Positions 1-64,000 of a DNA stretch of 64,000 nucleotides are shown here, one piece after another. How positions within the stretch are numbered: position 1 is the stretch's first letter; each line of letters starts with the position of its first letter. The notes under the pieces are model-generated. The model saw only the letters and a list, made by a program, of their open reading frames with translations. It had not been told where the DNA came from and made no database searches. This DNA comes from Octopus vulgaris (Eukaryota). A program made the translations under genes and the position numbers. The DNA lies in assembly GCA_951406725.2 (NCBI GenBank), contig OX597826.1, forward strand, positions 7,006,001 to 7,070,000, in the 5' to 3' direction.

Positions 1-191
1 TGGATATATTCCACCGAAACTATGTAGAGTCGTGCTTACAGAAACATGCAATATTAAATTAGAGTGACGTAAACGATTGAACAGTGAGTGGCAAGCTGTG
101 AGAGACATACTCTATCCAAGCGCAGGACATACACACCTTCGCATTTGTGGGTGGGTGTATATATATATATATATATGCACGCACATATTTA

Positions 192-292
192 ATCGAAAAT
201 CAAAGTCGACCTCGCCTAATTTGCACTCGGAACGTAGCGGCAGACGAAATACAGCTATGTATTTCGCCCAGCGTTTCTGCCAGCTCGCCGCC
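192..292 (-). mobile_element. tRNA-derived SINE fragment, family C (GGCGGCGAGCTGGCAGAA head)
   Basis: Reverse complement matches the repeat at 34790-34998, 40385-40670 and 46120-46965 (GTTCTGAGTTCAAATTCCGCCGAGGTCGACTTTG motif). Confidence 0.75.
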
Positions 293-296
293 ATGT

Positions 297-461
297 GAAG
301 GCGCATGGCTCAGTGGTTAGAGCGTCGAGCTTACGATCGTGAGGTTGTGAGTTCGAATCCAGGACCGGGCTGCCTGTTGTGATCTTGAGCAAGACACATT
401 ATTTCACGGTCCTGGAATCGAATTCACAACATCACGATCGTAAACTCGACGCTCTAACCAC
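297..461 (+). mobile_element. tRNA-derived SINE head followed by an inverted partial copy of itself
   Basis: Box A (TGGCTCAGTGG) and box B (GTTCGAATCC); 408-461 is a near reverse complement of 316-369. Confidence 0.75.
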
Positions 462-1366
462 GTATTTATTTATTTATTTATACAAAGAGAGAAAGAGAGG
501 TAGATAAATAGATAGATAAATTAAGTATATACTCTCTCTCACACACAGACACATATATATATATATATTTGTATATATACAGATGTACAAACAGCCATAA
601 ATAAAACGAAAAGAAAAATATTCATATACACATAAATATATGAGTACAGAAGGATAAAGTGGCAGAAACATGAATACATAGATAAACTCTACTGGATTTA
701 CTCCTATATAAAGTCATAGCGAATAATTGCAGTTTATGTTGGTATGTCATCTTAATGTTTTTCAATATTGCATCGTCGAAGTATTTGTTTTAAACAATTT
801 TAGCCATCAGGCATAGAAATTTGAAACATTGAAAACAACAGCATTTCCAGTTTTGCTAACGACTCACAAGAATTTATTTAAAATTTATATTTGATGCCTC
901 CCATCACATTCGATGCTTTTTTTTTTTTTCTTCTTCTTTCTTCCCTCTAACAAAATTTGGGGACATTTGAATCCATGATTTTTTCTTTTTTTTTTTTTTT
1001 TACAATAAAAGAATATTTTATGTCCATTAAATTGATTCGATTTCAACAACATCGGAAGCAACGACAAAGCAACTAAAGGACTGAATGAAACATATAAAGC
1101 TTAACAAAGAACAATGAGCATATTATTCAATGCCTTCACAAAGCTTTCGAAAAATTCCCCAAAGGTTATATTTTTCTATGTATATTTTATTTGATTTGCA
1201 TCTATCTGTTTTCTTTCCAGCAAATTCAAAATTAAATACATACTTACACGCATGCAAGCACAGACACACACCCAGACAAGAATAAACACAAGAAATACAT
1301 CCATAAATATATACATATAAAACATGCATATACATACATACATACATACATACATACAGACAGACA

Positions 1367-1427
<61 letters not shown>

Positions 1428-1780
1428 TTCAATATGGGTAGAAAAAAGTTCTAGAATAGCCAAACAATGATATATGATAATACATAATTATGAAATGTCA
1501 GCTTGACCCAGTAGCCTGAAACATTTGACATCCGGTTTGGAAGGAAATATGCCAGAGAATTCGTCAAAGAATTATTTAAAGAGGAAAAGAAGAAAAAAAC
1601 TGTAAGAATTTGAAGTAAAATTGCCAAACCGGTCAATAGCTGTTAAATAATACCAGAAGGAGAAAAACACGATGTATAAACGCATGAGAATTATTCCGAG
1701 ATGCAATGAAGGTGAGAGTAGAAGTAAGTGAAGAAAACCAAAAAAACAACATGAGGTAGAAAATTATATATAATTATTAT

Positions 1781-1916
<136 letters not shown>

Positions 1917-2251
1917 CTGCAAGCTAATCCATTCTATACTGTACTATGTTATATATACCTTGTTACTTATATCAGCCCAACGTGTCATAATAATTATAGC
2001 TAAATTAATTAATTGAAGAAAAACTACAAGGGAAATAATAATGATAATAATAATAATAATAATGATGATAACAAAGTAGAAATATGATTCTCAGCTCTAT
2101 TATTAATTATTTTTGATACTATACTGTAGATTTGCAGTCATTTTAAAGTGCTCAAGAAAACAAATTCTATTATTCTGTTGTGGTAGATTACATTCAACAT
2201 TTTCGAGCCTGTCGATGATGATGGTGATGATGTGTGTTTGTGTGTGTGTTT

Positions 2252-2351
2252 TCGCTCAATAAATACTCACAACGCGCGGTCTGGGAAACGAAACCGCAAT
2301 CCTAAGACCGCGAGTCCGCTGCCCTAACCACTAGGCCATTGCACGCCTCCA
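2252..2351 (-). mobile_element. SINE family A head (GGAGGCGCAATGGCC.AGTGGTTAGGGCAGCGGACTCG)
   Basis: Reverse complement of the head at 11821 and 54827. Confidence 0.8.
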
Positions 2352-2499
2352 CCACCTCTCTTTGACTTAGTACTGGGAAGTGCTTAGTAAATTTCATTTA
2401 CACTTCACTGGTCAATACGTTCTGTAAACCTGTGTTTGGCCTAATTTCACTGGCAAGCATTTATTTTGTTAGGTTACTGGCTGTGGCAAGTTGGTTTCA

Positions 2500-2720
2500 A
2501 GCTTGTTTTCGATAAATTACTCTTGTAGATCCTGCAGCTTTTGAATATATACACCCATAACATTTAGCACTATTATCTCTTCCAAATGTTATGCACATCA
2601 TGCAATCTTTCTCTATCAGCCAACGCAATGATTGGTGTTATCCATGATTACTCGTCGAAAAATTCCTTGGGAGTCGGTATCTGCTTCTGGCCATAACATC
2701 TTCCATTATTTTTCGTATTC
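2500..2720 (-). pseudogene. Possible highly decayed R4/Dong-type LINE 3' coding fragment
   Basis: Minus-strand pieces KMLWPE, ITPII and IQK resemble the restriction-like endonuclease (RLE) C-terminus seen at 47335-47770; many disruptions. Confidence 0.3.
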
Positions 2721-3194
2721 ATTTCTTGGTTACTTCATCCAGAGTTACATTGATATAATCTATTGTCTATCGACACCCTGATAAATTGTTTGTCAAGGCA
2801 AGATATTTATTAAACATCTTTATTTCATTATATTAAATATCTTAAATATTTTTTTATGACGAAGGGCTATAAACAACGTGTTATTGAAAAACTAGAATTT
2901 CTTGTTCCTATCGATTTGTTTACAATAAAATAAATTTAACGTAGAACACTTCGGACGTAAATTTAGCCAAGACTAGCTAAAATCATTTTATAAATTTTTG
3001 ACATTTCAGATGAACTTCGTTATATTTGGTCCGCTGTCTGACTGCTGACAGTTCCTTCCGATGAATGTTACCCCTCTCCTTTCTTCTGTTTTACTGACTA
3101 CATCTTCATAAAACCAATAGCGCTTGATTTACATGTGAATGAGTAACATTCGAACACACATCATGAAAAGCAAAATAATACTTGTATTATAGCT

Positions 3195-3595
3195 GACAGT
3201 GTGGTAAGTAGCTTGCTTACGACCCACATGGTTCCGGGTTCAGTCTCACTGCGTGGTACATTGGGCGAGGGTCTTCTACTAAAACCTCGATCCGACCAAA
3301 GCCTTGTGAGTGGCTTTGGTAGACGGAAACTGAAAGAAGCCCATCGTATATATATATATATATGTGTGTGTGTGTTTGTGTGTTTGTGTGTCTGTGTTTG
3401 TCCACCCAACATTGCTTGACAACTGATGCTGGTGTGTTTACGCCTCCGTAACTTAGCAGTTCGGCAAAAGACACCGATAGAATAAGTACTAGGCTTACAA
3501 AGAATAAGTCCTGGGGTCGATTTGCTCGACTAAAGGCGGTGCTCCAGTATGGCCACGGTCAAATGACTGAAACAATTAAAAGAGTAAAAGAGTAA
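3195..3595 (+). mobile_element. SINE family B (tRNA head, CORE-like segment, internal (TA)n(TG)n, conserved 3' part ending GTAAAAGA repeats)
   Basis: Closely similar to 59171-59640 and 17095-17452. Confidence 0.85.
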
Positions 3596-3904
3596 TGAGT
3601 ATATATATATTTATTCATTATATTATAATAATGTTATATATATATAATATTACATTATTTATTATATAATATATATTATCTATAATGTTATATAATATAA
3701 TATTATATTATATATTCATTCCATATCCAAGGAGAATATTTCAAATATACTTATGTTTGTCTTACTCCAGAACATATAAACTGCTTTTTTGCTTCAAAAT
3801 GATTCTATTTTTTGTTTGTGACATTTGAACGAGAACGTCTTAGATTCACTATTTTCAGTAAAATATGTACAAGGAAGAAAACTTGAATGCTTGTACTGGT
3901 AGAG

Positions 3905-4211
3905 TTTTTTTTTGTTCCTTCTCGAGCCATGCCGGGCTCATAAGGGCCGGTTTCCCGGTTTCTTGGCGTATAGGTTCCCCACCTGGACGGGACGCCGGTC
4001 CATCACAGGTGAGCTGCAAGTTGCAGGAGGAAAGAAGGAGAGAAAGCTGTGGCGAAAAAATCAGCAGAAGTTTCGCCATTACCTTCTGCCGGAGCCGCGT
4101 GGAGCTTAGGTGTTTCGCTCATAAACACACACATCGGCCGGTCTGAGATTCGAACCCGCAATCCCTCGAACGTGAGTCCGCTGCTCTAACTACTAGGCCA
4201 TGTGCCTCCAC
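3905..4211 (-). mobile_element. SINE family A variant, full length with A tail and probable TSD
   Basis: Reverse complement of 10059-10365; flanks ACTGGTAGA / ACTAGTAGA. Confidence 0.85.
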
Positions 4212-5214
4212 ACTAGTAGAATTGGAGTTGGCGAATAGTCTATTGCACGTTTTGGATGTAAGAAAAAACTACGTTTCCCTCTGTTCTTATGATAAGGAGA
4301 AGCATATTCTCTTGTTGGGAGGTGTATTCACATATTTCTTTCAAAGGAGTTAATGCTGATCTGGTAGCCATAGAAGATGCAAAAAAAAAATAAGAAAGAA
4401 AGAAAGAAAATCATGCATTTCCGAAAACGTGTTTGTAACATATGGATGAGTGAATCATCGACTGTAATCCAAACGTCCTACATTTGGATGTGCTGAGAGA
4501 TGTCTCTGTTTACGCCAACTGCAGCGCCCTCCTATCCCTGTGTGAATTACTTCATATTTGGTTGCAATCCAACCATAAAGCGCTATTTACTGCAGTTCCA
4601 AAGTGAGGTTAATGCAACGCATTCAAAGGGTACGTCAACAGACTTTACTTTGCAACGTTGTGACTTTTAGGCGAAGGAAATTAATTCTGCTCCTATAAAT
4701 AAGTCTACAGAGCATAAAACGATTGTTACTGGAAACTGGTCATATGCAACAGCATTCCGGAAATACAATAGAATTATGTGCATGCAATAGAAAAAGCGTT
4801 GAAAAGTCCTGCTGCTGAAGTCGGGGGAAAAAATACATTGCCTTCTGAAGAAAAGGGACACCTGTTCGGGGTATATGGACGTAATAAATCAGATAAAACT
4901 CAGGTGCTTGTCTAGATATATTATAAAACACTAAGCTCTACGAGTGGTAATTGGTCTTTAAGTGACGGTGCTATGAATTATTAATCTTGGCATGGGTCTA
5001 TTATTTTTTCTAGATTAGAACATTCATCTCTTCAATTTCTTGCCTTCGCTTCGCTACAAAATGCAAAGGTATATAACCTTGACGTTAGATCTGTTCAAAC
5101 ATATATTTGATACAATACACCGGCATGAATAGATAAATGTATGTAGATAAATGTATGAATCGAGCGAAAAACAGGCAACAGTTTCATATATACATATGTA
5201 TGTTTGTGAGTGTG

Positions 5215-5242
5215 TGTATATATATATATATATATGTCTATG

Positions 5243-5296
<54 letters not shown>

Positions 5297-5400
5297 CATA
5301 TATACACATATTTGTATGTGCGTGTGTGTGTGTCTGAGTGTATGACTGCGTGTATATAGGTATGTATATGTGTGTGTGTGTGTTTGTGCGCGCGTGTGAG
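5215..5400. repeat. (TA)n/(TG)n microsatellite cluster
   Basis: Seen directly. Confidence 0.95.
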
Positions 5401-5628
5401 AGGCAGAGAATGTGAGATAGGCGGATTATTATATGGTTAGATAAGGAAATAGATAGTTTCATTGATTTATCAATTCACTGAGATAAGAAACCAGTTGATA
5501 GATTATCAAACGTATAGGAACATATTTATAGATATATGTTTAGATGCAGTTATAGATTTATCGAGATAAGGTAGATAAAATGAAGATATATAGATCGATA
5601 GTCCCATATATAGGCAATATTAGATAGT

Positions 5629-5684
<56 letters not shown>

Positions 5685-6499
5685 AACGTTTAGAAATCTG
5701 TTGATTTATATAGGAATGAGACCTGACTTTAAAAATTCTGCTCAAAATACTAATAATGATATCTATGTGTATCTGCTGTAGATACGAATGTTTGAGCAAA
5801 TGTACATGTGCCTACCTTTGACCGTTTAGCTTTGCGGCAAACAACAGTCAGTCGCATAGAAATAAACGCATGTCACCTATGCCATGCGGAGAGAAGGAAC
5901 ATAACGAAGAGTTGAAGATTATGATTTATGTATACGTGAATAGAAATTGTATAGATGGACCTCTATAACAGTTGGCATTCAGGAATTGCTTGAGTGAATC
6001 GATGAGAAAACATGGCCATGAATAGCATCGATAAGAAGATATGAAATAATATTTGGATCAAATCTAGAGTAACACATTATGTCGTTCTTCCCTTTATTGA
6101 ATCCATTGTAATTTTTGTGCGTTGTTCCTCTCTCATGTGTGTTACATGTCTTTATTTCTAAAGATATTCTATAGAAGCAACGATCGATTTTTATCATGGC
6201 AGTAACCTATGAACTGACTTGAAATTTGTTTTATATAAAATAAGAGTAAAATGAATTACCTGTATTTATATACAGACATTCAGACGCATATAGACACAGC
6301 TACATGCATATACGTGTATATACGTGCACACACATAAATGTGTGTCACTAGCATGTTCATACATGCGTAATATATTCACACTTTCACAGATTCACGCATG
6401 CATACAACCTACAGACGTCTGAATGTGTATAAATACCATATACTTCTGTGTTTAATCAACGGAACACCAGCAGAAATGAGATACTGGCCCGATTATCAC

Positions 6500-7300
6500 T
6501 AAGCATGTTCATAATTACACGAGAAATAAATACGTTTCTGAAAGATACAATGAAGCAGCACCTTGCTTCGGCTTTCATGTATCGAAATTAAACTTCTTAT
6601 AATCGGTTGCTTCGCCACTAATTTGTTCCATGTCTCAACACCATTATATTTTGGACGTGACTATTAATAAGTACTCACCGTATTTTGGTGTTGCTGGGTT
6701 TGACCAAAGAACGTGAAACAATAAAAAAATCTGTTATATAATATATCTTGGATTTGCCCCAGGCGTTTCGTATAAGATTGGTTGGATATGATACTTGAAG
6801 TATATCGGGTGGATTTTACATTGTGTCTGGAGGTAGTCTTATACCAAAAGCTCCCTTGACAGCAACTATCTGGCCCTAGATATATTTAACGAGACTCACT
6901 CGCTTCTAGACTCCTCTACCATAACGTCAGTCAGACACATCTTCGTAGACATCACTCTACTTTAGCAGAATATGGATTGGTATTTCTTTATTCGCTGCCC
7001 CAATTAAATTCCAAGGCCCAACAAAATGTTATAGGCACTGCCTTTCCTCATTTGACACTTCTGTAACCCCACCCAATTGTTTCTCCGTTGCTAAGATAAA
7101 TATTCTTTTTAACATGTTCAGTTGTAGTTAGATATGTTTTGGTTGTTTTAAATTTTGCATGGATATCTGATGAACTGAGAGGGAAAATATTTCGTCACGC
7201 CGATTCTGAAGATATTAACTGTTTTGTAACCTCCTCTGACATTATAGTAATGTAGCTTGCTATTAGAGATCCATATCATAGAATAAACTGACCTCTGAAA
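6500..7300 (-). pseudogene. Possible decayed R4/Dong-like LINE RT-region fragment
   Basis: Frameshifted GPD...FWYK motif near 6840-6880 resembles the APGPDxIxxFWxK motif; otherwise very degraded. Confidence 0.3.
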
Positions 7301-8569
7301 CATTGTTATTTTCCATTAAGATACAGAGACGTTAACCTCTGGCTTTTTCAATTGAGAAAGAAAACAAAAACTGAAATATTAATTGCATTTAGCTGCGATA
7401 ACAAAAAATCATTTGAAATTACGATCAGGTTAACTAAATTGAGCTCCGTGAGCAATAGGATGACGGTAGTTGGCAATTGTTTGACCATTTTACTTCGAGA
7501 ACTACATTTAAGGTAGGAAATCCATCAATCTTCTTGCTTTTGTTTTCTCATTCCCCTTCTTCCATGTCCTCGAACAGCGCCGTAAACAATATAGCAAGGA
7601 GAAGCCAGCTAACATATTTTACAAAAAGGTTTGAGAGAAAGAGATGACTCAATCGAGGATAATAAACACAGTAAAAAAAAAAACAACAAAATATCCGCAG
7701 TGCCTAAACAACAAAACTAAATTCGGATAAAGAAAAACACATTAATAACACACAATCATATAAAAACGAGTAAATTTTACCAAAATTTCATAGAAAAAAA
7801 AAATTAAAGAAAATTTAACATATAGAAAACAAATTATAAAATAATGAAAACAAATATATAATTTAGCTTGTGAAAACAGTTTGTAAAGAAAAATAAAAAA
7901 AAAACACATATTAAACCAAGAGAAAGGATATAATGGAAATTAAATCCCTCAACAATGATGGAATCGGGGTCAAGCGTTTGGGTTAAAGGCCACACGCTAG
8001 TTTTCCACCATGATGAATGTTGTTCAGCAACGTTTCTTTTCGCATTGAGTTAGATTTTGATAATATTTTTCTCTTTTTTTTTTCCACATGTTTGATACAG
8101 AAGTTGTTAATTTTATTTCTTATGCTTTCTTGTTTCTTCCACCTGAAAAAACTTCCAAGCCATCATCCAACTTGCACTAACTGTTAAATTTCATTATCAT
8201 ATACTTATGGGATAATTAAATATACCATAGATAACCGGTACATTTGGTTATTCAATAGCCATTGCATTTCGACAACTTAAATGGGGAAAATGGCGACTAA
8301 AGCGATAATAGATTCTGCACCAACTCTAATATTTCTTAGTCGAATTCTATTGACGATTTACCCGTGTATGTTATATAATTGCTGTGGATAATAATTTCCT
8401 TGAATATTTCTACTATTTCTATCACCACTTTTTCTCCCTTCGTTTCTACTTTCTAGACTCTTGTGATTAGATTAAGCTTTGGCATTTTATCTATTGATGT
8501 ACCTATTGTAAAAGTTATCACGTTATCATATCCTTTGCAACCTGGTTACATATATGTGTGTATGAGCGT

Positions 8570-8577
8570 AGACAGAC

Positions 8578-8641
<64 letters not shown>

Positions 8642-8673
8642 GGATAGATGGATAGATAGATAGATGGATGATG

Positions 8674-8760
<87 letters not shown>

Positions 8761-8790
8761 GGATGGATAGAAGGATAGATAGATAGATAG

Positions 8791-8837
<47 letters not shown>

Positions 8838-8840
8838 GAG
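8570..8840. repeat. (GATA)n microsatellite
   Basis: Seen directly. Confidence 0.97.
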
Positions 8841-9280
8841 ATAAATAGAGAGATAAACAAGCAGACAGGCATACAGTTAGATGGAAATAGAGAGAGATGA
8901 TATATGTACATCAACTTATATATGAGTGTGTGTTTGAGTGTGCGTGTGTGTGTGTGTGTATGTATGTATTTATGTATTTATGTATGTATGTATGAGCATA
9001 TATGATATTTACATGTGAATTAGTACTTCTTTATATGTTTTATGATGATTTTTTGTGATATGTGCATTCATATTAAATCCTTATAAGCAAATCCGTATAG
9101 TTACCTGACTCTTTACAACTGATAACTTAAGCATAGCTGGGAGCTTGGTATTGTCCTTACAGCTGTAAGTAGAAGGCAATGATAAAAAAATATTGAGTAA
9201 GAAATGATTTGTTTAAATCATAGTAAAACAATGAGTGAATGAAAATGAAAGAATATTCAGGATCTCGTAAATTTCACCGT

Positions 9281-9530
9281 GGAGGCGCGTGGCTTAGTGG
9301 TTAGAGTGTTGAACTCATGATCGTAAGGTTATGTTTCGATTCCTGGACCGAGCGATGCGTTGTGTTCTTGAGCAAAACAATTCATTTTCACGTTGCTCCA
9401 GTCCACACTCAGCTGGCAAAAATGAGTAATACTGCGATGGACCGGTGCCCAGTCCAGGTGGGGAATTTCTACGCTACTGAAACCGGGAAACCGGCCCTTA
9501 GGAGCATGGCATGGCTCGAGAAGGAACATT
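9281..9530 (+). mobile_element. tRNA-derived SINE
   Basis: GGAGGCGCGTGGCTTAGTGG head; 3' GAAACCGGGAAACCGGCCCT...TGGCTCGAGAAGGAAC shared with 10059-10365. Confidence 0.8.
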
Positions 9531-9854
9531 TATTTATTTTTAAGTTTCACCACGATCAAATCTGTTCTGTATAAGATGAAGGTGTGAACTGGGATAATCA
9601 AACGTATAGAACAAGATTTTAAACAATCGAAATGAACTAACAAGTATATGTCTAATTCGGGTATCATTGATCAGAACTATGTCAAATTTCCTCTACGACC
9701 CTGGGAGGGCGGAATGTATTCTAAAATATGTTCTAGAGTTTTTTCCGATATGTTTAAGTAACTGACACCGCATCTTTTATGACGACGAGGGTTCCGGTTT
9801 ATCCGATCATCGGAACAGCCTAATCGGAAATTAATGTGCACGTGACTGAGCGCA

Positions 9855-10012
9855 CCCGCAGCAGGACAATTCCCGCCGACGACAACTAACCCCTAAGACA
9901 ATTACCCCTCTTGGTTAATTACCCCGTTTCCAATATATTAAGAAGATTTAAGTCACCATCTGTTGTCTTGGTGGTGGGGGGGGTCATAGTCTATGGGGGT
10001 AAATATCCTATA
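9855..10012. mobile_element. Small MITE-like insert with GACAATTACCCC-type subterminal motifs
   Basis: Left AGGACAATTCCC, repeated GACAA(T/C)TA(A)CCCC, right GGGGGTAAATATCCT; ~9-bp imperfect TSD. Confidence 0.5.
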
Positions 10013-10058
10013 CTGAAGCGCAATACAGACATGTGTAACGTTAACGTGGTTCTCAGTT

Positions 10059-10365
10059 GGACGGCACATGGCCTAGTGGTTAGTGCAGCGGACTCGCAGT
10101 CGAGGGATCGCGGGTTCCAATCTCAGACCGGGCGATGTGTGTGTTTATGAGCGAAACACCTAAGATCCACGCGGCTCCGGCAGAAGGTAATGGCGAACTT
10201 CTGCTGACTCTTTCGCCACAACTTTATCTCACTCTTTCCTCCTGCATGTTGCAGCTCACCTGCGATGGACTGGCGTCCGGTCCAGGTGGGGAATCGATAC
10301 GCCAAGGAAACCGGGAAACCGGCCCTTATGAGCCCGGCATGGCTCGAGAAGGAACAAAAAAAAAA
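10059..10365 (+). mobile_element. SINE family A variant with A tail and ~14-bp TSD
   Basis: tRNA-like head TGGCCTAGTGGTTAGTGCAGCGGACTCGCAG; poly-A; TSD at about 10043-10056 and 10365-10379. Confidence 0.88.
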
Positions 10366-10542
10366 ACGTAGTTTCTCAGAGTGATTCAGCGTAACACACA
10401 TTGTAACAAGTCTGGCCCTATGAAATACAGTTAATACTCATTTTGGGGAGCTGAATGAATCGAAGCAACATGAAATGAGGTCTTTTGCATAAGGACATAA
10501 CGATTCTAATAGCCTAACCATTAAGCAACTGCAACATCCAGT

Positions 10543-10936
10543 AGAGGCGCAATGGCCCAATGGTTAGAGCAGCGGACTCGCGGTCGGAGGATCGCTGTTT
10601 CGATTCCCAGACCGGGTGTTTTGTGTGTTTATTGAGCGAAAACACCTAAAGCTCCACGAGGCTCCGGCAAGGGGTGGAGGTGACCCCTGTTGTGCTCTTT
10701 CGCTTCAACTTTCCCTCACTTTTTCTTCCTGTTTCTTGTCCCCTACTTCCTACGCAACCGCTGAGTTTGGATGCGCATTCATCCATCTGTCGATGCTCTC
10801 GGTGTCGGTGGTTGACCTGCTTTCTCTTCTGCGGGTCTTACGAATAGCAAAGGACCACGTTTCGGACTTCTCCCATCTTGCGAGCTCTGGGACGAAGACC
10901 GTTCGATCAACAGCAACAGCAACAGCAACTGCAACA
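10543..10936 (+). mobile_element. SINE family A with alternative 3' module ending in (CAACAG)n
   Basis: Family A head and body, then a distinct 3' region and a short tandem tail. Confidence 0.8.
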
Positions 10937-11820
10937 TCAGATCTACCTGGCCCTACCAACTGATGTAGGTGACAAGATTATTACATAAAAACAAGGTGTT
11001 TGTTGCATTAAATGCTGTCATTATGAGCGAGGTAGCTCCGTAACCTTTAACGTTTAATGCAATTAAGCGAAATGTTTCTCTCACAGTTCGCGGCAGCACA
11101 CGTCTATTCTCTTGAAAAGAACATAGTAGTTCTCATTCTCTGCAGCTCCTCACAATTTCTTCCAGCGTTGTTTCTTACCTCTGCACCGACATCGTGGCTC
11201 GAAGAGCTTCGAGTGACTACAATGAATGTGAAATTTACTGTAGTATGAAAGCTACAGAAGGAAAACCAATGTTTTCAGCAGCAAAGAAGGCTAGTATGTA
11301 CATATCACGCGTAAATTGTTAAACATCGCCTGACACAAATTCAGACTTAATAAAATCAATCGAAGTCAGGTTAGAAAAGTACTTAATACAAAACAAATAT
11401 CGGTCGATTAGTATAATACAGTAACAGCGTAAAACAAAACGCAATAAACTTCCCTCTATACAAAACGGTACAAAAAATTACGAAGCCAGAAACTAATTAG
11501 TATGAGAGAGAAAAAAAACGATTTAGATAAAGATACAAATGAAAAGATTAGAGACGAAAAACAGTAATTGAAATGATACAAAACAAAAATGTGAAGTGAG
11601 GAAGAAGAATCGCCATGGTGACTGTACTGAAAACGGAGCAAAATGGCTGCCGGTCAATGCGAAAGATGTCGTCGGGAATGTTGGATGAACACCAAACAAT
11701 GTTATATTATATATCTACAACCTATATCTATATCTATACCTATCTCTTTGTTCTCTCCCCCTCAGTCTCACTCTCTTCCCCCCTCTATGAGAATATACAT
11801 TATATATATATATATATATA

Positions 11821-12110
11821 TGGAGGCGCAATGGCTTAGTGGTTAGGGCAGCGGACTCGCGGTCGTAGGATCGCGGTTTCGATTCCCAGACGGGACGTTG
11901 TGTTTTCGAGGTGTTTTCGCCCAATAAACACCTAAAGCTCAACGCGGCTCCGGCAGGGGGTTGTGGCGATCTCTGCTGTACTCTTTCGCCACAACTTTCT
12001 CTCACTCTTTCTTCTGTTGGCCTGCTCGCTTAGCCAGCGGGGTAGCGTCATTTGAAGGGGTGGCGTCATGTGTAGCAATATCTGATAGCCTGGTGGGTCA
12101 CGGTGGTATA
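11821..12110 (+). mobile_element. SINE family A
   Basis: Matches the reverse complement of 44285-44585. Confidence 0.85.
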
Positions 12111-12269
12111 TATAGGTGAAAAGCAAAGAGGGGAAAATAGCATTCGGATAACAAACATAGAGTAAAATATATCATTCTATTGAAGGTGAATGACTTGACA
12201 AACGGTAATTCTGCTTGTGAAGATTTACTGCTGCAATAAAATAAGGACATAAAAGAGAAGGTATGATGA

Positions 12270-12470
12270 TGTCGACGTTGTCACGCCTTCTCTTGTATTC
12301 TCTCTGAGAAAAGTTGCAGCATTCCCTTAAAATATGCCACAATGCCTCTCCAGTTTGACCGCACCTTCTGCATTTGGCTGATTCTGCTGGTTGGTCTGTC
12401 TTGTGCTGGATGTCAAGTTCTTTATGCACCACATACCAAGGGTCCGTTTGTAATTTCGGTGACAGCAACG
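12270..12470 (-). pseudogene. R4/Dong-clade LINE fragment (CCHC zinc finger preceding the RLE domain)
   Basis: CRRCGQTGEALWHILRECCNFSQREYKRRRDNV fits CRxC...HIxxxC...EYKRRHDxV. Confidence 0.75.
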
Positions 12471-12514
12471 GTCAGTGACAGCAGCGGCGTCAGCAGAGAT
12501 AGCAATGGCAGCAA

Positions 12515-12515
<1 letters not shown>

Positions 12516-12575
<60 letters not shown>

Positions 12576-12592
12576 TGTTGTTGTTGTTGTTG

Positions 12593-12637
<45 letters not shown>

Positions 12638-12682
12638 TTGTTGTTGTTGTAGTAGTAGTAGTAGTAGTAGTAGTAGCAGTAG
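12516..12682. repeat. Compound trinucleotide microsatellite (AGT)n(TGT)n(TGC)n(TGT)n(AGT)n
   Basis: Seen directly. Confidence 0.97.
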
Positions 12683-12684
12683 TG

Positions 12685-12990
12685 AGTTGGAGAGAAGGAA
12701 TTGGAGAGGGCACTTGCTCTTGGCGTTCAGGGAATTCTCAGAAATCGGGGTGTTTCGATTATCCCTAGAGATCATCTTGTATCACGTGGGCTACATCTCT
12801 ATCACCCTGCCCCCTGCTTTTTTTTCTTTAAACCTTTGTGTACTATGTACATCCCCCCCGCTCTCCTTGTATACGTGTATACTTACATTTCTTTTGTTAC
12901 TTATTTCATTCTATATAAAAAAAAAACACATTTTACGTCTGTCTTCGTATTGTCCCCCTGATCCTTCGGCCTTCTGGCAAATAAATAAAG
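12685..12990 (+). mobile_element. Probable 5'-truncated non-LTR retrotransposon 3' UTR
   Basis: Pyrimidine-rich tract ending AAATAAATAAAG, next to a microsatellite; family unassigned. Confidence 0.35.
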
Positions 12991-13204
12991 TCATTATTAC
13001 GATTATTAGTATATTCTTAATACTATCATAATACTATGATATTTGTAAGTCACAATTTGAAAAGGTGTTATAAGGTACGCGCATTACAGAAATCCATACC
13101 TGCCTCACAACACTTTAGACCCCGTTTAAACATATTTATTCCTCTTCCACTCTCATGCTCTCTTTATCTCTATCACTCTAACTACTTTACCTATATCTAT
13201 CTTT

Positions 13205-13253
<49 letters not shown>

Positions 13254-13499
13254 CTTCCCTCAAGAATCAGCGGGCATCCGTTCTTTATCGATAACGTATG
13301 CTAAATCAATCTACAATATAACGAGTTTGAATACATTTCTTCTACTTCTTAATGAAATAAATTCACCAAAGAACAACAGGTGTGATTCTGTGAAAGGCAC
13401 TGATACCATTATAATAAGTAAAACAAAAATACATATTAACAAATATAATGAATCTATTGGTTATGTTAAGAAAATCGATATAATTGGAAAATATTATGT

Positions 13500-13830
<331 letters not shown>

Positions 13831-14271
13831 GAGGAAGATTATTGTTTATGTAATTCTCTCGTTTTTACCTAACGTTCTTCCCCCCTCTATGCGTTTGCAA
13901 GTATATTCTCTGACAAGTGCACATGTACCACATACTCACACACACACATATATACACGTATGTATGTATCTATTTATGTATGTACAAATAAAATTCATTA
14001 AAATTGATAAAGTAATAAAGAGATTAATATTGAGATCGATATCTCTTGGATCATAAAAGCCACTTGCACCATTAAATGACAGTGTGAAAGCATGTATAAT
14101 TACTACCGTTGTTATTTATAACGTGTGTGCTACGAGAAAAGCTTCTCGTTCTTAAATTAAAATTTGGGTACATTTTACTAAAGATTCATTAAATATACAA
14201 GGTTAACATAGGCGTAGGAGTGGCGGTGTGGTAAGTAGCTTGCTTCCAGGTTGCTTCTACACATGTACAAG

Positions 14272-14307
14272 TCAGTGTTGTGCTTGAAACCGAAGATGTA
14301 AGACGTG
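14272..14307 (+). promoter_or_regulatory. Internal Pol II promoter: Inr (TCAGT) plus DPE (AGACGTG)
   Basis: With A+1 at 14274, AGACG lies at 14301-14305, which is +28 to +32, the canonical DPE spacing. Confidence 0.7.
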
Positions 14308-14928
14308 TTTTTGAAAGCCGTCTTAAATTGAAGACTTTTGAATACTCAGCCGTAAGGTAAGAATATTGGGGGTCTTGTAGGGACCTGCTGTACGTTGCAA
14401 ATTATTTTTACAAGGAACAAGTCCTCACTAGGCTCCAGTCTGCCGGAAGCTGAGTGAAAATATTATTCACTTAATTGTGAAAATTATTGGTTTGGTAGGC
14501 CAAACTTTTATTTGAAAATAGTGTTGTTCCTGTTAAGGTGTACCTAGAAGAAATTTGGAATGATTTCTTAACTATTTTACAGTTGTGTTAAATTTTGGCC
14601 GTAACGGTGAATTGAGAATTTTTTTGAAAATTGTTCTTGTGAATTCTAGTGGGCGTATCTCGCCAAAAAAAGAATAAGCCATTTGGATTACCTTTTTGGA
14701 TTACCTTTTTGGAGTATTATACAAAGGATTCCCTGTCTGTGCTATTTGTGAGATTTTTCCTTTACTTTTCCCTTCATCTATTATTTCCTTCTTTCTAAAA
14801 ATTTTTAGTTCATTCTTTTCATTACTTTAATTTCAGTTTCCTCCCCTCCCCTTTATTTTGTTTTATTTTTATTCAGTTTAATTTTTTGGCAGACTGTCTT
14901 TTGAACTACTTTTGAACTGTTTTTCGAC

Positions 14929-16198
14929 ATGGCAGAGAAGGAACTTAAAAAGAAAAACTCTGTCTTAGAGTGGGAAATTAACCCGCCTAAGCAATGGTTA
15001 AAAGATATGGAAGAGAAGACGATGGTACTTAGAACATATCCTAAAGTTCTTAATTCCATCACCGTCTTCCCAAAACAAGTTATAAAAAATGACTTTAAAG
15101 AACATTTGTCCTCTGTAAAATATATATCCCGTGGTGTCAAACATACAACCGTATGGTTGCTGTTTGACAACGAGGAAAAAGCTCGCCAGTTTGCGAGTCA
15201 GCCTTTAGAAGGCAAGGAAATCCTGTTTCTCCCGTCATATTGTGGAAGAAAATTAATACGAGCCTGGATATGTGGGCTCCCCCCGGACACTGAAGCGGAT
15301 TGGATTGAAGATACCATCCGACGGGGACTGGGGGATGGCGGGCTCGAGCTCTTAAATGTAAGGGTATTGCTGGCGGTCGATTGGGAAGGGTCAAAAGCGA
15401 TTTTGACCCTGTGGACTCTATCGGCCGCAACAGAACTGGTTTTTCCAGGTTTTTTGAAAATGGCTGGCTGCAGGCATCCGGTGATACTTGAGGGACGTCC
15501 CCCAAAGTGTCACTCGTGCCTGCAGCCAGGCCACATTAAAAGACTGCCCCCAGGACCATGGTAATGTCCTGGAACAGTCAGCAGATGCCACCTCCCCTAC
15601 CCGGTCAAAGGGAGAGGTGAATGTGGTCGAGGAGGCTTCAGCCTCCTCAACTCAAAAAGGATTAAAAAAGAAGAAGGCGGGCAACAATAGTTGCCCGCCG
15701 AAGGAACCTAAGGCTTCGGGAGGCGGGGAAGAGTCTCCGGACAAAGCGGAAGGGCTCCACTCTCCTGAAGTCAGGAAGAAAAGAAAAAAAAAGAAAGAAG
15801 AACGGGTCATCTCAGAAGGGAGATGATGTGCCGACTGCATGTCCCGAAGTTGTGCCACCCACGTTGGAAGAAACCACCCCCACCCTTAAAGATGATCAAT
15901 TAATTATCTTTTTCTACAAGAGCGGCGAGGTGGAAAAATAGTAGAAGAACTTAAAGAGACAGTAGATATGCCCGTCACACGGGATCTCGAATGGCCTCCG
16001 CAGATAGCTGTGGAGGTCATAAGGTTTCCCTTGTGGGAAAGGCTTAAAGGATTTGGGGAGGAGTGTCGCAAATGGCCGAGTGGCCCTTACACGACTTACA
16101 TGTCCTACATGAGTGAGGCATGGGAAATAGCGGGATACAGGAACTCAAGCGGCATTGAAGATAATGATGAATATATCGCTGGATATATCGAAGAGTAG
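14929..16198 (+). pseudogene. Frameshifted LINE ORF1 (gag-like, CCHC zinc knuckle, Lys-rich C-terminal region), about 420 aa reconstructed
   Basis: ORF 14929-15564 has EGRPPKCHSCLQPGHIK, with DCP continuing in the next frame (CX2CX4HX4C); further shifts near 15820 and 15940 link to ORF 15968-16198. Confidence 0.78.
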
Positions 16199-17094
16199 GA
16201 GGTGAAAGACCCTCGTTACAGAGTTTGAAACCTCACCTTATTGGACTATTTTGTAGTGGTTTATAACCTCAATTTTGTGTTTTAAGAAAGAAAAAAGAAA
16301 ATATGTTAAGTAAGAGGTTTTAGTGCCTCTTCCTTGTAAAAGGTTCGAAACCTTATATTGATTTAAAAAAAAAAAAGAAAATATGTTTTCGAGAAAAATC
16401 CAATCGGCGGGTGTTGGGTTTCGTCTCTCATTTATTCATTATAATTAATTTTCATTCATTAATATGTTTGTCCAGCCCGCAAAGCTCTTTGTACTATCTA
16501 TGACAAATTTTTGAAATCAAGTAGCTTGCTTACCAACTACATGGTTCTGGGTTCAGTCCCATTGCCTGGCAACTTGGGTAAGTGTCTTCTATTATAGCCT
16601 TGGGACGACTAAGGCCTTGCGAGTGGATTTAGTCGACGGAAACTGAAAGAAACCCGCCGTTTATATGTCTATATATATATCTGTGTGTATTTGTGTGTAT
16701 ATATTTGCGTGTCTGTGTTTGTCCCCGCCCCAACATCGCTTGACAACATATGCTGATGTGTTTCGAATAAGTACTAGACTTACAAAGAATAAGTCCTGGG
16801 GTCGATTTGCTCGTCTAATGGCGCTGCTCCAACATGGCCACAGTCAAATTACTGAAATAAGTAAAAAGCTAAAACAGTAATAGTCTTTACAATGAGCGAT
16901 AGCTCTAACTAATCAGTGGTTATCTGCAGGTCTACATAAGCTTAGTTCAAATCCAGGATTTATGTAAAAAGCAAGAGTGAATTCTACTTCGCATTTTACC
17001 CGACTTTCTAACGATTTTGCCAATCCAAACAACAAAAATAACACCTCATCTATTGAGGTATAGATACATACGTAAATACTCTCAATACTCCTTA

Positions 17095-17452
17095 CGAATC
17101 ACATGGTTCCGGGTTCAGTCCCACTGCGTGCCACCTTGCACAAATGTCTTCTACTATAACCTCCGGCCGTCCAACGCCTTGTGAGTGAATTTTGTAGACG
17201 GAAACTGAAAGAAGCCTGTCATATGTATGTATATATATATATTTATGTATGTATATATGTTTGTGTGTCTGTTCCACCCCCCATCGATTGATATTCGATG
17301 CTGGTGTGTTTACGTCCCCGTAACTTAGCGGTTCGGCAAAAGAGCCCGATAGAATAAGTAATTGGCTTACAAAGAATAAGTCCTCGACTACAGGAAGTGC
17401 TCCAGCATGGCCACGGTCACATGACTGAGACAAGTGAAAGAGTAAAAGAGTA
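17095..17452 (+). mobile_element. SINE family B, 5'-truncated
   Basis: Matches 59171-59640. Confidence 0.85.
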
Positions 17453-17514
17453 TCTATATATGTGTGTGTTTGTGTGTGTGTGTGTGTATATATACACACA
17501 CACATACATATGCG

Positions 17515-17735
17515 TAGGGAGGGGCGCTAAAAAGTTCCAGGAATTAACGATGTCACGTTAGGCCTGGTTGAAGGCCCAATATTCTGAGTTCTTTTACAGG
17601 GCTTAGAAAAACTGAAGGACCGCTCCAATAAATGTGTGAATCTCAAAGGGAAATGTGTTGAATAAAATCATTATTAAGTGATTCTCTTGCATTTTCTTTT
17701 ACCCACAGCCAGAAACGTTTCAGCTCCCCCGTGTA
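17515..17735 (+). mobile_element. Internally deleted mariner (MITE-like)
   Basis: TIR-like ends GAGGGGCGCTAAAAAGTTCC / AGCCAGAAACGTTTCAGCTCCCCC with TA flanks; internal GLEKLKDRSNKCVNLKGKCVE* resembles the mariner transposase C-terminus. Confidence 0.75.
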
Positions 17736-17904
17736 CATATGCATATATATTGGCCTGCTTATCTACCCTGTAGGGTGGCATAATTCAAAAGATATTTACG
17801 ATGCAATGCGCACTGTGTCTAGCGTATAATAATCCGGCAGTCTGGTCGATCACGTGATCTTATCTATGTGTGTTTATGTGTCTATATGTGTGCGTGCGTG
17901 TGTA

Positions 17905-17939
<35 letters not shown>

Positions 17940-18054
17940 CAGACGCCTTTCTTGATCCGTAGTCTCTACGGAGAGTTTTTCGAATTCTGTGAATTAAGTA
18001 CCCCTCCATTGGGCGGGACACCACTCCGTCACATTATTACATTATATATATATA

Positions 18055-18260
18055 GGAGAGTTTACGAAAAAGAAAACAAAAGACGAAGACAGGTGGTGTA
18101 CAAAACAAACAGATGTGTTAGTATAACGCTAAGGAATAGAAAAAGTCTTTTAGGTTTCGAGCCTACGCTCTTCTACAGAAAAGGACACAGAAGAAATAAG
18201 GAGAGAGAGAAACAAGAAGAGAAAAAAATGTGTGTAGTGGCTAACGATCTATCATGGCGA
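18055..18260 (-). mobile_element. Short (TA)n-flanked repeat with degenerate HHR-like motif (probably PLE-derived)
   Basis: Homologous to 62901-63086. Confidence 0.65.
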
Positions 18261-18334
18261 CTGATAGATATAAAGATATAGATATATATATGCCTATATA
18301 CATACGTATTGTACATACTTACATCTATACATAT

Positions 18335-18820
18335 ATATGTATATATGGGCACAGTACGTCACGAAACGTGTACAACAAAAAAGTATGAAGAACGAGTACA
18401 TAGAACTTAAATAATTCATTCAAACAACAAACGACAGAAAGTGAAAACAAAACAAACAACATAAGGGACGTTCCTTCATGAGTTGTTGGCTGTTTCTCTA
18501 GTCTCGTATTTTGAGCATTTCACGCGTTCGCCACCGCAACCTTGATTAGGCTTAGCAGCCCTTCCCGTTTGTATTCTCTGTCCTGTTTGTGTTACCTATT
18601 TTCACTCTCCGCAAAATCCCCAATTTTATTTAAATTGGTTTGCAGAGGCAACTGTTTTATCGAAAACGTGTATTGTTATTTTATGCTCGTTTCCCATGTT
18701 TTGTTTTCCATTTGTATCGTTCGTTGTCCGAAAGAATATTTCATGTTCCATGTACTGTGCTTCGTACATTTTTGTTGTACACGCTTCATGACGTCCTCTG
18801 CCCAAATATGCATATGTATA
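18335..18820. repeat. Diverged foldback element (arms about 18335-18465 and 18680-18820)
   Basis: GGGCACAGTACGTCACGAAACGTGTACAACAAAAA versus TTTTTGTTGTACACGCTTCATGACGTCCTCTGCCC. Confidence 0.7.
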
Positions 18821-18884
18821 TAAATATAGCTGTAAGTATGTACATATATGTATGTACATATACATGCATACATACATACATACA

Positions 18885-18954
<70 letters not shown>

Positions 18955-20076
18955 AATGTATGTATATATGTATATATATTATTTATATTATTATATATAG
19001 GTGTGTATATATATGTACATATACGTATATATATATATATATATATATACGGTTTGTATATATATATGTATGTGTGCATGTATGTATGTATGTGTATGTA
19101 TGTATGTATGTATGTATGTATGTTTGTATGTATGTATGAATATATGTATGCAGAAGTGTGAACATATATCTAACCATGAACCGTTGTGCATGGGAAAGAG
19201 TGAATTCACGATTCTCAAAGATATAAACAAGTCAACTTTTATATACACATTTACTTAGGCATATGCATATATATATATTTTCCATGTGTATGTGTGCGCA
19301 TGTGAGTATGTGTGTGTGCGTGCGCCTGCGTCTTTGTGTCTCAGTTCATGTGTGTATATATGTGTGAACATATTTATGCTTCTCTGTTGGTGTTGTTTGT
19401 ACGTGTTTTTTACATCCTGCATATTCCAATATTCCATGTATACACACAAATAAAAACATGTATAAACACAGATCATTAAAAAAAAGGCACAGATTTACAT
19501 TCTCCTGGGTTATAAGTAAACGTCAACAACAACAAATTTCCAAAAAAGTATTGAAACAAATGCCTTTACAATTCATTGTGCTTATATGCGTTATTATAGT
19601 TTTCGATTTAATTCCCTTGTGTGTGCGCACTCTCCTGTTCATAAGGAGAGAACTATACTTCAACAGCTTTTACAATATATTTCTAATCAATGTTAATGTT
19701 AAAAATATTTATTCCCCGAAGCAAAGCCTAATTAGTCAGCATTCAATTTGCTAGCACATAAACCGGATAGAAGTTGAAATATCCATTTACGTAGAATTTA
19801 TGACAAATAAAACGCAGTCTGCTATTTTGCTTGCTTATATTTACAAACTCCATTCTCCTTCTCATTAGGAAGTGTCACTATGAGCTTCATAAATATTTAG
19901 GATCAAAAAGGGTCAAACACAATTGAGCTCTGACTTGTATTTTACCCTGCTTTCAATATATTTTGTTCCCTTTCGTTTCGTTTTTAACTCGTATTTTCTG
20001 TCTTTATTAAAGCATTAATCTTTTAGCGTACACTCAATCTAAATTTATACATCTATGTACATTTAAACATAGATGC

Positions 20077-20108
<32 letters not shown>

Positions 20109-20119
20109 ATCTACGTCTT

Positions 20120-20157
<38 letters not shown>

Positions 20158-20197
20158 CGTATATATAGATATACCTTTATATATACGTAGATATGTT

Positions 20198-20256
<59 letters not shown>

Positions 20257-20408
20257 ATATATATACATAACTACATATATCTATATGCATAGCTATATAC
20301 ATAAATATATACTTATTTGTATGCATGTATAAATAAATATATATATATGTAAATATATATTTATATATATAGATAAGTATATATTTATGTATATAGCTAT
20401 GTATATAG

Positions 20409-20446
<38 letters not shown>

Positions 20447-20447
<1 letters not shown>

Positions 20448-20676
20448 AAAAGTTAGTGTGGGGTATCGCACGAGTGGGATTATATAAGAAAGGTTTGAAA
20501 ATGTAAGGTTTATTTATTATTTCTTGTAAAGATTGTAAAGTTACATTTAAGGAAACATTAATAGTTCAAAAAGTTTTAAAAACTTTTTGAACCTTTATTC
20601 AATGTTTTTAAATTATGACAATCTTTACCAAAATGAAACCGTTAAGTAAATATCGTTTTGCATTTTCAAACCTTTT

Positions 20677-20684
<8 letters not shown>
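20447..20684. mobile_element. Degraded (TA)n-flanked foldback related to the 42428-42866 element
   Basis: Nested inverted matches around GTTCAAAAAGTTTTAAAAACTTTTTGAAC; GAAACCGTTA remnant; unpaired tail containing ACTCGTG on the minus strand, as at 42842-42866. Confidence 0.6.
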
Positions 20685-20722
<38 letters not shown>

Positions 20723-20741
20723 TAAATATCTATGTATATAT

Positions 20742-20790
<49 letters not shown>

Positions 20791-21239
20791 CGTGGGTGTC
20801 AACGCATACCTGCTTACGTATTTGCTTGTGTTATAAACTAGATATACGTACACACACACACACATACACACATATATATGCGTATTTGTATATATATATG
20901 AATTGTATTATATATATATATATATATGAATTATGTATATATATATATGTAACTCATGCCGGCATTTCGTTGCACTGTGTTACCTTACGAACACCATACT
21001 CTCCCGAGGTTCTATTTTTGCCTTTAATCCCTGTAGAATCGATAAAATAAATGTTCCGTATTATCGATAAATTAAATACTGGTGTTGTTTTAACCATTTA
21101 CACACCAGTTCCTCAAAGTCTACCCTTATCTGAAAGATTACGTGCCGACGTATATTAAAGAATATATTTATGATGTTTTTATCATCGCTTTGTCATTATC
21201 TTTGCCAACGCTTTATTTCATGCTATACTATGTTATCCT

Positions 21240-21460
21240 ATTAAGGAGGCAAGCAACCAGAATCGTCAGAACGTCGGGGAAAATGTTTCGGGCTGTATTT
21301 ATTCTGGTTCATTACATTTTACGTTCAAATCATGCTGTAGTCCCCTTTGCCTTCCATTGTTTCAGGGTCGATCAAACAACGTAATGAGTAATGCGTTCAG
21401 CGGTAGGGAGAGACATTTATCACTGAAAATCATGAACCTTGTTCCCAAGTTGAAAAAGAC
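21240..21460 (+). mobile_element. Degraded SINE family C
   Basis: GTTCAAATCATGCTGTAGTCCCCTTTGCCTTCCATTGTTTCAGGGTCGATC resembles the family C body. Confidence 0.55.
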
Positions 21461-21470
21461 TGTTATGCTT

Positions 21471-21517
<47 letters not shown>

Positions 21518-21552
21518 GTGAGAATGAGAGAGAGCGAGAGAGAAAGAAAGAA

Positions 21553-21600
<48 letters not shown>

Positions 21601-21799
21601 TTCGAAGCGTGTTGTGTACATGTGTGTCTGTGTGTATTTCTGTGCGTCTGTGTCTGTCTTTGTACATCACCCCAATTTGATAACTGTCTTTGGTATGTTT
21701 ACGTCCATATATGTATGTATATAGGCCAAAACTATATGTATACGAACAGATATACCTCATTTCTGTATATGCAATCTTGACTTACTTGAAGCGGGCAAC

Positions 21800-21844
21800 G
21801 GCCAGACAGGTTTCGATCTTTTCTAGAGATATCATCAGTAAACC
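21800..21844 (-). ncRNA. Minimal type I hammerhead ribozyme motif (partly decayed)
   Basis: Minus strand: GGTTTA-CTGATGA-TATCT...AGATC-GAAA-CCTG-TC-TGGCC. Confidence 0.6.
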
Positions 21845-22452
21845 TATTTTATAAAGAGATTAGCCTTACATCTACATATACAAACATTTTTCGATTAGTC
21901 TTTCGGAATATTCTATATTCACAAATATCGTTCAAATCTCGGAAAAATATGTTATTAATATTCAGTGTCTTTCATTCCAATTATTCCAGTGAACCTATAT
22001 TAAAAACAAGCCGTCTCGTCTGCCCATATTGCCTTTGGTATAGTGCCGTGTACTTAAGCACAGTTACGTATACACACACACGCATACATACATATGCACA
22101 TATGTATATATACTTAGATATGTATATGTATGATTATATCGGAGAGGATGAAATAGCAAATCCAAGTGGAGTTTTCATGACATTTATAATAAAATGGTCT
22201 TACAGCTGTTTCTTCATAAGAAACGGTGTGAGAAAATATCTGAGTTCGAATTATTGTGGAAAAGATAAGGTGGGGATATAAAGGGAAATAAGAGAATGAA
22301 AGCAGAAATAAGATATATAAAGATGTTATAGTTGCAGTTCAATTATTCCAGGAAAATGGTCCTTGTGTTTTGCATCGTCTATCTGGATGTTTTGTTGTCC
22401 CTTTTTGTGTCAGCTGGTTGTCCGGATGTTTTGCGTTCTTGTCCCATTTTGC

Positions 22453-22494
<42 letters not shown>

Positions 22495-22497
<3 letters not shown>

Positions 22498-22685
22498 TCA
22501 TCATCATCATTTAGCGTCCGTTTTCCATGCTAGCATGGGTTGGACGGTTCGACCGGGGTCTGTGAAGCCAGAAGGCTGCATCAGGCCCAGTCTGATCTGG
22601 CAGTGTTTCTACGGCTGGATTCCCTTCCTAACGCCAACCACTCCGTGAGTGTAGTGGGTGCTTTTTACGTGCCACCGGCACGAGA
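22495..22685 (-). mobile_element. 3' part of a SINE with RTE-like tail ending (ATG)n
   Basis: Minus strand ends CCAACCCATGCTAGCATGGAAAACGGACGCTAAATGATGATG. Confidence 0.65.
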
Positions 22686-23139
22686 ATACATATATATATA
22701 TAGCGGCGTACAAACACTTTGTTCTCTTATATGTAAGTACACATTTCACAAAATTTTGTACGAGTTTTTAAACTCCCCCCCTCTCCTTCACTTTCCTTTG
22801 CCTTTCTTACTCACTTTTCACTTCACTATGTCCCTGTCTCTCTGTTTTTCTCGCCACTCTTTGATTCTTCCGTCTATCTACTTCTACACACTCTCTCTCG
22901 TTCTCTCTCTTCTCCCCCTCCTTAATTCCTTTGTTCCTCTTTTTCTCTCTCTTCTCTTCTCATGTGACCTATTGGCCGACTGCTAGCCTTTTTGCGTCTG
23001 ACCACTGTCACTGCCACAACGATATTCTTCCCTGTGCCGTAAGGCTTCATTTCTACACACGCCAGCTGAATTCAATTCGTCACCAGTCGAAAGACACCTG
23101 TTATTATTATTATTATTGTTATTTTTATTGTATTTTTGT

Positions 23140-23436
23140 ATTTATGTTCGTGTAACATCGTCTGTTTTTCCGTCCTTGTTTTCGCATACATTTAATGCTT
23201 TTTTCCAAGGAATCTAATGCTCTTAGCTTAGTTTTTTCTTGGGGCTGGCCAGATTAGTGCAATCTCAAGATTATTCAGCCGAAATTGCGAAGATGATCCG
23301 GTTCTTGATTGAAGATAAAAGGATTCGAATGACTCGTCCTTGTTTTTTTGTATCGTCTATCTGGATGTTTTGTTGTCCCTTTTTGTATCATCTGGTTGTC
23401 CGGATGTTTTGCGTCCTTGTCCCATTTTGTATTTTA

Positions 23437-23440
<4 letters not shown>
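23140..23440 (+). mobile_element. Short repeat ending at (TA)n; 3' ~95 bp duplicated at 22359-22455
   Basis: TCGTCTATCTGGATGTTTTGTTGTCCCTTTTTG...GTCCCATTTTG in both; contains a GGCTG...CAGCCGAAA hairpin. Confidence 0.6.
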
Positions 23441-23490
<50 letters not shown>

Positions 23491-23824
23491 CTCTTTTACA
23501 CTGTTACTTGTTTCACTAATTTGAGTGTGGCCTTGCTGAAGCACTAACCTTTAGTTGAAGAAATGGACCCCTGAAGTTATTCTTTGTAAGCCTAGTGCTT
23601 TTTCTATTGATATCTCTGGCCGAATCACTTACATTACCTTTCATACACACGTACATAAATGAGCGAAGATAAAGAATATCTACACCACCCATTTTCGGCG
23701 TAACCCTGGTCCTAAACACAAGGAGAGCGTATTCTTGACCTTCGCCCATAAATATGCATACATCTTTTTTGTGCGTGATAGAGAGAGAGAGAGAAAGAGA
23801 CAGACAAACAGACAGACAGAGTGA

Positions 23825-24143
23825 GGCTGTATTTCGTTATGGAGTATGGCCATTGCACGAAGCTTAACTGTTACTGGTGCTGTGATCGAATGTGACTTTT
23901 TAGCCCAGCTAAAGATCTACAAAGTCTTGTACAGAATTGGCAGCTAAAACCTTTACCGGTAATAGCCGGCTGTAGTTGTAGCTGGGCTTCATGTACCTTT
24001 GCATGTCGTTTAAGTCCTCCTGCCCAATTACACTCTCTTCCACATGCCTGACAGATATGATTAGTATGGTGTGTAACACCACGACCAGTGGCCAGGTTGT
24101 CACTCATCTGTCTCGCGTTATGACTACGAAGACGACTCTTATT

Positions 24144-24145
<2 letters not shown>
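23825..24145 (-). pseudogene. RTE-clade LINE 3' end with two C2H2-type zinc fingers
   Basis: HICQACGRECNWAGGLKRHAKVH and FSCQFCTRLCRSLAGLKSHIRSQH, then a stop and short 3' UTR; truncated at a microsatellite. Confidence 0.7.
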
Positions 24146-24175
<30 letters not shown>

Positions 24176-24417
24176 CATGCATGCATACATACATACATAC
24201 ATACATACATACATACATACATACATACATACATACATACATACATACATACATACATACATACATACATACATACATACATACATACATACATACATAC
24301 ATACATACATACATACATACATACATACATACATACATACATACATGCATCATACATACATATCATACATACATACATACATACATACATACATACATAC
24401 ATACATACATACATACA

Positions 24418-24446
<29 letters not shown>
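24146..24446. repeat. (TACA)n microsatellite
   Basis: Seen directly. Confidence 0.98.
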
Positions 24447-24450
<4 letters not shown>

Positions 24451-26799
24451 GGAGGCAGAAACTTGTAAGCAATGGCAATGTCAATATAAAAATTGTGTAG
24501 TTTCATGGTTTTATTGAAAAGCTGGATTAGCAATTGATCGCTGCTGGAAATAGATACAGAACTGAAAGAAAAAAGTTTCTCATTATGGTGGGTTTTCATT
24601 TAAATTAACTTAAGTATTATGATTCACAATGTATTAAGGTTTCTAACATAAAGTTTATTAGTAATAGTAACATTGCTCCAAGCCAATTGGTCTATTTGTT
24701 TGGTTTTTTTATTATATTATACGGTAAATCCATATAAAATTATATGATGTGCGTGTGTGTGCATAAGTATATCTGTGAGTTTATGAGCACATGCATTCAT
24801 TCATACATATATACATACACACACATATGTATATATGTATGTATTTACGTGTGTATGTATTTAAGACTGTTTATGTATGGGTGTGTGCGTTTGTTCTTTT
24901 GCAAATTTAGGAAGAAAAATTGTTAAAGCAATATTTGCATGTAACTCTGTAATTCTGTAATTGGAGTACGTAAACCAATGAGCATCGGGGCTCAACATCC
25001 ATTAATCACTCAGTCACGACACACATGATATGATGGTGGAAATTTATGAAAGCCTTTCACGGAAATATACCAATCCTACTTAATCCAACACTTTTATACG
25101 CGTTCAGAATCAGTAAAACAAATAAAAACCGAGATTATATTTCTGAAATTGGATTTAGATAGAGAATCATGCAGAATAAGAAGGACGGGAGACTAACAGA
25201 CTGAAGCAAATTATATATTGAATAAATATAATAATATAATAAACAATAGAGTGTATAAACTACAGCATTTCTCCCCTCTTAAAGAATTCCGATGGAACAC
25301 TTTAGAAAGACTGCAACAGTAAATGTTTCCAGCAGCAATAATTCTGTCGTTTAAATAAAAACTAAAACAGCGATTAGAAGAACACACGCAACGGGTATTG
25401 ATTTCTGCTGATGTTCACTTGAAAGGGAGCAACAGTTTTCAAAAACGTATTCCCCCTGCTTCGTTGGCTGTGTACCAAACTATTCAGGACATATATAAAT
25501 CAGAAACAAATATTCTCTTTTTTCGAAATACCCTAAACGTGATTTATTTGCTCGTATTGATATCATGAGAGTGACTAGTAAAGTAAAAGAATTAAACGCG
25601 CCACGGGTATGATGAAAATCTGTAGCGGTATAGTCGTTTATCATAATTGGAAGCCATTTTTCTGAGTGTTCTGTTGAATAATTTAAAATTAAAAACAAAG
25701 AAAAACATATAATAATGAAAGAGTTGGAGGAAAAAAGAAGATAGAAAATTATGAAGTACAAAGGTAGAATCGTAAACTAAATGTAATAGAAAATGAAATA
25801 GATAGTATTGTTGGACGCGTCTAAAAGCTATCATTTTTAGGCGTTCGTTTTTCATTGATAACTAACAATGGGCTATTATCTCGAACTAAAAGTCCAGAAA
25901 ATGACAGGAAATGGAGTCGTTTAAGTTCAATTAATATGAATTATTATGTACATTATAATGATAAAACATTGTTCGGAGTTACACCATCGTTTTAGCTATA
26001 ATATGTAGATATCCGTTGCGAACGTTGAGGAATAATTTAACAGTTACCATTAATGTGGTTATTCTGAAAAATTTTATTGAAGTGGTGTTAGTATTTTCAC
26101 TAATCTTATACTACTTTTGTTAGGTGCTTTTTAATTTCTACAAGTTTATGACTTTCTGACGTCATGAAATTATACGATTGTAAATATGGCTTTACTAGAT
26201 TAATAGATATTACATTAGTGCAAAGTAAATGGATATCCGTCAGTTTTGACGTTGAATACCTCAGCCGTTCGTTCATCAAGCTTACCATATAATGATTCTT
26301 TTGTCGATATAGCTGTGGTTACGTGAGAGGTAAAGGACATCGAGTCTATGTGGTCGAGAGGTTTCTTTAAGACTTGCAAGCTGTTTTTTCTGTTGTTTTT
26401 TATTTTTTGTCTGAACCAATGCATGGAGGATTTATGTCTGTGAGTTTGGTCTGTAAATGGGAGGTCGAAGATCATATCTAAAAGAATAGTTTCCATACCT
26501 CTTGCAGGGGTGTAGCTACAGTGTGTACCACCCTGGGCAATCTCTGGGTTTCCTTCTCCCCCACACTCGGGCCCCCAATCCTATACAAGCTTAGAGAGCA
26601 GTTCTGAAAGTGCCTCCCCTATGAAAGCGTTTCTCGGTGAGTAAAGAATTCTCAACACCCTCTTTGTTACGCTGTTGCCCTGTTGCTTTTTCTTACAGGT
26701 CAGTGCAACGTAAGTGCGATGAAGAATTATTATTTTTACCAATGTAAGTGCAACGCAAGTGCGACGAAGAATTATATTTAGCACAGAACGTCTGAGATC

Positions 26800-27730
26800 A
26801 GTTCAATCTACTGGAATGAAGTGACATAGATGTGGAAGATCTATGGAGACTGCGTAGCATATGATGTTCTTGAATTGTCATAATAAGATGATTTTCGGTG
26901 ATGTGATATTTGTAGAGAGTGTGGTGGTTTCGTACAAACAGCGTGGGGAGTTGCGCAATGGATCACGGAGCAAGTGAAACATTTGTGTTTTCTCTGAGGG
27001 ATACAGGAAGGATATCAAGCTAATAATGTAACGAGCTGGTGCTTTTGAAAGGTTCGATATCTGCATCAATATAAAATGTAAGCTTTAAAGGCACGAAGAA
27101 AGATGTTCTTCAAAGAAGGAGGTTGTGTAGTGTATAAACTTGATACAAGAGATATACAGTGGCAGATTTGATGGTGGCTGAAGAATTTAAGAGAACGGTA
27201 GAAGAATCAGATATATTTAAATAGCTATGGAATTGAGACAGAGTAGCTGAAAGACTATGCTGCATATATTCAAGGAAATAGGCGAGCGAAAAGGTGAGTA
27301 AGATCTTGAAATGCATAGACACTCTCCTTTGTGTTCAAATATTGACAGTATCGTGGACAACAGCGATGACATGCAGAGATAGAGGGTGAAATAAGATTTC
27401 TGGTTAACGAAGTAGTAACTGGAGATGTGTGAGTTCTTTGTTGGGTAGAAATCTCAGATATTAGAATACGCTAAAAGGGATTTGTTTAATGGTTTTTAGC
27501 ATCTGGAGTCATGAATTTACGATCCCCTCTGCGCCGAAAGCCTGCCTCGTACAATAGTACAGAGTGAACACTCGCAAAGACACCAGTGGCCCAGAAGTGG
27601 GTATTAAACCTACTTGGTGTCTCTAGCCCCACCAAGGAAAACGCTGGCAGCCAGTTTACCCTATAACCACGGAACTAGCTCGGGCAAGGCAGTGCCAGGC
27701 TTATCATTATCCAAGTTCAAGCACCAACGC
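26800..27730 (-). pseudogene. Possible decayed CR1-like LINE 5' region (UTR and start of APE endonuclease)
   Basis: Minus-strand LAYSNI near 27470 resembles the xNIRG start of APE endonucleases; GC-richer upstream segment. Confidence 0.35.
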
Positions 27731-28269
27731 ATCAAAGGTGTAGAGCTTATAGATAACCGAGAAGAAATATATCAAATCAAATATAGTGAGCCAGAAAGGT
27801 GCTTTGATTGAATCGTAATTAAATCACACACGGAAAGAGGGAAACATTCTTTCGTCTTAACGATATTATTTCTACGTAGTCGCTCAATTTACCCCACACA
27901 AGAAACTGCGATCTAATCACTCATGAAATACACTACACTATCTCTCCAAAAGAAAATGAATAACGCACTGAAAAATACAACACCATGACATAATAACTGT
28001 GAATTGAAAGAAGATATCATCACTGAAGGAATGATTCCGGTTACGGGTTCATACACCAGGTTCGTTTGCGGCCAAACAACAAAGACGCGTTCCCCAAAAA
28101 AGTAAAGGTGAGAACTCAGAATCTAATTTCGAAATTATATAAAGAAATGAAATGAAAATATGCACTGGAGTCCATTCGATTTTTAGTGAATGAGAACGGT
28201 TGACGTCTGCGACCGATCTAAAGAGGAAGCCAAAAAAGATCGATCGATCGATCGATCGAATGATAGTTA

Positions 28270-28600
<331 letters not shown>

Positions 28601-29728
28601 ATGGTAGGTGCTACAGTTTAGAGACTGTAGCATTAAATACAAAGTGCAAGGCATTTCTCTCATTTTCTCTCTTTTCATCTCTATCTGTCTCTGTCTCTCT
28701 TCCGCTCTCTCTCTCTCCCTCTCTGACTCATTCCAGATATTCTGCTGAGTAAAGAATGCGCAAATTTAGAAACTGTTTAAGTCGGCTCGCATCTAAAACA
28801 ATAGGCTATGATATAACTTTCAAGTACATCTTTTCTATCTATCAAAAAGATTAAAAGAAGTTCATCTCAATTGTATATAAAAATGGAGTTTGCATTACCT
28901 TGCAGGATTTCGAAACAATTTTTTTAAATTCCTTCCTTGTGTTTACCATATAAGCATAATATTTTTAAATGCACTGACCAATATCTTGAAAATCCTACGC
29001 GTCCCGCTAGTTTTCTATAAAAGCATATACGATTTACGGAAAGAATCATGTATAAGAGATGCATCTACTTACAACAATGTCTTTATAGCATTAGAACCCG
29101 AAAGGATGCATTTTTTGTATCATACGAATAAAGATATCCTACGATATCACAATCTCGTTTCTATCCATCAGTTTATCTCTGATTTGTATCCGCAAAAATG
29201 GCAATGTTTAATTAAAATAGCCATCTATGTATTATACTAAATGCACACACAATATCACTAGGCAAGTTACTGCAGTATTTCATCTGAGATAACAAATCTT
29301 TTAATCGTATCGTGTCGTTTCGAATGTGGAGGGGATATACGCACTGATGAACGGAATTAATTAAGTAATATAGCGTTCTGTATCTCTCATTTATTTCCGA
29401 GGAGTGTTCGTGTCGCTCATCTATGAGAATTACTGTGTTTTTTTAATTTTTCTTTTTTTTTTTTGTACAGGATGTGTCTTTAAAGCGCTCTTCCGATATA
29501 CCGAAGCTTTGCAGCATTTAGAAACATACATATCATTAACCATGTGATATTTATATATTTATTCATACATATACATTTATATATGTATTTATACATAATA
29601 AACACACATACGCACGCACACACACACACACACGTATGCACATGTGTGTGTGTTTGTGTGCGTGTGCGTGTGTGTATGTATATATGTATATATGTATATG
29701 TGTGTCCGTGTATAATTTTGTCAAAGTG

Positions 29729-29804
29729 AATCTAGCCGAAGAGAACTAATCAAATTTACGATAACAAACGTAATTTGGAAAGTTCGAAACCTAGGTCTTA
29801 GATT
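29729..29804 (+). ncRNA. Type I hammerhead motif with CCGAAGA core variant
   Basis: Stem I AATCTAG/TTAGATT; stem II GAACT...AGTTC with inner hairpin; GAAAC-CTAG-GT-C. Confidence 0.75.
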
Positions 29805-29919
29805 ATCCACATCTGGGTTGCACATTTATTTAATGTCCTTCCTACAGGTAAGACGAAATTTTTTATGTTCGCCGTCCGTAAACATCTTTCCCTTTCGTCG
29901 GACAGTTTTGTTATCAAAA

Positions 29920-29957
29920 CTGTCCGACGAACGGGAACGTGAAACTCTGAGTAACAG
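29920..29957 (+). ncRNA. Minimal type I hammerhead motif with CCGACGA core variant
   Basis: CTGT-CCGACGA-ACG GGAA CGT-GAAACTC T GAGT-A-ACAG; preceded by a ~21-bp inverted copy of its 5' part (29890-29910). Confidence 0.72.
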
Positions 29958-30723
29958 CTTTTGTTATATTTCTGCTGCTTTTAAATAAAGTGTGTATGTA
30001 TATATATAAAGAGAAGCTTTACTATAGCGTCGCATTTTATCGCCTACTATTTGCAGTAAATACTGGTGCATTGTTGTACTACTATTCTATTTTTATACAT
30101 GCACATGTATGCAAGTATATATGTATGTTGAGGCGATTCATCGAAAACGGATATATACTGGGAAATTGTATAACGTAAACTTTGCTTTCAAGAACTTAGA
30201 GAAACCTTCTGGAAATAAATTTTGCCACCGAAAATAGAACGAACACTTTTAAGCGATAAAATGAAAGGACTTCGCCGCATGTCTGACCTCAGAATATTGG
30301 ATTCGACTTATGTAGACGGCAATACAAAAAGGGATAGAAAATGCCGTGGATTAGTGGGGACGGTAATCCCTCAACTAAATCATTTTAAAGTGTATTTTTT
30401 GGTAGGGAATTTTCCTTTAGCTCCTAAATTTATACATATAAACAGATACACAAATACACCCGCACACACAAATACGCACAGACGCATGCACAAACACATA
30501 CGTATATAACATTTATACAGTCTCCATATGCGTATATATATTATGTATACATATACATACATACATATATATATAGGTATATACCTATATATATATGTAT
30601 GTATAAATATATATATGTACATATAAATACACAAATACGCATTGTATATGCCTTGATGTATATGTCTGTGTATATATGTGTATATATATATATTTATGTA
30701 TACATATATATACATGTATATAC

Positions 30724-30775
<52 letters not shown>

Positions 30776-31419
30776 ATATTTGTATATGTACGCATTAAGC
30801 TTGTTTGAATTCAATAACAAATAGCATAAAGATATGTGATTGCTTGTTGAAATAACAACATATCCCCATTATATATATACGTGCATATATGAGGGGGTGT
30901 GCGTGTGTATGTGCATACATGTATATATATATATTCTTCTGTATTTTATTCACTTCTTTTTACAGTTTTGAAACTGGGATTTATTCAGAATTGTCCTCGT
31001 TGTTGTAAATCACTCAGTTAGAAACGGCTTGAATCCGTTCCGTATTGATAAGTCTTAACAAGCTCTGAATTATTGATTCTTTTTTTGTTTCATTTTATTT
31101 TCTTTCCATCAAAACTATCCGCATTATATAAATGGAAACAGCATCAGCCTAGAATATTCGAATGTACATTTGGCGATTTACGAGAAAGTGATGGAACCTA
31201 CTAGTAAATGCATTTACCCTGCAGGATCGTTTCATTTCAATTCATTGTGTTTAGCTGTGTTTAAACAGTTCACCTTTTTGAACCAAACTGTGCTTCATCA
31301 GATTATGAATGGAGAAGAAACTGCGTTACCCTCGTTTTCAATATTGATACAATGTAGAAAATTCGATATGTAGATATATATGTATTTAATAATATATGCT
31401 TAGTTGCAAATACATATGC

Positions 31420-31479
<60 letters not shown>

Positions 31480-31767
31480 GTATATATATACATATATATA
31501 TATAACTATATGCATATATATGTGTCTGTGTATTACGTATGTATATATGTATAAATATGTGTATATATATATATGTACAACTATGTATATATACACGCAC
31601 ATATATATGTTTATGTTTACATGTATATATATGTATATATATATATATGCGTGTATATTTATGTGTATACAGACATATAAACAAGCATATATATGTTTAT
31701 GTATATATATATATATAGTGTGTGTGTGTGTTTACAAGTATATACATATACGCATACATTCATATGT

Positions 31768-31808
<41 letters not shown>

Positions 31809-33216
31809 AGAGTGTTTATGTATGCGTGTGTGCGTGTAACAAGTTAGATTTTTTCCGGTATTAAATCTCCAAAAACATTTTTAACGACATTTCGCTGTCT
31901 TTATAGTAAAATGATTGATTTTTTTTGTTTCGTTTCTTCTCTCTTTTTCTTTTCTTTGTTCCTATTTCCGTAAAGCTCTATATCTTAAAAAAACAAAATA
32001 TATAACGATTTTTGCAATGCATAACCAGGATGTTAAAATATATCATGTGTATCTTTTTACACTTTTTCTCTAATTCAGATGTTTTCAGTAACATTTTACT
32101 AATTGATAAAAAATGCTACAAATGATTAGAAAGCAATTTAGGATGGAAAGGCTTTTAGAAAGACATTAATCGTGTTTATAAAATGAATTTAATATTTATT
32201 TTTAACTCTGAAAACATGGTTTATTTACCTGCAGCATATATTTTTGCGATATTTGATGCGTTTTATGGTATACATGTTTTAAATCTAATTTAATGAATGT
32301 TTAAAATTTTAACACAAGTCCAGCACTTTAGGGGAAGAAGACAGTCGATTAAATCGACCCCAATGCTTAACTGATATTTATCAACTCGGAAGGATGAAAG
32401 ACAAAATCAACTTTATCGGATTTTTTTTGGGGGGGGGGGGACAGAACATAAAACCCGAGGGAAATGCTGCCAAGCATTTTCCCCGACGCATTAAAGATCA
32501 GCGCTGATCAGATTCTACCTGATCGGTGCTTTTAAAGTTATTTCAATAATATTCTCTAAATAGATTTCATTAGTGTTGTGGAAAGAGTTTTCACCGAAGC
32601 GCATGTTGACTAGGACAACTAACCGCGATACAGCCATGGTCTATTGGCAAGACAAATATCAATCCTTGTTACAGGAAGATCTTTCTCAAAACAAATTTTC
32701 AGTAACAGGCACATTTTTATCTGTTTAATCCAGAGGTTGTGTCCTTGTAGATGCACCGCCGAGGCTGATATATCTTTCATCACATATCTATGAAGTAAGG
32801 ATGCCTTCTTCGCAATGGCTTTCTGATAACAAAAGCAGACATTTATTTTTTGTCGAAATTAACAACGCATCTCTTTTTGAATGAGAAGTTAAATAATTCA
32901 TTGTATGATAGGCTGATCGTGGATGGATTGTCTCTAGTCCTTGGTCTCTTGCACTAAACAACTGCAACAAAAACAACAAAAAGAGACAGCAAATAAGACC
33001 GAATTATATATATATTTATCATTTATAAAATGTATAGATTAGCATTCGCATAATTGGAGCAGCAGGTCTTAGATGTTTATATCTTTAAAATGAGCGTGAG
33101 ATGACGGAGAAAGATTAAAGATGGAAACATGTTCCGACGATGAGGGGCATTAACTATATTTGTGAAATGAATTGTTTGTCTTCTCGTGTCTGATCTGACA
33201 ATATTTCCTTTTTGCA

Positions 33217-34490
33217 TTAGGTTGAGGAATAATTCATCAGCTGTCTTTTCAAATTTATTTTCAATAAAAAAAGCTACAACAAATTAATCAATAATATACT
33301 CTCCGTTTTTGTTACGATTTCCTCCCGTCGTTTAGCAATCTTTCCGATGCCTCGGTGATAGAAATCTCCCGGTTTTGACTAAATGAATTCGTCCAACCGA
33401 GCCCTCACTTCCACGTCATTATTGAACGATACACCGCGCAAAGTGTTCGAAAGCGGTCGAAAGAGATGAAAATCTGACGGCGACAAGTCAGGAGAGTATG
33501 GAGGAAGAGGCAACAATTACAGTTTGAGTTCTTGAATCGCGGCATCGGTCATATTGGTGATGTGAAAATGGGCATCGTCATGATGCAGAAGAACGCCATT
33601 TCGCCTCTTCGGTCTTTTCTGCTGAATTGCTTCGTTGAGTCGGTGCAGCTGTTCACCGTAGAGCTCCGCATTGAGTGTTTGGTTGCGCTCAAGCAATTCG
33701 TAATCAATTATGCCTTCCCAGTCCCACCATACACACAACATTGTCTTTCAGAATGAAGGTCTTGTTTTTCTCGCGGTGTTGTTTGTTTCTCAGGGCTGCG
33801 CCATTCTTTTCGCTGCTTCATATTGACATAAAGTCACCATTTATCATCGCCAGTGACAATGTGGTAAAGACAACGCAGTTTCTGACCATGTGTTCAGTGA
33901 TATTGAGCGAGCAAACTTGGGGTGATTGTGGAGTTTGATTTTTGTTGTTTCCGCTCAAAGTGTATGATACCCAAGCACCGAGTTTCTGAAAGTTGCCCAT
34001 TGAGTGAAGGTGATTCACCACAGTTTTTTATCACAATCCATTTGCTCCACCAATTCTCTGGTCCTTTTAGGTGGATTTTCGTGAAGAATGATTCAGTCGC
34101 TCTTCATCGAACTCAGTTGGTCGACCGGTGTGTGATCCGTCCATAAGGTCAAAATTTTTGAAGCGCGAAAACCAACGGTGGGCGACATTTTGAGACGTTG
34201 TTCCACACAGCACAAATTTTACGATTAGCTGTGGCGGCTTTAACACCTCGATTAAATGCAAAAAACAAATGGTGTTGAAAAGGCTGAATTTTTTCCACTT
34301 GACATTCCAATTTTATGATCTCATAATACACAGAAATCAATAAAATAAAAAAAATAAAAACACACTATCTTATAGGGGGAAGATTTTTTCTTTTAAATAA
34401 CAGAAAACATTTTGAAAATGCGTTTTCTTTCTGCGTGAATTTTAAATTTGAAAAAAAAAGACAACACTCATGAATTATTCCTCAACTCAA
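33217..34490 (-). mobile_element. Full-length decayed mariner transposon (about 1.27 kb)
   Basis: TIRs TTAGGTTGAGGAATAATTCAT / ATGAATTATTCCTCAACTCAA; transposase pieces MLCVWWDWEGII, LHHDDA, PYSPDLSPSDFHLF, KLGAWV. Confidence 0.93.
33295..34310 (-). pseudogene. Mariner D,D34D transposase pseudogene
   Basis: Fragmented ORFs 33517-33741, 33818-34021 and 34067-34261 carry diagnostic motifs. Confidence 0.9.
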
Positions 34491-34789
34491 AATTTGGTTT
34501 GCAAGATTCTTGGTGTGGACTTCTCTGTTGGATCAGATTTTGTTTTATGTTTCGAGGTCAATTATATGAATAAGAAACACAAACATTGATTCAGTTTCAC
34601 ATTTCTGTTAATATTAATCAAATAGTTAACGATTTAATCAATTAACTACCCGACTTTTTGACCACTCAATCAATCAGCTAATAATATCCAGGTTTATAAC
34701 ATTGATGATATCTCGAATTACCGAACGCATCATCAAACATTCGATTATTAAATTTGTTTGAATAATTAACATGTTTGGCTAATAATATT

Positions 34790-34998
34790 TTCTACTATAA
34801 GCACAAAGCCTGAAATTTGGGGGACGTGTCTAGTCGATTACATTGACCCCAGTTCTCAACTGGTACTTATTTCGTCGATCCCAAAAGATGATATACAAAG
34901 TCGACCTCGGCGGAATTTGAACTCGGAACGTAACGACAGATGAAATACCGCTAAGCATTTTACCCGGTGTACCGACGTTTCTGCCAGCTCGCCGCCTT
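34790..34998 (-). mobile_element. SINE family C, full length
   Basis: Reverse complement begins GGCGGCGAGCTGGCAGAAACG and contains GAGTTCAAATTCCGCCGAGGTCGAC. Confidence 0.85.
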
Positions 34999-35594
34999 AA
35001 CAAGTTGACTAATAAAAAACCTGTCTACTACATGGATACAGGTTGGAGGCTATATCAGCCGAAACGTTGTGTTAACAACAAATAAGATGAGGACAAATAT
35101 CCGTCGAATGTAAAAAACATAAATAATGTACATAATTCCTCACCTCTTAAATATAGAACTGTACATGCATTAAAGCCTGAAATTTTGCGGTAGGTATTAT
35201 GTCGCTCGAATGGTACTTATTTTATCGACCCAAAAATCATGACGGCGAGCACAATTTCGATGATGATAATGGTGATAATGATGATGAGATCGTAACTGTC
35301 GTAGGAATTCATAATAAGAATGATGAAGACGAAGATGATGATGACGACGAGAACGACAACGACGACGGTGGCGATGGTGGTGATGATGATGATGACGACG
35401 ATGACGACGGTGCCGGTGACGACAACGAGGCTTGCAATAACGACGATATAGATGGCCAAACATCACAATTGTAATAATGATGCTAGTCATGAATATAACA
35501 ACCTTGGTGCCAATGAAACAACTGAAGATCAAGAAACAAAGAGGAGACGAAACATCATATCTTTAAAATAATAACAATAATAATAATACATTGC

Positions 35595-35646
<52 letters not shown>

Positions 35647-35648
<2 letters not shown>

Positions 35649-36175
35649 TGAGTGAAAGAGCAGAGCATGCCATCAAAGTTACACTGGGGTAAAATATACG
35701 CAGCCCAGTATACCCATCATGACTACCCGTCTGATAAGGGTACACTAGGCACATGTATCACAACCATATGTGCGCGACATAATGATCTCATATCAAGATA
35801 AACAGCGCATCACCTTGCAGGTGGGGACCCAGTTAGAATTTTCGAGTAGCCCATCCCGCCCAAAAGGTCCCTGAATAAGGATTGTTTAAGGATGTTGAAA
35901 GAACCACCCATGTTTCCAGAGGTGAACTATTCAAACCCCAAAGAATCCCTCTCAACACATGGCTATGATGCTCCCCCACTACTTCTGCTCGTGATCATAG
36001 ATGCACATATCGTCAGCCACTAAGGGACATGGTCAACTGGTTAAAGTCAAACAACTGACAAGCAAATCTGTGGTATTGAGCAGAATATTTGCTGTAGCCC
36101 ATCTTTTATACCAAGACAAAACAGTGTACATGATAACACTTCCCAATCAGTTAAGATCAGAAGCCATGAGAGCCT
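35647..36175 (-). mobile_element. About 530-bp non-coding element inserted within a (TAA)n microsatellite (possible Dong/R4 3' UTR or derivative)
   Basis: Complex sequence bounded on both sides by (ATT)n; strand inferred. Confidence 0.5.
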
Positions 36176-36206
36176 ATTTATTATTATTATTATCATTCTT
36201 CTCCTT

Positions 36207-36301
<95 letters not shown>

Positions 36302-36330
36302 CTATATTATTTTTATTATCATTATTATTA

Positions 36331-36394
<64 letters not shown>

Positions 36395-36440
36395 TATTAT
36401 TATTACTATTATTATTATTATCATCATTATTATCATCATG

Positions 36441-36510
<70 letters not shown>
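36176..36510. repeat. (ATT)n/(TTC)n microsatellite
   Basis: Seen directly. Confidence 0.97.
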
Positions 36511-36511
<1 letters not shown>

Positions 36512-36829
36512 GAATGAATATATATATAATATAAATGAAACCAATGATAACGTCAACCATCGTATTTATTTAACAGAGGAGAGGAAAGAGATTGCATTTA
36601 CAAATTTAATGTTCTGCATCTAAACAGGTTTGTTGACTTCCGTAATTTGTATTTTTACCTTTCTACACGTAATCAACGTAGATTGGCAGTTCGGAAAATG
36701 ACAGCAATCAGACTGGTTACCATATTTGAACTAATATTTATAGTTCTATGCTCTTGTATTTGTTTTTTTGTTTATTAGTTCGTTTGTTTATTTGTTTGAA
36801 TTTTTGGTTTTTCAATTTCCATATTTGTT

Positions 36830-37305
36830 CTCTTTATCTTTATCCTTCTGTCTCATCGTCTCCCTCTCTGTATTTATCTGTATCTTTACATTTTTTTCTC
36901 TCTTTATTTCTTAACATCTCTCTCTGTATCTCACAAACTTCGTCTCTGTCTCTCTGCCTCTCTGTCTCTTTCCCTCTATCCCTGTCTTTCTCTGTTTCTT
37001 TCTTTCACTTTTATTTCTCTCTACTTCTCTCTCTGTTTCTCTTTGTCTTTTCCCCCTCTCCCTGTCTTTCTTTCTTCCGTTCTTTCTCTATGTATTTGTC
37101 TCTCTCCTTATCTCTAATATCCTGTCTCATCATCATTATGTTTCTTTCTGTTATTTTTCTCTCTATTTCTTTCTTTCTCTCTCTCTCTCTTTCCCTCCCT
37201 CTCTCTCCTCTCTTTCTTTCCTGCTCTCTCTCTCTCTCTCTCCTTTTCTTCCTTTCTCTCTTCCTCTATCTCTCTGCCTCACTCTTTCCTTCTTTCTTTT
37301 TCCTC
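36830..37305. repeat. CT-rich low-complexity tract
   Basis: Seen directly. Confidence 0.9.
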
Positions 37306-38663
37306 GCATCATTATAATTATAGTTTGTGTCTGATGATGTGCATTATCTCATCAATTAAACAACACAGCTAAAATATATAAACAAAGAATTAGAGAAAAA
37401 GAAATAAAAAGAAATAAAAAAGAAATAAATACGACCAAAAAAAAAAGAAATCAACATAAACTATATATTAAAAACAAAACAAAACAAAACAATTAACCAA
37501 ACTACTTTATACGAATATGAAAGGAAATTCACAAATGTTCACAATAAATTTAGCATATCCGGATGTAGTCAGTGACTTCATTATTTTAATCTGTGATTTT
37601 AATTACATTAATCAGTCATGCAAAATAGTATTATTGCACACAAAATTTTGCCATTTGTTCTACATTGACTTGACTATTCCTGTAGATTTTATTCCGGTTT
37701 CTGTTGCTCTCTTCAGTTGTTCTGTCTCCTATTACTGCTCCGTATCTAAAACATATATTTTGTTTTTGTTGTTTGAAGCTGCTGCCATACCGCTACCGTT
37801 ACCGCTACCGCCGCCGCTGCTATTTTCGTTGCCGTCGCTTTTATTGTTGTTGCTTCTGCTACTACTACTACTGCTACTGTTGTTGTTATTGTTGTTGCTG
37901 TTGCTAATGTTGATGATTGCTGGTTCTTTCTAACATCAACACAAACAACTGCACTATTATGTATATTTTTAATTGTTAATTTGCCATAGAAATGCGTTGC
38001 CCTTTCATGAGTAGTTGGAACTGAATATTCCGAAAGGTTATACGCGGAAAATGTAATTAAATGATAAATACAACTATATGAGGTAAATAAGTCCAATATG
38101 AATCCTTGGTGATTAGTAGAACGGGAATGCAAATTAAGAAAGTCTTGGAATGCTATGTGGTCACGATTCTAGAACCGTTTGGCTCGATCTAAAAGGCATT
38201 ACACTTGGGCGATTCACTGCCTACATAGTTTGACTTCAAATTCACTCGCGTACTCATGCTCACCTCTAGAAGAAAAATGTGCTACAGGAATACATATACG
38301 GAGAGAAAGAGAGAGAGAGAGAGAGACATAGACAGACAGACAGACAGACGGACAGACAGATCTTTTATAGTTTCTTTGTTCAGTCATTAGACTGCGACCA
38401 TTCTGAAAGTACAGTCTTCAATGGCTTAGTCAAAATAAATCGACCCTAGTACATTTTAAGCCTACCAATTATACTATCGGCTACTAATTTGCCGAACCGC
38501 TAAGTAGCAAAAACGTAAACAAATCAAAACCAGTTGTCAAGTGGTGGTGGATGACAAACACAAACTCAAAGATACACTAACATAGATATAAACATATATA
38601 TGCACATGCATGCATGAAGACATACACATGGAGTTAAACGCAGGTGTTATTCAACTCTTTATA

Positions 38664-38751
38664 CTTCCGACATATGTTTCGAAGAAAACATTGATATTAT
38701 TCCGGAGGGAATAATATGATGTAAAACAATGCAATCATCTCGTCAGGGGAA
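38664..38751 (-). ncRNA. Type I hammerhead motif, homolog of the 45181-45266 motif
   Basis: Minus strand: TTCCC-CTGACGA-GATGATTGCATTG...CTTC-GAAAC-ATAT-GT-C-GGAAG; flank ATGGAGTTAAACGCAGGTGT shared with 44911. Confidence 0.7.
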
Positions 38752-39105
38752 AAAGGGAAACAAAACACATTAATAAACCAATTTAACTGAATGTGATTAC
38801 TGCGTATATGATGAAGAGGAACGCTGGCAAGTTATTTTTTTAAAGAACCGTTACTAGTTTTAACGTCAGAGGCGATTAATAGAAAGACGAAGAGAAAGAA
38901 AGAAATTAACAGAAAATTAAGATTGGAGAAGTATAGTGCGATGGATGAATGGGAATGAAGCATAAAAGAGTGAAAATAGATATATGTGGTGGAAATGAAT
39001 GTAAGAAGAGAGTTAAAGGTCAAATTTTATAAATTGGTTGAAATTAATTATAGGAACTAAAGGTATGTTTTTGCCAATGTTTGCAACGATATATATATAT
39101 ATATG

Positions 39106-39172
<67 letters not shown>

Positions 39173-39261
39173 GTGTACGTTTGTAAGTATGTATGTATAT
39201 ATATATATATGTATGTATGAATATATATATGTATATATATGAATATATGTAGGTATGTATG

Positions 39262-39313
<52 letters not shown>

Positions 39314-40384
39314 TGTGTGTGTATAGGGTACTTTCAATTTCCTTCCACTGGGGTGTTATAGCAGACGACATTTGCCCAAGGTGCCACGCTTGGGGATTGA
39401 AACCAGAACCATGCTTCTTACCAGACATTACGCCTGCACCTCGCCAATTTTTCAACTTTTGTTTTTTTCCCCCGTATTCTTCCCTCCAATTAATTATATC
39501 TTACTTTTAATTGATTTCTTAAATTTTTGTAGCATTTTTGTTTTGTTTTGTTATTTACTTAGCTTTTTCCACAACACTCTCTGTTTCACTCTCTTCGTCT
39601 CATTCTATGTTTCTCTCTTACCGATGAAAGGCTAGACTCCCATAACATAAAACGATCCATTTTAAACTCTCAAGCTTTTAACTAAACATTTACCATGTTT
39701 TGTTCTTTCTCTCTTGCTATTCTACTTTGGTTTTTAGCATAACATTATGCGTGTGTAGAGGTTGTGTATGCGCGTGTGCATATACGTCTGTTTGTGTGTG
39801 TTTTTCCCCCATTCAGATTTATGAGATAGCGCTTCTGTTGTTTTTATTGTTGTATTTGTCATTAAAATTGAGCTTCAAAAATATTTGAATTCTTACAAAG
39901 ACACACTTGTAGTTTCCTGTTATAGAATTCACTAATGCACTGATCACTATCTAACTCTCTCCAAATTACACTGATCAATTAAAAGTTCTCGATGGTCGTG
40001 TAAATTTCCTTTGTCAGGAAAAATAGACAGTTGCAATTAGGAAACATTAGACACGTTGGACATTTTCTTTAAGTTCGGTCGTAATCTTTCTGGTTTGAAA
40101 GAATTGTAATATCTCTTTCTTGTTTACGCCAATAAAAATTCGGTAAAATATGAGATATATTTGTTACGATTTCCCCCCAGGTTCGAACTTATCAGGCTGA
40201 CCGATAAAGCTTTGAATATCCAGCCTCAAGTATCCAACATTTTTTTTTATTGCAAGAGTACAATATCTGTGTCTTCAATTTTCAGACTATATAGTGGAGT
40301 TTGAGCAGCGCTGGATCAATCATTAAGCCAAATAAGCACGTGTTTACAGCATCAAGAGAAAAGGAGGTGGGGCACAGAAATATT

Positions 40385-40670
40385 TATTTCTTTAATGCCC
40401 ACAGGGGGCTAAACACAGAAGAGAAAAAAAGGACAGTCAAAGAGATCAAGTAGATTACGTCGACCCCAGTGCGTAACTGGTACTTAATTTATCATCTCCG
40501 AAAGAATAAAAGCAAAGTCAACCTCGGTGGAATTTGAACTCAGAACGTAGCGACAGACGAAATACCTATTCCTTTACTACCCACAAGGGGCTAAACACAG
40601 AGAAGACAAACAAGGACAGGCAAAAGGATTAAGTCGATTATATCGACCCCAGTGCGTAACTGGTACTTAT
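40385..40670 (-). mobile_element. Tandem partial SINE family C units
   Basis: Two consecutive CCCACA(A/G)GGGGCTAAACACAGA...CGACCCCAGTGCGTAACTGGTACTTA units. Confidence 0.8.
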
Positions 40671-40699
40671 TTCCTTTAATCGTCATTCACTTTTAACCG

Positions 40700-41730
40700 C
40701 CTCTGATGTGATGATATACAAAAGCATTTGCATGTTTCCAGTAATCCCTTGTATCAGTACAAATCCGTTTTATCCTCAAAAATTGGGATTTCGGATTTGA
40801 CCGAATAAGATGATGTGATGATCGGAACAGCGGGGGAGAAGAATGTGGGATGACATGGGCTTGCAAAATAACTCTGTCACTATTCTGCCCCCAGAAAACT
40901 TGACTTTTGTGTCCAAAAATTCAACGCTAGTTTTTGAAAAAACTAGACGAAAATTTTATGTTGGACTTAAAGTCATAGTTTCTGGCATAACAGTCACGGA
41001 AATGCAAGAAGTCCATTAAACTATGATGTGATCCTTCCCAGACAAAAAAAAAACGTCGTCAGTGAACCGTAACCAGAGAATTGGTTCATGACCATAAAGG
41101 GATTTGAATGTCTTCAGTAACTATGTTTTGAATTTCGTCATGAAGACATTAGCGAAATTAACTGCCATGGCGCAACCCTTCGTCTGGTGGTAAAATCTTC
41201 GTCTAAACTTCATTGTATTACTTTCTAACACAAACCTCAATAATCTACAGAGAAAATTTGATGGAATACTTTTGTTTGACCGCTTTTCGAAGGCATTCAT
41301 GAATGCTTCTACCCTTTCATTGTCGTCAATATTTAGGATATAAGGAAGAAACTTCCATGGTTACCAAAAAACAGTTCTCGATACGGCTTCGGTGCTTAAA
41401 AAAGTTGTTGATTTTAGATACAAAATCAAAGGTATCCCGTGTATGGGAACTTGATCATTTTGAAACGGGGGTATAGAAAGCCATAAAATACAGGTGTTCT
41501 TTCTGACCATAAAATCTTAGATTCAGCCTTATTAACGAAATTGTTTTCCTCCATTTCCAGAATTATTATGTCAAGTTCCTCTCTCTAATTGGGGTGTGGA
41601 TCAACAGGTAATTCTTCATATGACGTTTTGTCATTTAGAACTTCTTCACAAGCCGATATATACACACTTTTGTCCATAATTATGATAGCGCCTCCCTTAT
41701 CCGCCACCTTAATGACAATATGCGGGCATT
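40700..41730 (-). pseudogene. Penelope-like element reverse transcriptase remnant
   Basis: Minus-strand motifs ADKGGAIIIMD, VTMEVSSLYP, FYHQTKGCAMAVNFANVFM, WLRFTDDV, EFLD and CHP in the expected order; frameshifted. Confidence 0.88.
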
Positions 41731-41930
41731 AAAGAAAGCCTTAAAAGAAGTGGAAAGAAGTCCTGGAATAACCTCACAAATTCCCAACGATACGCACTCC
41801 GGGCTCTAACTAATAACGATTGTACTTTACGTTTAAATAACGTTCATACTTTACGTTTCAATTTCTATAATTTTGAATTTTTATCACTTCTTATTTTGAA
41901 CTTGACAAAGACAGACGTACTGTTGAAATA

Positions 41931-42088
41931 AAGTAAGGGGTTAAAAAATTTCATAGTATTAGCGTAAGGGTGCCTGTTCATACCTACACGTGCGTGCGCC
42001 TAAAAGTATACATTCATCGACCCTCACTTAAAAATGTACACATCCCCACTCTCGCACGAATACTATGAACTTTTTTACCCCCTTACTT
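41931..42088. mobile_element. MITE-like element with ~40-bp imperfect TIRs
   Basis: AAGTAAGGGGTTAAAAAATTTCATAGTATT versus AATACTATGAACTTTTTTACCCCCTTACTT. Confidence 0.75.
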
Positions 42089-42189
42089 AGCGGTCATTCG
42101 AATAGCTCTTTTGTTTTAATAACGGTCAATCGCACAGTAATTTCCCTTTAAATAACGGGCATATTTCATAGCAATTTTTCCGATGGGCG

Positions 42190-42250
42190 GATAACTGAAG
42201 AGATGGCGACGTGGATTTCTACCTCGGCATCCCAAACTCGGAGTTTTATC
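42190..42250 (+). ncRNA. Degenerate hammerhead motif (G12 mutated)
   Basis: GATAA-CTGAAGA-GATGGCGACGTGGA TT TCTACCTCGGCATCC-CAAA-CTC G GAG-TT-TTATC. Confidence 0.55.
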
Positions 42251-42272
42251 TTGGCTACCGAATAATTGTCAC

Positions 42273-42417
<145 letters not shown>

Positions 42418-42427
42418 GTATATATAT

Positions 42428-42866
42428 ATATATATGAAAAAACAAGTCAAAAATAGAAAATGCTAAGATAATTTTATAGTGAATCTTTCAGTACCGGTTT
42501 CGGTCATTTTGAGACCTTTTCAACTGTAACGATTAAATAATTAAATTTAGAAAAATTAGAAGAAAAGTTTTTTTAAAGGAATATTTCTTTAGTAGTGTTC
42601 AGATATGAGTGGCATTCTGCCTTTCTCTGACAAGGGAGTCAGAGAAAGGCAGAATGCCACTCATATCTGAACACTACTAAAGAAATATTCCTTTAAAAAA
42701 ACTTTTCTTCTAATTTTTCTAAATTTAATTATTTAATCGTTACAGTTGAAAAGGTCTCAAAATGACCGAAACCGGTACTGAAAGATTCACTATAAAATTA
42801 TCTTAGCATTTTCTATTTTTGACTTGTTTTTTCATATATATCAACTCGTGTGTTCCTTTCCACCCT
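42428..42866. mobile_element. Foldback element with 204-bp arms, 6-nt loop and unpaired ~25-nt tail, in (TA)n; PLE-like inverted pseudo-LTR
   Basis: 42428-42631 is the reverse complement of 42638-42841 with no mismatch seen by eye. Confidence 0.9.
42743..42780 (+). ncRNA. Minimal hammerhead motif with compensatory U3:A8 core (mirror copy at 42489-42526, minus)
   Basis: CAG-TTGAAAA-GGTC TCAAAAT GACC-GAAA-CCGG-TA-CTG. Confidence 0.72.
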
Positions 42867-42867
42867 T

Positions 42868-42909
<42 letters not shown>

Positions 42910-43174
42910 AGAGGGAGAGAGATAGAGAGAGTGAGTGAGAGACAGACAGACAGACTGACAGAGAAGAGAGGGAGAATTTAAAGTTAAACTGGAGGATTAC
43001 TCAACATCATATTGTTGAATATATATTTACAAATTTTCGTAATGTATGTTTTGGCTGAGATTTGAAATTTTTTCTTGGCGGCTGTCATATATTTAGATTA
43101 ATATTCATAGGTATTGGAGCAGGCTGAAACTTCGAAATCACTGCCAACCATTTCCTCATGAGAAAAATTACACA

Positions 43175-43217
<43 letters not shown>

Positions 43218-44075
43218 ACACACACTCATACATACAAAGCACACATATACATAAACAAAAAAATGAATAACTAAGAGCGAAGCAATGAGGTTAGTCGAAA
43301 AGAAATAGAGGTTAAATGATTTGTGTTATCATATTCAATCCGTTTCTATGACAGATGGCTCCGATTCCAAATTCATTTCATATCTCACAGTAACAAACAA
43401 TACGAATACAACTAAAAAAAATACATTATATTTTTATATTTTGGTTTTGTCTTGATTTTAATATACTTGGTGCTCTATCATTATAAAATCCAATTTTTTT
43501 TAATTATAGAAAAAAAAATTATAAAAAATTACAATCGTGACGCAATTTATATTGAAATGCTTATTGAATAAGATACGAGCTCTACCCAATACAAATCTAT
43601 TATTATTAAAATGCGAATCATCATAAAAGAACGAAAGGTTGATTAAACAAACTAAGCATGTATTATTAGTGGTTTTCCTTCATGCAATCGCCCCTGTTTT
43701 TCCTTTCCTTGCAGTTGAAGACGAGCATGTTTTGTTGTTTTTTTTCCGTTTTCCTTTTCAGGAGTAGAGGTAATTAATTTCAATGATAAGTAAAATATGG
43801 AGATTAAAATATAGTAAAGAAAAAAAACTATACAGATATGGTCTATTTTGTGCATGTAAGGATTGCTTTCCATATATCAAGGTTGTTCTATATTGACACA
43901 TCTCCACTAAAAGTGGGTGGACAATTCATGTGTGTATATGTGTGTGGGGGTTTGTGAATGTGACACATACAGACACACATGCACACACACACATATGTAT
44001 ACATATATATTTGTATACATATATATATATGTATAAATACACATATGTATACATATATATATATAAATGTATATG

Positions 44076-44120
<45 letters not shown>

Positions 44121-44284
44121 TCGAAAGTCCGACGAACATCTAATTAAATGGTATGTAAGCATATAACAATTTTTTTCCCTTTTGTTATAATTTATAAATA
44201 CTAATCTTACTATCTTTGTTATGAATATCTTTTGATACATATATATAAGAATGCGTCTGTTTATATATATATATCACCGTCATC

Positions 44285-44585
44285 ACCGTGACCGCCCAGG
44301 CTATCAGATGTTGATACACATCGCTGGTCACAATGCGATTCGCATTGTTTTAGCCTTCAAATGACGCCACCCCGCTGGCTAAGCGATCAGGCGAACAGAA
44401 GAAAGAGTGAGAGAAAGTTGCGGCGAAAGAGTACAGCAGGGTTCACCACCACCCCTTGCCGGAGCCTCGTGGAGCATTAGGTGTTTTCGCTCAATAAACA
44501 CTCACAACGCCCTGTCTGGGCATCGAAACCGCGATCCTACGACCGCGAATCCGCTGCCCTAACCACTGGGCCATTGCGCCTCCAC
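44285..44585 (-). mobile_element. SINE family A
   Basis: Reverse complement of 11821-12110. Confidence 0.87.
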
Positions 44586-44639
44586 ACACACACACATACA
44601 CACGCACACAGACACACACACACATAAATATATATATAC

Positions 44640-44815
44640 TACGAGCTTCCAAACAGTTTCCGCCTAGCAAATTCTCTGAGAAGGCGTTGCTCGGCCACGG
44701 ACCGTAGTAATATAAAAAAAGAAAAATCTCCTGCAAGATACCACCCCGTGTGACTGAACCAAGAAACTCGCGATTGCAAATCAAGTTTCTTAACCACACA
44801 GCCATTCCTGCACCT
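44640..44815 (-). mobile_element. Degraded SINE family B head
   Basis: Reverse complement reads ATGGCTGTGTGGTTAAGAAACTTG...GGTTCAGTC. Confidence 0.65.
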
Positions 44816-44869
44816 TTACTATCTAGAACCCATTTTCATTTTCGTAAACTTCTAGTTTACCTACAAATA

Positions 44870-44896
<27 letters not shown>

Positions 44897-44903
<7 letters not shown>

Positions 44904-45450
44904 TAAAAAAATGGAGTTAACGCAGGTGTAATCAAATATTTTTACTTTCTACACATGTTTCGAAAATTCCACTGATACTATTCAAAAGAATAAATGGTAT
45001 AACCAATGCAATCTTCTCCTCAGGAAAGTGAAAAAAACGAAACTCGTCAATAAGACATTTTAGCAAAAAATGATGGATTTGTATAGCGATAGACAGAACA
45101 ATATTAATAGCGACTGTCTATCGCTATACAAATCCATCGTTTTTTGCTAAAATGTCTTATTGACGAGTTTCGTTTATTTCACTTTCCTGAGGAGAAGATT
45201 GCATTGTTTATACCATTTATTCTTTTGAATAGTATCAGTGGAATTTTCGAAACATGTGTAGAAAGTAAAAATATTTGATTACACCTGCGTTAACTCCATT
45301 TTTTTATTCATATTATTCAAAATATTCAACGTAAACACGAAGTTTCTACCTTTATAAACAAAGAGTTACAACACCTTTACTTGTGAGATTTTTGCTGCCC
45401 TGGTAACTATATATTTATTTTCCGTGTTAATTGTTAACAAGGTAAAATAC
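44897..45450. mobile_element. Foldback element with 200-bp arms (about 3 mismatches), 17-nt loop and ~135-nt unpaired tail, in (TA)n
   Basis: 44897-45096 is the reverse complement of 45114-45313. Confidence 0.9.
45181..45266 (+). ncRNA. Type I hammerhead motif with canonical core and long stem II (mirror copy at 44944-45029, minus)
   Basis: ACTTTC-CTGAGGA-GAAGATT...AATTTTC-GAAAC-ATGT-GT-A-GAAAGT. Confidence 0.8.
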
Positions 45451-45454
45451 ACTC

Positions 45455-45494
<40 letters not shown>

Positions 45495-45818
45495 ATTTAT
45501 TTTACTTTCATGATGCATTACATCTTCTTGAGAATGCCATAATTCAGAATTGCATTGTTGAATAACTGCAGCTTTGTCAGGTTAAAGTGACATTTTACCG
45601 TTAACTCTAAATGTAAACTCTTCACAAGGAATTATGTCAAGTTCCTATTAATATTTCAGTTGTTGTTAGCATTGACGTGGTTAAGTTACCAAAACATTGG
45701 AAAACCTAACTAAATCCTTTAAAGTAATAGATTTGTCTTTCAGGTTCTTTCTTTCTACCCTGCCTTCATGTGGTATCGATAGAACATTTACGTGTCAGAC
45801 ACTAACGTACCGTGTGCA

Positions 45819-45855
<37 letters not shown>

Positions 45856-45866
45856 ATCTCTTTCTT

Positions 45867-45898
<32 letters not shown>

Positions 45899-45991
45899 TC
45901 TCTCTGTATATATATATATATATATATATAAAACTTAGAAAGGTTTTGGCCAGTGTTGCCCCGACCATGTCTAACTTAATATATATGTATG

Positions 45992-46031
<40 letters not shown>

Positions 46032-46119
46032 TATAATATAGATTCATCTCTCTGTTTCAATTCTACCTCTATTTTTTCTTAGAAATATGTGGCACTGAGT
46101 TACAGCAAAATATCATTAT

Positions 46120-46965
46120 CGGAGGAGAGCTCTTAGGAACTTTACAATTACATTACCCGCGGTGTTTCTTCCGGGTCTTCACGTTCTGAGTTCAAATTTC
46201 ACCGATGTCCCTCAGTATCTAAGAAAATAAATACCAGTTGTGCACTGGAGTCGATGTAATAGAATGCTACATTGAACGCGGTGAGCTGATAGAAGCGTTA
46301 GCATGCCGGGCAAATTTCTTAAGGGTATTTCGTCTGCCGCTACGTTCTGAGTTCAAACCCGCCGCGGTTGACTTTGCCTTTAATCCATTCGGGGTCGATA
46401 AATTAAGTACTAGTTACACACTGGGGTTGATATAATCGACTTAATTAGTTTGTTTGTACTTGTTTGTCCTCTGTGTTTAACCCCCTGTAGGTAGTGAACA
46501 AATAGGTATTTCGTCTGCCCTTACGTTCTGAGTTCAAATTCCGCCGCGGTCGACTTTGCCTTTCATCCCTTCGGGGTCGATAAATTAAGTACTAGTTACG
46601 CACTGGGGTCGATGTAATCGACTTAATCCCTTTATCTGTCCTTGTTTGTCTCCTCTATGTTTAGTCCCTTGTGAGCAATAAAGAAATATGAATGCTACAG
46701 TCCACCCACCCCCACACACCAACTTTCTGACCTTGTGTAAAAAAAAACTGGAAGCCACTACTGATATTGTTGTGATTCGACGACGAACTGGAAGAATTGT
46801 TAGGACGCCAGGAAAGATGCTTACCGGTATTTTGACCGTCTCCACGTTCTGAGTTCAAATTCCGCCGAGGTCGATTTTGCCTTTTATTAAGTACCAGTTG
46901 TGTACTACGGTCAATGTAATCGACTATCTCCTTTCCCCAAATTTCAGGCCTTGTGCCTATAGTAG
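46120..46965 (+). mobile_element. Cluster of about four tandem SINE family C units
   Basis: ACGTTCTGAGTTCAAA recurs near 46181, 46343, 46523 and 46844. Confidence 0.85.
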
Positions 46966-46967
46966 AA

Positions 46968-47172
<205 letters not shown>

Positions 47173-47770
47173 TTTACTTTTAATCTGCATGTCTTTTACA
47201 ATCACTCGTCGAGAAACCGGTGTCCCTGCGCGAGTGAATGATAAGAGGTGTTACAGTATGACTGAAAGCTTGGGAAGGAGAAGTGGCATGGGCGGTAGCG
47301 AAATATATTCATGTAACACAACATCTAGATTTAAATTGATAGGTGTTTTCTAAGGTTGGGAGCAGAACTTGTCAGCCCAATCTTTTGGATTTCTCTGAGA
47401 CATGCTTCTCCTGGGATATTATCTAGATGTTTCTGACATCCACTTCTTATCATACCTAGGGCATCCAAAAGATGCCACATCTTTTGTATTTCAATTTCAG
47501 GTCTTTATATTTACTTAATTTTTCAAATTCCCTTACAGATATACTTTTATCAATTACATCTATTAGTCTACACGTACTTTTTTCTCAGTCTTTAATGACT
47601 ATGTCTGGTCAGTTAGCCTGGAGCGTTTTTCAGTTTCGACTGGAAAATCCCAGAGGATAGGGACATTTGTACCTTCAACGACTGGCTCAGTAAGTAGGCG
47701 TACTGATTTTGTAGTGTTTTACATATTTTATAATGTAAATACTGTCCTACCCTATCGTGGCGATTTTTAT
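47173..47770 (-). pseudogene. R4/Dong-clade LINE 3' end (RLE domain and UTR)
   Basis: RHDRVGQYLH, PDIVIKD, TCRLIDV, EKLSKYKDL, IQKMWHL, ALGMIR; ends at a trinucleotide microsatellite. Confidence 0.85.
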
Positions 47771-49403
47771 ATTCGTTTGGTGTCGGCTTAAGACATCCCG
47801 AGAAGTGATGGTCTATTGTTCAATCAAATGTGTCGTAGAATATGCATTTTGAGTCAGAACCGTTTTGAAGAAAGTTAGCCTGGTAGTTTTTGGTAAGCAA
47901 ACTTTAATCTTGTGCTGCCAATATCAAACCATCAGTCTCTGCATTCATTCTTGATCTTCTCAGCCACTGATGGGTTTTTGCTTGGTCTACATCAGCATTT
48001 CGGCTTCGAAGTATACACTGTCCATGCAGAGGCTTCTGGTTCCACCACTCCACAATTTGTTCCTGCCTGTTTTTTTTGTTTTGTTTTGTTTTTCATGAAG
48101 ACCGTTGTGTTTTTACGTAAGGTAATTTTCTTTACCTGTCTCCAGTTCACTTGCTGGCAGAAACATTGTATTTAAATCATACGAGAAAAATGTATTATCA
48201 ACTTCTACAGCCATAACATTAAGGAGTCATTGATACAAGCATAAATATTCAGGGTTAAAAGAGGAACTTGTCTATCAGTTTTCTGTTATATACTATCTTT
48301 ACCCTTCATCCTTTAATACCAGTGGTCATTGAGTACAGGGAATGGAGTTTACTCCATTGCAATCTTTCGGGAAAACTTTGTGCGCTGAATGATAAATAGA
48401 TATCATTATACGCTTCTTTCTATAATATATTCCCCTCGGCTGCAAGTCTATAAATATCAATGAGGTATTTACACACAAGTTCGTCAGGCGATTGTAATTA
48501 GTGTTATTCATGCTTAATATCAGAAACAATTATTATTATTAAATCATTCTTTAGCATCGACTGTGAGAATCGAGGGAAACTATAAGCAAAACCATTTTCT
48601 TTGTAGCCATCTTGTTTAGGTGATCAAATATCCCCGAGTGACTACGTAATGTGATCCTTAACGCTTCAGGGCTTCAGGGCTTTTCTTCCTGCTTGGACTT
48701 GAAAGTTTTAAAGTGAGCGGCAGTCTGCACAATTCATTTCCATCCCCCTTTTTTTTAGCCTTGGAGCCCTGAACACAGTGGCTCGGCAGATTAAGACAGG
48801 TATGATCACCAGCAAGCTGTAGGCTTTAAATTGGAGAGGTCTTCCTCCTAGGTGCATTACCAAACAGGGTTGGAAAGATGCACCAACCCCGGAGTTGCCG
48901 GGAGAATGCGAAAGAGGACAACGGATTTCTTGAGGAACAGCAATCATTAAAATAACGTGTACTTTATTGGCGAGTATTACAGAAAATACTTTGTTGAAAA
49001 CCATTTCTGTATTGAGTTCATATCAAAGCAAAGATGAGTTTTCTTTTCTTCCGTTACCCCCTGGGACCATAATATAAATGACAAGTCAAGAGCAGGAATC
49101 GAGCTATAATACATTATAGATATGATTGGAATTATGACCGTAAGAGATATTTTATTTTCGACCGAAAATTATTAACGTTACTAATATAGCGACAAAGATT
49201 CACAAAATAAACTGCTGCATCGATTCATTTACATTTACTAATTATAGAGATAACAATATGCCTTGATTGAACGAGTTGTGTGCCTGCTGACCTTTCAGCT
49301 TATATTAATGGGATAATCTATTTTCAATCCAACAAGTTACAGAAGAAAAGTTGATCCTTATAATTTCCTTCCTTTCAATTTCCATCAGCATTAATATTGT
49401 TGT

Positions 49404-49450
<47 letters not shown>

Positions 49451-49644
49451 CATCGTTTTTGTTGCTGTTATTGTTTCGCCAAAGGTCTTTACAGTGTATA
49501 GCGTGATGTGGTTTCGTAAAGATAATTCGTTTGCTTAATTCTTAAAGAATAAGAGAATACTCGATATTTCCAAAAGTCATAGCAATTCCTTATCGTTGCA
49601 ATAAATTGATGATTTCGTATTAATAATGACTATTTTTACTTTCC

Positions 49645-49690
<46 letters not shown>

Positions 49691-50134
49691 CACTGCTGAT
49701 ACTATCCATAACGAGTGAGCAACAGCAGACACTGAAAATCGCCTACAGTGATACAGCGCGAATAGCAACAGAAAAATAAAGAGCAAAACTAAATGAAGTC
49801 TGAACAAAAGAAAGCAGCGCTAACATAATGTTAGGAAGACGTCAATGATAGTATTGGGTCAAAAGCAGTAATTAAGGAGATTAAATTCTCCCCAATGTGA
49901 GCTCCCATTCAAACACAAAACTGAACATGAATCTCATTCCTAAAATTTTCTCTTTCCATTTTCTCATCTGTATTTCATTATTCTCGTACTTCGTTGACTT
50001 TATTTTCTAGTCAGCACTGGTTTTTCTCATTTGTCTTTTGTTCTTTCCTTTTTTGCTTAAATTCCTATGCAAAGGACGGAGCAGGTTGATATCTCTTTGG
50101 ATGCTCGGTAAATTAAACCTAGAGTGTGGTCTGC

Positions 50135-50375
50135 CATGAGCAGGCATGACTCATAAATCCGGAGATTAATCTGATTTCCATGGCTAATACATAATTGAGA
50201 TTAAAAAACTCCACCCTGGATGGGACTCTAAACCGTCGAAGGGTTAGCTTCCCAGCTATTGCTATAACGCATTTACAGCTAATTTGACTTAATTCACTGC
50301 TTGGTCCAGGAGTTCAAACAACGACCTTACGATTGTAGGCGAAATACTCTCACCACTGGGCCACACGCCTTCTCA
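50135..50375 (-). mobile_element. Degraded tRNA-derived SINE
   Basis: Reverse complement head AGGCGTGTGGCCCAGTGGTGAGAG; 3' end like 3905-4000. Confidence 0.65.
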
Positions 50376-52284
50376 CGGTAAATTAAACCGTGCGAGATTT
50401 AGTTAGATTCGTCTATTTACGAATTTTTAGCTAATGTCACACTTTTGGAATATTCTACTGGTTCATATCTTTCTCAATAGTTTCAATAGAATCATTAATG
50501 ATAGCAGTCTCACTAATCTAAATCGATCTGCGAACGCTATGGTTACTGCTCCTTCCTCCAGACCCAGCAACTAAAGAAAGATTATATAATTATATGGTTG
50601 TAGTTTGTGGTAATCTTTAGATTTATGACCTAGGATTTGATACTCTTTTATTACTGTTATTTGGGTTCAAAATCCTTTCGGTACGTAACCTTCAGTAAAG
50701 AAAGGTTCTGTTCTCAAGACGCGAAAACGACACCTGTTCTCTACACGGTCCCCAAAACACATTGGATGACATAATGCTAGCTATGCAATGGTAGAAATCT
50801 TTTGATTAGAGATTTGCCAAGTCAAAGCTGATGCTGGTGAACATTTTCGACTGATGTGAATCGGCATTGGCATGGAATTATGTCTTCTAATCCCATACGA
50901 AAGCAGCTGTATAAGATTTCTACGTAGGCGGCATATAACACAGGATAGAGTAGAAAATGCTATCCCTGAAAACAGAGAAGAATGGTCGAGAATGGAGAGA
51001 ACCTAAATAGAAGAAATTAATATTGGAAACGTGTTGGACTTATCAATGTTCGCCATTGATATTTTCTGAAGAGGGTAGGGTTTTTGATTGATAGTTGCGA
51101 GCCATCAGTATCCACTCTTATACAGATAACATTAACCAACATTCAGCCTTAACTCTTCCAAAACATGCATCCTCCACGTTCAACCGAGATGACCAGAAAT
51201 GGCCTGAACTCTTTGCATTAATACCCTCCCTGTACATAACTCCATGTCGCCCCTACATGGCCTTGCTTTTTGCTTTTTGGGCCAAAACATTAACTTAACT
51301 TAGCTTAACAAGAGCGTCTAAATGCTAATTCCACTTCATTAAACTCTTCACGTTACTTACTTTTCAGTGTAGAATTCAATCCAACTTAATTTTATGTATG
51401 TGTCCTTAAACGTTTTCTCTCCAATCGCTCCCACATTATAATTTTGGCATGACTAACAGCAGACAAATACCACATTATCCCCTGCACTGGCATAATACTA
51501 GAATCAAATAATGATACTTCGAAATTTCATGGTGTTTAAGTTACTAATTTGAGACACTGCTGAATCAAATTCTGAATAATTTAAATTCTTGCATACTTAA
51601 TACTTAAGGTCAGAAACAAGCAAATTATTATAAATATGAAACAGCATAACGCAATATTTGAACTTCAAAGCTTTGATCTCTAAATATCCTTCGATTCTTG
51701 TCTATATAAGATGTTTCTAAATTCGCTGTTTAAGTCGCGTACGAAAGGTTTACAATTGTTATAATTTAGTATTTATAAATTTAAAATTTTGAATAGATAT
51801 GAGACCAAATGTTTGCATAAGAGGAACTTAGCATTAACTAGGAATAATTTTATCAAGACCTAAAGGACGAATAATAATGCTGACCCCGTTGGGATTTCAA
51901 ACTGCCAGACTTTTAATGTTTGCAAAGAATTTAATGTGATTTTCTCTTATCTTCAACTTCAACGTAATATATAAACTATATTAAGAATAAACGTCCATAA
52001 TGTATTCAAAATAACGCATTCATGCATTCATATAAATTTATAGATAATAACATAGAGAATAAGTGTAATCATATACACTATATTTACATCATACTGAAAC
52101 TAAGATGAAACACGACAGGAACATTAAATCAATAGCTGCAGGATAATGTGTTGATTACATTCATAAATTTAATATTTTCAGTTAAGTATTCGTGTCGTTT
52201 ATGTATCATTATCTGTCGTATATGTTGTGATATATGTTTGAATGCATATTTATATGTTTAAGATAAATTTATGCCTTGCAGTAA

Positions 52285-52326
52285 GAGAAACCTGATGAAA
52301 TTCTTTCGGTTCGAAACAAGCAGTCT
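52285..52326 (+). ncRNA. Degenerate hammerhead-like motif
   Basis: GAGAAAC-CTGATGA-AATTCTTTCGGTTC-GAAACAAGCA-GTCTC; stems imperfect. Confidence 0.4.
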
Positions 52327-52986
52327 CCATCCGTAATATGTCTCTGTAGACAGTGTGGTGTTATAATATCACAAATCTCTATAGTAACAGTAAATGTATA
52401 TTCAATGTATATTCATTTAACTAAATTAATTAGTTCTTTTGTTGTATGATGACTTGCGTAATGAATTATGCTGATTAGTTTTCAGGCCATACCAGAGGTT
52501 TTATTTTACAACTTGAGTTTGTGTCAGTTTACGCTATCATCAATAAAATATTAACCTCTCTGTACGAAACGGCTTTGTTGCCAGACTATATTTGCCAAGA
52601 ATTTGATGACATAACTACAAACCACTCTACATCAAAAGTAAATATCCATTAATCTTATAAACTATACTTTCGCTCATTAGCCTGATTAGAAACATGAACA
52701 TCGAATCTAGTTTACAGTACGTAATTCATATGTCATAGTTCTATGACTATGTAGGTATGGACTCAACAAATATGACGTGTTAATTTGTAAATATGTTCGG
52801 TAAATTCGGAGTCATCGTTGCTCTTAAATCTGACATCTGTGAACATTTCCACAAGACATGAAATCAAAATGAGCAGTAAGATTTAGTACATTTTATATTT
52901 CTGAAAGTAATTACCATATCTGTTAATATGGTGTTAAACAATAACGCTATCATTTATTATCATATATAAATACACATACACACACA

Positions 52987-53024
<38 letters not shown>

Positions 53025-53034
53025 CATACACACA

Positions 53035-53063
53035 TACAGACAGACAGACAGACAGACAGATAT

Positions 53064-53106
<43 letters not shown>

Positions 53107-53132
53107 TACAAATAGATATATAGATAGATAGG

Positions 53133-53192
<60 letters not shown>
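53035..53192. repeat. (GACA)n(GATA)n microsatellite
   Basis: Seen directly. Confidence 0.97.
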
Positions 53193-53354
53193 GTTTATCT
53201 TGTATCTTTACTCTGTTGTTACTTTCAATCGTGGACTGCGATTATCGTGGGGCATCACTCAAAGTCAAGCAAATCGCCACCAGGATTAAGATTATTTTTC
53301 AAGCCTGGTAATTACTATTTCATTACAGACACAGAGACACACACATACTAATAT

Positions 53355-53433
<79 letters not shown>

Positions 53434-53990
53434 TATGCGCATTTAGGTTTGTGTGTGTATGATTGGGTATGGTCATTACTTTGCTGGGCTGTAAGTTTGT
53501 GCTGATAGGAATACCTGTAATGGAGGTCCTGGCGTTTATAATGACGGTGGGTCATGTAGTTAATCACATACTTGCTCTGATGGGGCACGAATGAAAGGCT
53601 TCGCTCTTGTAGTTTATGCAAGTGTCTCGGTAAAGGGAGATTTTCTAAATAATTCTTTTGCTAGTTAGGTATAGCCTACATTTCCTACCACTTTTGAAGT
53701 TCAAAGAATGTTGTATGGGTAAAAAAAAACGTCGTTATTTTTTAACAATATATATATAATATTTGCAACAACAGGGGCAACATGAACAGCACCAACAACA
53801 GCAATAACAACACCAACAGCAACAAAAACAAAACAACAACAATAATAATAATAATAACCCTAACCCTAACCCTCACCTACCCAGTACTTGCCCCTTGAAG
53901 TTGTAATTCATGTCGCTTTACCCCAACGATTATATCTTGACTAAGGAAAACTGTTAGATTGTGTTTCTCCTAGATATTAAAGGGTGACTT

Positions 53991-54233
53991 ATGGTTGTTA
54001 AATCTGATTCTGAAAGGAGTTCCTGTGGCCCTTATTTACACATGTTTGACTCCCATCTGCAGTCCGTTGACGCCACTTGTGCCTTACGTACGACGATATC
54101 CATGTTGCAGTGCCTTTTAGGGAAACATGTGGTGTTAACTTTGCATGAGCATCTTGCGACTGTCTCATTCTTGGGCCTACACGCTAATAATTTATTTTCC
54201 ACACGAGGTGCGCAGCTCAAAGAAACTGTTAAA
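53991..54233 (+). CDS. Candidate first coding exon (exon 53974-54233) of an unidentified host gene
   Basis: Acceptor TTTCTCCTAG, ATG at 53991, 81 open codons, donor AAA|GTATGT; not repeated elsewhere in the window and GC-richer than flanks. Confidence 0.3.
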
Positions 54234-54826
54234 GTATGTATGTTAAATATTTTACAAAGCCTATTCCCGCTGGAAAAAAAAAAAAAGAATATCGAGAAGC
54301 CGTATTTACAATGTTTAAGATTTATAATTATAATTCTGTCATTACCAAAATATAACTTGGACCGGAAGACACGCAAACTGGAAACACATAGATGTGGGAA
54401 ACGGATACAAAAACATGGTATCGGTTACTGAATTACTACATAAGAGGCCGCTAAATCTAAGGAGCAAATTAGTGGATTACATAAGGAGAGCATTAATCAC
54501 GTTTAAAAACTTCAACTGTAATTATTTTGGTGGTTAGATATAATGGTGGCCCAGTTATATTTGTAAATGCATTTGCCACTCTTCTAATTATTGCCGACCA
54601 TTTATGATAGAAATGGTTGAATATCTTCTATATTAGAAAATGGTTTGTCCACATTATTTCTTACAGAGCACGGTTTACGTTTTCTCTTCACAGAATTGCT
54701 CGATTTTACCAGCTGATTGGGGCAAAATGAAATGAAATGTTTTACTCAAGAACAAAACGCATCACACAGTCGAAAGAATTCGGGAACAGATGCTTACGAT
54801 TTTGACTTCAGCACCCTAACCACTAG

Positions 54827-55127
54827 TGGAGGCCCAATGGACCAGTGGTTAGGGCAGCGGACTCGCAGTCAGAGGATCGCGGTTTCGATTCCCAGACCGG
54901 GTGTTGTGTGCGTTTATTGAGCGAAAACACCTAAAAGCTCCACGAGGCACCGGCAGCGGGGTGGCGACCCCTGTTGTACTCTTTCTCCCCAACTTTCTCT
55001 CACTCTCTCTTCCTGTTTCTTGAGTAATGCTGCGATAGACTTGCGTCCCGTCCAGCTGGGGAAAACACATACACCACATAAACCGAGAAACCGGGTCCAT
55101 GAGCCTGGTTAGGCTTGAAAAGGGCGA
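54827..55127 (+). mobile_element. SINE family A
   Basis: TGGAGGCCCAATGGACCAGTGGTTAGGGCAGCGGACTCG head and typical body. Confidence 0.87.
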
Positions 55128-55412
55128 CGTCTATCGTAAACACTAAGCAATACGTTCCCACATATTGGAACATACGGTGTTTTAATTCAAATATTCTAAG
55201 CTTAGTATCTGCGGGTGAACCCTTTGAGTTCTAGACCAAGGAAGTTAAATGTAAATCATATGCACTTGCAGGCGATTTTTATCTTCGAAAAAGCGGATCG
55301 GCTTTTCGTGATTAGCCTTTTCGTACAGAAGAGATTCAATAGTTGGTTTGTGGTTAGTTTTGGTTCGTAAAATATATAGGCAACCTTGGAAGAAGAGGCG
55401 GTAAAGTCGAAG

Positions 55413-56485
55413 TAAAAACGAGCTCCCGTATATTCTTAGACATATACATACAAGAATAATATCATGCATATTATCAAGAACATGTAGATGCGCTGCGAAT
55501 TTTCAGCCGAAATACATGTCATATGATGTGAGTGAAATTATTTAATGTATCATGGTCTGTGTGTGTTTGTGTGTGTATTTAAATATAGTATTATATTATG
55601 TCGTACCGCATTATATTATAAAATATAATACCTCATGGTGTCTAAATAAATTGTATGAAACTAATTCTAAATATCTGAGCAAGTATATATATATATATAC
55701 TGTTTAGGATGGAAACAAACAACATAGGTAGAAGATGCTTGACGGTCTGGTACTCAATAGGTAATGAGATGCAACGATGAGAAGCATTCCGGTTGGCTAA
55801 TATGTAAGGCTTTATACGAAGTCTGATAGTATGGCATGATTGAGAATTCCAAAACAGTTGCATTCATTTAATTTGCTAACAGTAATGAAAACAAAGGAAT
55901 GGTGTGAAGATATGAAGTATATGCCCTTAAAATAGGAACGGAACAAAAAGAAATAAAAATGCCCTGGGAATTTCGAAGAGAAACATTATACCATGTTATG
56001 GATGACGGACAAGTTTATTAAAGGTAAGTGTAATTTTCGTTTTTCAATAGAATTTACTTACTCTCAGACGTCAGTTATGCAAACATGTATATATATATAA
56101 GAAGCCACTAAGGTTCGAAAAGTGATTAAGTCTTCTCATCGTTTTTTCAATCTACGAAGAAATGGTTATATTTACGCTATTTGTATATCCACTGCGTAGG
56201 TTACATATATTTGTATCATATCTTGATTCTATAGAGATTGAGATCCCTATTGAGGAGCTGCCCTCATTAAATAAAGTGTTACATACATAACGCGTGCAGA
56301 TAAGTTGCTCCACTTCTCTGAAGGTATTAGATTTGTTTTGTGAATAAAGAGATTGGCTACCTTTTCGTCTGAGAATGGTTAAGTGATGCAGACACCTCTG
56401 ATGAGAACATAGTACGAGTCGAAAATCGATTAAGTCTGTACCTTATTTTTTTTTTTAATCTACGGAGAAATAGGTAAGTTTGACG

Positions 56486-56543
<58 letters not shown>

Positions 56544-56625
56544 TGTATGCATGTATTTATTTATTCATGTATGTAGTATGTATGCTTGCATGTATATCTG
56601 TATATATATTTCTGTCTCTATATAC

Positions 56626-56664
<39 letters not shown>

Positions 56665-57155
56665 TATATCTATTCACACACACACACGTATATACATATA
56701 TATATACACACATACATATATATAAATGCATACATACATACATTCGTGTGTGTGTGTGTTTGTGTGTGTATGTGTGTGTGTGTGTGTGTATGTGTGTTTG
56801 TGTACAGCCCACCACGCGGAGAATAAATATATGAAATTTTATTCCACTTCTTCCATCCTAAACAGGATATATATATACCTGCTCAGAAATTTACAATTGC
56901 TTTCATACAAATTATCTAAACACCATGACGTATTATAGTTTATAATCTAACATAATACGGTACATCATAATATAATATTATATATAAATACACACACAAA
57001 CACACATATACACCATGATACATTAAATAATTTCACTCACATCATATGACATGTATTTCGGCTGAAAATTCGCATCGCATCTGCATGTTCTTGATAATAT
57101 GCACGATGTTATCCTCGTATGTATACGTCTAAGAATGTACGGGAGCTCGTTTTTA
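55413..57155. repeat. About 300-bp diverged inverted repeat pair (55413-55714, 56851-57155) with ~1.1-kb spacer
   Basis: For example TTTCAGCCGAAATACATGTCATATGATGTGAGTGAAATTATTTAATGTATCATGG and its reverse complement near 57013-57067. Confidence 0.85.
56387..56440 (+). ncRNA. Minimal type I hammerhead motif
   Basis: TGCAGACACCT-CTGATGA-GA...TC-GAAAATCGATT-A-AGTCTGTA; palindromic AATCGATT; weak stem II. Confidence 0.6.
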
Positions 57156-57949
57156 TCTTGTATATTTTTCTTTGTTACGAACGTTCGAATTTCCTTTATA
57201 ATAATTCTAGCAATCTTTTTTCTTGTTTTGTTTTGTTTTGTGTTTCTTTTGTTTTTTGTTTTTTTGGTTTTTGTAATATTTTTGTTTTGTTACCGTGTAG
57301 CCATGACAGATTTCGTTTACGTACGACATATCAACAGCTGAGTATTTTCTATTGTAATATTTTAATATCATAATGATTTCTTCCTAAAACTCACTATTAT
57401 GTAACTGCCAATAACTAATATTTTCTTTAAGAATTTTCAGAACAACAAAAAAACAACTAAAATATATAATAAAAATGAAACAATATTAAATGCAAAGCAT
57501 TTTTTAGCGTTCCTCGTTTCCTCTATATAAATCTACAGCTTTTTCATTTTCACTGGATTTTCCTATATCGTATTGAACATCTGCGTGAGATTTTTTACCT
57601 TCATTTTATGAAGCTACTCCTATATTAATATTTCGATCTAAATTTGAAATTGCTTTTCCTATGTTGTTTTCAGTGTTATTTTACAATAAGACATTGCCTT
57701 AAGATACCAATTGGTTTCTTAAAAAAAAAAAAAATCATCTAGTCAGTTTTCTGTCGCTGCCTTCAATGGAGACAGATATTAAAACATCTATCACAAATAC
57801 ATACAGAAAAAAATATATAACTATCAAACGAACGGAGAACCTCGTTATTAACTTTTAAACAATACAATATGCCACATACGTACAAACGCAGTCACGTCGA
57901 TGTATATTTATGAATAAATACATATATGATTCCGTATAGCTAAGCCTTA

Positions 57950-58390
<441 letters not shown>

Positions 58391-58854
58391 GCTTATATAG
58401 ATGTATGCTTGTATTATGTACGTGTAGCGTTGTGTGAATTCGTCTAGGACGAACATAGTTAATGTTTAATTCAAGTGTATGACATATATATATATATCAT
58501 ACGGGTGCGTGCGCGTGTGTGTGTGTATGAGTGCAAAAATAAAAGGATAGATGCATTTATTAACAGACGAAAGTATGCACGTTTGTTTCGTATATAATTC
58601 GTTTCTTGGATATCATTCCTTCAACTATTTCATTCGTCTAATATTTATTTTATTTTCTATCTCACTGTTTCATACAATATAGTGTTGTATGAGTATCAAT
58701 ACTAAGTCCTTATCATTTCAACGAACGTCAGAGAGTTACGGATTTTCGTTTCACCGCAGTTTCGTGTCGCTGTCTTTCATTACAAAACCAATTTCAATCA
58801 ATCTTTGCAATCCTTTTAATTGATTATTCTATCCACATTTAGTTGGAGCTTTTC

Positions 58855-59030
58855 TTTTACTTGTTTTAGTCTTGAAGAACCTTTAGTCGAATGAATGGAC
58901 TCCACTACATGTTTTTCAGCCTATTGCTTATTCTATCAATTGTTTTGCCGTACTGTTTACTTACGGGAACATAAACACACCAACACCAGCTGTCAACCGG
59001 TAGTGGGGGACAAACAGACATACAAAGACA
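58855..59030 (-). mobile_element. SINE family B 3' part, degraded
   Basis: AAACACACCAACACCAGCTGTCAACCGGTAGTGGGGGACAAACA is the reverse complement of the family B 3' module. Confidence 0.7.
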
Positions 59031-59032
59031 CA

Positions 59033-59146
<114 letters not shown>

Positions 59147-59170
59147 AAGAGGGAAAGAGAGAGAGACATA

Positions 59171-59670
<500 letters not shown>

Positions 59671-60730
59671 TTATCCTTCCATACATATTTACTTTCAACA
59701 ATATAACATATATATCCACTTTATTTTTTTATTTTATTGTAATGTTATCAATCTCTGCATTTAGTCTTCTAATTATTTATTTATTTGCCTATTTAAGTGT
59801 AGATTTTTACATACATATCAAGTCATCTAATTTGTTATCTATTTATTTTTTACTTATTTACTTATACTAGGGTAGTTTTATACATACATATCTATCATTT
59901 ATTGTTATTTAATTTTAATAATATATGAATACATATATACTGGTTTGTACTTATAATATGTGTATAACCGTATTTATTCCTTCGTATTTATTCCTTCTTA
60001 TTTATTTTATCACATTTTATCTTAAGTATTTATAATATAAATTTTTTAAAAATTTCTGTGATGTTCTCATATGCGTTTACATTAGTACTTCCCCTTCTAT
60101 TTTTTAATGCCTAAACTGGTATATTATGGCATTAAATTTATTAAGTAAATAAGAGATTTATTTATAATATATAAATTAATATATATTTTATATTTTATAA
60201 TTTAGCGTACTTGGAATCATAACTAACTTACGATAAATCTAACAACCGTATGTTTACTATGCAACAAACCGGTGTTATAAATTTTAAGTTACCCAATGAA
60301 ATAATTATCTGACTTAGTAACATACTGATATTTAAAAATATATTTATATCTAAATTAAATATTTTATGAAATGCATGGGTGGTTCTTTTTCGTTATTTGA
60401 GGCACAGTTATAATTTTGAAGGACTAAATGGTAGCTTAGTTGCTTCCCTTTTTGTTTATCTATGTGCTAGTTGTTGCTTGTGATTATGTATGTGTATAAG
60501 TGTATGTATATACATATAACTATGTGTGTATGTGCGATTGATCTGTAGATGCGTGTGTGAATATTGGCGTTCCTTGACTAACCAACCGTATAATTTTCTT
60601 TTGTGATTTAAATTTCAAACCAATAGCCAATCGAATTAATCTAAATTTTCTTTACCTAGTGGTCAGCATTTCTAAACTCATAGTTATTTCGATCTTGAAA
60701 GGATGGACTTGGTGCAAACATAACTGTATC

Positions 60731-60788
<58 letters not shown>

Positions 60789-61138
60789 ATTAATAGTAAT
60801 TTTTATTAACTTTTATAGCTTTAGAATTTTATGAACTGAACCATGGTTTTGATTATTATTTTTCATCTCCCTATGTGTCAGTTTTTTTTTAAAAAACTAT
60901 TAGCCAAATATGTATAATATCGGTACTTATTAATATCAATATATACACTGATATATATTTTGTTTTATTTTGTTCTGTTTACCTTCCTTTATTGTACCAA
61001 TGAGTATTATATTATATAAGTGTAGCATTATGATGTATAAGTTTTTATATTTTTTATATTTTACATTTTTATATTTTTATATTTATATGTATATGGTTAT
61101 ATTATATTTTTCACAATTATAACAAATTTAATTTAATT

Positions 61139-61246
61139 CTCTGAAGAGGCCGTGGGGCATCCTTGTTAATGCCTCATTTATACCTGCCTTTATGGCTTAT
61201 AGGTTAAATGAGGTATGACTGCCCTCACTGCCGAAACAGCTGTCAG
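61139..61246 (+). ncRNA. Type I hammerhead motif with canonical core and extended stem II
   Basis: CT-CTGAAGA-GGCCGTGGGGCA...TGCCCTCACTGCC-GAAAC-AGCT-GT-C-AG; inner hairpin ATGCCTCATTTA/TAAATGAGGTAT. Confidence 0.75.
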
Positions 61247-61455
61247 TTTTGATTTAATTACATATTATATTTGAAATTTTTTACTTATATCTCTTTGTCT
61301 TTTTACTATTACTGTATATTTTATTTTGTATAATGCCTTTACTCATATGTAATGGTGTATTAAAGTATTGATTGGGTATCATCGGATAGTTGATGTTTTA
61401 TTGATTTAAGTTTGTTTCTCCATTCTCTAATTTTGTAGTATTATATATATATATT

Positions 61456-61558
<103 letters not shown>

Positions 61559-61584
61559 TAAGATGTATGCATGTATACGTCTGT

Positions 61585-61731
61585 TTTCTTTCAGTTTCCG
61601 TCTCACTCACGAGGCTTGGTCGGCTCGAGACTATAGTAGAAGACACTTACCCCATGTGCCACACAGTGTGACTGAACCTGGCACCATGGGGCTGGGAAGC
61701 AAGCGTCTTACAACTAAGCCACGCCTGCGCT
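61585..61731 (-). mobile_element. SINE family B head
   Basis: Reverse complement reads GCGCAGGCGTGGCTTAGTTG...GGTTCAGTCACACTGTGTGGCAC. Confidence 0.75.
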
Positions 61732-62827
61732 TATTTGCTTCAGTTGTAATATATACTCATGGAATTATATAGTTCATACAATATATTTACAATTCAATAC
61801 AACATACGTCATATGCTTCATACGTGGAATTTAAACATGGAGATCAAACTCAAATACTATGCCATCAATTTCTGATATACTTCAATTCTCCTAGAAAATA
61901 TACGGGTTTGAGAATATCGGTTCAGTCAAATTACGAAGAAAGAATGCGAGCAAAAGTGTTTTTAATGGAAATTATCATGTATGTAAATGTATTAATAAGA
62001 AACTTAGATTTTCGGTCAGTATCTTAACAAACAATTTCTCCCTTGCTTTTCGCATTATTATCAACGCATATAAATTTCTACAGCTTTGAACAATTCAATT
62101 TTGTCGATCCTGTAGCATAATACATATCTAGTGTCATATATATTCAAGAAATGTAAGTTCTAGTGCAGTGAGATAGAAATATTTGCCATGTTTAGAGCAA
62201 TATTCCTTATCAGAGCAACAATGAACAATATATAATACGTTCTTCTTACATGGCTGGATGGAATGGGTTATTCATCCTTGTATTGAATAGGAGAAGCGAA
62301 ATGGTAAGTTGAAAGTCATATGACAGAATAACAATGGGAAAATAAGAAAGAAAAGAAACGAAAGGAAGATAAGAGCGCTTGTAAGTTAATACGATATGCA
62401 TATATTTCATAAACATGTAACTGTGCGTTGTATATAAGGGTTATTCTTGTTGTGTATATTATATAATATTTTGCGCCGAACAGACCACCTTCAGGTGAAG
62501 ATTTAGAAGAATAAAGTGATATTTCATTCTTTTTTCTTAAATCTTTCAATTTTTTCAGTCATCGGACAGCAGCCATAGAGGGCGCACCGCCATGAATGGT
62601 TTAGTTTAAACAAATCGACCCCAGTACTTGCTTTGAAGGGTAGTATATATTCTATCGATTTATTTTGGAGAAGCATTAAGATGAGGGCACGTAAAACAAA
62701 CCAAAACCGTTTGTCAAGCGTTAGAGGAAGCACAAAGACACAGAAGAAAGAATCGCGGATGCTTTCCATGTAGGTCAGATGTATATATTGTGTGCGTTTG
62801 TGATTGTATATATAATTACATATATAC

Positions 62828-62900
<73 letters not shown>

Positions 62901-62903
<3 letters not shown>

Positions 62904-63086
62904 AGAGTTTACGAAGAAAACAAAAGATGAAGACAGGTGGTGTAGACAACAAACAGATGTATTAGTATAACACCCGGGAAGTGAAAATGTCTTTAACGTT
63001 TCGAGCCAACGCTCTTCCACAGAAAGGAACACAGAAAGAAATAAGGAGAGAAAAAAAAGAATGTGTAGTGGCTAGCGATCTGTCAT
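62901..63086 (-). mobile_element. Short (TA)n-flanked repeat with variant HHR-like motif at 62989-63027
   Basis: Minus strand: CTTT-CTGTGGA-A-GAGC GTTG GCTC-GAAACGTT-AAAG; second copy at 18055-18260. Confidence 0.65.
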
Positions 63087-63294
63087 ATATAATTACATAT
63101 GTATATATATATATGTATTCAACTATATGTATACACATAAAAACATATACATATATATGAGTGTATATAAATGTATGTATATATGTATAAATGTATCTAT
63201 GCATGTATGTATATGTGTAGATTTGTATGTTTTGTCTCATGTATGTATTGTCATGCATATAGTTGCATGTCTAGACATTCTCATATGTACTTAA

Positions 63295-63775
63295 TTGATA
63301 AAACTCTGGAACGTATCACAGATTTTTACAGTTCGAGTGATGATTGGAAGTGTAGTCTTCGAATCAGCTTTCTCCTTTCTGGTTTTGAGAAGCCTAATTT
63401 CTCAATATTGCTGCTTAGGCAGTCTGTTACATATCCCAGTGCCCCAATAATTACAGGTAGAAACCTGAAATTGTAATCCGATTCCTCAATATTTCAGCGT
63501 AAGTATTTTCTTTTTAACTTTATCTTTATGTTAACATCCACTGGGCAACTGATTTTCACAACTGTACACAGTTTCTCTTCTCTATCCCAAATCCTTATGT
63601 CAGCTCTGTTTTAGGGCTAATCCTTGCGACGGATATCATTATACAGTGTCCTAGCTACAACATCATGTCTCATCGGTAGATGATACAGTGATGACATTTT
63701 CGGACAACTGCTTATGAATTGGGTAATATTTCGGGTATTAACCCTAGAAAATCTGCATCGGTTGTCGGTTGAATG
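63295..63775 (-). pseudogene. R4/Dong-type LINE fragment (zinc finger remnant and RLE C-terminus)
   Basis: DNRCRF...ISSCPKMS, LPMRHDVVART, DYNFRFLPVIIGALGYVTDCL...KLIRRL. Confidence 0.82.
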
Positions 63776-64000
63776 TGTGTATGTATGAATACGTATACGC
63801 TGCGGATGATGAAATGAAATTCTTAAGAATCATACATGGTGATTAATATTTAATTTCTAATGACAACAATAGTGTGTGGCGACTGAAAATTCTAAATGTG
63901 ATATCTTCATTTCATTTGTAAGAATTCATTTTCAAGAATGAAAATGAATTAATGCAAAAAGCGCTTTGGGCATGAATCCCCCTGTGCAGTACCTTAGGCA

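What the first reader, a model, noticed from the sequence alone, without database searches (positions are those of the whole stretch)
42428..42866. Apparently perfect 204-bp-arm palindrome carrying a hammerhead with a compensatory U3:A8 core
Seen: arms 42428-42631 and 42638-42841, loop AAGGGA, an unpaired 25-nt tail on one side only, and (TA)n on both flanks. The core reads UUGAAAA instead of CUGANGA. Established: positions 3 and 8 form a Watson-Crick pair in the active HHR, and PLE insertions often have an inverted terminal copy lacking the 3' tail. Inference: the double change preserves the pair and argues for selection on catalysis; arm identity implies a young insertion or ongoing homogenisation.
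Basis: partly seen in the sequence, partly recalled or inferred. Interest (0 to 1): 0.75.

Follow-up and report, generated by a model that had tools for sequence, protein, structure and literature searches.

The report
Back-to-back Penelope ends, U3:A8 hammerhead
This mirror-image stretch is a real but ordinary stub of a young, very abundant Penelope-type jumping gene, two copies of its end joined back to back, and the swapped U-A pair in its predicted self-cutting RNA motif is the family norm and already published.

Summary
Observation confirmed: 204-bp arms, 100% complementary, AAGGGA loop, UUGAAAA core, (TA)n flanks. The tail is 34 nt, not 25. The stretch is two 5'-truncated 3' ends (pLTRs) of a Neptune-type Penelope-like retrotransposon joined head to head. 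Intact full-length copies encode ORF1, RT and GIY-YIG. Of 43 inverted pairs, 42 have the tail on one arm only, and the junctions vary. Arms differ by 0.6% whatever the loop size, and 12 of 43 are identical, so perfect identity means young, not homogenised. U3:A8 is family-wide (1979 of 1990 motifs) and is kept in related families whose helices have turned over, which supports selection on the motif. It is not strict: a young autonomous relative carries U3·G8. U3:A8 in Penelope hammerheads and the inverted-end-plus-tail shape are both published, and the scan found both before, on other DNA and in this genome. Extras: unequal arm lengths favour two primings over fold-back, and guessed-RNA contigs show A-to-G clusters, some across the core. 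No long reads were available. New family of a known kind; low interest.

The parts
42278..42435 (.). Left target microsatellite, (CA)n then (TA)n; its last 8 nt overlap the arm end
   Evidence: family ends abut (TA)-like DNA in 125 of 151 ends examined
42428..42631 (-). Inverted, tail-less, 5'-truncated copy of the element's 3' end (pLTR)
42489..42526 (-). Mirror copy of the minimal hammerhead motif (U3 at 42523)
42630..42637 (+). Junction: 2-nt overlap AC (42630-42631) plus loop AAGGGA, which is element sequence of the forward copy
   Evidence: (element vs window junction)
42630..42875 (+). Forward, tail-bearing, 5'-truncated copy of the element's 3' end
42680..42680 (+). Base private to this locus, mirrored at 42589 in the other arm
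   Evidence: an exact 22-nt pattern matches only these two places in G000; family allele T or C in 29 of 29 other top copies
42743..42780 (+). Minimal type I hammerhead motif: helix I CAG/CTG, core U3 U4 G5 A6 A7 A8 A9 (42746-42752), helix II GGTC-TCAAAAT-GACC, GAAA, palindromic ACCGGT, A17; predicted cut after 42777
   Evidence: family counts
42842..42875 (+). 34-nt tail, on one arm only; in full-length elements it leads into the ORF1 leader
42872..42906 (.). Right target microsatellite (TA)n, followed by unrelated (GA)-rich DNA

Best explanation
This is a short head-to-head insertion of two 3' ends of a young Penelope-like retrotransposon family (likely Neptune clade) in a (TA)n microsatellite, likely built at the insertion site by two copying reactions on the element's RNA. 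Shown: the parent element (pLTR, ORF1, overlapping RT + GIY-YIG ORF, pLTR), about 2,000 motif copies, one-sided tail, variable junction, and arms drawn from the same subfamily. Inferred (about 0.6): the endonuclease nicked both strands; reverse transcription started at the tail end on one side and 34 nt further in on the other; both stopped after about 210-245 nt and were joined through a 2-nt overlap. The U3:A8 core is inherited from the source element. It is kept across related families whose helices changed, so the motif is likely under selection in source elements and would cut as a dimer through ACCGGU, if at all (untested). In this copy it is likely inert: a transcript across the locus is predicted to form a 204-bp hairpin that buries the motif and would be an ADAR substrate.
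For: [quoted passage not shown] L100 and L102 have an open 437-codon ORF1 and a 785-codon ORF2 with DKG and CGRPNCGIC motifs. Architecture: 42 of 43 pairs have the tail on one arm (19 of 19 in the C1 set picked by position); 19 of 35 simple junctions have 1-8 nt overlaps. Age: 88 differences in 14,089 paired sites; 12 of 43 pairs identical; no loop-size effect. Same template lineage: 296 subfamily alleles shared by both arms against 15 discordant. Two primings: among 35 simple junctions the tail-less arm reaches more than 20 nt further in 9, the tail arm in 13, and 13 are near equal; in the 9 neither arm can be a plain copy of the other. In vitro, a Poseidon PLE cuts and extends both strands from two RNA start sites that bound the tail (PMC11167929). 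Core: 1979 of 1990 family motifs are U3:A8. A sister group of 1153 motifs has the helix II closing pair A-U instead of G-C, with U3:A8 in 13 of 13 read. A distant group of 2449 motifs with other helices has U3 in 2437 and no C3:G8. Scans of 1.17 Mb with 3 and 8 left free gave 16 C:G + 1 U:A (control 1) and 12 C:G + 5 U:A (control 0), no other pair.
Against: No long read was available, and no listed contig spans the stretch, so this locus is not read-validated. The base private to both arms needs a source copy missing from this assembly, an error made once and copied, conversion, or a mirrored assembly error; two primings do not predict it by themselves. For this locus the arms differ by only 8 nt in reach, so fold-back copying fits equally well here. 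Clade placement rests on motifs; no tree was built. Selection on Watson-Crick pairing is weakened by 10 U3·G8 motifs among the first 100 listed, which belong to a young autonomous family. With the G-C closing-pair rule dropped, the random scan also gave 10 other 3/8 combinations beside 24 C:G and 1 U:A (control 3). U3 can pair with A17 in the computed folds, like the inhibitory C3-G17 pair (PMC3884650). PLE minimal hammerheads cut poorly in vitro (PMC4209133), and hammerhead mutants did not impair insertion in vitro (PMC11167929).
Confidence: 0.88

Rival explanations
1. Same element, but the second arm was made by fold-back: the first cDNA snapped back on itself through a 2-nt match and was copied (self-priming).
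For: Both arms share a base found nowhere else in the genome. 19 shared alleles private within the fetched copies, in 43 pairs. Junction overlap of 2 nt and tail arm 8 nt longer at this locus. Self-priming was proposed for head-to-head PLE junctions (PMC3846280, passages).
Against: In 9 of 35 simple junctions the tail-less arm is the longer one, so neither arm can be a plain copy of the other. 15 subfamily-diagnostic sites differ between arms, 3 of them in one locus, L021.
Confidence: 0.3
2. The arms are older and are kept identical by gene conversion or hairpin repair (ongoing homogenisation).
For: A private base sits in both arms; a U3:C8 variant occurs only in the two arms of one other palindrome, and a C3:A8 variant in both arms of a third.
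Against: Arm-to-arm difference does not fall with shorter loops (6.6, 6.3, 6.0 per kb), and shared private alleles show no trend (1.1, 2.0, 1.2 per kb). The window arm differs from the family majority at only 2 of 233 sites, so it is young anyway.
Confidence: 0.08
3. The palindrome is an assembly fold-back artefact.
For: Perfect arm identity, a mirrored private base, and no read or contig shown across the junction.
Against: The mirror stops exactly at a family-wide end point and the flanks differ. The same one-sided-tail shape occurs in 42 of 43 pairs, whose arms mostly differ. The loop is element sequence.
Confidence: 0.03
4. The hammerhead-like motif is kept for something other than cutting (protein binding, RNA pairing through ACCGGU, promoter), so U3:A8 says little about catalysis.
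For: A young autonomous relative has U3·G8 in both pLTRs. U3-A17 mispairing is predicted. All copies extend about 98 nt past the predicted cut, so the copied RNA was not cut at its 3' motif. Hammerhead mutants still insert in vitro (PMC11167929).
Against: Across families the core is C:G or U:A and position 7 varies freely (69 C, 30 A, 1 T in the first 100, all U3:A8), as catalysis predicts. U·G is still a wobble pair. U3:A8 ribozymes are reported active in vitro (as cited in PMC3088659; primary paper not held).
Confidence: 0.25

Closest known systems
U3-A8 minimal hammerheads in the pLTRs of Cercyon PLEs, Schistosoma mansoni (Cervera & De la Pena 2014, PMC4209133; parts 1-2 of 4 read)
   Same: Type I minimal motif in a PLE terminal repeat, U3-A8 covariation, palindromic helix III, over a thousand dispersed copies, some pairs on opposite strands.
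   Different: Here helix II is 4 bp with no extra base after A9, helix I is 3 bp plus an interrupted extension, copies are highly uniform, and the host element is Neptune-type. A U3·G8 sister family was not seen in the parts read.
Insertion architecture of EN+ PLEs: inverted 5'-truncated pLTR and 30-40 bp tail on one end (PMC8557442 and PMC3846280, passages read)
   Same: Head-to-head inverted copy, 34-nt one-sided tail, partial tandems, microsatellite target without a discernible TSD.
   Different: This locus is a minimal case, with both copies cut back to about 210-245 nt and no ORF left.
Neptune clade PLEs (PMC8557442, PMC3846280, passages)
   Same: C-terminal GIY-YIG, Cys linker CX4CxxC, DKG motif, (TA)n bias, ORF1 separated by a frameshift (listed as optional for animal PLEs in the Fig. 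1 legend of PMC8557442, which does not say which clades).
   Different: No tree was built; no pseudoknot or stable hairpin was predicted after the slippery site (nested folds only).
Poseidon PAc of Anolis, in vitro (PMC11167929; parts 1-2 of 4 read)
   Same: Two RT start sites bounding the tail, both strands extended, AT-rich target, hammerhead in the pLTR.
   Different: PAc has a C3:G8 core and its start sites lie inside the ORF; here both copy ends lie before the ORF1 ATG and sit at TA-like stretches of the element.

Membership tests
EN+ Penelope-like element | RT followed by GIY-YIG endonuclease in the parent element | tested here: met
   RVT_1 E 4e-8; GIY-YIG E 0.0012 (19.5 bits, cutoff 22.6) at residues 689-776 of L100 ORF2; many of the 120 listed homologues carry both Pfam domains
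EN+ Penelope-like element | pLTRs: 3' end repeated upstream of the ORF in partial tandem | tested here: met
   L033, L100, L101, L102
EN+ Penelope-like element | Inverted 5'-truncated copy and 30-40 bp tail at one end | tested here: met
   42 of 43 pairs, tail 34 nt
EN+ Penelope-like element | Target-site duplication | tested here: inconclusive
   both ends lie in (TA)n, so a duplication cannot be seen
Neptune clade | CX2-5CxxC linker between RT and EN; DKG motif | tested here: met
   CGRPNCGIC and EADKGS in ORF2 of L100 and L102; Nematis shares the linker (PMC8557442)
Neptune clade | RT phylogeny with named Neptune references | not tested
   no named reference sequences were returned by the tools used
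Minimal type I hammerhead of metazoan PLEs | Core N3 UGA N7 N8 A9 ... GAAA ... UH with 3-8 pair, helices I and II, palindromic 15-16 region | tested here: met
   helix II covaries G-C to A-U in a sister group
Minimal type I hammerhead of metazoan PLEs | Conserved G10.1-C11.1 and an extra base between 9 and 10.1 | tested here: inconclusive
   G10.1-C11.1 is present; the extra base is absent
Active hammerhead ribozyme | Self-cleavage after H17 | not testable with these tools
   needs an assay; no Rfam match at gathering score
Non-LTR retrozyme | Short tandem repeat of 150-450 bp without coding parent | tested here: not met
   the motif sits in the terminal repeat of a 4.3-kb RT-encoding element

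The most novel reading that the evidence does not exclude
In this Neptune lineage the hammerhead serves mainly as an RNA-pairing device: the ACCGGU palindrome joins two element RNAs so that both nicked DNA strands are primed at once, giving head-to-head insertions, while the catalytic 3-8 pair is free to drift between U:A and U·G in active families. The resulting palindromes are transcribed into hairpins whose hammerhead core is hyper-edited by ADAR, so the element's own insertion mode silences its ribozyme.
Probability: 0.1. Interest if true: 0.65.

Novelty: new member of a known kind. Interest (0 to 1): 0.2.

Why it matters
As a locus it matters little. As a family it is handy material for two open PLE questions. 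How are inverted ends made? Several hundred head-to-head pairs are implied by 22 pairs among the first 100 motifs listed, and intact source copies exist (L100, L102). What is the hammerhead for? Natural U3:A8, U3·G8 and C3:G8 cores occur in young families of one genome and can be assayed side by side.

Tried and rejected
Rfam scan of the window: nothing at gathering score. Monomer fold of the motif: not better than shuffles. Read check of the junction: only short-read contigs were served, none listed spans the stretch and the table is cut, so no verdict. No RNA holder is listed on record; expression of this locus is not shown. Idea that an older subfamily carries C3:A8: rejected, 22 of 23 motifs read in its 30 loci are U3:A8. 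One of the five C3:A8 hits (L074) is made by an inversion junction. One C3:G8 copy (L073) against about 0.01 expected from single-site rates: a single case, not used. Search for a C3:G8 relative in the distant group: none among 12 non-U3 motifs of 2449, so the direction of change is not shown. A3 or G3 with A8 was not searched in the main family. Homogenisation: rejected. ORF1: no Pfam match. Structure after the slippery site: none predicted. Przybilski & Hammann 2007 on 3-8 exchanges is not held. Paper searches with the terms C3U/G8A and 'positions 3 and 8' found nothing. No supplements were read; those of PMC4209133 and PMC8557442 may list this family or U3·G8 cores.

Full report
Observation. 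The arms 42428-42631 and 42638-42841 are exact reverse complements around AAGGGA, with (TA)n on both sides and different DNA beyond. The right arm carries a type I minimal hammerhead motif: CAG, core TTGAAAA (42746-42752), GGTC-TCAAAAT-GACC, GAAA, palindromic ACCGGT, A17, CTG; the left arm carries its mirror. Rfam has no match and the motif alone folds no better than shuffles. The whole stretch folds as one 204-bp hairpin.

The family. One arm finds 1097 candidates in the 2.8-Gb genome G000; the 40 scored are 98-100% identical. Longer copies run upstream into RT and GIY-YIG coding sequence. Full-length copies read pLTR, ORF1 (437 codons stop to stop, no Pfam match), ORF2 (785 codons, RVT_1 E 4e-8, GIY-YIG E 0.0012, below cutoff), pLTR; both ORFs are open in L100 and L102. 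ORF2 has DKG and a CX4CxxC linker, the marks given for Neptune and Nematis (PMC8557442, passages); no tree was built. ORF2 overlaps ORF1 in the -1 frame at a T TTT TTA site, seen in 29 of 30 copies and in the same phase in a family about 56% identical in ORF2. A programmed frameshift is inferred; ORF1 with a frameshift is listed for PLEs in the Fig. 1 legend of PMC8557442. The host is probably a mollusc, perhaps a cephalopod; this is a guess from genome size and from mollusc-symbiont labels among protein hits and was not tested.

Anatomy of the insertion. The tail is element sequence to 42875 (34 nt) and leads into the ORF1 leader in tandem copies. The loop is the next six bases of the forward copy, with a 2-nt overlap at the junction. 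I compared 43 inverted pairs, one per locus: 24 from similarity or motif searches and 19 from 20 C1 loci picked by position out of the 22 head-to-head pairs among the first 100 motifs (L266 fell outside the pairing rule). The tail is on one arm in 42 of 43 and the junctions range from about 70 to 3400 nt from the 3' end. This is the published PLE shape (PMC8557442; PMC3846280, passages).

Arm identity. Paired arms differ at 88 of 14,089 sites; 12 of 43 pairs are identical (6 of 19 in the C1 set), and no difference in 204 bp is expected about 28% of the time. The rate is the same for short and long loops. A young insertion is enough; homogenisation is not needed. One oddity remains: the A at 42680, mirrored at 42589, occurs only in these two arms genome-wide. 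It may come from a source copy missing from this assembly, from an error copied once, from conversion or from the assembly. No long reads were served and no listed contig spans the stretch, so an artefact is excluded only by family-level arguments.

How it was made. Arms share subfamily alleles (296 shared, 15 discordant), so both come from one template lineage. Among 35 simple junctions the tail-less arm reaches more than 20 nt further in 9, the tail arm in 13, and 13 are near equal. In the 9, neither arm can be a plain copy of the other, which favours two RNA-templated syntheses, one from each nicked strand. This matches the in vitro Poseidon work, where both strands are cut and extended and two start sites bound the tail (PMC11167929, parts 1-2 of 4). 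For this single locus fold-back cannot be excluded.

The U3:A8 core. With exact helix context, G000 holds 1979 U3:A8, 5 C3:A8, 1 C3:G8, 3 U3:G8 and 2 U3:C8 motifs (A3 or G3 with A8 not searched). So the pair is inherited, not a change in this copy. It is kept while the surroundings change. A sister group (1153 motifs) has an A-U closing pair in helix II, variable loops, A8 in 97 of the first 100 listed and U3:A8 in 13 of 13 read in full. A distant group (2449 motifs, other helices I and II) has U3 in 2437 and no C3:G8. A tandem-repeat family (356 motifs) has U3:A8 in all of the first 100 while position 7 varies. In 117 fixed 10-kb stretches, descriptors with 3 and 8 free gave 16 C:G + 1 U:A (reversed control 1) and 12 C:G + 5 U:A (control 0); 7 of the C:G hits are one array; a looser descriptor added 10 other combinations (control 3). 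This supports selection on the motif in source elements. Against strict pairing: 10 of the first 100 motifs are U3·G8, and they belong to an autonomous family with copies about 97% alike, both pLTRs U3·G8 in L292 and a 775-codon open ORF2 in L293. U3 can also pair with A17 in computed folds, like the inhibitory C3-G17 pair (PMC3884650, passages). A two-copy cofold pairs through ACCGGU at -25.3 against 2 x -9.1 kcal/mol, in line with the dimer model. U3-A8 is published for Cercyon PLE hammerheads (PMC4209133, parts 1-2 of 4) and for natural hammerheads generally, cited as active in vitro (PMC3088659, passages).

What this copy does. Probably nothing as a ribozyme: read-through RNA is predicted to pair arm with arm. 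In two runs guessed to be RNA, from two studies, family contigs show A>G at sites nearly invariant in the other two runs laid alike (42727: 27 of 79 and 24 of 102 depth units against 68 of 802,858 and 0 of 278,056; also 42695 and 42728), and six contigs of X9 read G for all four core A's. This looks like ADAR hyper-editing. The limits are real: these are contigs, the RNA status is a guess, the individuals differ, and nothing ties them to this locus. Heavy editing of Penelope in lizard is already reported (PMC5625713, passages).

Verdict. A real, ordinary footprint of a new family of a known kind. The scan noted the same shape and the same core variant before, in other genomes and in this one. 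The less ordinary points are the U3·G8 autonomous relative, the arm-length asymmetry and the editing hint. Interest 0.2.

Noticed in passing
window 44897-45313, tail to about 45463: A second head-to-head PLE palindrome (arms about 97% alike, tail about 150 nt, (TA)n flanks) with a canonical C3:G8 hammerhead at 45187 (+) and 45023 (-); 3407 candidates in G000. Longer copies encode RT with a DKT motif and an EN without the Cys linker, which looks like the Hydra clade.
   Followed up: partly
window 40818-41719, minus strand: Decayed RT fragment of another PLE family (27% and 47% identity to ORF2 in two pieces).
   Followed up: no
L292 (G000:C1:70848000-70857900), L293-L296: Young autonomous relative (ORF2 about 56% identical) with a U3·G8 hammerhead core in all 8 motifs read; in L292 a full-length copy of the main family is fused just upstream of its 5' hammerhead.
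   Followed up: partly
L100:3261-3324; L292: ORF1/ORF2 overlap with an in-phase T TTT TTA slippery site, conserved in two families about 56% identical in ORF2; likely a -1 frameshift.
   Followed up: partly
L104 (3082-4512 and minus strand), L141, L092: Retrozyme-like tandem repeats of about 360 bp with hammerheads sharing a GCAATAC loop: C3:G8 in L104, U3:A8 in the L141 family (356 motifs); some arrays are also head-to-head.
   Followed up: partly
window 42695-42752 laid on runs X4, X9: A>G and T>C clusters in guessed-RNA contigs, including the four core A's; possible ADAR hyper-editing.
   Followed up: partly
L073; L297: Single copies with a double core change that keeps pairing: C3:G8 in the main family and A3:U8 in one arm of a short palindrome of the distant group.
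   Followed up: no
window 20202-20951 and 313-461: Further, more decayed self-complementary stretches (68% and 82% identity).
   Followed up: no

What the first reader, a model, noticed from the sequence alone, without database searches (positions are those of the whole stretch)
44897..45450. Second ~200-bp-arm foldback with a canonical hammerhead, unrelated in sequence to the first
Seen: 200-bp arms with about 3 mismatches, 17-nt loop, ~135-nt unpaired tail, (TA)n flanks, and an HHR with intact CUGAGGA/GAAA core, 6-bp stem I and GUA site. A diverged homolog at 38664-38751 keeps the core while stems differ. Inference: the same architecture in an independent family points to a shared integration mechanism that produces inverted copies; the mismatches make an assembly artefact unlikely.
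Basis: partly seen in the sequence, partly recalled or inferred. Interest (0 to 1): 0.7.

Follow-up and report, generated by a model that had tools for sequence, protein, structure and literature searches.

The report
Inverted Penelope retroelement end with hammerhead
This hairpin is two shortened, back-to-back copies of the end of a Penelope-like jumping gene lying between TA repeats, a known kind of insertion likely made by copying RNA from both target strands; the family is of some extra interest because it lacks the zinc-finger thought to aim it at TA repeats and its commoner lineage carries a change predicted to weaken its self-cutting RNA.

Summary
In detail: 200-bp arms with 3 mismatches, a 17-nt loop, (TA)n flanks and a type I hammerhead (GUA site, 6-bp stem I) in each arm. 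It is the 5'-truncated, inverted end of an endonuclease-bearing Penelope-like element (PLE). [quoted passage not shown] Inverted ends, an optional tail, hammerheads and (TA)n targets are published PLE features. The 200-bp arm is not a fixed feature: arms run 8-350 nt, and 36 of 70 inverted insertions form no hairpin. Insertions join one end at site A (45313) to one at site B (about 148 nt further) in 79 of 80 typed cases, often by microhomology; two-strand priming is the likeliest cause (inferred). The scan has already noted this rule on other DNA of this genome. Extras: the lineage is Hydra-like but lacks the CxCX5C linker and still sits in (TA)n; its tail is four times the published length; a U4C core variant outnumbers the intact core 492 to 283. 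Cleavage is untested. Interest 0.3.

The parts
44873..44900 (.). Left (TA)n flank, abutting end A of the inverted segment
44897..45099 (-). Inverted, 5'-truncated pLTR segment that starts at fixed end A
44944..45029 (-). Hammerhead copy in the inverted arm
45097..45099 (.). 3-nt microhomology (AAC) at the head-to-head junction; the two segments stop at nearly the same element position
45097..45463 (+). Direct, 5'-truncated pLTR plus tail, ending at fixed end B
45181..45266 (+). Type I hammerhead: stem I 45181-86/45261-66, core 45187-93, long stem II 45194-45248, 2-bp stem III with self-complementary loop, predicted cut after 45260
45314..45457 (+). Tail between ends A and B; in full copies it is 5' UTR, followed about 55 nt later by the ORF's ATG
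45462..45490 (.). Right (TA)n flank
38628..38790 (-). Older sister family of the same Hydra-like lineage: pLTR fragment with hammerhead
42428..42872 (+). The first foldback: inverted end of a Neptune-type PLE with a 38-nt tail and a U3-A8 minimal hammerhead-like motif; same architecture, unrelated sequence

Best explanation
It is a 5'-truncated, inverted insertion of a Hydra-like Penelope retroelement: two back-to-back pieces of the element's hammerhead-bearing end lie between TA repeats, likely made when both cut strands of the target primed reverse transcription at two fixed internal RNA sites. Shown: family membership, the full element (pLTR-tail-ORF-pLTR-tail), two fixed ends A and B, one of each per inverted insertion, variable inner ends, (TA)n flanks. 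Inferred: the element's nuclease cuts both strands of a TA repeat; one strand primes at A and the other at B; both cDNAs stop early and their 3' ends anneal by a few bases; repair fills in. A hairpin results only when the B-primed copy runs past A, and arm length is the shorter of the two overlaps. The hammerhead is carried along as part of the pLTR; it is predicted to cut poorly as a monomer and to need a dimer, and is probably not needed for insertion.
For: 3365 first-look candidates genome-wide, 40 scored, 95-97% identical. Upstream of copies lies an RT plus C-terminal endonuclease ORF; 3 of the 30 best loci have an uninterrupted 775-aa ORF; its model (pLDDT 82.9) matches telomerase TERT best in PDB (E 7e-10). 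End A is at +1 in 56 of 60 pairs. Of 93 head-to-head junctions 75 were typed A+B by script and 4 more on inspection, 1 A+A, no true B+B, 13 untyped. 36 of 70 pairs do not overlap and 34 do. 15 of 19 cleanly resolved flush or overlapping junctions have >=2 nt microhomology, null 20%. Arms share subfamily alleles at 47 of 54 minor-allele sites in 14 pairs. (TA)n flanks 29 of 30 B ends and 16 of 17 A ends, background 5%. In vitro, a Poseidon PLE cuts and extends both strands, starts at two internal sites that bound the tail, and inserts with a dead hammerhead (PMC11167929).
Against: No biochemistry on this family. Only 19 of 70 junctions could be resolved exactly; in the other 41 anchored ones divergence or extra bases stopped the match, and 10 had no anchor. 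8 of 34 overlapping pairs, this locus included, are near-symmetric (within 15 nt; 2.0 expected, p=3e-4), which independent truncation does not predict and fold-back synthesis does. One A+A insertion (L248) and one A+A hairpin in a complex locus (L045/046) break the rule. B-primed arms do not stop inside the tail more often than A-primed arms stop within 148 nt (57% vs 54% of 63), so simple one-RNA twin priming with a block at A is not supported. One versus two RNA templates is not resolved. No empty site was seen, so part of the (TA)n could be added during insertion.
Confidence: 0.8

Rival explanations
1. Fold-back (self-priming): one cDNA, or an antisense template, snaps back at a small palindrome and copies itself, which gives the inverted arm. 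Proposed for rotifer Penelope elements (PMC3846280). It may apply to the near-symmetric subset that includes this locus.
For: Excess of near-symmetric junctions, 8 of 34; here the two segments stop within a few bases of each other in an AT-rich palindromic stretch; both arms share the minority GUA allele.
Against: It cannot make the 36 of 70 insertions whose two segments do not overlap, nor those where the inverted arm is the longer one; it does not explain why the copy stops exactly at A and joins (TA)n.
Confidence: 0.13
2. A foldback or MITE-type DNA transposon with fixed terminal inverted repeats.
For: Long near-perfect arms and TA flanks at this one locus.
Against: Ends are asymmetric (A versus B), arm lengths vary from 8 to 350 nt, half of the insertions have no arms, and the sequence is the end of an RT-encoding element.
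Confidence: 0.01
3. An assembly artefact (fold-back chimeric reads).
For: No contig from another run spans this locus, so this exact hairpin is not independently confirmed.
Against: Three arm mismatches; dozens of loci obey the same A/B rule; inverted joints and the 45313-(TA)n end occur in contigs of two other runs.
Confidence: 0.02
4. A non-autonomous retrozyme (tandem hammerhead repeat replicating as circular RNA), or a host-selected hairpin RNA gene.
For: A type I hammerhead with a dimer-type stem III; a read-through transcript would fold into a very stable hairpin (-321 kcal/mol).
Against: No tandem monomers here; the sequence is the pLTR of a coding PLE; arm-specific changes average 2.4% (115 of 4705 sites, 34 pairs), as neutral decay predicts, with no sign of homogenisation.
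Confidence: 0.04

Closest known systems
Hydra clade of C-terminal EN+ Penelope-like elements, including Hydra-1_Obim (Craig et al. 2021, PMC8557442; passages, section 11 and supplement rows seen)
   Same: Unit under 3 kb, single ORF, RT then C-terminal endonuclease, DKT, no CCHH, CxxC-E and CxH motifs, hammerhead in the pLTR, (TA)n insertion.
   Different: No CxCX5C linker (Hydra-1_Obim has it); RWK reads RIRWL; long branch; tail 148 nt; 55-nt stem II; majority U4C core. It is not Hydra-1_Obim, whose hammerhead and protein differ.
Inverted 5'-truncated pLTR insertions with optional tail of EN+ PLEs (PMC8557442 Fig. 2 legend; Adineta Pen2a, PMC3846280 passages; anole Poseidon PAc, PMC11167929 parts 1-2 of 4)
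   Same: Head-to-head inverted copy, tail at one end only, two fixed ends, AT-rich target.
   Different: The published tail is 30-40 bp; here it is 148 nt (67 nt in a canonical Hydra family and 38 nt in a Neptune family of this genome).
[quoted passage not shown]
   Same: 6-bp helix I, 1-2-bp helix III with a small palindromic loop that suits a dimer, G10.1-C11.1.
   Different: Helix II is far longer; the commoner lineage has U4C.
L1 twin priming and dual priming (PMC2837659; passages)
   Same: Both target strands prime; an inverted piece is joined by microhomology.
   Different: In L1 the second site is variable and the pieces do not overlap; here both sites are fixed and half of the pairs overlap.

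Membership tests
EN+ Penelope-like elements | Telomerase-like RT in a single ORF | tested here: met
   775-aa ORF with YRDD; best structural matches are TERTs. Pfam gave no family, as for two other Hydra-like proteins and the genome's canonical Hydra ORF.
EN+ Penelope-like elements | GIY-YIG endonuclease | tested here: inconclusive
   SIY...YIG motif with R, E and aligned neighbours at the C terminus, but no Pfam hit, and the domain was not folded or searched on its own.
EN+ Penelope-like elements | Partial tandem forming pLTRs, inverted 5'-truncated copy, optional tail | tested here: met
   L031 and L232.
EN+ Penelope-like elements | Hammerhead in the pLTR, on the sense strand | tested here: met
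Hydra clade | DKT, RWK-type motif, no CCHH, CxxC and CxH around E/N | tested here: met
   SDKTGN, RIRWL (K replaced by L), CLLC..E, CKH.
Hydra clade | CxCX5C linker before the endonuclease | tested here: not met
   No cysteine in the linker in 22 of 22 loci where it was read (30 examined); 8 of 8 aligned relatives keep the cysteines, two with shortened spacing.
Hydra clade | Placement in the Hydra clade by RT phylogeny | tested here: inconclusive
   Quick tree only (careful search unfinished), 24 rows, no published Hydra sequence in it: the family forms a long-branched octopus group among CxCX5C-bearing relatives, apart from the Neptune family.
Hydra clade | Under 3 kb; insertion into (TA)n | tested here: met
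   Unit about 2.86 kb (L232); flanks.
Type I hammerhead ribozyme | CUGANGA, GAAA, NUH and three stems | tested here: met
   This copy. Between the two families one clear two-sided change in stem I (U-A to C-G) and several one-sided ones; 86% of cells paired against 31-51% in slid controls. Only two lineages, so covariation evidence is thin.
Type I hammerhead ribozyme | Self-cleavage | not testable with these tools
   No raw RNA reads were offered. 5' ends at the predicted cut site: see Tried and rejected.
TIR / foldback DNA transposon | Fixed symmetric terminal inverted repeats | tested here: not met
Non-LTR retrozyme | Tandem non-coding units, one hammerhead each | tested here: not met
   The sequence is the pLTR of a coding element; no tandem array at this locus.

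The most novel reading that the evidence does not exclude
This octopus lineage is a natural double test of two open ideas about Penelope elements. It lost the zinc-finger linker proposed to aim them at (TA)n yet still lands in (TA)n, so targeting lies elsewhere (the nuclease core, or pairing of the nicked TA strand with AU-rich RNA at A and B). And a lineage with a weakened hammerhead core (U4C) displaced the intact one and holds all three intact ORFs found, so self-cleavage is dispensable or even costly for spreading in the animal.
Probability: 0.4. Interest if true: 0.55.

Novelty: new variant of a known kind. Interest (0 to 1): 0.3.

Why it matters
The hairpin itself is an ordinary PLE remnant. 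The family is useful because how PLEs make inverted insertions, what aims them at microsatellites and what their hammerhead does are stated open questions (PMC8557442, PMC11167929). Hundreds of young copies give a strict one-short-end, one-long-end rule, and the family has intact ORFs, no linker zinc finger and a paired intact and U4C ribozyme, next to a canonical linker-bearing family in the same genome as a control.

Tried and rejected
Rfam: no hammerhead hit, only microsatellite-driven miRNA matches below the gathering score. Pfam on the family ORF and a PDB sequence search with a profile found nothing useful. No RNA holder listed as such; contigs of two runs guessed to be RNA cover the family but cannot show strand, level or cleavage. 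No contig spans the locus. Pile-up of 5' ends at the predicted cut site: 2 of 37 distinct ends within 2 nt (2.4 expected). That count merged three independent loci (L034, L069, L111) that share one junction exactly at the site, so the true count is about 4 of 39, but another position has 4 as well; a hint at most. Blocked one-RNA twin priming: no excess of stops inside the tail. Gene conversion between arms: no sign. Host gene context: none of 22 open frames of >=150 aa in the window looks like a host gene by eye, apart from one apparent retroelement fragment at 14905-15564; short exons were not sought. ARAGORN found no tRNA. The careful tree did not finish. Supplementary figures of PMC8557442, PMC4209133, PMC11167929 and PMC3088659 were not seen as figures and may bear on the linker, tail and U4C claims.

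Full report
Observation. The arms (44897-45096, 45114-45313), the three mismatches, the 17-nt spacer and the (TA)n flanks are as described. A type I hammerhead lies at 45181-45266 and is mirrored in the left arm. A strict descriptor finds only these two sites in the window, against 0.01 per shuffle. The constrained hammerhead fold is -17.0 kcal/mol against -18.1 for the free minimum. Stem III is 2 bp and, with its loop, self-complementary, the dimer-type arrangement described for animal hammerheads (PMC4209133, parts 1-2 of 4 read). Stem II is an unusually long 55-nt hairpin; Rfam gave no hammerhead match. The tail is about 144-150 nt.

What it belongs to. The right arm plus tail has 3365 first-look candidates in the 2.8-Gb genome; the 40 scored are 95-97% identical. 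Upstream of other copies the sequence runs into an ORF with RT motifs and a C-terminal SIY-YIG domain. L031 shows the whole arrangement: (TA)n, inverted partial pLTR, pLTR, tail, ORF, pLTR, tail, microsatellite. Three of the 30 best loci have an uninterrupted 775-aa ORF, whose predicted structure matches telomerase RTs best. Two Octopus proteins are among the three best of 31 protein hits and have the highest identity, so the host is likely an octopus. The motifs match the Hydra clade (PMC8557442 section 11) except that the CxCX5C linker is absent in 22 of 22 readable copies, while 8 of 8 aligned relatives keep its cysteines. The published Hydra-1_Obim is a different family that keeps the linker. 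I therefore file it as a Hydra-like PLE lineage, not as a full member.

Architecture across copies. There are two fixed ends: A (45313) and B (148 nt further in the reference copy). An exact A-(TA)n junction occurs 71 times and a 26-mer next to B 677 times. Of 118 distinct loci from three samples, 70 are inverted A+B pairs: 36 do not overlap and form no hairpin, 34 overlap, with arms of roughly 8-350 nt. The 200-bp arm is thus incidental. In the sample chosen by end B, 17 of 23 loci had an inverted A-ended partner within 1.5 kb (seven duplicate or re-fetched loci dropped). Over all fetched family loci, 93 head-to-head junctions gave 75 A+B by script and 4 more on inspection, 1 A+A, no true B+B and 13 untyped; one further A+A hairpin was seen. 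Where junctions could be resolved exactly (19 of 70), 15 show at least 2 nt of microhomology against 20% by chance. Arms agree at 47 of 54 subfamily-allele sites, so they come from the same source lineage; that does not tell one RNA from two. Eight of 34 overlapping pairs, this one included, stop within 15 nt of each other (2.0 expected, p=3e-4). Contigs of two other runs show the same end A and the same kind of inverted joints, which argues against an artefact, though none spans this locus.

Other families. The 38.7-kb homolog is an older sister family (about 90% identity, 2005 candidates) with a similar tail and the same linker-less ORF fragments. The first foldback at 42428 is a Neptune-type PLE with a 38-nt tail and a Pfam GIY-YIG hit. 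A canonical, linker-bearing Hydra family has two ends 67 nt apart and the same one-of-each pattern in the four loci where both ends were in view.

Mechanism. In vitro, the anole Poseidon protein cuts and extends both target strands, starts at two internal RNA sites that bound the tail, and does not need hammerhead cleavage (PMC11167929, parts 1-2 of 4). The simplest reading here is that one target strand primes at A and the other at B, both cDNAs are cut short, and their ends anneal. This step is inferred. Self-priming fold-back (PMC3846280) fits the symmetric subset but not the non-overlapping half. A block of the B-primed copy at A, as in L1 twin priming (PMC2837659 passages), is not seen. 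A search for Penelope with twin priming and inverted returned two papers whose titles and abstract openings concern other topics (listing only). The scan's earlier notes report the same short-end/long-end rule for other families of this genome; I tested it here on this family.

The ribozyme. Between the two sister families stem I shows one two-sided change and the stems several one-sided ones; 86% of cells pair against 31-51% in slid controls, but the outer part of stem II is partly unpaired in the sister family, and two lineages give little independent covariation. That alignment held no U4C copies. Genome-wide, the exact 24-mer with CCGAAGA (U4C) occurs 492 times and that with CUGAGGA 283 times. 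U4C copies look younger (0.8% against 1.3% from their group majority, 32 and 57 copies, subfamily-variable sites dropped); allowing for that by hand gives about 590 against 390. All three intact ORFs carry U4C. U4C is reported to lower activity considerably in vitro while a viroid carrying it stays infectious (PMC3088659, passage and section 8), so the variant is weakened, not necessarily dead. 5' ends do not clearly pile up at the predicted cut site.

Linker loss. (TA)n flanks 29 of 30 B ends and 16 of 17 A ends, against 5% background, although the linker proposed to mediate this bias (PMC8557442) is gone. No empty site was seen, so added TA repeats are not excluded. Searches (listings only) showed no paper on a linker-less Hydra lineage; that is a limited search. 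Other papers touched: bioRxiv 10.64898/2026.07.22.740005 (part 1 of 5) and PMC13282606 (passages), for context only.

Verdict. A real feature and an ordinary product of a known retroelement class. The family is a new variant (linker loss, long tail, long stem II, U4C majority) that makes some open PLE questions testable. Interest 0.3.

Noticed in passing
window 42747-42782 (and mirror): The first foldback's motif reads as a minimal hammerhead with the U3-A8 core variant (UUGAAAA ... GAAA ... GUA); its family is a young Neptune-type PLE (98-99% identical copies, 1462 candidates).
   Followed up: partly
L174-L203 (e.g. G000:C1:64218971-64220980): A young canonical Hydra family with dozens of uninterrupted ~727-aa frames, CxCX5C linker, compact hammerhead and two ends 67 nt apart; a ready control for the linker-less family.
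   Followed up: partly
L232 pLTRs: An intact-ORF copy whose two pLTRs share further hammerhead changes besides U4C (C11.1 to U, broken outer stem I pair), which suggests continuing relaxation in that lineage.
   Followed up: partly
L234: Upstream pLTR has CUGAGGA and downstream pLTR CCGAGGA: a possible intermediate on the way to the CCGAAGA lineage.
   Followed up: no
L034, L069, L111: Three unrelated loci share one identical ~100-nt mini-insertion whose inverted arm stops exactly at the predicted cut site and joins the tail by a 4-nt microhomology; L111/L112 holds it twice in tandem.
   Followed up: partly
L126/L127 (G000:C1:84.88 Mb): Two B-ended copies 3.8 kb apart in opposite orientation with identical outer flanks: a larger palindromic duplication or an assembly feature.
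   Followed up: no
window 10541-10728 and 44398-44585: Dispersed repeat pair in opposite orientation, 89% alike, probably a SINE-like element.
   Followed up: no
window 7167, 52292, 56398 (+) and others: Further loose CUGANGA...GAAA matches; some may be compact hammerheads of other families, but none passed the strict descriptor.
   Followed up: no
window 14905-15564 (+): A 219-aa open frame ending in a CCHC zinc-knuckle-like motif, probably a retroelement ORF1 fragment (judged by eye).
   Followed up: no
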